Both the position numbers and the translations under genes were made by a program. From IMG/VR virus record IMGVR_UViG_2684622618_000019: 6,955 nucleotides of DNA. One strand, written 5' to 3'. Positions 1 to 6,955 of the stretch are shown here, one piece after another. How positions within the stretch are numbered: position 1 is the first letter of the stretch; the number at the start of each line of letters is the position of its first letter. Below the pieces are notes generated by a model. That model was given only the letters and a program-made list of their open reading frames with translations. It was not told the DNA's origin and searched no databases. The stretch comes from a virus. Taxonomy: Duplodnaviria > Heunggongvirae > Uroviricota > Caudoviricetes.

Positions 1-98
1 CCCAGGCGAACCAGCACCTCCGCACACGGCTGTGCCACATCACGGATATCCCCGGCCCGGGCATCATGCGTGCCCTGCAGATATCGGATCTTTGCCAT
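1..98 (-). CDS. hypothetical head-region protein, N-terminal 32 codons only (continues beyond window start)
   Basis: ATG at 98-96 on the minus strand, open in frame to position 1 (MAKIRYLQGTHDARAGDIRDVAQPCAEVLVRL...). Lies directly downstream of the capsid gene. No family recognised; the only strong SD is about 31 nt upstream, separated by a hairpin. Confidence 0.35.
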   Translation of the reverse strand, partial: MAKIRYLQGTHDARAGDIRDVAQPCAEVLVRL

Positions 99-106
99 AA
101 CCTGTT

Positions 107-128
107 ACGGGAGGCGCACGCCTCCCGT
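107..128 (-). other. GC-rich stem-loop between capsid stop codon and next start codon
   Basis: Minus-strand RNA ACGGGAGGC-GUGC-GCCUCCCGU: 9-bp perfect stem, 4-nt loop. No U-tract follows, so not a canonical terminator. Confidence 0.5.
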
Positions 129-142
129 CCTCCTTATCAGAC

Positions 143-2080
143 TCAGCCGCCGGACGCACTGCCGTAGTTCACTCCGGTGATCACCGCCACCGCCGCAGTA
201 CGGCGACGACGCCAGTTGATCCAGCGCTCCGCACGGATGGCCACGCTGCCTGTCTGGAACATGGAAACCAGCTCCACCGGGGACGGCGTGGTACTGTCGC
301 CGCCCGGCTCAGACTGCATTTCCAGTGATGCCTCGCGGGACATATCCACTGCCACGCCGCCGTCATCCGCCAGATAAATATCCGGGGCATTCACCAGCAC
401 CAGCTGGTCACCCACGTACTGGGAGACAATCACCGGCAGCCCCTGGAAGGAGCCACCCAGCAGGGTCATGTCCGGGTATTCCTTCTGACCCAGCGCATTT
501 TTACGCATGGACAGTGCCAGGGCATTGGTGCTGGACATCAGCCAGACCGCACCGGTGGGCTGCAGGTTTGCTGCCACAAACTGTCCAAACGCAGCCTCGG
601 CATCCGCATCCGGGTTACCGGTTGATGCCGTGCCCTTCACATCATGGGTGATGGACGCCGGGGAGACATCTGCCACTGCGGCTTTTTTCGGGTCCACAAA
701 GTCTGTATCCAGACGCGCCACCACCGCTTCCGCCAGCGCATTACGGACCAGTGCATCAGCAGCCGGACTGGAAAAACGGATCAATTCTTCCGTCAGTACC
801 GCAATGGCCGACACCTTCGCATGACTGAAGGTGATGGATTCAAAATCAAACTTCGTCAGGGGTTTTGCCTTACCCTCACCCACCCAGCCGGCAGCACCGC
901 CGGACACCTGGGCGTGCACACGGATATTGAATGGCACCTGACGAAGTGCAGGGATCCCGCCCTGACCAAATCGCCCGATAATGGTCTGCGGACGCAGGTA
1001 ATCAATAAAGTCCTGTGCGTATTCCTGATATTCAGACAGGCTGCCTGCCCACTGCGGATCCGTGGTGGTCCCCGCGCCCACTGCCGATTTCAGGACATGA
1101 TGCAGACGACTGTCATCCGGATACTGACGACGGGCCACTTCCAGGGCTTCAGATCGGACGCCTTTAGCCGCAGCCAGCGATTTGGCAAAGCGGGCGAAGC
1201 CAATCCCCTTATCCAGTTTCTGCTCCACACGGATCACCGGCGCAGAAGCCACCGCGGCCACATTCCCGTTACCGGCCTGTTTCACCGGCTGCGCCGTGGC
1301 GGCCTTACCGGCTTCCAGTTCACGCAGGCGCTTCAGGTGCGCATCCACCTGACGGATTTCCGCTGCGGTGTTGTCGTAATGCTCTTCCTCCTCCACATCC
1401 AGCGTGCGCCCTTCCTCTGCGGCTTTGGTCATGACCTCCTCAAGGGAGGCTGCCAGCGCTGCACGCTTGTTTTCAAAACTTTTAATCTGTTCGCCAATAT
1501 TCATTATGGTCTTTTCCTTATGAAAAACGGTTGTTGACTGTGCCGCAGCGCCGGCAGAAGATGCGATTTTCACCACCGGTTTCCGGTTGCCGGACGCGGC
1601 AGAAAACGGGCGGTCGTAAGATTTAATGGTCCGGATGGTGCATTCCGCATTCGCGGGCACGGTGACGGCAGACACCTCCATCAGTTCCCAGCGCAGAAAA
1701 TGCAGTCCGCCTCCGTCCAGAAAGGTGTATTCATGGGGACGGAAGCCCACGGACAGCCCCCTGACCAGCCCGGTCTTAATGGCCGCCCAGACCTCATCCA
1801 GCCGGGCAGCCAGTTGCGACGGCATATCCGGTACGGGCTTCACCAGTGTTGCCGTGATTTCCAGCCCTTCGCTGACCCGGCGCACCGTACACTGCCCCAC
1901 CGGGCGGGAATGGTCATGCTGCCAGAGAAACGGGATCGCACTGCCAAACTCCGCGCCCTCCGGCTCCAGGATGTCACCATCCCGATCCGGAGAAGGCGTT
2001 GACGCAATCCCGGTGATCACCCGTTCATCCTCACTGAAGGATTTCACCGTCAGCAGGGAACAGGCCCGTTTAAGAGTCAC
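143..2080 (-). CDS. prohead protease / major capsid protein fusion (HK97-like)
   Basis: 645-aa ORF with GTG start at 2080 preceded by AGGAGG at 5-nt spacing. The N-terminal ~190 aa carry a prohead-protease-like His region (LWQHDHSRP) and a Ser about 54 residues later (VRGLSVGF). From the internal Met at codon 193 (ATG 1504-1502, AAGGA 10 nt upstream) the sequence has a coiled-coil delta-domain-like start (MNIGEQIKSFENKRAALAASLEEV...) followed by a long HK97-fold-like capsid body. One uninterrupted reading frame. Confidence 0.8.
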   Translation of the reverse strand: MTLKRACSLLTVKSFSEDERVITGIASTPSPDRDGDILEPEGAEFGSAIPFLWQHDHSRPVGQCTVRRVSEGLEITATLVKPVPDMPSQLAARLDEVWAAIKTGLVRGLSVGFRPHEYTFLDGGGLHFLRWELMEVSAVTVPANAECTIRTIKSYDRPFSAASGNRKPVVKIASSAGAAAQSTTVFHKEKTIMNIGEQIKSFENKRAALAASLEEVMTKAAEEGRTLDVEEEEHYDNTAAEIRQVDAHLKRLRELEAGKAATAQPVKQAGNGNVAAVASAPVIRVEQKLDKGIGFARFAKSLAAAKGVRSEALEVARRQYPDDSRLHHVLKSAVGAGTTTDPQWAGSLSEYQEYAQDFIDYLRPQTIIGRFGQGGIPALRQVPFNIRVHAQVSGGAAGWVGEGKAKPLTKFDFESITFSHAKVSAIAVLTEELIRFSSPAADALVRNALAEAVVARLDTDFVDPKKAAVADVSPASITHDVKGTASTGNPDADAEAAFGQFVAANLQPTGAVWLMSSTNALALSMRKNALGQKEYPDMTLLGGSFQGLPVIVSQYVGDQLVLVNAPDIYLADDGGVAVDMSREASLEMQSEPGGDSTTPSPVELVSMFQTGSVAIRAERWINWRRRRTAAVAVITGVNYGSASGG

Positions 2081-2090
2081 ATCAGCCTCC

Positions 2091-2119
2091 TGAAAATAAA
2101 AAAACCGCCGCAGCGGTTC
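2091..2119 (-). terminator. candidate intrinsic terminator or attenuator between terL and the protease-capsid gene
   Basis: Minus-strand RNA GAACCGC-UGCG-GCGGUUU followed by UUUUAUUUU, starting about 25 nt after the terL stop and running straight into the SD of the next gene. The stem is short (4 GC pairs plus A-U and G-U). Confidence 0.45.
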
Positions 2120-2143
2120 ATGATGGTTACAGTGTGAACAGGG

Positions 2144-3805
2144 TTATATGAAAAAAACCGCATATTCTTTCTTTTTCGGTTCCGGGTTAAGGGACATCAG
2201 GGAGACCGCATTGAACAGCGCCATCAGCGGGTCAATTTTTCCCCGTCCACTGGCCTGTTTGGTGATAAGAATGGCGTTACCTTTAGGCTCCACCCGGGCA
2301 TTGCCGACACACCAGGCCATCAGGGGCTGGTCACCATGCACCAGCACCCCTTCAGCCAGTTTGCGCTCGGTGGTTTTAATGGCCCCGCCCAGTTTCCAGC
2401 CCTGGCTTATCCCCACCACAATTCCGTCGGGGATCCCGGCTTCCGCCAGTGAATCCAGAATCTGCCCCACCCCTGACGGGTCAATACCGATATGGTCCAG
2501 TAACTCAGCCTCATGAATGCGACGCACATATTCCGCCACTTCCGCCGTGTCATCCCCGACACGCCGGACAATGGTCATATCTCCACAGGCAACAAGATCC
2601 TGAAACCGGGACGCCTCGCTCTTCCGTCGGACCACCGCGGTTTCATGCGCCCAGGCATGGCCCCAGCCCAGCCATTCGCGGGTTTCCCTGTCACGGCCAA
2701 TCACGTACATTCCCAGCAGATCATCCAGGCCCCCGCCGTCAATCCCCACCGTCACCACATCAGCGCGCTGCAGGATATCGTCCAGGCTGACGCGCCTGCC
2801 CTGCTGCTCCCAGAAATCCGCACCCGCCCAGCGGTCAGAACGCAGGGCAAGACCAATTTCCACATTGGCATGTTTTGACATGAAGCCACGAAATGCTTCC
2901 TCACCAGCCTCCCGGGCTTTACGGTACTCCCGGTACAGAAAAGCCTCATCCACCGAATAACCGAGATTCGGGTTAACCATGGCGAGGTTTTCCATCAGCA
3001 GGTGAGCCCCGCTTTCCACCATTTCAGGAGGATGCTCAAAAATCACCGGCAGAAAGTGCGGATCATGAATTTTGCCGTCACGGACATCCCGGGCGTACTG
3101 CAGTTTCTGTCTGAACACCCCGGCTGGCGGCTCATTCGACTGGGTGGTCGTATACACCACAAACCCTTCCGGGCGGGAGGCAAGGCCGCCTATGGCTTCA
3201 CGTAACATGTCCTCCGCTTTGTACTGCTTGCCAAATAACCACAGTTCATCAATCAGCGTCCCCACGGACTTGATACCGGATACCGTATTCGGATCGGCAG
3301 CCACCACCTTCAGGGTGGTGTCCGTCACCCTGTGGGTGATGGTCCGGATATGTGTCTGCACCTGACAGAGGTCATCCAGATCATCGTCCCGTCGTACCAT
3401 ATCCCTGGCAGGGTTGAAGGCGTTAGCCGCCACCTCCACGGTCGGGGCCAGAATGGTGTAGCCCGCCGCCTGCCGCCAGTTCAGTAACAGCGCCGTCATC
3501 ATGATCCCGGCAGCCAGCGTGGACTTGCTGTTTTTCTTGGGGATAAGGATAAAAACTTCCTTGATATGGCGTACACCGGTCTGCGCATCGTAGGAGCCAA
3601 ACAGGGCCGCCACCAGGTCAAACACCCACTGTGCGCAGGACTCCCCGAACGTCGGGCTGCCCGGTGCATCCACAATCCGCAGTTGTTTAAAAATCGCCAG
3701 GGCATGTGCGGCCTGCTCCGGATAAATCGGAGCCGGAATAATCGACAGCCCCTTTTTCAGGCGCTCTGCCCAGTCCGGGCAGGCCGTGCTCCACACAGGT
3801 ATCAT
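2144..3805 (-). CDS. terL: terminase large subunit (Terminase_1 / HK97-type)
   Basis: 553-aa ORF. ATPase-type motifs IPKKNSKSTLAAG and LIDELW, nuclease-domain motifs VGIDGGG and KIDPLMALFNA. ATG 3805-3803 overlaps the terS stop as ATGA; GAGGG SD upstream. Confidence 0.9.
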   Translation of the reverse strand: MIPVWSTACPDWAERLKKGLSIIPAPIYPEQAAHALAIFKQLRIVDAPGSPTFGESCAQWVFDLVAALFGSYDAQTGVRHIKEVFILIPKKNSKSTLAAGIMMTALLLNWRQAAGYTILAPTVEVAANAFNPARDMVRRDDDLDDLCQVQTHIRTITHRVTDTTLKVVAADPNTVSGIKSVGTLIDELWLFGKQYKAEDMLREAIGGLASRPEGFVVYTTTQSNEPPAGVFRQKLQYARDVRDGKIHDPHFLPVIFEHPPEMVESGAHLLMENLAMVNPNLGYSVDEAFLYREYRKAREAGEEAFRGFMSKHANVEIGLALRSDRWAGADFWEQQGRRVSLDDILQRADVVTVGIDGGGLDDLLGMYVIGRDRETREWLGWGHAWAHETAVVRRKSEASRFQDLVACGDMTIVRRVGDDTAEVAEYVRRIHEAELLDHIGIDPSGVGQILDSLAEAGIPDGIVVGISQGWKLGGAIKTTERKLAEGVLVHGDQPLMAWCVGNARVEPKGNAILITKQASGRGKIDPLMALFNAVSLMSLNPEPKKKEYAVFFI

Positions 3806-4365
3806 CCGTTGCCCTCATTATCATTATTCACCACCAGGCGGGGTGGTGGTGGCACCGCAAAACGGTTAGCCGCTTTTTTCGCCGCGTCACCTTTTGCCGA
3901 TTTTTTACCGGCATCCCCTTTTTTGTGGTGCGTGAACTGCGCCAGCTTATAAGCCGCATCCAGCGCCAGCCTGGGGTCGGTATTAATGTTCTCCACCAGA
4001 AGACGCCCCATCGCTTTCACCGGATCGGGAAGACCGTCCTCCATATACTCAATACCAGGAGATATCACCACGGGCGGTGGCATCTCCGGATTTGTTTCGT
4101 CCGGCTGTGGTATTGCAGCCGCCTCACGGCGACGGGGTTTATCCTCCGGCTCTGATTTTTTCTGCCGATAAACAGGAACCTCATCCACCTCCACCGTCTC
4201 GCACTGTTTACGGGCTATAAACGCAAGCACCTCCGGATCTTTTGCCAGCTGCGAGCCTTTAACCCTGGCTGTCTTCGCCGAATAACCGGCGGCAAGGGCT
4301 GACGCTGTTTTGTTTTTCCCGGACATGAGCGCCAGCGCAAATTTTCGTTTTTGCGTTGTCAGCAC
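3802..4365 (-). CDS. terS: terminase small subunit (Terminase_2-like N-terminal DNA-binding region)
   Basis: 187-aa ORF with GTG start at 4365 preceded by GGGAGGAGG. N-terminal motif KRKFALALMSGKNKTASALAAGYSAKTARVKGSQL is typical of this terS family. Translationally coupled to terL by a 4-nt overlap. Confidence 0.8.
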   Translation of the reverse strand: MLTTQKRKFALALMSGKNKTASALAAGYSAKTARVKGSQLAKDPEVLAFIARKQCETVEVDEVPVYRQKKSEPEDKPRRREAAAIPQPDETNPEMPPPVVISPGIEYMEDGLPDPVKAMGRLLVENINTDPRLALDAAYKLAQFTHHKKGDAGKKSAKGDAAKKAANRFAVPPPPRLVVNNDNEGNG

Positions 4366-4439
4366 AGCCTCCTCCCGGGTCCAGAACGCACTCAGCCGGG
4401 TATGGTTCAGCCCATTTTTCCCGGCGTCTCATGCCGCAA

Positions 4440-4563
4440 ATGTTAACTGCTGCCTGGTTAACATTTGCTGAAAAAGCCTGTTAACATTTTTTCCGCACAA
4501 CAAACTGAATAATAAAGATAAAAACCGCAAAAATGCCCGGGCAGCCAGTTAACATGTTAACTG
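4440..4563. promoter_or_regulatory. array of CAGTTAACAT-type half-sites including an 18-bp perfect palindrome; candidate terminase recognition (cosB-like) region
   Basis: Half-sites at 4440-4447 (ATGTTAAC), 4457-4464, 4480-4487 (GTTAACAT) and the perfect palindrome CAGTTAACATGTTAACTG at 4546-4563. All sit in the 289-bp HNH-terS intergenic region. Confidence 0.35.
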
Positions 4564-4654
4564 CCCTGAAACGGGAATTTTTTCTCTGCGTGAGAGGGGG
4601 CGCGGTGTCCAGGGCGATCGTTTTTTTTCGCCGGATGATCCCCCCCGGGTCTGG

Positions 4655-5020
4655 TCACAGGCCAGTGATTCCGTCGGCCCTGAGCGTGCCATCAGGAAGC
4701 TCAGGCAACGTCGGATCAGGCATACCACTCGCCGCTTCACTCGCTGACTTCTGGCGATGGCATTCAGTACAGAGGGTCCAGAGGTTCGTCTCCTCATTAC
4801 CACCACCGAACTGAAGTGCAATGCGGTGATCGAGTTCACTGTCACAAAGGTCAACCACGCGTCTACAGAGACAACAGTGTCCGGCATCCCTCCGCCAGAT
4901 ACGACGTTTGAGGGAAACCCGGGCACTGCCACTGACACGACGCTGTTCCCCCCTCAGGACATTTATCCGCCGGGTGTTCAGAGTTTTGATTCTGCCCGGT
5001 AACGTACGAAGCACAGCCAT
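4655..5020 (-). CDS. HNH endonuclease (phage packaging-associated)
   Basis: 121-aa ORF; HNH core HCCLCRRVVDLCDSELDHRIALQFGGGNEETNLWTLCTECHRQK. ATG at 5020 with GAGGA 6 nt upstream. Position immediately upstream of terS is typical of HK97-like cos phages. Confidence 0.85.
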   Translation of the reverse strand: MAVLRTLPGRIKTLNTRRINVLRGEQRRVSGSARVSLKRRIWRRDAGHCCLCRRVVDLCDSELDHRIALQFGGGNEETNLWTLCTECHRQKSASEAASGMPDPTLPELPDGTLRADGITGL

Positions 5021-5061
5021 GTAAAATCCTCGCCATATAGCTTGTCACCAGAGGAAAGAAA

Positions 5062-5289
5062 ATGTCATCGAAAAACCGGCCCCGCAGAACAACAACCCGC
5101 AACATCCGATTTCCAAACCAGATGATTGAACAAATTAACATCGCTCTTGACCAGAAAGGTTCAGAAAATTTTTCTGCGTGGGTCATTGAATCTTGCCGCC
5201 GGGAGCTGGCAGCAGACATAAAATATGCCCGTCAGTTGACTATAAAAAAGAATGATACACAGTATGCTCTGCGATGGCTGTTCATATAA
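5062..5289 (+). CDS. YlcI/YnfO-like small protein (DUF3950-like), copy A
   Basis: 75-aa ORF, ATG 5062 with GAGGAAA SD. The core NIALDQKGSENFSAWVIESCRRELA is conserved at protein level with the fragment at 5738-5848 despite many synonymous nucleotide differences, which argues for real coding. Family name is from memory of E. coli prophage YlcI, not a search. Confidence 0.7.
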   Translation: MSSKNRPRRTTTRNIRFPNQMIEQINIALDQKGSENFSAWVIESCRRELAADIKYARQLTIKKNDTQYALRWLFI

Positions 5290-5420
5290 CTATTTCTTTA
5301 TATTGCTGAATTTATAAAAACTCACAGACATTAGCTGTATTAATTCCGAATTGAAATAATCAGCCATATAGAATAAAAATAAAGCATAACAATAATAATC
5401 TTCTACCCAATCAGTACATT

Positions 5421-5452
5421 ACTGCTGTGACTCCAACACGGCAGTTTTTTTA
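5421..5452 (+). terminator. intrinsic terminator (plus strand)
   Basis: ACTGCTGTG-ACTCCAA-CACGGCAGT (9-bp stem with one G-U) followed by TTTTTTT; about 130 nt downstream of the YlcI-like gene. Confidence 0.6.
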
Positions 5453-5468
5453 TTGAACAGATTCCAGT

Positions 5469-5642
5469 TTCTTCCACCATCGCACCGGACGGGCGACCAT
5501 GAGGGGAGAACGCCGCGCTCCGTTTACGCGGTAAACCCCGGTGTGTATCGTTTTTGATTATCCCCGCACACTCTCGCAGAGGAGTCTCCCTGTCGGGCTG
5601 CGGTCTCTGTTAATGCAGGAATACGGCGACGATACGGCGCAT
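5469..5642. repeat. 174-bp conserved non-coding element, copy A
   Basis: Direct repeat of 6286-6459 with 9 mismatches in 174 bp (about 95% identity). Flanking sequence on both sides is unrelated between copies. No reading frame is conserved between the two copies. Confidence 0.9.
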
Positions 5643-5651
5643 CAGCAAAAC

Positions 5652-5687
5652 TTAGTTCAGGCACTGAGTGCGGATATAGTCCTGTGC
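5652..5687 (-). CDS. 3' end of a second Rz-like i-spanin gene, truncated by the gap
   Basis: Minus-strand translation ...AQDYIRTQCLN-stop (TAA at 5654-5652) parallels the C-terminus of the Rz at 6723-6955 (...LQEYIRTQCIN-stop); the nucleotide stretch 5662-5684 matches 6733-6755 at 22 of 23 positions. Confidence 0.55.
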   Translation of the reverse strand, partial: AQDYIRTQCLN

Positions 5688-5737
5688 NNNNNNNNNNNNN
5701 NNNNNNNNNNNNNNNNNNNNNNNNNNNNNNNNNNNNN
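5688..5737. other. run of 50 N: assembly or scaffold gap of unknown true length
   Basis: Exactly 50 N. Genes on both flanks are truncated by it and cannot both fit into 50 bp. Confidence 0.95.
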
Positions 5738-5848
5738 AATATCGCCCTTGAACATAAAGGTTCCGGTAACTTTTCAGCGTGGGTTATTGAAGCCTGCAGA
5801 AGAAGGCTGTCAACAGAGCGTTCGGGTATGAATTACATAATTAAGTAA
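5738..5848 (+). CDS. YlcI/YnfO-like small protein, copy B, C-terminal part only (5' end lost in gap)
   Basis: Frame starting at 5738 gives NIALEHKGSGNFSAWVIEACRRRLSTERSGMNYIIK-stop (TAA 5846-5848), matching the core of the 5062-5289 protein. No in-frame start exists in the visible sequence left of the gap. Confidence 0.65.
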   Translation, partial: NIALEHKGSGNFSAWVIEACRRRLSTERSGMNYIIK

Positions 5849-5977
5849 CATGGTGTTCACAGAACACACAGTTACCGGACACATCAGTTTTCCATTCGTC
5901 CCCCGGCAGTACAGGCTTCCCGTCTGACGGGATAGCCTGAAAAAACACAGAAAATTATTTGTTATAATTAATATAAC

Positions 5978-6118
5978 TTACTCAAAAAAAAGCGACGAGA
6001 AAATCAGCATCAACGAGCAATAAGCGCCAATACGTGATAACAAATGGCAGCCATATTTATCTGCAGTATAAGCAATGGACAGGATAACCACACCAGAAAC
6101 CGTCAGCATAAAATCCAT
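5978..6118 (-). CDS. 46-aa hydrophobic small protein (candidate membrane peptide); not in the supplied ORF track
   Basis: ATG 6118-6116 with GAGGAAG 8 nt upstream, TAA at 5980-5978. Product MDFMLTVSGVVILSIAYTADKYGCHLLSRIGAYCSLMLIFSSLFFE has two hydrophobic stretches. Sits in an AT-rich insert present only in copy B of the module. Confidence 0.4.
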   Translation of the reverse strand: MDFMLTVSGVVILSIAYTADKYGCHLLSRIGAYCSLMLIFSSLFFE

Positions 6119-6285
6119 TTGAACTTCCTCGGACAAAATCGACTCATCTAAAGATTTACAGCTCTTTTTATTATCAATATGTTAAAAGTAAAATAAACAG
6201 ATGTTCAATAATACGAATACAAAAACGTGCTGAAAATCAATGAATCCATTTCTGTGTTATCAATTAATAGTGATAAACATCCGGC

Positions 6286-6459
6286 TTCTTCCACCATCGC
6301 ACCGGACCAGCGACCATGAGGGGACAACGCCGCGCTCCGTTAACGCGGTAAACCCCGGTGTGTATCGTTTTTGATTATCCCCGCACACTCGCGCAGAGGA
6401 TTCTCCCGGTCGGGCTGCGGTCTCTGTTAATGCAGGAATACGGCGACAATACCGCGCAT
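6286..6459. repeat. 174-bp conserved non-coding element, copy B
   Basis: See copy A (5469-5642); constant offset of 817 bp. Confidence 0.9.
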
Positions 6460-6474
6460 GAATAATAAGGTCGC

Positions 6475-6699
6475 TCAACACACTGGCTGTAATGCAGCGG
6501 ATACCATGCGGCATTTAGCGGCATTCATCGTACACTCAACGGTTAGCTCTTCATTCGTGGCATTCACCTGAAAGGTCCTGGAGTGTAATTGCGTACATTT
6601 ACCACTGAACGAACCTTCAACAAGAACACGACCACGCTGCAAAATACGGAACGGAATTGTTCCCTGAAAAGGCTTTACGGTTACCAATAATTTCTTCAT
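6475..6699 (-). CDS. 74-aa hypothetical protein inserted between Rz and the 174-bp element
   Basis: ATG 6699-6697 with GGAGA SD 6 nt upstream; the track's TTG at 6717 is less likely. Product MKKLLVTVKPFQGTIPFRILQRGRVLVEGSFSGKCTQLHSRTFQVNATNEELTVECTMNAAKCRMVSAALQPVC has 4 Cys and no recognised family. Absent at the equivalent position in copy A, where the Rz stop lies 9 nt from the repeat. Confidence 0.5.
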   Translation of the reverse strand: MKKLLVTVKPFQGTIPFRILQRGRVLVEGSFSGKCTQLHSRTFQVNATNEELTVECTMNAAKCRMVSAALQPVC

Positions 6700-6722
6700 G
6701 CATTCTCCGAATAACAAAAATA

Positions 6723-6955
6723 CTAGTTAATACACTGAGTGCGGATATATTCCTGAAGCATTCTCAATGCTGCCTGGTCGCTGATGATTCCGTCTCTGAT
6801 ACCGAGAACGTTTCGTCCAGCAACCGGAGAGAGTTCGACGGCGGCATCATTGCCCACGCCGGAGGTGCCGGTGGCTTCACGCACGGTACCGGGGCAGGTG
6901 GCGTTGATCCGCAGGCGCTTACGACCAGCGGCAACATCAGCACGCAGAGTTTCAT
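6723..6955 (-). CDS. Rz: i-spanin Rz, C-terminal 76 codons (5' end beyond window)
   Basis: Minus-strand frame from 6953 reads ...TGTSGVGNDAAVELSPVAGRNVLGIRDGIISDQAALRMLQEYIRTQCIN-stop (TAG 6725-6723), a lambda-Rz-like C-terminus. Contains Rz1 embedded in the +1 frame. Confidence 0.8.
   Translation of the reverse strand, partial: ETLRADVAAGRKRLRINATCPGTVREATGTSGVGNDAAVELSPVAGRNVLGIRDGIISDQAALRMLQEYIRTQCIN
6764..6955 (-). CDS. Rz1: o-spanin Rz1 lipoprotein, embedded in Rz
   Basis: 63-aa ORF MKLCVLMLPLVVSAC... with lipobox VSAC and the proline-rich stretch CVKPPAPPAWAMMPP, close to lambda Rz1. ATG lies at the window edge, so upstream context is unseen. Confidence 0.8.
   Translation of the reverse strand: MKLCVLMLPLVVSACGSTPPAPVPCVKPPAPPAWAMMPPSNSLRLLDETFSVSETESSATRQH

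Follow-up and report, generated by a model that had tools for sequence, protein, structure and literature searches.

The window, as we call the entire 6955-nt stretch of DNA analyzed here, carries on its minus strand a series of packaging and head genes that begins with an HNH endonuclease and breaks off at position 1 inside a small ORF. The HNH gene (4655–5020, 121 aa; PF01844 HNH, E = 5.3e-6; phrog_589), labeled DNase or HNH endonuclease in the records of prophage Sp10 and phage 2851, is the first gene of the packaging block. Beyond a spacer of 289 nt (4366–4654) lie the genes for the terminase small subunit, terS (3802–4365, 187 aa; PF03592 Terminase_2, E = 4.5e-8; phrog_641, E = 2.4e-68), and the terminase large subunit, terL (2144–3805, 553 aa; PF03354 TerL_ATPase, E = 2.2e-11; PF20441 TerL_nuclease, E = 3.8e-10; phrog_9, E = 2e-145); in the ORF listing, the stop of terS and the start of terL overlap by 4 nt. 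With both TerL domains present, terS directly upstream, and the HNH gene upstream of terS, we identified these genes as a phage terminase module. NCBIfam returned no family for terL, terS, or the small ORF (orf73) at the window edge. HNH genes adjoining cos and the terminase genes are a known feature, and one published account (PMC3592412) describes the HNH gene and terS as flanking the cohesive-end site; cos cleavage is stimulated by HK97 gp74 (PMC9410871). By analogy of position with HK97-type cos phages, the spacer between HNH and terS is a candidate cos region, at which the HNH, TerS, and TerL proteins would cut.

Positions 1 to 5687 of the window were 100% identical (5687 of 5687 nt, no difference) to prophage Sp10 of Escherichia coli O157:H7 Sakai, where the matching genes are ECs_1968–ECs_1975, and positions 1 to 5300 were 96.8 to 99.9% identical to BP-4795, 2851, and WGPS6. 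The window is a scaffold: a run of N (5688–5737) joins the Sp10-type part to DNA of another lambdoid lysis region (5738–6955). Within the window, we found no tRNA genes, and Rfam returned nothing credible, either for the whole window at the gathering score or for 5250–6955 at E ≤ 1. Sakai Sp10 is a lambda-like prophage of ∼51 kb with a portal, connectors, a full tail module, lysis genes, and a Q antiterminator, and the same block belongs to complete Stx phage genomes of 49 to 65 kb. Judged by its nucleotide identity to the late region of Sakai Sp10 and by synteny with it, the window falls among the Sp10-type lambdoid O157:H7 prophages. Past the stretch shared identically with the window, the portal region has a mosaic structure: strain 17B6-2 shows 100% identity over the window and only 96% over capsid plus portal.

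The largest head gene (143–2080, minus strand) is a 645-aa ORF that combines a probable HK97-type prohead protease (residues ∼1–165), a variable linker, a coiled-coil scaffold (delta-like) domain, and an HK97-fold major capsid protein (PF04586 and PF05065; phrog_617, E = 3e-261). It starts with GTG preceded by an AGGAGG ribosome-binding site, and phage records label it “major head protein/prohead protease.” Pfam places Peptidase_S78 at residues 48 to 152 and Phage_capsid at residues 386 to 635. The capsid assignment is clear, with PF05065 at 52.7 bits (cut-off 24.2) and TIGR01554 major_cap_HK97 at 78.3 bits (cut-off 27.5; residues 204–584). The protease domain scored above the cut-off in Pfam (Peptidase_S78, 34.7 versus 21) and below it in NCBIfam (TIGR01543, 46.4 versus 59). 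H55, D56, and S110 (GLS110xGF motif) were invariant in 12 homologues, and we take them, from HK97 gp4, to be the putative catalytic residues. A PDB sequence search with the fusion protein gave a marginal capsid match only (E = 0.0019). An AlphaFold2 model of the 645-aa protein, built from the 12-sequence alignment, had a mean pLDDT of 39 and was unusable for fold search; it contained a helical hairpin at 195 to 261 (pLDDT ∼70) and a low-confidence stretch at 141 to 193, and we put no weight on either.

Several features point to a second start inside this ORF, at ATG codon 193, which would define a nested, in-frame gene for a scaffold-capsid protein of 453 aa (143–1504, minus strand). The ATG at 1504 has AAGGA 10 nt upstream, and M193 was invariant in the 12 homologues, where the preceding 12 residues form the most variable, indel-rich part of the protein. 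A start codon with a Shine-Dalgarno-like tetramer was present at this position in all 26 fused loci, compared with 12.7% of background codon positions; one locus has TTG instead of ATG, and the start and ribosome-binding motif are kept from gamma- to alpha-proteobacterial relatives. In Diaphorobacter and in one Brucella locus, the protease and capsid genes are separate. The Diaphorobacter capsid ATG overlaps the protease stop (ATGA) at the position of codon 193, and in the Brucella locus, a Met a short distance upstream of that conserved motif begins the capsid ORF. We infer that the long ORF could be translated into a full-length protease-scaffold-capsid chain in small amounts and a scaffold-capsid chain from codon 193 in larger amounts, and that the full-length chain would bring a few protease copies into each procapsid.

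Two hairpins flank this gene. Directly before its ribosome-binding site, within the spacer that separates it from terL, lies a terminator-like hairpin with a 7-bp G+C-rich stem, GAACCGC-TGCG-GCGGTTT (2119–2102), followed by a T run (2092–2119 overall, minus strand). A scan of the region found five terminator-like sites where 5.3 were expected, so this hairpin is unremarkable by count alone. Its position and structure were kept in 15 other gamma- and beta-proteobacterial loci, with compensatory change at three of seven pairs, and it was absent from the alpha-proteobacterial relatives. It may be a terminator or insulator that would be read through by Q-antiterminated late transcription. Just 3′ of the capsid stop codon, a 9-bp G+C hairpin without a T run, ACGGGAGGC-GTGC-GCCTCCCGT, occupies 107–128 (minus strand); the fold of 150–90 on that strand had an energy of −22.5 kcal/mol (z = −1.8).

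The partial ORF at 1–98 (minus strand), which an earlier note on this DNA had left unassigned, corresponds to codons 1 to 32 of orf73, which lies between capsid and portal and encodes a 73-aa protein (phrog_829, E = 2e-39). The window ends inside this gene; the full orf73 is seen in Sp10 and phage 2851, where it overlaps the portal start. Gene callers skip orf73 in Salmonella, Serratia, and Pantoea, and Pfam has no family for it. We rejected the idea that it is a spurious ORF, as its translation is conserved in place: a homologue occupies the same position in 21 of 23 gammaproteobacterial loci (E down to 1e-17) and in none of eight other loci.

That note had drawn attention to the lack of a portal gene between terL and the protease-capsid ORF, and this observation holds, since only a 63-nt spacer (2081–2143) separates these two minus-strand genes, which therefore do not follow the canonical HK97 order of terL-portal-protease-capsid. 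No Pfam portal family matched any of the five main window genes or the three frames of 1–98, and a tblastn search of the entire window with the Sp10 portal as query returned noise only (best E = 0.009, 50 aa, antisense to terS). The portal gene of Sp10 is found outside the window, adjoining the 5687 nt identical to it: it starts 211 nt downstream of the capsid stop, which is ∼70 nt beyond window position 1, and encodes 454 aa (ORF L001, 11931–10567). This protein matched PF04860 Phage_portal (E = 3.5e-79, 266.7 bits, cut-off 39.1) over profile positions 2 to 321 of 321 and TIGR01537 portal_HK97 (365.2 bits, cut-off 112) over positions 2 to 343 of 343. Such end-to-end matches above curated cut-offs, for a gene in the same head operon, identify it as an HK97-family portal, and a PDB sequence search matched it to several phage portal chains of known structure (E = 1.5e-27 to 7e-12), among them the RcGTA portal, a member of the HK97 family. 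The window thus lacks a portal because of where its edge falls and because the gene order is not canonical, rather than because of a gap in the element. For this isolate, we expect the same portal on the basis of identical and near-identical genomes.

The order is shared widely. The closest known systems, Sp10 and the long-tailed Stx phages BP-4795 (Marienburgvirus) and 2851 and Stx2a_WGPS6 (Pankowvirus), have the gene content and order of the window, and in them the portal gene follows the capsid gene. Annotations of phages 2851, BP-4795, WGPS6, phi330, and Lys8385Vzw, and of strains 17B6-2 and E2348/69, show the order terL-fusion-orf73-portal. Of 93 phage records matched by a query that ran from terL through the portal, 92 covered at least 80% of it (BP-4795, 2851, and Lys8385Vzw among them), and of 1261 E. 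coli records matched by a capsid-to-portal query, 1249 covered it, corresponding to 1244 of 5426 complete genomes. We also examined 31 related loci from relatives at 47 to 78% protein identity (Salmonella, Serratia, Pantoea, Proteus, Diaphorobacter, Rhizobium, Brucella, Methylobacterium, and others), and in every one the fusion gene is followed directly by the portal. The recurring order is HNH-terS-terL-[protease-capsid]-orf73-portal-X-connector, and the full head module reads HNH, (candidate cos), terS, terL, the protease-scaffold-capsid ORF, orf73, portal, a repeat-containing protein X, head-tail connector, head closure protein, and tail genes. GenBank annotations of BP-4795, Sakai Sp10, and 2851 have shown this gene order for years, and an analysis published on the Sakai prophages already noted the unusual head organization and the presence of the portal. 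In that analysis, Sp6, Sp9, Sp10, and Sp12 had a slightly different head-region gene organization (PMC2669165), Sp10 was given a “+” for its portal, head, tail, packaging, and lysis functions, and marked Sp10 was shown to transfer to K-12 (Asadulghani et al. 2009, PMC2669165).

We conclude that the window almost certainly derives from the late operon, with its head and packaging genes, of an E. coli O157:H7 prophage that is lambda-like, long-tailed, and of the Sp10/BP-4795/2851 type, and whose portal is present ∼70 nt past position 1. Of the explanations offered earlier, this bears out the one in which the portal is encoded elsewhere, 211 nt past the capsid stop in DNA 100% identical to the window. 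Deletion of the portal, leaving a defective remnant unable to build heads, would fit the absence of a portal from the 6955 nt, and many O157 prophages are defective; no particles were seen from K-12 lysogens of Sp10 (PMC2669165). However, the same study scored the Sp10 portal as present and attributed the defect to a repressor without a peptidase domain (PMC2669165), so Sp10 is not fully wild-type for reasons other than its portal. All genome and phage records with this block that we examined have the portal at the same 211-nt distance, the window edge inside orf73 falls exactly where those records run on into it, and the order recurs in the 92 phage records, the 1244 E. coli genomes, and the 31 loci; we therefore consider a deletion extremely unlikely. 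Blocks of HNH, terS, terL, and capsid genes also occur in capsid-forming islands, and the window could in principle come from a satellite or island with its own capsids and terminase that depends on a helper phage for its portal. The one observation in favor of such an element is that the window itself seems to have no portal, whereas the identical DNA sits inside the ∼51-kb Sp10 prophage, which has its own portal, connectors, tail module, lysis genes, and Q antiterminator, and the same block is found in the complete Stx phage genomes. With portal, connector, and tail genes directly following in every identical or related record, and in the same order across Proteobacteria, a portal from another source is scarcely credible.

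Outside the window, we observed a tract of five or six G residues in which a one-base difference splits or fuses the portal and gene X: Sp10-type DNA has a 454-aa portal ORF and a separate 407-aa ORF, and 2851-type phages have a single 859-aa “portal.” A PDB sequence search gave nothing meaningful for protein X. We considered a programmed −1 frameshift at the G run and rejected it, as the G residues do not fall in the frame required of a canonical X XXY YYZ slippery site. The split raised the question of whether the portal is present but impaired in Sp10-type copies, as might be suggested by the single base that separates the G5 (split) and G6 (fused) forms and by the label “Portal protein (pseudogene)” given to split copies in Stx2a_F349, WGPS4, and WGPS8. 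Against this, the 454-aa product spans the whole portal profile (PF04860, TIGR01537), and the two-gene form, with a 4-nt ORF overlap, is the one present in those Salmonella, Serratia, and Pantoea relatives for which we inspected gene calls or junctions; at the junctions inspected, stop and start overlap as ATGA. The two-gene form is also that of BP-4795 and of Lys8385Vzw, which carries the same head module and forms long-tailed particles whose virions have been imaged (PMC6986202). Given its occurrence in these relatives and in a virion-forming phage, the split form looks ancestral and functional, and we regard an impaired portal as very unlikely. Phages 2851 and BP-4795 are infective according to secondary sources.

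We give an even chance to the combined proposal that the 645-aa ORF is two nested in-frame genes and that the G5/G6 tract likewise toggles the portal between the 454-aa protein and the 859-aa portal-X fusion. In the literature searched, the nested start and the G5/G6 toggle seem to be undescribed for Stx-phage head modules. The nested start, the G tract, and the hairpin bear on protease-to-capsid stoichiometry and on the form of the portal, in a head module that occurs in roughly one in five complete E. coli genomes and in many Shiga-toxin phages. As originally posed, the missing portal matters little, because the module is complete: the supposed anomaly dissolves with a portal directly after the capsid module, in an order common to characterized relatives. 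A portal that does not lie between terL and protease is no ground for calling an HK97-type module defective, and short windows can cut gene clusters at points that mislead annotation and calls of prophage completeness.

The order terS-terL-portal-protease-capsid, taken as the norm in the earlier note, is right for HK97 itself and does not apply to this lineage. The HK97 head module (gp74 HNH, terS, terL, portal gp3, protease gp4, capsid gp5) is built from the same protein families as the module described here, which shares with it the TIGR01537 portal, a probable S78 protease, the TIGR01554 capsid (whose N-terminal domain is scaffold-like), TerL, and an HNH gene beside the terminase genes. The Sp10-type order is terL, protease-capsid, portal, and, unlike in HK97, protease and capsid share one ORF and a small ORF and the repeat protein X flank the portal. 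A maturation protease, scaffold, and HK97-like capsid subunit encoded in one gene are also found in small actinobacteriophages (Microbacterium cluster EE, Arthrobacter AN/AX/FE, Gordonia CW/DM) and in Rhodobacter RcC phages (PMC7302621; PMC8601537). Against NCBIfam NF045541, “prohead protease/major capsid protein fusion protein,” the window protein scored 54 bits versus a cut-off of 525, and it therefore belongs to a different sequence family. Nested in-frame head genes are familiar from lambda C/Nu3 and Mu I/Z. Were codon 193 to serve as a start, the Sp10-type gene would resemble these pairs: a long chain would carry the protease, and a shorter assembly protein, made in larger amounts, would have the same C terminus. 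It would differ from them in that the two chains would have the capsid protein in common, and not a separate scaffold.

The head and packaging genes of the window lie on the minus strand and comprise an HNH endonuclease gene (5020-4655), terS (4365-3802; Terminase_2), terL (3805-2144; TerL_ATPase and TerL_nuclease), a 645-aa fusion ORF (2080-143; residues 48-152 match Peptidase_S78 and residues 386-635 Phage_capsid) and, at 98-1, the first 32 codons of a 73-aa ORF (orf73; phrog_829). The spacer of 63 nt between terL and the fusion ORF holds a 7-bp hairpin and T run (2119-2102), then AGGAGG and the GTG start. The earlier note had described terL followed by a protease-capsid ORF with no portal between them, and both its coordinates and its description were correct; a Pfam search of the five main genes and the three frames of 1-98, and a tblastn search of the whole window with the Sp10 portal, found no portal-like sequence.

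Prophage Sp10 of Escherichia coli O157:H7 Sakai is 100% identical to window 1-5687, as are many other O157:H7 chromosomes to window 1-5300, and the long-tailed Stx phages Stx2a_WGPS6, 2851, YYZ-2008, and BP-4795 match window 1-5300 at 96.8 to 99.9% identity. Downstream of the capsid ORF, Sp10 carries, in order, orf73 (the window's partial ORF at 98-1 is its first 32 codons), a 454-aa ORF, a 407-aa ORF (termed X), a gp6-like connector, a head closure protein, and tail genes. The 454-aa protein covers the whole of profile PF04860 (E=3.5e-79), scores 365 bits against TIGR01537 (portal_HK97; cut-off 112), and has sequence matches to several phage portal chains of solved structure, among them the RcGTA portal, a member of the HK97 family. 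The gene starts 211 nt past the capsid stop codon, which places it ∼70 nt left of window position 1; the portal appeared to be absent because of the window edge and a gene order unlike that of HK97. We conclude that the portal lies just outside the window and that the head module is complete.

The window itself is a scaffold, with a 50-nt N run at 5688-5737 marking a join. To the right of this run (5738-6955) is another lambdoid lysis-region copy rather than the continuation of Sp10, whose matches there are patchy. A small DUF3950 (YlcI/YnfO family) gene is present in two plus-strand copies (5062-5289 and 5684-5848), the second cut by the N gap, and a putative Rz1-like lipoprotein ORF occupies the right end (6955-6764). 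Flanking the gap is a 180-nt direct repeat of 94% identity (5463-5642 and 6280-6459), which sits in noncoding DNA downstream of the DUF3950 gene and had no match in Rfam; its copies probably represent one conserved intergenic element carried by two paralogous prophages.

Four lines of evidence establish that capsid-then-portal is the normal order for this lineage. The order terL, fusion gene, orf73, portal is annotated in phages 2851, BP-4795, WGPS6, phi330, and Lys8385Vzw and in strains 17B6-2 and E2348/69. Of the phage records matching a query that spanned terL to the portal, 92 of 93 covered at least 80% of it, and a capsid-to-portal query reached the same coverage (at least 80%) in 1249 of the 1261 matching E. 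coli records, corresponding to 1244 of 5426 complete genomes. Outside E. coli, we compared Salmonella, Serratia, and Pantoea, whose fusion-protein homologues are 73 to 78% identical, and 28 further loci, one genome per species and down to 47% identity, including Proteus, Diaphorobacter, Rhizobium, Brucella, Methylobacterium, and Haematobacter. The portal directly follows the fusion gene in all 31 related loci, and a homologue of X follows the portal in 29, then a connector in most.

To account for the missing gene, it had been proposed that the portal is encoded elsewhere, that it was deleted and the prophage is defective, or that it is borrowed from another source. The first of these held, since the Sp10 portal begins just past the window edge, immediately after the capsid module and in an order common to characterized relatives, the very arrangement that the earlier note had named as speaking against its concern. 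Sp10 was scored '+' for portal, head, tails, packaging, and lysis by Asadulghani et al. 2009 (PMC2669165), where all morphogenetic genes were conserved only in Sp8, Sp10, and Sp11, and head-region gene organization was slightly different in Sp6, Sp9, Sp10, and Sp12. Sp10 excises, and low-frequency transfer to K-12 is possible; its recognized defect is a repressor without a peptidase domain, and no particles were seen from K-12 lysogens (PMC2669165). Lys8385Vzw, which has the same head module as the window block, yielded, on induction, particles that imaging showed to be long-tailed, with a head of 84 nm (PMC6986202). Given the conserved order, the '+' score of the Sp10 portal, and the Lys8385Vzw particles, a deleted or borrowed portal is without support. 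The element belongs to a known prophage type whose head module is complete; the observation is accurate but ordinary.

Beyond the window, the portal and X occur in two forms that differ by one G in a G run (about 10570-10590 in our Sp10 coordinates, L001; roughly 1.4 kb beyond position 1). Five Gs give the 454-aa portal and the 407-aa X with an ATGA overlap, whereas six give a single 859-aa ORF. The split form was found in Sp10, BP-4795, Lys8385Vzw, and the relatives outside E. coli for which gene calls or junctions were read, and the fused form (an 859-aa 'portal') in 2851, WGPS6, 17B6-2, and E2348/69; the split form is probably ancestral and functional. Protein X (L001 9347-10570, outside the window) begins with a helical part, followed by about 3.5 copies of a ∼54-aa repeat, and its C-terminal part gave a weak CBM_5_12-like match. 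Its repeat number differs between phages, with overall lengths of 245 to 461 aa, and searches of Pfam and of PDB sequences returned no family above cut-off and no solved structure. In E. coli, the last 55 nt of orf73 (window 1-98, minus strand; L001 11877-12098) overlap the portal start; in Salmonella, Serratia, and Pantoea the ORF is missing from gene calls, although its translation is conserved there.

The block is built of HK97-family parts in the order HNH, terS, terL, protease-scaffold-capsid, orf73, portal, X, connectors. By analogy with HK97 biochemistry (PMC3592412; PMC9410871; Kala et al. 2014 as cited in PMC9410871), HNH, TerS, and TerL would cut concatemers at a cos site, probably located in the spacer of 289 nt between HNH and terS. 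Fusion of protease, scaffold, and capsid in a single gene has precedents (PMC7302621, PMC8601537) and is also represented in NCBIfam by NF045541; the covalent link to the capsid subunit would carry the protease into the procapsid. Because one would not expect a terminator immediately ahead of the structural gene in greatest demand, the terminator-like hairpin and T run directly upstream of the capsid ribosome-binding site (2092-2119, minus strand) may be an insulator, read through only by antiterminated transcription. Another 15 gamma- and beta-proteobacterial loci retain it at the same place and with the same structure, three of its seven pairs showing compensatory change, and it is absent from the alpha-proteobacterial relatives compared. 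The capsid stop is immediately followed by a strong 9-bp G+C hairpin (107-128, minus strand) that has no T run; from this position before orf73 and the portal, it might reduce output of the low-copy portal compared with that of capsid protein.

Codon 193 of the fusion ORF is an in-frame ATG (window 1504, minus strand) with AAGGA 10 nt upstream. M193 is invariant in 12 homologues, and the 12 residues before it are the protein's most variable, indel-rich stretch. A start codon with a Shine-Dalgarno-like tetramer (-18 to -5) occurs here in 26 of 26 fused-ORF loci, which are related rather than independent samples, versus a background rate of 12.7% across codon positions of these genes; at one locus the ATG is replaced by TTG, with the motif retained. 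Protease and capsid are separate genes in Diaphorobacter, where the protease stop and the capsid start share an ATGA at the codon-193 position, and in a second Brucella locus, where the first residue of the capsid ORF is a Met a short way ahead of the same conserved motif. The TIGR01554 alignment begins at residue 204, profile position 3. This sequence pattern suggests that the fusion ORF is a pair of nested genes whose products are the whole protease-capsid chain and a capsid chain of shorter length. On the simplest reading, one frame would yield mainly a 453-aa scaffold-capsid chain, with the full-length chain as the minor product, an arrangement that would be analogous to the nested C/Nu3 pair of lambda, in which two products likewise come from one frame.

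Follow-up and report, generated by a model that had tools for sequence, protein, structure and literature searches.

GTTAAC repeats beside the probable cos cut of an Sp10-type prophage: candidate recognition sites for the small terminase

The gap upstream of the small terminase gene (terS) of a tailed-phage sequence holds five copies of the 8-mer GTTAACAT, two of them fused into a perfect palindrome. What are these repeats for, and which protein reads them? We addressed this question in a window of 6,955 nucleotides (IMG/VR record IMGVR_UViG_2684622618_000019, Caudoviricetes), where the window means the whole stretch of DNA that was analysed. Comparison with related phages and satellites indicates that the repeats most likely lie just inside the end of the packaged DNA, where the small terminase (TerS) would recognise the phage genome.

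A cluster of repeats between the HNH and terS genes

Positions 3700-5100 of the window, the stretch that was tested, are 100% identical to prophage Sp10 of Escherichia coli O157:H7 Sakai. Sp10 particles were not seen by electron microscopy, yet a marked Sp10 was transferred to K-12. Ninety-four phage records match at 90% identity or more, and they are mostly Stx1a-, Stx2c- and Stx2a-converting phages. A tRNA scan of the window returned none. On the minus strand, HNH is followed by a gap and then by terS and terL:

6723-6955, minus strand: Rz/Rz1 lysis genes
4655-5020, minus strand: HNH endonuclease gene, the last before cos (Pfam HNH, PF01844, E 5.3e-6)
3802-4365, minus strand: terS, 187 amino acids, GTG start at window 4365 (+230), MLTTQKRKF... 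(Pfam Terminase_2)
2144-3805, minus strand: terL, HK97-type large terminase (Pfam TerL_ATPase and TerL_nuclease, PF03354 and PF20441)
2080-143, minus strand: prohead protease-capsid fusion

The counterpart of the HNH gene is annotated as HNH endonuclease or DNase in Sakai Sp10 and related phages. We found five exact matches to GTTAACAT in the 6,955 bases of the window, all within 4440-4561, against 0.16 expected from 200 shuffles, none of which reached five. The region is also relatively AT-rich (GC 0.44 over 4401-4600, compared with 0.50-0.60 in the adjoining windows). The elements of the gap are given below with offsets counted down the window from the inferred cut, +1 being window 4594; the coding strand is the minus strand.

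4640-4646, -52 to -46: seven consecutive G on the coding strand, a conserved cos element before the cut
4595-4604: inferred cos cut, with CGCGCCCCCT (coding strand) as the 10-nt 3' cohesive end
4564-4594: conserved left-end block CTCACGCAGAGAAAAAATTCCCG..., with 11 of 49 columns variable over 4564-4612 in 56 unique relatives
4578-4583, +12 to +17: A-tract inside the left-end block
4546-4563, +32 to +49: cos-proximal double site, the perfect 18-bp palindrome CAGTTAACATGTTAACTG, with GTTAACAT at 4548-4555 (plus) and 4554-4561 (minus)
4556-4561 and 4548-4553, +34 to +39 and +42 to +47: the two GTTAAC hexamers of the palindrome
4487-4545, +50 to +107: AT-rich spacer
4498-4510, minus strand, +85 to +97: candidate IHF-like site ATTCAGTTTGTTG in the AT-rich spacer, one mismatch to WATCARNNNNTTR
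4480-4489, +106 to +115: site 3, AAATGTTAAC on the coding strand; 8-mer at 4480-4487 (plus), +108 to +115
4457-4466, +129 to +138: site 2, AAATGTTAAC on the coding strand; 8-mer at 4457-4464 (plus), +131 to +138
4438-4447, +148 to +157: site 1, inverted, GTTAACATTT on the coding strand; 8-mer at 4440-4447 (minus), +148 to +155

Copies of one short motif are thus found in mixed orientation at +34 to +155, between the cut and terS. Together, sites 1 and 2 make up an inverted repeat with perfect 12-nt arms (GCAAATGTTAAC at 4436-4447 and GTTAACATTTGC at 4457-4468) that lie 9 nt apart. The hexamers are spaced by 8, 68, 23 and 16 bp from centre to centre, with no clear helical phasing. The initial annotation, which had been made from the letters alone, had described five half-sites, an 18-bp palindrome and an inverted pair with a 9-bp spacer, all between the HNH gene and terS, and each of these was recovered. 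Its longer motif holds in part: the full 10-mer CAGTTAACAT has exact copies only at site 1 and in both halves of the palindrome, while site 2 reads TGGTTAACAT and site 3 reads CTGTTAACAT. As the 10-mer is exact in three of the five units, what all five have in common is GTTAACAT, and the three distal sites share AAATGTTAAC.

IHF-like sites had also been suggested between the repeats. One candidate is present, at 4498-4510, and among the 56 relatives it varies at the R and N positions of the consensus only. However, the IHF consensus matches the window 11 times against 7.5 expected, which is not above chance, and we therefore treat this site as a weak lead.

The cut and the distance of the repeats from it

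The position of the cut was derived from homologous phages with mapped ends. Lys8385Vzw, a Stx1-converting phage with a TerS 96% identical to that of the window, belongs to the cos class according to the passages of its report that deal with termini, where PhageTerm on induced-phage DNA gave CGCCCCCCCT as the 3' cohesive ends, located at the end of the genome (PMC7946995). Its record ends in ...GGACACCGCCCCCCCT and starts with CTCACGCAGAG..., a junction that corresponds to window 4595 and 4594, and from its start it runs CTCACGCAGAGAAAAAATTCCCG, as does the window from 4594 downward. The overhang CGCCCCCCCT has a single-base difference from CGCGCCCCCT in the window. All five GTTAACAT sites are present in Lys8385Vzw in the same arrangement; in the first 50 kb of its 50.9-kb genome the 8-mer occurs six times, and five of the six copies lie inside the first 155 bp. 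The same passages of its report, on cos, termini and packaging, give the overhang and the packaging class and do not mention recognition repeats (PMC7946995).

A more distant phage, fEg-Aba01 of Acinetobacter, has 10-nt 3' ends CGCCCCCCAT according to PhageTerm and a gel of heated and annealed DNA (PMC7354433). Its TerS N-terminus is 49% identical over residues 2-50, and its record start, CGCACGCACAAAAAAAATTCCCTCTCAG, is clearly the same left end. In addition, one IMG/VR contig (L077) begins 1 nt from the inferred cut. From these homologues we infer that the Sp10-type cut lies at 4595-4604, with nicks between 4595 and 4594 on the coding strand and between 4604 and 4605 on the other strand. The ends mapped in the two phages, together with the contig end, bear out by homology the initial guess that the GC-rich segment 4590-4650 holds the nicking site. 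Records of Burkholderia phages start at variable positions, 28-60 nt before terS, and display no clear end pattern.

Both sides of the cut carry conserved elements. The left-end block recurs in the Enterobacterales relatives, and fEg-Aba01 has it at the physical left end of its DNA. On the other side, each of the 14 aligned relatives has a run of six to nine G at about equal distance from the cut, with a differing sequence in between, and the run is retained in satellites. In the PPompW prophages, an IS110-family element (ISEc20) is inserted within the G run.

We measured the conservation of the repeats in 56 distinct IMG/VR sequences from close relatives, whose loci had been retrieved with the central 14-mer of the palindrome as an exact query. 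Sites 1 to 3 have no variable column out of 24, compared with 96 of 156 (62%) elsewhere in the gap (P = 1.5e-9, Fisher test, a value that overstates independence because the 56 sequences are related by descent). The invariance of the palindrome itself is uninformative, since the loci were chosen by its central 14-mer.

Distant relatives were found by a scan based on the TerS alignment, which returned 20 Enterobacterales loci, from Kluyvera to Proteus, with TerS proteins 33-48% identical. These loci have the G run and the overhang in common, as well as GGACACCGC and CTCACGCACAGAAAAAATTCCC. GT[A/T]AAC-AT-GTTAAC is found at +34 to +47 in 18 of the 20, with the ATG of terS inside it (ATG TTA ACA, coding for Met-Leu-Thr). 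The TTA and ACA codons are nearly fixed and the later codons vary synonymously, which points to a constraint on the DNA itself. Two lineages separate the motif from the start codon. In Proteus, GTTAAC stays at +36 and terS begins 24 nt further, with ATGCTAACA. In Sp10, the copy on the cos side is a perfect palindrome with a decayed old ribosome-binding site, and the true terS start is GTGCTGACA. In the sequences of both lineages, the motif stays with the cut and not with the start codon. fEg-Aba01 has three direct repeats of GTTAAA, beginning at +34, +47 and +58. Terminase_2 homologues that are more distant still (Firmicutes, Bacteroidota and other groups) showed no enrichment of GTTAA upstream of terS, which confines the motif to this cos subfamily.

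The small terminase and the satellites that follow it

TerS matches Terminase_2 (PF03592) over residues 2-57 with 34.3 bits against a cut-off of 26.1, and this is its sole Pfam match at E <= 0.01. Profile matches in the PDB are to the DNA-binding domain of SF6 TerS (4ZC3, 2CMP and 3ZQP). The AlphaFold model of the N-terminal domain has a pLDDT above 90 and superposes on 4ZC3 with a TM score of 0.82 and an rmsd of 1.6 Å over 54 columns (Foldseek). Its helices span residues 19-25 and 33-41, which places residue 38 in the second helix of the helix-turn-helix (HTH). TerL matches PDB 6Z6D, deposited as 'Terminase large subunit' and which we take to be the HK97 large terminase, over residues 85-534 (phmmer E 3.2e-9). 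The nuclease side of this packaging system is of HK97 type and the DNA-reading side is of SF6/SPP1 type.

Satellites carry the array in two forms. One is found in an island of around 10 kb between clpS and cspD in E. coli 2021CK-00607 (loci L006/L008), at 3237.3-3247.1 kb of NZ_CP104665.1, which encodes an integrase, an AlpA-like HTH regulator, an Icd-like protein, a RepA-family replication helicase and a protease-capsid fusion; no HNH, terS or terL gene was found in the island. It contains an 80%-identical copy of window 4438-4612, in which the five units and the cut site are intact and the spacers have diverged, and the module also includes the G run. The array sits at the far end of the island with no adjoining gene. 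A sister island has no module, and comparison of the two reveals an insert that begins at the G run, ends with the GTTAACATTT of site 1 and is flanked by direct repeats of around 28 bp. The similarity between phage and satellite stops directly after GTTAACATTT, so that site 1 is the far edge of the common module. At the level of sequence, this comparison acts like a natural deletion analysis, in which the copied unit includes every GTTAAC site.

In the second form, PICI-like islands encode their own TerS homologues (P0063 and P0053), in which the recognition helix has changed from KGSQL to KGWQL. These satellites keep the G run, GGACACCGC and the cut site, and AAGTTACAC repeats (GTTACAC) replace GTTAAC; GTTACAC has no match in the window. 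One family has two copies of AAGTTACAC, starting from +33, while in the other a first site at +33 is followed, after an AT-rich spacer, by a distal cluster with an inverted pair. The satellite TerS P0053 is 75% identical to Sp10 TerS in residues 110-176 and 52% in residues 1-50. This pattern is reversed in a TerS from distant phages that share the GTTAAC motif (72% in the N-terminal and 33% in the C-terminal residues of the same ranges). The motif goes with the N-terminal domain of TerS. The covariation comprises three motif classes, one of which comes from two related satellite families only. Motif conservation and covariation with the DNA-binding residues of TerS had been proposed as a check at the outset, and both were found: sites 1 to 3 are invariant in the 56 relatives, and in satellites the KGWQL type of TerS pairs with GTTACAC.

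Recognition of the repeats and its relation to known packaging systems

We compared the locus with packaging systems that have been characterised. The cos of lambda is organised as cosQ-cosN-cosB, with R3, the IHF site I1, R2 and R1, and is bound by gpNu1. The layout described here is similar in that a cut is followed by a first site tens of base pairs in, an AT-rich spacer, further copies in mixed orientation and the small-terminase gene. As in lambda, packaging specificity would depend on a TerS DNA-binding domain matched to a repeat, and PICI satellites exploit the site. The differences are several. The cohesive ends reported in relatives of the window are 10-nt 3' ends, as opposed to 12-nt 5' ends in lambda; an HNH gene precedes cos and TerL is of HK97 type; TerS is a Terminase_2 protein with an SF6-type HTH rather than a Nu1; and the first site is a palindromic pair. 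The comparison concerns the layout of the two systems. The polarity and length of the overhang, and a TerS that is not Nu1-like, place the element outside the lambda cosB family.

HK97 (gp74 HNH, gp1 TerS, gp2 TerL) shares with the window the gene order HNH, cos, terS, terL, a homologous TerL (phmmer, 6Z6D) and 10-nt 3' overhangs, which have been reported in Lys8385Vzw and fEg-Aba01 and have a matching sequence in the window. A G run lies around 45 nt before the HK97 end (-52 to -46 here), the first 30 bp after the cut contain an A/T tract, and terS starts around 40-50 nt after the cut (+50 in HK97, +40 in most relatives of the Sp10-type cos). HK97 TerS has a single 15-bp site at +15 to +29, beside an A-tract, unlike the repeated hexamer that starts at +34 here and in Sp10 extends out to +155. 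Given the HK97 site, the conserved A-tract at +12 to +17 could be, by analogy, part or all of the recognition element. We considered HK97 as a direct homologue of the recognition system and rejected it: TerS has no detectable similarity to gp1 (best BLASTP E 3.0), and the HNH protein, which matches the Pfam HNH domain, gave a BLASTP E of 1.4 against gp74. The HK97 TerS site is therefore not transferable by homology.

With the G1P proteins of SF6 and SPP1, TerS shares the N-terminal DNA-binding domain, the fold and the Pfam family. SPP1 TerS contacts multiple points that flank the TerL cut (PMC9611059). However, these are headful (pac) phages of Bacillus, as opposed to the defined cohesive ends (cos) of the Sp10 relatives, and the central and C-terminal parts of the TerS proteins are unrelated or poorly modelled. 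Finally, the L006/L008 island resembles PICIs with a helper cos, such as EcCICFT073 and SaPIbov5 (with the capsid homologue Ccm), in its integrase, AlpA-like regulator, helicase, capsid homologue and helper-type cos. EcCICFT073 has a lambda-type cosN without the phage cosB, unlike the island, which carries the complete Sp10-type module including every GTTAAC site.

Several other readings of the repeats were weighed. They could belong to cos and be read by TerL, the HNH protein or a host DNA-bending protein instead of the TerS HTH; the fixed distance between motif and cut would also suit an element that positions the nuclease, and HK97 TerS binds nearer to the cut. We regard this as unlikely, since a different TerS N-terminal domain comes with a different motif but with an unchanged cut-site sequence and G run, and since the satellites that change the motif bring their own TerS, with no terL or HNH gene called in the stretches of around 3.5 kb that surround it. 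Another possible binder is the product of the gene adjoining HNH, a DUF3950 (YlcI/YnfO) ribbon-helix-helix protein; it was set aside because such genes presumably lie beside lambda-type cos regions in K-12 prophages as well, and because the motif changes with TerS. The initial annotation had left room for an operator of an unrelated regulator. Palindromes and inverted pairs, to which a repressor could bind, are indeed typical of operators, and sites 2 and 3 resemble a plus-strand sigma-70 promoter (TTAACA, 18 nt, TGnTAACAT, at 4458-4487), with one promoter-like match in comparison to 0.2 expected in shuffles. To our knowledge, the sites match none of the LexA, TyrR and TrpR operator consensus sequences. 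The promoter match runs against the direction of the late operon and no credible gene follows it; nor is its spacing kept (sites 2 and 3 are 23 bp apart in the phage and 24 bp in the satellite). Moreover, the satellite retains the array with no gene beside it, and across genera the motif tracks the cos cut and not a promoter or a start codon. A role as operator or promoter is therefore very unlikely, and this part of the initial annotation is not upheld.

The extra copies could also be neutral leftovers. The sequence ATGTTAAC encodes Met-Leu-Thr, the N-terminus of TerS, and duplications of the terS start region could therefore have left repeats devoid of function. This would agree with the overlap between the motif and the terS start codon in 18 of the 20 related loci, with the position of the cos-side copy of Sp10, around 180 bp from a real start that resembles a decayed copy (GTGCTGACA), and with a relic frame of 24 codons that opens at the ATG of the palindrome. 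Drift alone would, however, hardly leave the distal sites invariant in variable surroundings, or the sites intact in a diverged satellite copy that has no terS. Beside the palindrome, the former ribosome-binding site was lost to decay as the motif itself turned fully palindromic; relatives retain the TTA and ACA codons unchanged, with synonymous variation in the codons that follow; and another locus (L218) contains a parallel multi-site array of a different motif, GTTACAC. Altogether these observations make neutral leftovers highly improbable. We give still less weight to RNA hairpins in the late transcript, which would act on its stability, on termination or on terS translation. Both the 12-nt inverted repeat, which is perfect, and the 18-nt palindrome would fold as RNA, but searches for a terminator-like site and for an Rfam match at E <= 1 were negative. 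The units of the Acinetobacter phage and of another locus (L214) are direct repeats that are unable to pair, and conservation falls on the sequence of the hexamer and not on pairing. Hairpins thus seem a most improbable explanation.

As a whole, the locus is probably best explained as the cos of an Sp10/Stx-phage-type lambdoid prophage, spanning 4438-4646, in which GTTAAC(AT) units would be read by TerS. Reading by TerS is argued for by the clustering and invariance of the sites, their fixed offset from the cut, the satellite copy, the covariation, and the domains and structure of TerS. The cos or terminase-recognition region that had been proposed initially is in this way supported by sequence comparison: GTTAAC is conserved, lies at a fixed distance from the cut, is borne by satellites and changes with the recognition helix of TerS. 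Packaging would be carried out by the HK97-type large terminase and the HNH nuclease, together with a small terminase that has an HTH of SF6/SPP1 type. The concatemer would be nicked to leave the 10-nt 3' overhang CGCGCCCCCT at 4595-4604, as suggested by the homologous phages. The GTTAAC(AT) units are the predicted sites for TerS helix 33-41, and the palindromic pair at +34 to +47 may be the old and universal site that places the terminase beside the cut. More speculatively, a lineage-specific extension may consist of the three sites at +108 to +155 and the AT-rich spacer, which IHF might bend. This extension might allow several HTH domains of the TerS ring to hold wrapped or bent DNA, comparable to R3-I1-R2-R1 in lambda cosB. 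Satellites would use the system in two ways, either by copying the whole module or by keeping the cut site with their own TerS variant and GTTACAC repeat.

The element is of an ordinary kind, with an arrangement that is known in concept and no new principle, and the cut site of this phage group has already been published. In the open-access literature we found no description of the repeat array or of its link to TerS. A broader proposal is that an HK97-type, HNH-assisted system with 3' overhangs independently built a lambda-like multi-site cosB on an SF6-type HTH, with a code in helix residue 38 that satellites use in opposite ways; we give this somewhat less than an even chance. If true, Ser at residue 38 would correspond to AAATGTTAAC, Trp to AAAGTTACAC and an AAGARL helix to AAAGTTAAA. 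Among the PICI-type satellites of Stx and other lambdoid phages, some would then copy the array of the helper, while others would privatise packaging through a common cut site combined with their own pair of TerS and repeat.

A defined motif and cut site would have several uses. The physical genome ends of such prophages would become predictable from sequence, and satellites that Stx phages can mobilise would become recognisable. The locus would also offer a small testable system for the way in which SF6-type TerS proteins read DNA, a question that a 2022 review describes as unsettled (PMC9611059). The intergenic region with this cos type is present in 1,287 of 5,426 complete E. coli genomes and, in the collections that were searched, in most long-tailed Stx1a and Stx2c phages and some Stx2a phages. 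Since it is widespread in both E. coli genomes and Stx phages, this cos type would be the signal through which packaging controls the spread of many Shiga-toxin prophages, as well as that of the satellites travelling on them.

Promoter-like and relic-like sequences in the cos region

As a pair, the GTTAAC-type repeats proposed as TerS recognition sites 2 and 3 (4457-4464 and 4480-4487) resemble a sigma-70 promoter of the extended -10 type on the plus strand of the window (4458-4487; TTAACA, 18 nt, TGnTAACAT), which runs antisense to the late genes. This likeness probably arises incidentally, from the motif sequence and the 23-bp spacing. The internal ATG of the palindrome (4546-4563) opens a frame of 24 codons, MLTGCPGIF... 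(4556-4482, minus strand), which lacks a ribosome-binding site. This frame looks like a relic of the ancestral terS start, and the current start, GTGCTGACA (4365-4357, minus strand), resembles a decayed form of ATGTTAACA.

In the PPompW_132418 prophage (locus L003), the G/C run of cos is interrupted by the IS110-family element ISEc20 (L003:3301-4759), at the equivalent of window position ~4644 and with a junction at which ...GATGATCCCCC abuts GTTAC... Beyond the element, the HNH and lysis genes are absent, and tRNA genes and Q come next. Among the records listed, at least seven copies of PPompW prophages have the same insertion in their annotation.

Genes and repeats flanking the packaging genes

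A single frame of 645 aa (143-2080, minus strand) holds a fusion of the prohead protease (Peptidase_S78) with the major capsid protein. The portal gene of Sakai is located downstream of this fusion, not immediately after terL. The region from Rz to DUF3950 contains the following features.

5463-5642 and 6280-6459: direct repeat of 180 nt, 94% identical
5653-5684 and 6724-6755: Rz-like fragment of 32 nt
5688-5737: run of 50 N
5062-5289 and 5684-5848: DUF3950 (YlcI/YnfO) reading frames flanking the N run, the second partial

The direct repeat and the Rz-like fragment indicate that this region underwent a partial duplication, or else that it is an artefact of assembly or masking.

Satellites with a copied cos or their own TerS

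A PICI-like island of ~10 kb lies between clpS and cspD/yljB (L008; NZ_CP104665.1, 3237.3-3247.1 kb) and bears the full Sp10-type cos module (cos copy at L006:2501-2676). It encodes an integrase, an HTH regulator, a YlcI/YnfO protein, an Icd-like protein, DUF4222, a RepA-family helicase and a prohead protease-capsid fusion, and contains no terminase or HNH genes. Its capsid homologue recalls Ccm of SaPIbov5. The query is present entire in 21 complete E. coli genomes.

Several satellites have four or five GTGAC(A) repeats, spaced about 10-11 bp apart, directly after a conserved ORF of 93 aa. This cluster lies near the satellite 3' end, independent of the cos type carried (L006, in coding-strand view; L213; L214:3440-3489).

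Two further sets of PICI-like islands, L214-L217 and L218-L220, encode their own TerS homologue, with a KGWQL helix and an Sp10-like C-terminal part. The gene directly follows a cos core carrying AAGTTACAC repeats, with these positions in L214-L217:

about 1376-1480: cos and repeats
1501-1989: terS

The arrangement in L214-L220 suggests that these satellites package their own DNA specifically, pairing a private TerS with private repeats and using the cut site of the helper.

Follow-up and report, generated by a model that had tools for sequence, protein, structure and literature searches.

The put RNA of the lambdoid phage HK022 is a cis-acting antitermination RNA, which makes the polymerase that transcribes it resistant to termination. 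It is about 70 nt long, comprises two stem-loops and is encoded directly after the early promoters; it has no promoter of its own, is transcribed with its operon and depends on orientation. The sib site of phage lambda serves retroregulation by RNase III and lies downstream of int; as a simple, extended hairpin it is cleaved by RNase III, and it is present only in read-through (antiterminated) transcripts. GOLLD, ROOL and HEARO are conserved, covarying RNA motifs of phages and prophages that were defined before their function, and the pRNA of phage phi29 (about 174 nt) is located beside packaging genes. Lambdoid prophages of EHEC and EPEC also carry the sRNAs AgvB, AsxR, StxS, PasA-D, svsR and the EcOnc series, often at moron sites. 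These sRNAs are 50-270 nt long, have their own promoter and a poly-U terminator, and are found at pR'/Q-holin, in cI or among structural genes (PMC4104026; bioRxiv 10.64898/2026.05.13.724894; PMC12803456).

The element analysed here, likewise carried by lambdoid prophages, resembles each of these in part. As with put, it would be a structured phage RNA that is transcribed with an operon in a fixed orientation and whose effect in cis could reach genes at varying distances, but it differs from put in its length of 176 nt, its roughly seven helices, its kink-turn-like motif and its place in the late operon past Rz, and HK022 does not match its covariance model. The likeness to sib lies in a structured RNA expected only in antiterminated transcripts, downstream of a gene block, whereas the rod of the element is broken by large conserved internal loops and the kink-turn-like motif, and morons often lie between it and the upstream genes. 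It shares with GOLLD, ROOL and HEARO the pattern of covariation in phages, with no sequence or model similarity to them (Rfam 15 negative), and it is much smaller and confined to lambdoid phages. The size and location of the phi29 pRNA are also similar, but there is no Rfam match, pRNA included, and the element is absent from HK97, a close lambdoid relative with the same packaging modules; lambda packaging is not known to need an RNA. The element is a candidate for a new RNA family, present in lambda itself, which would stand among the orphan structured RNAs of phages.

The window, i.e. the whole stretch of 6,955 nt that was analysed (IMG/VR record IMGVR_UViG_2684622618_000019), represents the late region of a lambdoid (BP-4795/Stx-phage-like) prophage with the late genes on the minus strand. 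Its features are:

143-2080, minus strand, late gene for a protease-capsid fusion
2144-3805, minus strand, late gene for the large terminase (TerL)
3802-4365, minus strand, late gene for the small terminase subunit (TerS), downstream of the element and on its strand (Pfam Terminase_2 and annotation of homologous records)
4655-5020, minus strand, late gene for an HNH endonuclease
5467-5642, minus strand, element copy A, predicted structured RNA of 176 nt (covariance model R1, 206.8 bits, E=4.6e-57)
5652-5687, minus strand, 3' end of the Rz spanin gene of prophage A, interrupted by the gap (collinear with the BP-4795 Rz; a repeated block)
5688-5737, no strand, scaffold gap joining two prophage junctions (run of 50 N)
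6284-6459, minus strand, element copy B, in a second prophage (covariance model R1, 203.6 bits)
6723-6955, minus strand, Rz/Rz1 spanin genes of prophage B, cut by the end of the window (Pfam Phage_lysis, 1.4e-20; FORC_044 annotation 'lysis protein')

The Rz, HNH and terminase genes share the late (pR') transcript with the sense strand of the element. A late transcript would enter copy A from the 3' end of the prophage A Rz gene, and the 5' end of this copy lies 9-12 nt past the Rz stop codon. The 5' end of copy B is found about 15 nt past the stop codon of an 80-aa moron ORF, with the prophage B Rz/Rz1 genes upstream of it in the late sense. Copies that are 100% identical to copy A are present in BP-4795 and in many Stx1 and Stx2 phages.

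A repeat search of the window gave one long direct repeat, 5463-5642 against 6280-6459, with 94% identity over 180 nt, and a recount between 5469-5642 and 6286-6459 gave exactly the 9 differences in 174 positions that had been reported in the preliminary description. A match of 94% over 180 nt is far beyond chance, and the element recurs thousands of times elsewhere; the concern raised earlier, that conservation might not extend beyond these two copies, does not apply. The flanks of the copies had been called unrelated, which holds for the immediate flanks only, as two more collinear blocks are repeated in the same order, namely a YnfO/DUF3950-like gene (5137-5196 against 5738-5797, 80%) and the Rz 3' end (5653-5684 against 6724-6755, 87.5%). 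Positions 1-5687 are collinear with a BP-4795-type prophage, and positions 5738-6955 are 100% identical to a different O157 prophage found in complete O157 genomes. This second prophage carries a single element and a separate TerL-TerS-HNH-YnfO set that matches window positions 2137-5196 at 99.3% identity. Because the gap of 50 N joins two separately collinear segments, the copies are alleles of two prophages and not a tandem pair, and the earlier view of two copies in one locus has to be given up: the arrangement is a scaffold join of two O157-type Rz-to-terminase junctions and not a local duplication. The spacing of 817 bp between the copies is an assembly artefact without meaning.

Outside the window, 1,863 of 5,426 complete E. 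coli genomes contain the element, at about 4,500 places in total and with a median of 2 and a maximum of 9 per genome, the latter figure being reached in EHEC; it is also found in 398 phage records at 60-100% identity. The carriers include BP-4795, the Stx1 and Stx2 phages, 933W, 434, lambda-like phages and the Salmonella phages ES18 and SPN3UB. Wild-type lambda has a copy at 46,867-47,028, between bor and lambdap78, and K-12 has one in DLP12 at 579,008-579,170, between borD and ybcV. The Sakai genome has copies in Sp3 (903,299-903,474), Sp9 (1,779,457-1,779,632), Sp10 (1,946,755-1,946,930) and Sp15 (2,919,088-2,919,263). BLAST from the most divergent copy stayed within phages of Escherichia, Shigella and Salmonella, and a scan of species-representative genomes with one 22-nt pattern found a few Escherichia-like genomes and Intestinirhabdus. 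The element thus appears confined to lambdoid phages of the first three genera plus one Intestinirhabdus genome. The covariance model gave no match in P22, HK97, HK022, N15 or Qin, and P22 and HK97 were negative even with the filters off; one weak match of the model in HK97 proved to be another conserved structure. The region of lambda that bears the element is classically non-essential (PMC10695390). Any function of the element should therefore be accessory, considering this location and its absence from several lambdoid phages.

The position of the element is fixed. About 145 copies from phage records, IMG/VR and species-representative genomes were classified, and in every one of them Rz, the element and the small terminase follow each other in this order and orientation; all of the approximately 270 copies examined lie at the Rz-terminase junction. 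What surrounds it varies: the small terminase downstream is of the Nu1, HK97 or 933W type, and the morons on either side may be Bor (reverse), ORF80 (forward), Rha (forward), DUF4406 (forward), YnfO (reverse), DUF1398 (reverse) or HNH (forward). The position is locked at the boundary of lysis and DNA packaging whatever those modules are. The alignment shows sharp conservation boundaries at both ends of the element. A MITE or IS remnant was considered as well, but no inverted repeat pairs the ends and no duplicated target was seen in the flanks in 13 contexts, and the restriction to one position and one orientation also speaks against it.

Already the first alignment of copies displayed sharp boundaries together with compensated stems. 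RNAalifold on 34 diverse copies (alignment A1) gave a consensus of -34.0 kcal/mol, and the structure model was completed by hand; covariance model R1 was then built and 67 distinct copies, including independent metagenome and Salmonella-type sequences, were aligned with it (alignment A2). The predicted fold, with the coordinates of copy A, consists of:

5545-5635, minus strand, 5' rod domain, the 92-nt rod P1-P5 (RNAalifold consensus and pair counts)
5629-5635/5545-5551, minus strand, P1
5609-5623/5559-5571, minus strand, P2-P3
5598-5602/5575-5579, minus strand, P4
5595-5597/5588-5590, minus strand, P5
5624-5628 (CGCCG) and 5552-5558 (AUCAAAA), minus strand, near-invariant internal loops
5537-5539/5503-5505, minus strand, P6, GGG/CCC enclosing H6 (span 5503-5539)
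5527-5531/5513-5517, minus strand, hairpin H6, CCGCG/CGCGG, the stem of the preliminary description (five pairs with two-sided changes in A2)
5493-5497/5479-5483, minus strand, 3' hairpin H7 (4/5 pairs covary)
5467-5478, minus strand, invariant purine-rich tail GGUGGAAGAAAC

An RNase III site of the sib kind would call for about two turns of almost uninterrupted double-stranded RNA; here P1 comprises 7 bp and P2-P3 comprise 11+2 bp, with a 5x7 internal loop and the kink-turn-like motif intervening. Conservation is strongest in the 5' rod. The 3' domain varies more, with H6 replaced or degenerate in some lineages; H7 covaries, as in UCGC/GCGA, CCGC/GCGG and CCAG/CUGG. The preliminary description had recognised a single stem, CCGCG/CGCGG, in which both arms are kept and the one difference falls in the loop (at 5525). 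This hairpin is, however, only one among some seven helices, and it is the 92-nt kinked rod, not this stem, that is conserved best.

Two alignments and the two window copies all bear on this fold. In A1, 97.5% of the pair cells hold standard pairs, as compared to 31-67% with slid partners, and two-sided changes occur in 10 pairs against 3.6±1.1 in shuffles, with none of 500 shuffles reaching 10; in A2, 97.8% of the cells are paired and two-sided compensatory changes occur in 17 of 41 pairs against 6.4±1.8 (0/500 reach 17). The pair counts of A2 are biased towards the model to which it was aligned, and the shuffle controls in general overstate the significance because many of the sequences are closely related. 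In P2-P3, the copies in lambda and DLP12 additionally replace a C-G pair by G-C. Among 10 differences between copies A and B, 9 are at unpaired positions and the tenth changes C-G to U·G, and at most one difference hitting a paired position has a chance probability of P≈0.018. Since single-sequence folding is no more stable than that of shuffles (z=-0.23), the structure rests entirely on comparative data. Two further pairings, the long-range CACCGG/CCGGUG and one between the J1/2 loop and the 3' side of H6, found no support among the variants in the alignment when inspected by eye. Overall, the covariation backs a multi-helix fold on the late-operon strand, in line with the structured RNA proposed earlier, and we consider it very probable that the element is a structured RNA in the late sense.

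The strand can be read from the mismatched pairs, since G·U pairs form only on the minus strand while A·C cells would pair only on the plus strand. A1 contains 148 G·U cells and 8 A·C cells; in A2 the figures are 287 and 17, and G·U is seen in 27 pairs, A·C in 9. With 76 unique copies, RNAalifold reached -25.9 kcal/mol on the minus strand as compared to -7.3 on the plus strand. These values point clearly to the minus strand of the window, which is the sense strand of the Q-dependent late (pR') transcript, as the functional one. The other suggestion of the preliminary description, a protein-binding site in the DNA, would leave this strong asymmetry unexplained. The same applies to a broader DNA-level reading, in which the element serves as a conserved linker for homologous recombination between phage modules or as a protein-binding DNA site. 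The sharp boundaries at a mosaic junction and the free swapping of the flanks would fit such a feature, as would a genuine tandem pair in the IMG/VR contig L039, which has no N and the order Rz, moron, element, moron, element, Nu1, so that the two copies bracket a moron. A function of double-stranded DNA, however, gives no reason to expect compensatory changes in seven helices or, on one strand, 17 times as many G·U as A·C cells, and we give this reading a very slight chance. Recombination may well use the element, without this explaining the sequence constraints.

A functional RNA from the plus strand was favoured at first, in view of a G·U pair in 933W, bor downstream and -10-like hexamers, and was dropped after the count of 287 against 17. 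It would be antisense to late transcription and expressed in the lysogen, either as a 3'UTR-derived or Hfq-binding sRNA or as a leader of bor, which lies 115-180 nt downstream on the plus strand in lambda, 933W and DLP12 but is missing beside many other copies. The weak -10-like hexamers are located in the upstream flank, and a strong Hfq-CRAC peak (EcOnc10/11/12) adjoins the element on the plus strand; these sRNAs seemed to lie inside the element on the opposite strand. AgvB1, however, is at 1,941,920-1,941,981 in the current record while its listed peak is at 1,941,783-1,941,835, which indicates a shift of about +128 between genome versions, and after this shift EcOnc11 reads ...ACUGCUGUGACUCCAACACGGCAGUUUUUU, the terminator of the YnfO-like gene. 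The calibrated peak is thus that terminator, and as it ends 12-15 nt before the element, plus-strand transcripts would stop short of the element in the YnfO-like arrangement. Considering also that the asymmetry contradicts a plus-strand fold and that the plus-strand consensus is weak, we regard a plus-strand RNA as highly improbable. None of the 63 Hfq-CRAC peaks (Tree et al. Table S2, PMC4104026; uninduced cultures) overlaps the four Sakai copies, though data from uninduced cultures say little about an RNA of the late sense.

At the sequence level, the internal loop between P3 and P4 fits the kink-turn consensus. The motif is located at:

5603-5608 (bulged strand, AGA-GA-C) and 5572-5574 (non-bulged strand, N-G-A), minus strand, kink-turn-like motif of copy A
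6420-6425 and 6389-6391, minus strand, kink-turn-like motif of copy B

In A2 the A-U/C-G canonical stem is kept in 66-67 of 67 copies, 1b·1n is G·A (65/67, 67/67) and 2b·2n is A·G (64/67, 66/67), while the 3-nt bulge varies freely (AGA, CAU, UAU, AAU) and position 3n, after which P4 follows, may be any base. Such a motif, as judged from its bases, speaks for compact tertiary folding and against a simple hairpin.

No reading frame is conserved, as had been noted from the two copies: the minus-frame ORF runs for 84 aa in copy B but stops after 46 aa in copy A, and the plus-frame peptide ends early in copy B, where the ORF that starts at 5541 and is long in copy A has 35 aa. Among 34 sequences no frame is open in all copies, the variable columns are spread over the codon phases as 41/41/38, i.e. 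without codon periodicity, and the gap runs are dominated by indels of 1-2 nt (66 of 1 nt, 34 of 2 nt and 28 of 3 nt). Nor does the element represent the 3' portion of a known protein gene disrupted in both copies, and its description as a non-coding element downstream of the lysis genes agrees with its location after Rz and the lack of a shared open frame. In databases it is either unannotated or covered by contradictory small ORFs whose frame, strand and extent differ between records. It has accordingly been annotated as a small protein gene, with plus-strand ORFs of 37-60 aa or a minus-strand ORF of 67 aa; hypothetical CDSs overlap the element in several records, and the 67-aa ORF of phage PA2 is labelled 'Rz-like spanin'. 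The disagreement among these annotations, an in-frame TAA in both window copies, the absence of a frame open throughout or of codon periodicity, and the frequent 1-2 nt indels make a protein product extremely improbable. A mini-ORF of 10 codons at the 5' end (AUG...UAA) was also considered and rejected, the start codon being CUG, CAG or CCG in other lineages.

A scan of both strands found no sigma-70-like site and no terminator within the element, and this lack of an own promoter or canonical terminator suggests that the RNA would be made only within the late polycistronic mRNA. Transcription would then start only from pR', during lytic growth. The GC-rich hairpin H6 is followed on the late strand by GUUUGU or GUUUAU and lies just upstream of the packaging genes, which could indicate a transcriptional insulator, where H6 and the U-rich stretch stop polymerases not modified by Q and so keep the terminase and head genes silent in lysogens. 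Polymerases reading through from moron promoters would be an example. However, the 8 nt after the H6 stem hold only 3-4 U in 59 of the 67 copies, and the 5 or more U in 8 nt looked for in an intrinsic terminator are reached in only 4 of 67. The terminator scan did not flag H6, P6 encloses it, and it is replaced or degenerate in some lineages while the 5' rod, for which a terminator has no need, is the most conserved part. An insulator is therefore judged improbable.

The element was also compared with known RNA families. Rfam 15 (4,227 models) gave only a chance snoRNA match elsewhere in the window at E≤1, a 12.8-bit chance miRNA match with the element alone at E≤10, and a 14.8-bit chance snoRNA match with the lambda copy, so that no covariance-model score reached the family gathering threshold that defines Rfam membership. 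The element is not matched by the models of AgvB, AsxR, STnc100 and Esr41, and no published RNA corresponding to it turned up in full-text searches of the literature. Several described sRNAs were rejected individually: svsR lies in cI; PasA-D are short, have poly-U terminators and are found near Q/holin or among structural genes; AgvB, AsxR and their relatives lie at the pR' moron site; and the element is not StxS. EcOnc06 (about 177 nt) and EcOnc13 (about 187 nt) were promising in size but map to the pR' moron site.

Self-cleaving ribozymes are often associated with phages, and the kinked rod might be the catalytic or sensing core of a new ribozyme, or of a switch that senses a ligand or factor in the late operon. 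Near-invariant internal-loop nucleotides between covarying helices are in line with this, as is a kink-turn like that of several riboswitches, and no known family matches. On the other hand, the element resembles no Rfam ribozyme or riboswitch and has no conserved expression platform, its 3' domain being the variable part, and a transcriptional switch makes little sense here because Q-modified polymerase ignores terminators. We see only a slim chance for a ribozyme or switch of this kind.

The role that we propose starts from the position of the element. The module of about 176 nt, consisting of the kinked rod P1-P5, the P6/H6 hairpin, and H7 followed by the invariant tail GGUGGAAGAAAC, would be transcribed with the late mRNA and would act on it in cis through a conserved host factor, marking a boundary of processing or stability at which the fates of the lysis and morphogenesis segments are uncoupled. 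Of the roles named in the preliminary description, antitermination has nothing in the data that points to it specifically. Action in cis via a host factor is suggested by the locked position and orientation and by the conservation of the loops across phages of E. coli and Salmonella. The partner should be a host factor because the carrier phages have no phage protein in common, and the idea of processing or stability derives from the analogy with sib. Position seems to matter, favouring a cis role, because morons elsewhere in the late operon never carry the element. A strictly local cis role is weakened by the fact that morons often separate the element from the lysis and terminase genes. Invariant loop nucleotides or a kink-turn are not obviously needed for cis processing or stability. 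The specific processing or stability mechanism is accordingly offered as a tentative proposal, plausible rather than probable, while for the statement as a whole, a structured late-sense RNA with a cis role on the late mRNA, we put the chances at about even.

The main rival is a trans-acting non-coding RNA: the 176-nt module would be cut from the late transcript, accumulate, and bind some conserved protein or RNA of the host, which it would sequester or redirect. Candidate targets during lytic growth would be nucleases, chaperones, RNA polymerase or defence sensors. The sharp conservation boundaries at both ends fit such an RNA, the invariant unpaired nucleotides and the kink-turn-like motif are suggestive of a specific fold in three dimensions or a surface for binding, conservation across phages without a common phage protein points to a host partner, and the module tolerates any neighbour and can occur twice. 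Late expression alone, however, predicts that other moron sites would be occupied as well, which is at odds with the single junction shared by all copies examined; no discrete RNA has been reported, and the copies in Sp3, Sp9, Sp10 and Sp15 have no Hfq-CRAC peak in uninduced cultures. A released RNA that binds a host factor is possible, but on the whole unlikely. One may further speculate on a new class of self-cleaving ribozyme or on an RNA dedicated to the capture of a conserved host factor, such as a nuclease, a polymerase or a defence sensor, in lytic growth, which we find clearly doubtful; if true, it would add a new class of functional RNA to the best-studied phage and to a third of E. 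coli genomes.

Few genetic systems have been studied as intensively as lambda and the Shiga-toxin phages, yet this block of 176 nt is unannotated in the lambda, K-12 and O157 references. If the element is functional, the late operon would hold a regulatory or catalytic RNA layer that has been missed, with bearing on the balance of expression between lysis and virion assembly and on the biology of Stx phages. At the least the element merits an Rfam family, which would end the spurious ORF calls and would provide a convenient marker of the boundary between lysis and packaging genes in lambdoid prophages.

The 50-N run at positions 5688-5737 of the window is a scaffold gap at which two different prophages have been joined. 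On one side of it Rz is truncated 34 nt short of its end, and on the other the YnfO-like gene begins at about codon 26. The stretch running from the large terminase (TerL) through the small terminase (TerS) and HNH to the 5' part of YnfO is near-identical between both joined prophages (99.3% over window 2137-5196). The adjacency of the sequences across this gap is not biological.

Natural tandem pairs of the element do exist, as in an IMG/VR contig (L039) with copies at 5056-5230 and 6006-6180, and the element is likewise found at two places each in PhiR46_1 and YDC107_1, with further cases in the metagenome contigs L209, L211 and L238. The natural pairs enclose a late-sense moron, which suggests that morons at the Rz-terminase junction are shuffled by unequal recombination between copies of the element carried by different phages. 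In the window, copy B has a small moron ORF on either side:

5978-6136, minus strand: hydrophobic peptide of 52 aa, encoded within an AT-rich spacer
6475-6717, minus strand: ORF of 80 aa that separates Rz from the element, hypothetical in O157 genome annotation

Neither has a match in Pfam; sequence related to the 80-aa ORF is also present after the first element copy in L039.

The YnfO-like gene is followed by a hairpin of its own:

5062-5289: DUF3950/YnfO-like gene
5403-5452, plus strand: downstream terminator hairpin, ACUGCUGUG...CACGGCAGU followed by U7

Given a coordinate shift of about +128, this hairpin corresponds to the Hfq-CRAC peaks EcOnc10/11/12 of O157 Sakai, which rank 3-5 by score in the table of Tree et al. 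(2014), where a northern result is not listed for them. These peaks may reflect an Hfq-binding RNA that derives from the 3'UTR of the YnfO-like gene and recurs in the Sakai prophages Sp9, Sp10 and Sp12.

A cluster at window 4440-4561, within the 290 bp that separate HNH from the small terminase, holds six GTTAACAT sites, each exact or nearly so and with both orientations represented; it is probably the terminase recognition (cosB-like) array of the window's HK97-type packaging module. HK97 itself (L153) is without any copy of the element, and its post-Rz gap contains:

L153 37493-37515, plus strand: strong terminator
L153 ~37563-37665, plus strand: hairpin-rich stretch of ~100 nt after that terminator, distinct from the element

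The hairpin-rich stretch (z=-3.5 vs shuffles) is conserved in HK022, the mEp phages and Salmonella and Klebsiella phages, in some of the latter two groups at other genome positions (SPN3UB, ~10.5 kb), and may be a separate structured RNA.

In phage PA2 (L005, NC_028449) a 67-aa ORF overlapping the element (1443-1646, minus strand) is named "Rz-like spanin" in RefSeq, as in similar records. This label is probably a propagated mis-annotation, since the ORF is not conserved within the element family and the true Rz of PA2 lies ~500 nt upstream. E. coli-type element copies together with lambdoid genes also occur on contigs assigned to two unrelated MAGs, one of Candidatus Nanosynbacter (L017) and one of a soil Proteobacteria (L030); most likely these contigs come from Enterobacteriaceae prophages and entered the MAGs by contamination or mis-binning.

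Follow-up and report, generated by a model that had tools for sequence, protein, structure and literature searches.

A run of 50 N joining two prophage contigs of Escherichia coli O157:H7 as a draft-assembly artefact

The window analysed here, a stretch of 6,955 nucleotides filed as IMG/VR virus record IMGVR_UViG_2684622618_000019 (Caudoviricetes), contains a single run of N, exactly 50 N long and located at positions 5688-5737, and the question raised by this locus is what the run stands for. Taken literally, the window suggests one prophage in which Rz and ylcI/ynfO are both truncated and the lysis-to-packaging module occurs twice. At the left edge of the gap, the reverse complement of positions 5652-5687 translates as AQDYIRTQCLN followed by a stop codon, which is the exact C-terminus of the 155-amino-acid Rz of the Sakai prophages Sp9 and Sp10; this minus-strand Rz 3' end of 11 codons plus stop is truncated at the contig end, and 144 codons (432 nt) are absent. 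At the right edge, positions 5738-5848 (plus strand) translate as NIALEHKGSGNFSAWVIEACRRRLSTERSGMNYIIK followed by a stop codon, and these 36 codons correspond to residues 26-61 of the 61-amino-acid YlcI/YnfO-family protein of the Sakai prophage Sp6, the first 25 codons (75 nt) being absent. The same nucleotides are found at positions 6001-6111 of the Sakai Sp6 locus (L002), where the complete gene occupies 5926-6111. The original prediction had described a 50-N gap between a minus-strand Rz-like 3' end and a plus-strand YlcI-like gene lacking its 5' part, and had considered the missing gene parts too large for 50 bp. Both statements are confirmed, as at least 507 nt of coding sequence are absent at the gap (432 + 75 nt) and, these being on opposite strands, the gap cannot be 50 bp.

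The family assignment of the broken genes was obtained with their complete versions. Full-length Rz from Sp6 matches the Pfam family Phage_lysis (PF03245, E 1.5e-39), the left 11-residue fragment being too short for a match of its own, and a Pfam match was also obtained for Sp6 Rz1 (E 5.6e-21). The full-length YlcI/YnfO protein of Sp6 matches DUF3950 (PF13132) with 70.7 bits (E 9e-20, cutoff 25), and so does, with 62.6 bits (E 3e-17, same cutoff), the product of the left YlcI/YnfO gene, which is an intact gene of the Sp9/Sp10 type at 5062-5289 (plus strand, 75 amino acids, equal to ECs_1967 and ECs_1788). Both DUF3950 genes of the window (5062-5289 and 5738-5848) are antisense to the late operon and adjoin the HNH/terminase region, and their sequence pattern resembles, by eye, that of a ribbon-helix-helix DNA-binding protein. 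A terminator-like hairpin is present 3' of the left gene at 5421-5445. Among the papers listed under the names YlcI, YnfO or DUF3950, many of them unrelated to the protein, no functional study was found.

On both sides of the gap the same module is encountered, consisting of an Rz end, a conserved block of 180 nt, an AT-rich spacer and a YlcI-like gene on the opposite strand. The module had been predicted in this form, except that the conserved element had been given a length of 174 bp and measures 180 nt. The two copies of the block, both on the minus strand (5463-5642 and 6280-6459), are 94% identical, the 32-nt Rz ends (5653-5684 and 6724-6755) are 88% identical, and the YlcI-like gene is complete on the left (5062-5289) and truncated on the right (5738-5848). 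Right of its copy of the block, the window holds the 3' 233 nt of an Sp6-type Rz gene (6723-6955, minus strand), which runs past the window end and has Rz1 embedded at 6764-6955. Outside the 180-nt block no alignment between the spacers of the two flanks was obtained, and the right module has two extra ORFs compared to the left one. These two ORFs, which occur in the Sp6-type module only, are a strongly hydrophobic small ORF of 46 amino acids in an Sp6-specific spacer (5978-6118, minus strand, Sakai ECs_1538) and a hypothetical ORF of 74 amino acids (6475-6699, minus strand, Sakai ECs_1536); both are without a Pfam match and without an assigned function.

Judged from its sequence, the window is E. 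coli O157:H7 prophage DNA, and the two contigs have distinct origins within it. Aligned end to end, the left contig (1-5687) shows 100% identity with Sakai Sp10 (NC_002695.2, 1946710-1952396) and with its counterpart prophage in at least 30 complete E. coli genomes, of which nearly all are O157:H7, and its final 1288 nt are also identical to Sakai Sp9. With Sp10/Sp9 it has in common the protease-capsid gene, TerL, TerS, the HNH 'DNase', the YlcI-like gene and the Rz end; whereas Sakai goes on to Rz, antirepressor, endolysin and holin, the left contig ends after 36 nt of Rz. Identity of 100% was likewise obtained between the right contig (5738-6955) and Sakai Sp6 (NC_002695.2, 1560275-1561492). 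The flanks are thus two versions of one lysis-to-packaging module, as had been predicted, one of the Sp10/Sp9 type and one of the Sp6 type, and at 100% identity the pieces are already-known sequence. A chimeric origin of the left contig from Sp6 and Sp9, considered because Sp9 differs at 18 sites where Sp6 agrees, was rejected, as the whole contig is 100% identical to Sp10.

Among the Sakai prophages, Sp9 (L001) and Sp10 (L003) are identical from the window equivalent of 3926 to about 7770, and Sp6 (L002) and Sp10 are identical over the window equivalent of 1-5090 and nearly identical again at about 5780-8270. The three prophages are mosaics of exact repeats several kb long, with abrupt switches between them, a pattern that is typical of recent recombination between resident prophages.

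If the two flanks were neighbours in a real chromosome, a query running across the gap should find them together. Window positions 4400-6955 were therefore used as a single query on 5,426 complete E. coli genomes. Hits no more than about 1.8 kb apart were merged into one place, and true adjacency of the flanks would yield about 98% query coverage. The flanks were adjacent in none of the 5,426 complete genomes; the best single place reached 86% coverage and was the Sp6 locus alone (1955 bp). In agreement with this, no adjacency of the flanks was detected in the phage collection, the junction of flank, 50 N and flank is absent from IMG/VR and from the GTDB representative genomes, and none of the fetched prophage loci contains a 50-N run or both flanks together. 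As expected of a false join, the flanks of the N-run are not collinear with any finished genome searched, and the claim that the run marks a contig join is borne out.

Distances between the flanks were obtained for 8 complete genomes in which both best places were listed (best place per record only, to be read as examples and not as a census). The flanks are on the same strand in ECP19-798 (216,602 bp apart), PA20 (217,762 bp), SRCC 1675 (385,054 bp) and Sakai (385,217 bp), and on opposite strands in 3384, Xuzhou21, 20R2R and 611, with distances ranging from 616 to 712 kb over these four. Tandem prophages would have the two modules within one prophage length, and this was not found, since the smallest distance is 216,602 bp and the flanks are on opposite strands in four of the eight genomes. 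The suggestion of tandem or multiple related prophages therefore holds in so far as the flanks belong to related but different prophages; the tandem part of it is not supported, as complete O157:H7 genomes have the loci either inverted or separated by 216 kb or more.

The relation between the two contigs becomes evident from a three-way alignment and an exact-run test. From position 1 to position 5090 the window and Sp6 have the same base throughout; Sp6 diverges from 5091, and from there on all diagnostic positions agree with Sp9/Sp10 and differ from Sp6. Positions 1-5090, with packaging and head genes, are a collapsed multi-copy repeat, identical in Sp10 and Sp6 and, from 3926, in Sp9, and positions 5091-5687 are the Sp9/Sp10-type branch after the Sp6 fork, which is the branch taken by the left contig. 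Sp6 is thus base-identical to both 1-5090 and 5738-6955; it differs from the window in what precedes the right-contig sequence, which in Sp6 is the packaging module and 46 nt and in the window is an Rz end. These 46 nt (CACAATCCGCAATATCCGTTTCCCCAATCACATGATTGAACAGATC) separate the equivalent of 5090 from the first base of the right contig, so that Sp6, with an intact 61-amino-acid YlcI gene, is obtained when 1-5090 is followed by the 46 nt and 5738-6955. The start of the right contig is the Sp6 equivalent of window position 5137, which lies 551 nt before the end of the left contig. Sp6 thus parts from the window after 5090, which makes the right contig the other, Sp6-type continuation of the collapsed repeat and not the sequel of position 5687; its true position overlaps the left contig. 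The N-run had been predicted to stand for an unknown and probably large stretch or for a contig join; the second possibility proved right, whereas no stretch is missing between neighbours, because the right contig belongs after 5090.

Very probably, then, the window is one of the small scaffolds of a draft short-read assembly (5687 nt + 50 N + 1218 nt), in which a collapsed prophage repeat had the wrong branch appended. The source genome would be of the E. coli O157:H7 type, with several near-identical lambdoid prophages. Repeat 1-5090 would have been assembled once and extended by 597 nt along the Sp9/Sp10 branch (5091-5687) up to the next repeat, inside Rz, and the right contig would be the Sp6-specific branch leaving the left contig at its internal fork. 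The scaffolder may have put the right contig after the left one on the strength of read pairs, or of an alignment to a reference, that linked the collapsed repeat to the Sp6 branch, and the implied distance from 5687 to 5738, about -551, could then only be entered as a gap of set or minimal length, here 50 N. The gap would then hold nothing, the Sp6-type locus would be 1-5090 followed by the 46 nt and 5738-6955, and the Sp9/Sp10-type locus would be window 1-5687 followed by the remaining 432 nt of Rz and onward. The way in which the scaffolder made the join, like the identity of the assembler, is what we infer here; the sequence identities, the distances in complete genomes, the place of the fork and the geometry of the contig ends are observed. 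One point speaks against this course of events: the left contig crosses internal forks at 84-197 and 3925 relative to Sp9 and at 5090/5091 relative to Sp6, which would need a repeat-resolution step by the assembler.

Mis-scaffolding of collapsed repeats is known in short-read de Bruijn assemblies, and the likeness to the present case is that a repeat is assembled once, one branch is appended and the other is linked by pairs, and contig ends fall k-1 bases from paralog differences. The difference is that here the 50 N could not be tied to a particular program. The widely used ABySS scaffolder writes distances below 50 as 50 N, and the conclusion is independent of this; no scaffolder was confirmed from the literature to have 50 N as its smallest default gap. 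According to published work, the prophages of O157 are too repetitive and paralogous to be resolved with short reads (PMC5359411), so that an artefact of this kind is to be expected.

The ends of the contigs were compared with the positions at which other copies of the sequence differ. Window position 1 immediately follows the last base at which Sp10 and Sp6 differ (position 0, C versus T), and 28 Sp10/Sp6 differences are found in the 300 nt before the window start; position 1 is therefore the expected start of a shared unitig. The right contig ends at 6955, which is 6893 + 62, and 6893 is the last position at which Sp6 differs from Sakai Sp9, Sp10 and Sp5. The left contig ends at 5687, which is 5625 + 62, and at 5625 there is a difference from the Stx1a phage Stx1_131719 and three IMG/VR prophages that are identical beyond the end. 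At 5738, the start of the right contig, the offset is 62 nt as well (5800 - 62), and four IMG/VR prophages first differ at 5800. At none of these three ends does another copy, the same locus in Sakai or another strain excepted, stay identical for more than 62 nt. The contig ends fit a de Bruijn assembly with k=63, in which unitigs would end k-1 = 62 bases from such differences, and their position suggests that the window is the whole scaffold. As in a false join, the contig ends coincide with repeat boundaries, and the prediction that the assembly breaks at the repeat is thus supported.

On the gap side, the paralogs with a difference exactly 62 nt away come mostly from other E. coli (IMG/VR), one type being from O145/O111, and the Stx1_131719 copy, which applies to the left contig end, is the only one from a Shiga-toxin phage. 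The Rz-end variant of the L023 type is present at 100% in ST131, O55:H7 and other strains, and no O157:H7 strain was among the best 40 matches listed for it; the paralog of the L080 type is the one found in O145 and O111. Phages YYZ-2008, Stx2c_JNE121036, PPyecE_EH1910 and VT2-Sakai were tried as the paralogs behind the gap-side ends and rejected, since they show no difference at the critical positions.

Other explanations of the join assign a real content or a real position to the gap. The contigs might stand in their true Sakai order (Sp10 or Sp9, then Sp6, in the same orientation) with the 50 N replacing about 216-385 kb that were omitted, for example by a reference-guided orderer. Sakai, PA20, SRCC 1675 and ECP19-798 do share the order and orientation of the flanks in the window, but the flanks are on opposite strands in the other four of the eight complete genomes, and more than 200 kb of mostly unique chromosome between the contigs would have been assembled and placed. 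Such an omission, which we regard as improbable, also leaves unexplained why the window starts at the start of the Sp6/Sp10 repeat and why the fork lies at 5090, both of which are covered if the wrong branch was appended to a collapsed repeat. The flank order and orientation would equally fit real tandem or neighbouring prophages of the Sp10/Sp9 type and the Sp6 type, with an N-run hiding about 45-50 kb of early region and tail and head genes, and O157 prophages are known to recombine and move (PMC5359411). However, none of the listed complete genomes has this arrangement, the flanks coming no closer than 216 kb, about 45 kb is more than ordinary short-insert pairs could span, and the link between the contigs is already explained by the Sp6 branch of the fork, which makes a tandem pair very improbable.

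If the N's replaced about 50 real bases, the window would contain a genuine rearrangement junction truncating Rz and ylcI. The literal length of the N-run agrees with this, but both genes are truncated at positions without mutual homology, both ends fit the geometry of de Bruijn repeat boundaries, and the junction was found neither in complete E. coli genomes nor in phage records, IMG/VR contigs or GTDB representatives; we consider a real 50-bp junction extremely unlikely. For a genuine strain-specific junction and a tandem arrangement taken together, the chance is small. Hardly credible is a single locus read twice with sequencing errors, an alternative that the original prediction had named as something that would refute it: the flanks do have a common gene order and the 180-nt block, but their spacers cannot be aligned outside this block (94%), the right module has its two additional ORFs, and each flank perfectly matches a distinct locus in complete genomes, by which the alternative is refuted.

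The 50-N join is an ordinary draft-assembly artefact and not a biological feature, and no open biological question is addressed by it. Left uncorrected, it would mislead efforts to call pseudogenes, count prophages and compare synteny in O157:H7; once the collapsed repeat and the wrong branch are recognised, both real loci can be reconstructed.

The 180-nt block contained in both modules was analysed separately. It has sharp edges and completely variable flanking sequence, and it is located between Rz and packaging genes in 398 phage records and more than 120 IMG/VR contigs, also in phages with unrelated packaging modules; phage lambda lacks it. In the GTDB species representatives it was detected in five contigs only, two of them labelled Escherichia, and the other three (from MAGs or an unrelated genome) are probably contaminant contigs. 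A protein-coding function was rejected, since 3 of 7 diverse copies, the left one of the window among them, have stops in the reading frame; the indels among copies, of 1, 9 and 17 nt, are not multiples of three. In some phage records an ORF of 81-86 amino acids over the block is called 'Rz-like spanin', as in VT2-Sakai (NC_000902.1, 27500-27760; L005, 1443-1703) and phi419 (PV189407.1, 59575-59820; L008, 843-1088), and because stops interrupt the frame in other copies, this label is probably a mis-annotation.

No match of the block to an Rfam family was obtained even at E<=1. The possibility that it corresponds to one of the EHEC prophage sRNAs AgvB, AsxR, Esr41 or STnc100 was rejected, as no Rfam covariance model matched, and an identity with AgvB, AsxR or Pas was likewise rejected; AgvB and AsxR are located at the PR' moron site (PMC4104026). 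Neither the core sequence of the block nor the neighbouring locus tags were found printed in the literature.

Structure tests were performed with an alignment (A1) of 47 distinct closely related copies from loci L001-L133. A consensus structure of 35 pairs was obtained for the late-operon strand, which is the minus strand of the window, and 98.7% of its cells can pair, compared to 88.5% for the mirror structure on the opposite strand. The consensus folding energy is -31.7 kcal/mol on the late-operon strand and -16.5 kcal/mol on the opposite strand. Column-shuffled alignments of the late strand gave a mean of -16.1 ± 3.7 kcal/mol, corresponding to a z of -4.2 with 0 of 200 shuffles as low, and the z of the opposite strand is -1.5. 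The folding energy of single sequences of the block is not unusual. Variation at paired positions is nearly all kept via G-U wobble, one pair covaries (G-C in 25 copies, U-A in 11 and G-U in 7), and a variable hairpin is swapped wholesale for different complementary sequences among the copies. The evidence for structure, drawn from alignment and folding, is suggestive and not conclusive, and we tentatively propose that the block might be a structured RNA not described so far, which the late transcript of lambdoid coliphages would carry between the lysis and packaging genes. If so, the 180-nt RNA could serve as a processing or regulatory element.

The remaining genes of the window, all on the minus strand, belong to the collapsed repeat. 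A fusion of prohead protease and major capsid protein with 645 amino acids is encoded at 143-2080 (Phage_capsid, E 5e-14; Peptidase_S78, E 2e-8) and equals Sakai ECs_1972. It is accompanied by the terminase large subunit at 2144-3805 (Pfam TerL_ATPase and TerL_nuclease), the terminase small subunit at 3802-4365 (Pfam Terminase_2, E 4.5e-8) and an HNH endonuclease at 4655-5020 (Pfam HNH, E 5e-6), which bears the annotation 'DNase' in Sakai. The 290 nt that separate the HNH gene from terS contain several repeats of the GTTAACA/TGTTAAC type at 4440-4565, and these are plausibly a candidate cos or small-terminase binding region of an HK97-like packaging module.

Follow-up and report, generated by a model that had tools for sequence, protein, structure and literature searches.

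The stretch of DNA analyzed here (the window) is 6,955 nt long and is interrupted at positions 5688–5737 by a scaffold gap of 50 Ns, which joins contigs of two different prophages. The left side carries HNH, a first ylcI gene (ylcI-A), spacer A, element A and the end of Rz, and in complete genomes it belongs to another prophage than the right side. In complete O157:H7 genomes the two sides are found in different prophages ∼217 kb apart; in strain CDC#03-98 they map to 4.699 Mb (left) and 4.481 Mb (right). The right side is Sp6 in Sakai, and the spacer-A sRNA sequence is found in Sp9, Sp10, and Sp12. The left side matches Sp6 with only 99.5% identity up to window position 5190 and is divergent beyond. 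An earlier interpretation made from the letters alone (the sequence-only reading) had taken the two sides as copies A and B of a duplication and described the insert as peculiar to copy B. The 50-N gap, together with the separate prophages in complete genomes, shows that the two sides do not form a tandem pair within a single phage, and the premise of a copy B-specific insert fails because the scaffold join unites two prophages. As a caution for draft assemblies in general, seemingly tandem copies that flank a run of Ns can be alleles of different prophages.

Immediately to the right of the gap lies the 3′ part of ylcI (YlcI/YnfO, DUF3950; 5738–5848, plus strand), which is cut by the gap. YlcI, which might be a ribbon-helix-helix regulator of the cassette, gave nothing meaningful when compared with PDB sequences. 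From the ylcI stop codon an AT-rich insert of 437 bp (5849–6285) extends to a conserved ∼180-bp element. The low GC content that had been noticed for this spacer is real, at 0.366 vs. 0.583 in the structural genes and 0.589 in the adjoining element. The boundary of the element needed correction, as copy B spans 6280–6459 and does not begin at 6286. It is 93.9% identical to copy A (5463–5642). A total of 398 phage records contain the element, among them lambda-like phages, in which the identity is ∼83%; its RNA fold is no better than that of shuffles on either strand. The insert and spacer A are dissimilar, as had been said, with longest common words of ≤10 nt. No repeats were found within 5738–6470, with no inverted or direct repeat of at least 11 nt, and Rfam gave no match in the insert or in the ∼180-bp element. 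The sole Rfam match of the whole window is a chance snoRNA match in terL. The insert DNA is 100% identical to that of Sakai prophage Sp6 (NC_002695.2, 1,560,945–1,561,381) and likewise to that of EDL933. It is carried by 734 of 5426 complete E. coli genomes, about one in seven, with O157:H7, O104:H4, O55:H7, O145, and O111 pathogens among them.

The slot between ylcI and the element is located downstream of the Rz/Rz1 lysis genes. It is empty in lambda-like phages, where the gap between the ylcI homolog and the element is 10–12 bp. Elsewhere it contains 173–179 bp (hnrS), larger hnrS-like inserts, ∼437 bp (the present insert), or ∼610 bp with a TonB_C lipoprotein gene. Spacer A is the hnrS sRNA gene (5351–5451, plus strand), for which promoter and terminator scans place the promoter at 5351–5380, the sRNA at ∼5386–5451 and the terminator at 5421–5451. 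The published positions of EcOnc12/11/10 coincide with exact hnrS copies in Sakai Sp9, Sp10, and Sp12. The 66-nt size and the anti-RBS motif CUUCU of the spacer-A sRNA agree with hnrS as described in PMC13502914, where this sRNA relieves Hha/H-NS silencing of virulence genes.

The insert carries a 46-codon ORF on the minus strand (5978–6118), convergent with ylcI. Its Shine-Dalgarno sequence GAGGAAG (6124–6130, minus strand) is as well placed as had been stated, 5 nt before the ATG, and is purine-rich in every variant, with GGGGAAG or GGGGAA at the same position in others. The sequence-only reading had the ORF and its hydrophobic peptide right and erred in calling it unannotated: it is recorded as ECs_1538/NP_309565.1 in Sakai (Sp6) and as WP_000347013.1 (hypothetical protein) in RefSeq genomes. 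The ORF belongs to the WP_000347013.1 protein cluster by sequence and genomic context, and the identical protein also occurs in O104:H4. The ORF always lies between ylcI and the element, whether a Nu1-type or an HNH+TerS packaging module follows, and it has ylcI as its direct neighbor in all surveyed loci that reach that far; a decayed prophage, L184, which was analyzed separately, is without ylcI. With its existing annotation and public expression data, the gene is real but fairly ordinary.

The peptide had no match in Pfam, PHROG, NCBIfam, PADLOC, or PDB sequences (E ≤ 1 for Pfam and NCBIfam), which bears out the earlier remark that it does not match Hok, Ldr, TisB, or Ibs. The PADLOC defense models were empty for both peptide variants and both neighbors. 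Searches of large protein collections yielded nothing beyond E. coli copies, frameshifted versions of them and low-complexity noise. The degenerate motif DKYGxxLLSRIGAY was absent from 185,579 species-representative genomes, and a profile scan of the same set was also empty. The homolog search proposed earlier found none outside E. coli prophages; the frame is kept in a diverged prophage variant. We found no paper text on ECs1538, WP_000347013, or the peptide string, and ECs_1538 goes unmentioned in the EDL933 translatomics supplements.

The AlphaFold2 model of the peptide consists of two helices (residues 2–22 and 24–45; pLDDT 76). The GRAVY score is 1.1–1.5 with two hydrophobic segments, and the peptide ends in SSLFFE, without a charged C-terminal tail. 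A published prediction places ECs1538 in the inner membrane with two transmembrane helices (PMC5597208 S9 Table), in line with the modeled two-helix hairpin and with the transmembrane character suspected earlier. A Foldseek search with the model against viral structures found generic helical hairpins only (best E = 0.68). The 46-residue product would therefore sit in the inner membrane as a two-helix hairpin, probably with its acidic termini (D2, E46) in the periplasm and its basic loop (K21, H25, R29) in the cytoplasm. The peptide, which has no homolog of known function, may act at the membrane.

The earlier proposal had been made to depend on transcription and translation over 5978–6118, and published RNA-seq and ribosome footprints are indeed present there. 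In uninduced Sakai grown in LB, ECs1538 has an RNA RPKM of 57.6, a footprint RPKM of 26.1, an RCV of 0.46 and a coverage of 0.98 (PMC5597208 S2 Table), and it satisfies the criteria for translation used in that study. The RIBOseq counts behind the ECs1538 values are small (7 and 4 in BHI; PMC5597208 S7 Table). The RNA RPKM over positions 6260–6478 (old ECs1537, just upstream of the ORF) is 3.0. As the RNA-seq signal climbs from this value to 57.6 over the ORF (PMC5597208), we infer that the insert contains its own promoter. The promoter scan predicted a sigma-70 motif, TTTTCA-17-TATTAT (6208–6236, minus strand), with a start near 6201, and a variant of 79% identity (SHP24) retains the promoter-like GTTTCA-17-GATAAT. 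A BPROM promoter listed 248 bp ahead of the start codon (PMC5597208 S4 Table) was rejected, as its position would be within the element, a region of low RNA-seq signal.

The predicted 5′ UTR is ∼83 nt long, and at its start lies a near-invariant block of 35 nt (6164–6198, minus strand), which is a possible regulatory site. The window, O104:H4 and SHP24 share the block unchanged, and L184 has one change in it. In IMG/VR, 31 nt of the block were found in 93 stretches and the ORF motif in 95, and in every case in which the two were mapped, the block is next to the ORF. The RNA fold of the 5′ UTR and ORF is not unusual relative to shuffles (z = −1.66).

A first alternative is that the ORF is fortuitous and the insert non-coding, whether as a regulatory RNA, a promoter, an H-NS-binding AT-rich spacer, or recombination debris. 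The length of the ORF is at chance level: when the 437 bp were shuffled 2000 times with dinucleotides preserved, 865 of the shuffles (43%) contained an ATG ORF of at least 46 codons. The non-coding block 6164–6198 is the most conserved part of the insert, the family is limited to E. coli prophages, the RIBOseq counts are low, and the same slot in sister prophages holds hnrS, a bona fide sRNA gene. Changes in a third lineage, the decayed prophage L184/P0007, are also mostly non-synonymous (five against one or two synonymous). The SHP24 variant argues the other way: at 79% identity it keeps the frame without indels, whereas its flanks have many. The window and SHP24 ORFs differ by 12 synonymous and 13 non-synonymous changes (dN/dS 0.28, Fisher p = 0.004), evidence for selection that comes from one diverged lineage. 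These changes are mainly hydrophobic-for-hydrophobic, so that the two-helix hydrophobic pattern survives all 13 substitutions. Synonymous changes are likewise enriched among close variants, where four of the five point changes in codons 2–45 are third-position synonymous, and all of ∼170 retrieved copies except an indel-ridden one (L223) are open through codon 44. The Shine-Dalgarno sequence is conserved, the published criteria for translation are passed (PMC5597208), and the insert has no Rfam match, no Hfq peak and no significant RNA fold. Hence we regard a non-coding insert as unlikely and take the ORF to be, very probably, a genuine gene that encodes a small hydrophobic membrane peptide. 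The 35-codon ORF described on the opposite strand does exist (6044–6151, plus strand), but it is interrupted by stop codons in SHP24 and was rejected as a gene.

Between the convergent ylcI and ECs_1538 lies a hairpin (5912–5939) that is as strong as had been claimed (−18.6 kcal/mol, z = −3.9). It is preceded by a U-run on the minus strand and followed by an A-run on the plus strand. It was rejected as a canonical terminator, as no U-run follows it on either strand. The hairpin is weaker in the common variants of 97% identity and absent from the 79% SHP24 variant. The terminator scan found no hairpin with a U-run downstream of the ORF, and no terminator is predicted for ECs1538 in PMC5597208 (S4 Table).

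The sequence-only reading had likened the peptide to type I toxins. The locus would then encode a 46-aa membrane-depolarizing toxin, the translation of which is curbed by a small RNA, either cis-antisense or divergent. A small, hydrophobic peptide in an AT-rich prophage island would suit this, as would the long predicted 5′ UTR (∼83 nt) with its near-invariant 35-nt block. Two sources of an antisense RNA are conceivable: a plus-strand promoter-like sequence, TTTACA-17-TATGTT (6155–6183), could drive a divergent RNA over the mRNA 5′ end, and ylcI read-through could be antisense, as no terminator separates ylcI from the ORF. However, in the diverged variant the plus-strand promoter is sub-threshold, a plus-strand terminator was not found downstream of it, no repeat of at least 11 nt is available for sRNA-mRNA pairing, and none of the 64 EcOnc sites is an Hfq-bound RNA at this locus. 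The fold of the 5′ UTR and ORF is ordinary, and Pfam gave no match to Hok, Ldr, TisB, Ibs, or another family. Most type I toxins have one helix plus a polar tail, unlike the predicted peptide with its two helices and no such tail. The translation efficiency of ECs1538 is below average, which would fit a curbed toxin (RCV 0.46, whereas short annotated genes average 1.55), yet footprints cover 98% of the ORF in normally growing cells (PMC5597208). We therefore consider a type I toxin-antitoxin locus quite improbable.

A late-expressed lysis accessory (holin, antiholin, or spanin helper) of the adjoining S-R-Rz/Rz1 cassette, a role also suggested by the holin-like reading of the peptide, would suit a predicted small membrane peptide encoded 360–600 bp downstream of Rz/Rz1 in the orientation of the late operon, but it is very improbable, as the cassette is already complete with a class II holin beside the prophage lysozyme gene and with Rz/Rz1, many sister prophages have the same lysis genes without the ORF, the peptide has no charged C-terminal domain and no holin match in Pfam or PHROG, and in the uninduced lysogen ECs1538 is expressed ∼7-fold above the holin gene (RPKM 8.4; PMC5597208).

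Taken together, we lean toward the interpretation that the insert is a moron expressed in the lysogen, a self-contained cassette for a predicted small membrane protein in a recombination-prone lambdoid slot. It is inserted between features that lie 10–12 bp apart in lambda-like phages, its base composition is distinct (GC 0.366 vs. 0.583–0.589), and a predicted −35/−10 pair together with the published RPKM values points to transcription in the lysogen apart from the late operon. A factor-independent terminator of its own was not found downstream of the ORF. Being oriented like the late operon, ECs_1538 may also be transcribed by read-through from that operon after induction. The product would most likely bind or disturb a host membrane component, to the benefit of the lysogen. 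Candidate roles are those of a small-protein modulator or a superinfection-exclusion factor; a self-poisoning toxin seems unlikely. Since ECs_1538 is expressed in uninduced lysogens, its peptide is a candidate lysogenic-conversion factor.

A bolder version of the moron interpretation, which we consider rather unlikely, is that the slot between ylcI and the element is a dedicated exchange site for small lysogenic-conversion effectors (HnrS, the TonB_C lipoprotein and the peptide). ECs_1538 would then represent a new class of two-helix membrane effectors that is confined to E. coli and directed at a specific target in the host or in a phage, and the near-invariant 5′ UTR block would serve as a regulatory switch. 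Such an effector might close the DNA-entry route to rival phages, or it might modulate a transporter or a sensor of the inner membrane. Irrespective of this, the slot that the ORF shares with hnrS and the TonB_C lipoprotein gene is a compact cargo site worth mining, and we regard it as a more useful result than the ORF itself.

Among known systems, hnrS (EcOnc10/11/12), the Hha-repressing prophage sRNA (PMC13502914, PMC4104026), resembles the insert in occupying the same slot, in being AT-rich and in having its own promoter and lysogen expression. It differs in specifying an sRNA of 66 nt that binds Hfq, in having an intrinsic terminator and in lying on the ylcI strand, whereas the Sp6 cargo lies on the opposite strand, codes for a protein and has no terminator or listed Hfq peak; the sequences are dissimilar. 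The E. coli type I toxins (Hok/Gef, Ldr, TisB, IbsC, ShoB, ZorO, and DinQ) share with ECs_1538 a hydrophobic peptide of <60 aa, an accessory AT-rich locus and a long 5′ UTR. ECs_1538 differs from them in having two predicted helices and in being footprinted in growing cells, and it has no family match, detectable antitoxin RNA or pairing repeat.

Phages encode small membrane superinfection-exclusion proteins such as T4 Imm, HK97 gp15, and P22 SieA. Like these, ECs_1538 would be a small inner-membrane protein that a phage or prophage encodes, that is not essential and that only some of them carry, but it has another genome position and is without homology to them (PADLOC and PHROG empty). Small two-helix membrane peptides such as GhoT/OrtT (type V toxin) and small inner-membrane regulators of the class of AcrZ, MgtS, and MgrB are of similar size and predicted helical membrane topology, a resemblance of kind only; ECs_1538 has no GhoT_OrtT or other Pfam match at E ≤ 1 and no ghoS-like partner gene. 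Like GhoT/OrtT and the AcrZ/MgtS/MgrB class, the peptide would likely act via the membrane or a membrane-protein partner.

The remaining comparison is with the lambdoid morons (lambda bor and lom; HK97/HK022), which were reportedly defined by Juhala, Hendrix and co-workers in 2000. The insert differs from these in having no canonical terminator and no sequence relation to Bor, Lom, or a named moron product. It resembles them in its differing base composition, in its position between genes that are adjacent in relatives, and in its inferred own promoter and lysogen expression. Lambda carries bor in the region from Rz to cos, and the insert likewise lies between Rz and cos and encodes a product that is predicted to be associated with the envelope.

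The AT-rich insert (5849-6285) is part of a lambdoid prophage of E. coli O157:H7 type and lies in its late region, where the late operon occupies the minus strand. From the left, the protease/capsid genes (143-2080), TerL (2144-3805) and TerS (3802-4365) are followed by a cos-like non-coding stretch (4366-4654), the HNH endonuclease (4655-5020), a first copy of ylcI (DUF3950; 5062-5289, plus strand), an AT-rich spacer of 173 bp (spacer A), a first copy of a ∼180-bp element (5463-5642) and the 3′ end only of Rz. At ∼4440-4565 the cos-like stretch has several GTTAACAT/GTTAAC repeats, which probably serve as terminase-binding/cos sites in an HK97-like packaging module. A 50-N scaffold gap (5688-5737) follows, with the contigs ending in Rz and in ylcI. 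To its right are the 3′ part only of a second ylcI (5738-5848, plus strand), the insert, the second element (6280-6459), a 74-codon ECs_1536-like ORF (6475-6699, minus strand) and Rz/Rz1. The 74-aa product aligns only to positions 100-172 of the 291-position PHROG profile phrog_2571 and its gene, found in only some insert-carrying prophages, may be what is left of a longer one.

The sequence-only reading treated the ylcI-spacer-element units on either side of the gap as tandem copies A and B, the insert being specific to copy B. This premise does not hold, as the N-run joins contigs of two different prophages. The sequence to its right is 100% identical to prophage Sp6 of strain Sakai and to EDL933, and the sequence to its left is 100% identical to another prophage in the same genomes; the left piece is only 99.5% identical to Sp6 up to window position 5190 and diverged beyond. 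The pieces map to 4.699 and 4.481 Mb in strain CDC#03-98, and where the left arrangement occurs in complete genomes, its element is followed directly by Rz. Because the pieces belong to separate prophages, the two copies are alleles of one locus juxtaposed by scaffolding. The apparent tandem duplication of ylcI and the element is an assembly artefact, and the insert is the Sp6-type allele of a slot between the ylcI stop codon and the element.

Other features of the insert were as first described: its GC content is 0.366 versus 0.58 in the flanks, it has no similarity to spacer A, and it carries a 46-codon ORF (5978-6118, minus strand) with the Shine-Dalgarno (SD) sequence GAGGAAG 5 nt from the ATG. 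The ORF had been called unannotated; public records carry it as ECs_1538/NP_309565.1 and WP_000347013.1, “hypothetical protein.” A 46-codon ATG ORF arises in 865 of 2000 shuffles of 437 bp at the same composition, which is the chance expectation. As ORF length is therefore uninformative, we judged coding by comparison and by published expression data.

Of 5426 complete E. coli genomes, 734 carry the insert, in most cases with ≥95% identity. A lineage at 79% identity is represented among complete genomes by strain SHP24 only, with matching copies in IMG/VR contigs. In this related prophage the frame is intact, encoding 45 aa (MGLMLTIAGVIVLFIACNADKYGYPLLSRIGAYCALILIFSSLFF), with zero indels within the ORF and many in its flanks. 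Exchanges of V/I, S/A and M/I make up most of the 13 replacements. Counted by the Nei-Gojobori method, the two ORFs differ by 12 synonymous and 13 non-synonymous changes (dS 0.51, dN 0.14, dN/dS 0.28, Fisher p = 0.004), and none of the other five frames (0/5) stays open. The 35-codon ORF noted antisense to it does exist, but as a gene it fails, being interrupted by stops in the SHP24 variant. Among close variants, codons 2-45 show four third-position synonymous changes and one replacement, T18I; one variant starts with GTG instead of ATG. The remaining differences are slippage in the T8 run of the last codons (A8 on the plus strand, 5981-5993), giving C-terminal length variants that end in LFF, LFFE, LFFFLSKLY or LFLSKLY. 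As counter-evidence, a third lineage (P0007) has 5 non-synonymous versus 1-2 synonymous changes. It comes from a decayed prophage (locus L184, 2310-2830; GCA_050595645.1) that retains the ORF variant and its promoter block; ylcI, HNH, cos and the terS 5′ half are gone.

Transcription and translation signals over the ORF are present in the RNA-seq and RIBO-seq data of Hücker et al. (2017; PMC5597208), where ECs1538 is among 250 short annotated control genes. The values are RNA RPKM 57.6, footprint RPKM 26.1, RCV 0.46 and coverage 0.98 in LB; 32.7, 7.3, 0.23 and 0.81 in BHI; and 2.1, 0.6, 0.29 and 0.13 under cold/salt stress (PMC5597208 S2 Table). The BHI values rest on small counts, 7 and 4 (PMC5597208 S7 Table). 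By the thresholds of that study (RPKM ≥1, coverage ≥0.5, RCV ≥0.25) the LB values qualify as translation, the counts underlying the dataset values being small. The old ORF ECs1537 (6260-6478, same strand), directly upstream, has an RPKM of 3.0, ECs1536 10.1 and the holin gene 8.4 (PMC5597208). The contrast of 57.6 with 3.0 places the transcript start between ∼6119 and 6260, inside the insert, and from these RPKM values the source of the transcript must be neither the late operon nor spontaneous induction. That the insert is non-coding cargo with a chance ORF is unlikely: the slot hosts sRNAs elsewhere, but coding is favoured by the evidence of selection, by the SD and by the footprints.

A predicted sigma-70-like pair, TTTTCA-17-TATTAT, is found at 6236-6208 (minus strand); the 79% variant has GTTTCA-17-GATAAT. 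Downstream of it, a 35-nt block (6164-6198, minus strand) does not differ between the O157, O104:H4 and SHP24 lineages and has one change in the decayed prophage, while the UTR beside it is only ∼64% conserved. The 31-nt core of the block occurs in 93 IMG/VR stretches versus 95 with the ORF motif, and thus the block travels with the ORF. Next are the SD and the ORF, and 130 bp of low conservation then lead up to the convergent ylcI. We found no unusual fold of the mRNA region (z = -1.66) and no repeats ≥11 nt within 5738-6470. The hairpin at 5912-5939 is strong, as had been claimed (-18.6 kcal/mol, z = -3.9). Its U-run is 5′ on the minus strand and its A-run 3′ on the plus strand, so we rejected it as a canonical terminator of ylcI or of the ORF. 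The stem is altered by an uncompensated G5922C in the common 97% variants, and a counterpart of the hairpin is missing from the 79% variant.

In hydropathy the peptide (GRAVY 1.1-1.5) has two hydrophobic segments with ADKYGxx between them; its conserved core is A-DKYG-x-x-LLSRIGAYC...LIFSSLFF. The AlphaFold model, made with no alignment, has helices at 2-22 and 24-45 (pLDDT 76). The published tables place the product in the inner membrane with two predicted TM helices, and for the gene they predict an SD but no terminator (PMC5597208). By the positive-inside rule, we infer acidic termini outside and a K21/H25/R29 loop inside. The peptide had no match in Pfam, PHROG, NCBIfam, PADLOC or PDB sequences, its motif none in 185,579 species-representative genomes, and Foldseek returned generic hairpins only. 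A protein search of 5.8 billion clusters and 1.84 billion representatives found E. coli copies only; as far as these searches reach, the product is an E. coli-prophage orphan.

The type I toxin proposed in the sequence-only reading is quite improbable, as an antitoxin RNA signal and any toxin-family match are absent and the ORF is footprinted in growing cells. A holin-like or accessory role in lysis is very improbable, since the lysis cassette is complete without the ORF, it is missing from sister prophages that share the lysis genes, and it is expressed without induction. We consider it probable that the ORF is a genuine protein-coding gene with expression of its own. Its product would be a small inner-membrane hairpin protein made in the lysogen, acting on a membrane component to the lysogen's advantage; we are far less confident of any specific mode of action than of the gene itself.

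Spacer A (5351-5451, plus strand) is the slot's hnrS allele and encodes the known prophage sRNA HnrS (EcOnc10/11/12). In a promoter/terminator scan, TTGAAA-18-AAAAAT (5351-5380) and a terminator (5421-5451) bracket ∼66 nt, and exact copies lie at the published EcOnc10/11/12 sites in Sakai prophages Sp12, Sp10 and Sp9, allowing for a 128-nt offset between two Sakai record versions. The HnrS seed CUUCU (5400-5404) matches the hha RBS AGAAG. Positions 5406-5420 are complementary over 15 nt to the last five codons of mazF. Complementarity to the mazF end is stated for the hnrS sRNA (PMC13502914). Spacers of hnrS type occur in 568 genomes versus 734 with the ORF-type insert.

In the loci surveyed, the ORF always lies between ylcI and the element, regardless of the packaging type (Nu1 or HNH+TerS) and of whether the 74-codon ORF precedes Rz. 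The element is GC-rich (two window copies, 93.9% identical) and occurs in 398 phage records at identities down to ∼76%, always between Rz (or bor) and ylcI; lambda-like phages among them have ∼83% identity, and in one a 10-bp gap separates the element from a homologue of ylcI whose product has 83% amino-acid identity. A short ORF (MCIVFDYPRTL...) runs on the element's plus strand. The element has no Rfam match, neither of its strands folds better than shuffled sequence, and it may simply be a recombination anchor. The sequence pattern of YlcI/YnfO is that of a beta-strand followed by a helix (IRFPNQMIEQINIAL...SAWVIE), and PHROG and NCBIfam give weak matches to HicB-like and BrnA antitoxins, which suggests a ribbon-helix-helix DNA binder; the lysogen expresses ylcI (RPKM 45.6; PMC5597208).

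We classified slots in IMG/VR contigs containing the ylcI-proximal end of the element, at least 120 loci, 95 of them newly fetched. A ∼610-nt cassette on the late-operon strand, encoding a 113-aa lipoprotein (TonB_C domain, Pfam E = 1e-14; lipobox LVMGC), was the commonest content among the loci listed (29/95; L193 and 28 others). The slot was empty (12 nt) in 11/95, held hnrS (∼176 nt) in 6/95, and in one (L223) held a ∼437-nt copy of the insert with many single-base indels and a frameshifted ORF. Two loci (L190, L224; 876-909 nt) have two sRNA-like units: an hnrS-like gene with the same seed (AAUAAUCUUCUACCC) and a different 3′ half, then a promoter-less-looking hairpin followed by a T-run. 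There was no ylcI within 2.5 kb upstream in 38/95, and 8/95 were unclassifiable, the contig end being too near. Some 25 further loci from earlier scans, among the at least 120, carry the ∼437-nt insert with the ORF.

Taken together, the insert is a real feature and plausibly a small-protein gene, whose annotation and expression measurement were already public; the most useful by-products are the cargo-slot context and the hnrS identity of spacer A. The cassette lacks a terminator of its own, which departs from a moron, and resembles one in position, composition and independent lysogenic expression.

Follow-up and report, generated by a model that had tools for sequence, protein, structure and literature searches.

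The moron concept and the position of bor are textbook elements of lambdoid phage biology, and bor is expressed in lysogens. As applied to lambdoid late operons, the concept is said to go back to Juhala and Hendrix. In annotated phages of the lambda type (ev243) and of the 933W type (ST2-8624), Rz is followed by bor on the opposite strand and then by a conserved 180-nt element. By the definition of a published review, morons are independent transcription units (PMC3594210). Two further groups of proteins come close to the locus described here, namely the PHROG 2571 proteins of about 280-286 aa and the Acb2/Tad1-type anti-defence proteins. We analysed a 6,955-nt stretch of a virus record (the window), in which a 74-codon ORF lies between Rz and the same conserved element, in other words at the bor position of lambda-type and 933W-type phages (where bor is on the opposite strand), as the initial annotation had noticed for lambda. 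The ORF (6475-6699, minus strand) is a true accessory gene of lambdoid prophages of E. coli, coding for protein and kept by selection. Beyond that, we consider it rather likely that the gene is transcribed late, and that its product is an all-beta protein of the PHROG 2571 domain type acting as a binding module.

The minus-strand genes follow the usual late-operon order of lambdoid prophages across the window. From the right end, Rz/Rz1 is followed by the 74-codon ORF, the 180-nt element and a 46-codon hydrophobic ORF; farther along the window are a ylcI/ynfO-type gene, which is read in the other direction, and genes for an HNH endonuclease, for the small and large terminase subunits and for a protease-capsid fusion. 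The Rz (i-spanin) gene is present as its 3' part, which runs off the window (6723-6955, minus strand; stop codon TAG at 6725-6723; PF03245 Phage_lysis), and the 63-aa ORF for Rz1, the o-spanin lipoprotein, is embedded in it (6764-6955, minus strand; PF06085 Rz1, E = 5.6e-21). The right-hand part of the window is 100% identical to a prophage of E. coli O157:H7 PV15-279 and to prophages of many other Shiga-toxigenic strains. In the PV15-279 contig (L001), the full Rz gene (5766-6233) matches PF03245 Phage_lysis with an E-value of 1.5e-39. The same contig shows, outside the window (2926-4772), IS1203 interrupting the endolysin gene, so that this copy of the lysis cassette is defective, and an antirepressor-like gene and a 48-aa ORF are found between endolysin and Rz. 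The 46-codon ORF (5978-6118, minus strand; MDFMLTVSGVVILSIAYTADKYGC...) is strongly hydrophobic, lies within a stretch of 36% GC and bears the RefSeq name hypothetical protein WP_000347013.1. It had no match in Pfam or PHROG and could encode a small membrane protein or a toxin-like peptide. The YlcI/YnfO (DUF3950) gene at 5062-5289 (plus strand; PF13132, E = 3e-17) runs opposite to the late operon, and on the plus strand the conserved element sits downstream of it; a partial second copy of this gene (5738-5848, plus strand) directly follows a scaffold gap.

This gap, a run of 50 Ns at 5688-5737, separates two prophage fragments, the left one of which contains another Rz 3' end and another element copy. 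A repeat finder aligned element copy A (5463-5642, minus strand) with element copy B (6280-6459, minus strand) as a direct repeat of 180 nt with 94% identity, so that the length of 174 bp given in the initial annotation has to be revised; the Rz 3' ends repeat as well (5653-5684 versus 6724-6755, 88%). The copy A junction (5643-5687, minus strand) consists of the final 12 codons of an Rz gene that is truncated by the N gap, its stop codon TAA (5654-5652) and a 9-nt spacer (5651-5643), and it thus represents the empty-slot allele. In copy B, the Rz stop and the element are 263 nt apart (6460-6722). Both distances had been read correctly by the initial annotation, and both recur in independent viral contigs. 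Since the two fragments have separate Rz 3' ends and ylcI-type genes of different sizes, copies A and B most likely belong to two different prophages of one genome joined in the scaffold. If so, their adjacency would be a product of scaffolding and not a tandem arrangement.

The 263-nt segment missing from copy A has a GC content of 43.7%, compared with 57-59% in its flanks (45.3% for the ORF itself, 57.1% for Rz and 59.4% for the element). The difference between the two copies is real, but its description as an insertion into copy B goes further than the data, as the direction of the change is not established and slots bearing the ORF are about three times as common as empty ones (73 versus 24). 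The flanks of the segment display neither a target-site duplication nor terminal inverted repeats, and we accordingly rejected a transposable insertion as its origin.

Several lines of evidence identify the ORF as a gene. It starts with ATG at 6699 and ends with TGA at 6477-6475, 23 nt (6722-6700) separate it from the Rz stop, and a Shine-Dalgarno motif GGAG (6708-6705), conserved in relatives, lies 5 nt before the start codon. RefSeq lists the product as hypothetical protein WP_000735655.1; the ORF is an annotated CDS in all RefSeq records examined, and 'hypothetical protein' is the label of nearly all matches listed. Among 5426 complete E. coli genomes, 1245 have a match to the 263-nt segment, at 1631 places in all, and the exact 74-aa protein occurs on more than 1000 contigs. 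Comparison with diverged copies by the Nei-Gojobori method yielded dN/dS values of 0.26 (74 codons, dS 0.52), 0.33, 0.51 and 0.21. We also sampled IMG/VR by fetching 120 contigs with a 30-mer from the neighbouring element. The ORF was present in 73 of them, intact at 74 aa in 67, in frame at 71 aa in three and truncated to 64 aa in three, which means that the reading frame is kept in 70 of the 73 copies. Copies with 56-100% identity agree in start codon, Shine-Dalgarno motif and length. The more frequent allele has an Rz gene extended by nine codons, the TGA of which forms an ATGA overlap with the start codon of the ORF. The proposal of a coding ORF with a Shine-Dalgarno motif of its own on the late-operon strand is thus confirmed, and its close homologues maintain the frame. 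Disrupted alleles do exist: in an O55:H7 copy (L009, 1522-1756), a 10-bp duplication leads to a premature stop, three IMG/VR copies stop at the same codon, and in one match (H91, NZ_CP176406.1) an IS629 element is annotated at the truncated end of the ORF. The existence of such frameshifted and IS-interrupted alleles indicates that the ORF is dispensable in cryptic prophages. A terminator-like hairpin (GGAACAATTCCGTTCC then GTATTTTGCA) lies inside the ORF at 6648-6663 (minus strand); such sites are no more numerous in the region than shuffling of the sequence would produce.

The initial annotation had suggested that a survey of the position downstream of Rz might reveal a variable cargo slot, and this is what we found. 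With the element as an anchor, we determined how far it lies from the Rz stop in the 113 contigs of the window-type set that include an Rz end. The slot is empty (9 nt) in 24 contigs and holds the 74-codon ORF (227-263 nt) in 73; the rest have a Rha-like protein of 180-188 aa (10 contigs), a KilA-N-like protein of 173 aa (five) or two other small ORFs (one). A second set of contigs, fetched with a different variant of the element, contains Bor on the opposite strand with gaps of about 440 and 504 nt, genes for Rha-like and KilA-N-like proteins and for proteins of 103, 124 and 162 aa, a possible toxin-antitoxin pair, near-empty junctions and a 315-nt spacer devoid of a long ORF. Consequently, the bor position is a well-defined, hypervariable slot running from the Rz stop to a conserved and probably structured element, and it could be mined systematically for accessory genes.

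The element itself matches 398 phage records at 76-100% identity, among them phages of the lambda, HK97-head and 933W types. Rfam contains no match for it, and a single element sequence folds no better than its shuffles. For a set of 19 diverse copies aligned on the late strand, however, an RNA-structure analysis produced a multi-helix consensus in which 97.3% of cells are paired, five pairs are changed on both sides and many GC pairs turn into GU; none of 500 shuffles reaches the observed pairing or covariation, and the mirrored structure on the other strand has 85.4% of cells paired. The hairpin after CACACCGGGUUUU changes its sequence completely between element subtypes and stays a hairpin. 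These comparisons suggest that the element, a candidate structured RNA, is a structured segment of the late transcript at the right edge of the slot. The evidence is suggestive rather than conclusive, since the alignment scored is also the one that yielded the structure, and its sequences are related to one another. We rejected the reading frames across the element as genes on both strands, given that copies A and B have different stops and that the plus-strand frame of 35-58 aa is broken in a 933W-type phage. Known prophage sRNAs (AgvB, AsxR, Esr41, STnc100 and others) were likewise discarded as the identity of the element, there being no Rfam match for them in the window; AgvB and AsxR belong to the PR' moron site, and the Pas sRNAs, which are located near holin/lysozyme and sialate-esterase genes, lie upstream of Rz. 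A translation across the element (6260-6514, minus strand) matches PHROG 6954 'Rz-like spanin' with an E-value of 2e-13, and some phage records label this stretch a spanin. As the frame differs between copies, the label is probably an annotation artefact.

As to the protein, an AlphaFold2 model built from an alignment of 24 sequences has a mean pLDDT of 90.3 and a pTM of 0.76 and is all-beta, with six strands and one short helix. The N-terminus is MKKLLVTVKPFQG; residues 2-8 are modelled as a beta strand of the fold and not as a signal peptide, and the first cysteine is at position 35. We detected no signal peptide, lipobox or transmembrane segment. The only fold neighbours of the model are generic beta-sandwiches, so that the fold would at most indicate a binding module and does not identify a ligand. 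Searches of Pfam (E-values up to 1), NCBIfam and PADLOC returned no match, and a sequence search of the PDB gave no useful one; known anti-defence proteins, including Acb2/Tad1 and others with solved structures, are similar to the protein neither in sequence nor in fold. The literature search found nothing on the WP accession of the ORF or on PHROG number 2571.

The sole profile match of the ORF is PHROG 2571 (E = 2.8e-28, 99.9 bits), and it covers profile positions 100-172 of 291. Phage PhiR46_1 encodes a full-length member of 286 aa (XSB42772.1), which covers positions 1-291, and its gene is likewise flanked by Rz and the conserved element. In BLASTP the ORF product is 34% identical to residues 101-153 of this protein, and hhalign relates the ORF family to the 286-aa family with a probability of 98.3%. 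The ORF does not have the full-length architecture; judged by these sequence comparisons, it represents a stand-alone form of the central domain of the 286-aa PHROG 2571 proteins. The structure prediction for the 286-aa relative was unusable (pLDDT 47). The concern that the ORF might always be part of a longer known gene does not apply, as the longer form is a small E. coli subfamily of 286 aa with no assigned function. An exhaustive profile search of 1.8 billion representatives returned 47 matches, the sources of which were named by a second search. Stand-alone relatives of 71-82 aa are found in prophages of Salmonella, Citrobacter, Cedecea and Yersinia, all labelled 'hypothetical', and F17, Q21, G33-K34, Y43 and V45 are the conserved positions of the wider family. 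One match of 602 aa (P0073), with six matched stretches and the cystatin-typical QVVAG motif, was judged to be a repeat-inflated chance similarity.

Seven of the eight kinds of context examined have the relatives in the part of the late operon that is bounded by Q and the terminase genes. Those of Citrobacter, Cedecea and several Salmonella prophages lie between the lysis genes and the terminase, whereas in Salmonella diarizonae and a further Salmonella assembly the gene is flanked by those for the Q antiterminator and the holin; the Yersinia relative is in an accessory or early-type region near ParDE, AntA and Erf. The family is therefore not tied to Rz, and the varying cargo positions of its members argue against a dedicated role in lysis. 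In two of the three Salmonella contexts shown (L016 and L018), a gene of the Acb2/Tad1-hairpin type (PF24729, E = 6e-17, above the curated cut-off) lies directly upstream of the relative, and in L265 its place is taken by an unassigned 97-aa gene. The next gene after the 81-82-aa relatives is, in the Citrobacter contexts and in most of the Salmonella ones, a conserved 67-aa gene of PHROG 4280. The relative, the PHROG 4280 gene and the upstream gene may form a small accessory gene cluster (L016 4650-5508, L010 5001-5511, L265 3650-4508).

The preferred reading has to be weighed against several others. The idea that the protein is a small metal-binding or disulfide-stabilised one was prompted by the four cysteines of the window copy, which are C35, C56, C63 and C74 (C56 and C63 were originally misnumbered as C55 and C62). 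Among close relatives C35 is indeed invariant and C56 at least 90% conserved. However, C63 and C74 are confined to one subclade, C56Y occurs in five and C63F in one of the 73 viral-contig alleles, and in the wider family there is no conserved cysteine column, position 35 being A, V, L, I, T or S and the 286-aa proteins carrying S there. CxxC spacing is absent. In addition, proteins that have no export signal stay in the reducing cytoplasm. The metal or disulfide fold is therefore not supported and is in our view the least credible of all these explanations. It might also be argued that the ORF is all that decay has left of a formerly full-length 286-aa PHROG 2571 gene, namely its middle domain, and that it retains no function of its own. 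Such an origin would account for the alignment being limited to the middle of the profile, for the presence of a full-length member at the same site in PhiR46_1, for the high hhalign probability and for the frameshifted or IS-interrupted alleles. Nonetheless, conservation of start, Shine-Dalgarno motif and length over the whole identity range, together with dN/dS of 0.2-0.5, is not what would be expected of decay; the stand-alone form is known from five genera or more, the 286-aa form having turned up in E. coli only; the stand-alone protein has a confidently predicted fold; and the 263-nt segment is too short to include remains of the N- or C-terminal domain. We thus regard the remnant explanation as very unlikely.

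A different possibility is that the ORF encodes a lysis accessory factor, co-translated with Rz and modulating spanin function or the timing of lysis. It lies immediately after Rz/Rz1 on the same late transcript, and the ATGA overlap in most alleles suggests translational coupling. Spanins, though, act in the envelope, and the protein has none of the segments or signals that would place it there. The 24 empty slots are located behind an Rz C-terminus of the same type, and relatives are found away from the lysis genes (between Q and holin, or in the Yersinia accessory/early region) or separated from Rz by other genes. This makes a lysis role unlikely, even if coupling to Rz in most alleles is by itself equally compatible with a lysis-related role as with the conflict role considered below. 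By analogy with bor, the ORF might instead be a lysogenic-conversion gene, expressed from the repressed prophage to the benefit of the host. The slot is the bor site of lambda-type and 933W-type phages, the composition of the segment is foreign to its flanks, and the ORF is very common in pathogenic E. coli, O157:H7 included. On the other hand, it is on the late strand, no sigma-70-like site was seen upstream on that strand, it overlaps Rz in most alleles, and a product lacking an export signal cannot be a surface factor. We find conversion of this kind highly improbable.

Returning to a late-transcribed accessory gene for a binding module, the sequence of events might be as follows. The ORF, directly following Rz/Rz1 and provided with the GGAG ribosome-binding site, would be read as part of the Q-dependent late operon. 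The product would be made in the cytoplasm and only when the late operon is transcribed. It would most likely be a non-enzymatic binding module, and by binding a component of the host or of a competing phage during lytic growth it might serve in counter-defence or exclusion. The ORF is presumably dispensable for lysis and virion assembly, given that prophages with the same flanking Rz gene and element go without it. We propose a role in phage-host or phage-phage conflict tentatively, on the basis of the habit of occupying accessory slots and of the adjacency to an Acb2/Tad1 gene in some Salmonella prophages. Against it, PADLOC defence and anti-defence models gave no match, the Acb2/Tad1 neighbourhood is seen in one lineage only, with Rha/KilA-N-type regulators, HNH nucleases and unknowns as the other neighbours, and all sources label the family members 'hypothetical'. 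It is even more speculative that the 71-82-aa all-beta proteins as a whole, with the PHROG 2571 central domain, constitute a hitherto unrecognised family serving phages in counter-defence or in the exclusion of other phages. They would travel as swappable late-operon cargo of enterobacterial lambdoid phages, many prophages of Shiga-toxigenic E. coli among them, and bind a host immune component or signal. The remaining probability goes to some other accessory function.

The ORF is already known to databases as a hypothetical protein and as a member of a PHROG of unassigned function. What is added here is the link between its domain and the 286-aa proteins, the wider group of stand-alone relatives with their contexts, the lack of support for a cysteine-based fold and the map of the slot. 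About one complete E. coli genome in four has a match to the gene, O157:H7 and other Shiga-toxigenic strains among them, and the gene would be transcribed together with those for lysis on induction, yet its family has no Pfam or NCBIfam entry. If it turned out to be a counter-defence or exclusion factor, a small and easily testable family would be added to the phage-host arms race, and this would help to explain prophage compatibility in strains that harbour many prophages.

How, then, does the locus compare with the systems described earlier? Like Acb2/Tad1-type anti-defence proteins, the ORF product is small and comes from an accessory region of a temperate phage, and some of its Salmonella relatives are encoded directly next to an Acb2/Tad1-hairpin gene; it differs from them in having no sequence, profile or fold similarity to Acb2/Tad1. 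With bor (lambda Bor/Iss), it shares the interval between Rz and the element and the status of an accessory gene missing from some relatives. However, bor runs against the late operon and its product is a lipoprotein bearing a lipobox, whereas the ORF is on the late strand and its product has no lipobox, signal peptide or Pfam match, in line with the initial annotation, which had noted the late strand and the missing lipobox. Bor and the ORF product are similar neither in sequence nor in fold, and a visual comparison with Bor sequences from the same slot in other phages also found them unrelated. The likeness to morons is partial. The segment is extra DNA that stands out in base composition and that some genomes have and others lack within the same conserved surroundings (copy A against copy B; of the IMG/VR slots, 24 empty and 73 occupied), and, as with morons, it lies downstream of the late promoter. 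To this extent its description as moron-type holds. Morons, however, are transcription units of their own, whereas consensus scans, which are a weak test, found no promoter-like site upstream of the ORF on the minus strand and no terminator-like site after its stop, and in most relatives the ATG overlaps the Rz stop, so that the ORF is often translationally coupled to Rz. For want of a promoter-like site or terminator, we would rather describe the ORF as late-operon cargo than as a self-contained moron. The stand-alone relatives (for example P0100, P0104 and P0071) have the same domain and the same conserved residues at 25-40% identity. Many of them differ from the ORF by a 9-residue insertion after strand 1, none has its cysteines, and the PHROG 4280 gene that follows relatives in Citrobacter and most Salmonella contexts is absent after the window ORF. 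Finally, the long PHROG 2571 proteins, which are labelled 'hypothetical' too, share with the ORF a homologous beta domain and the neighbourhood of Rz and the element. They have serine where the ORF has cysteine, and the domain, which is all that the ORF encodes, is preceded in them by some 95 aa of helical sequence and followed by some 100 aa of alpha/beta sequence.
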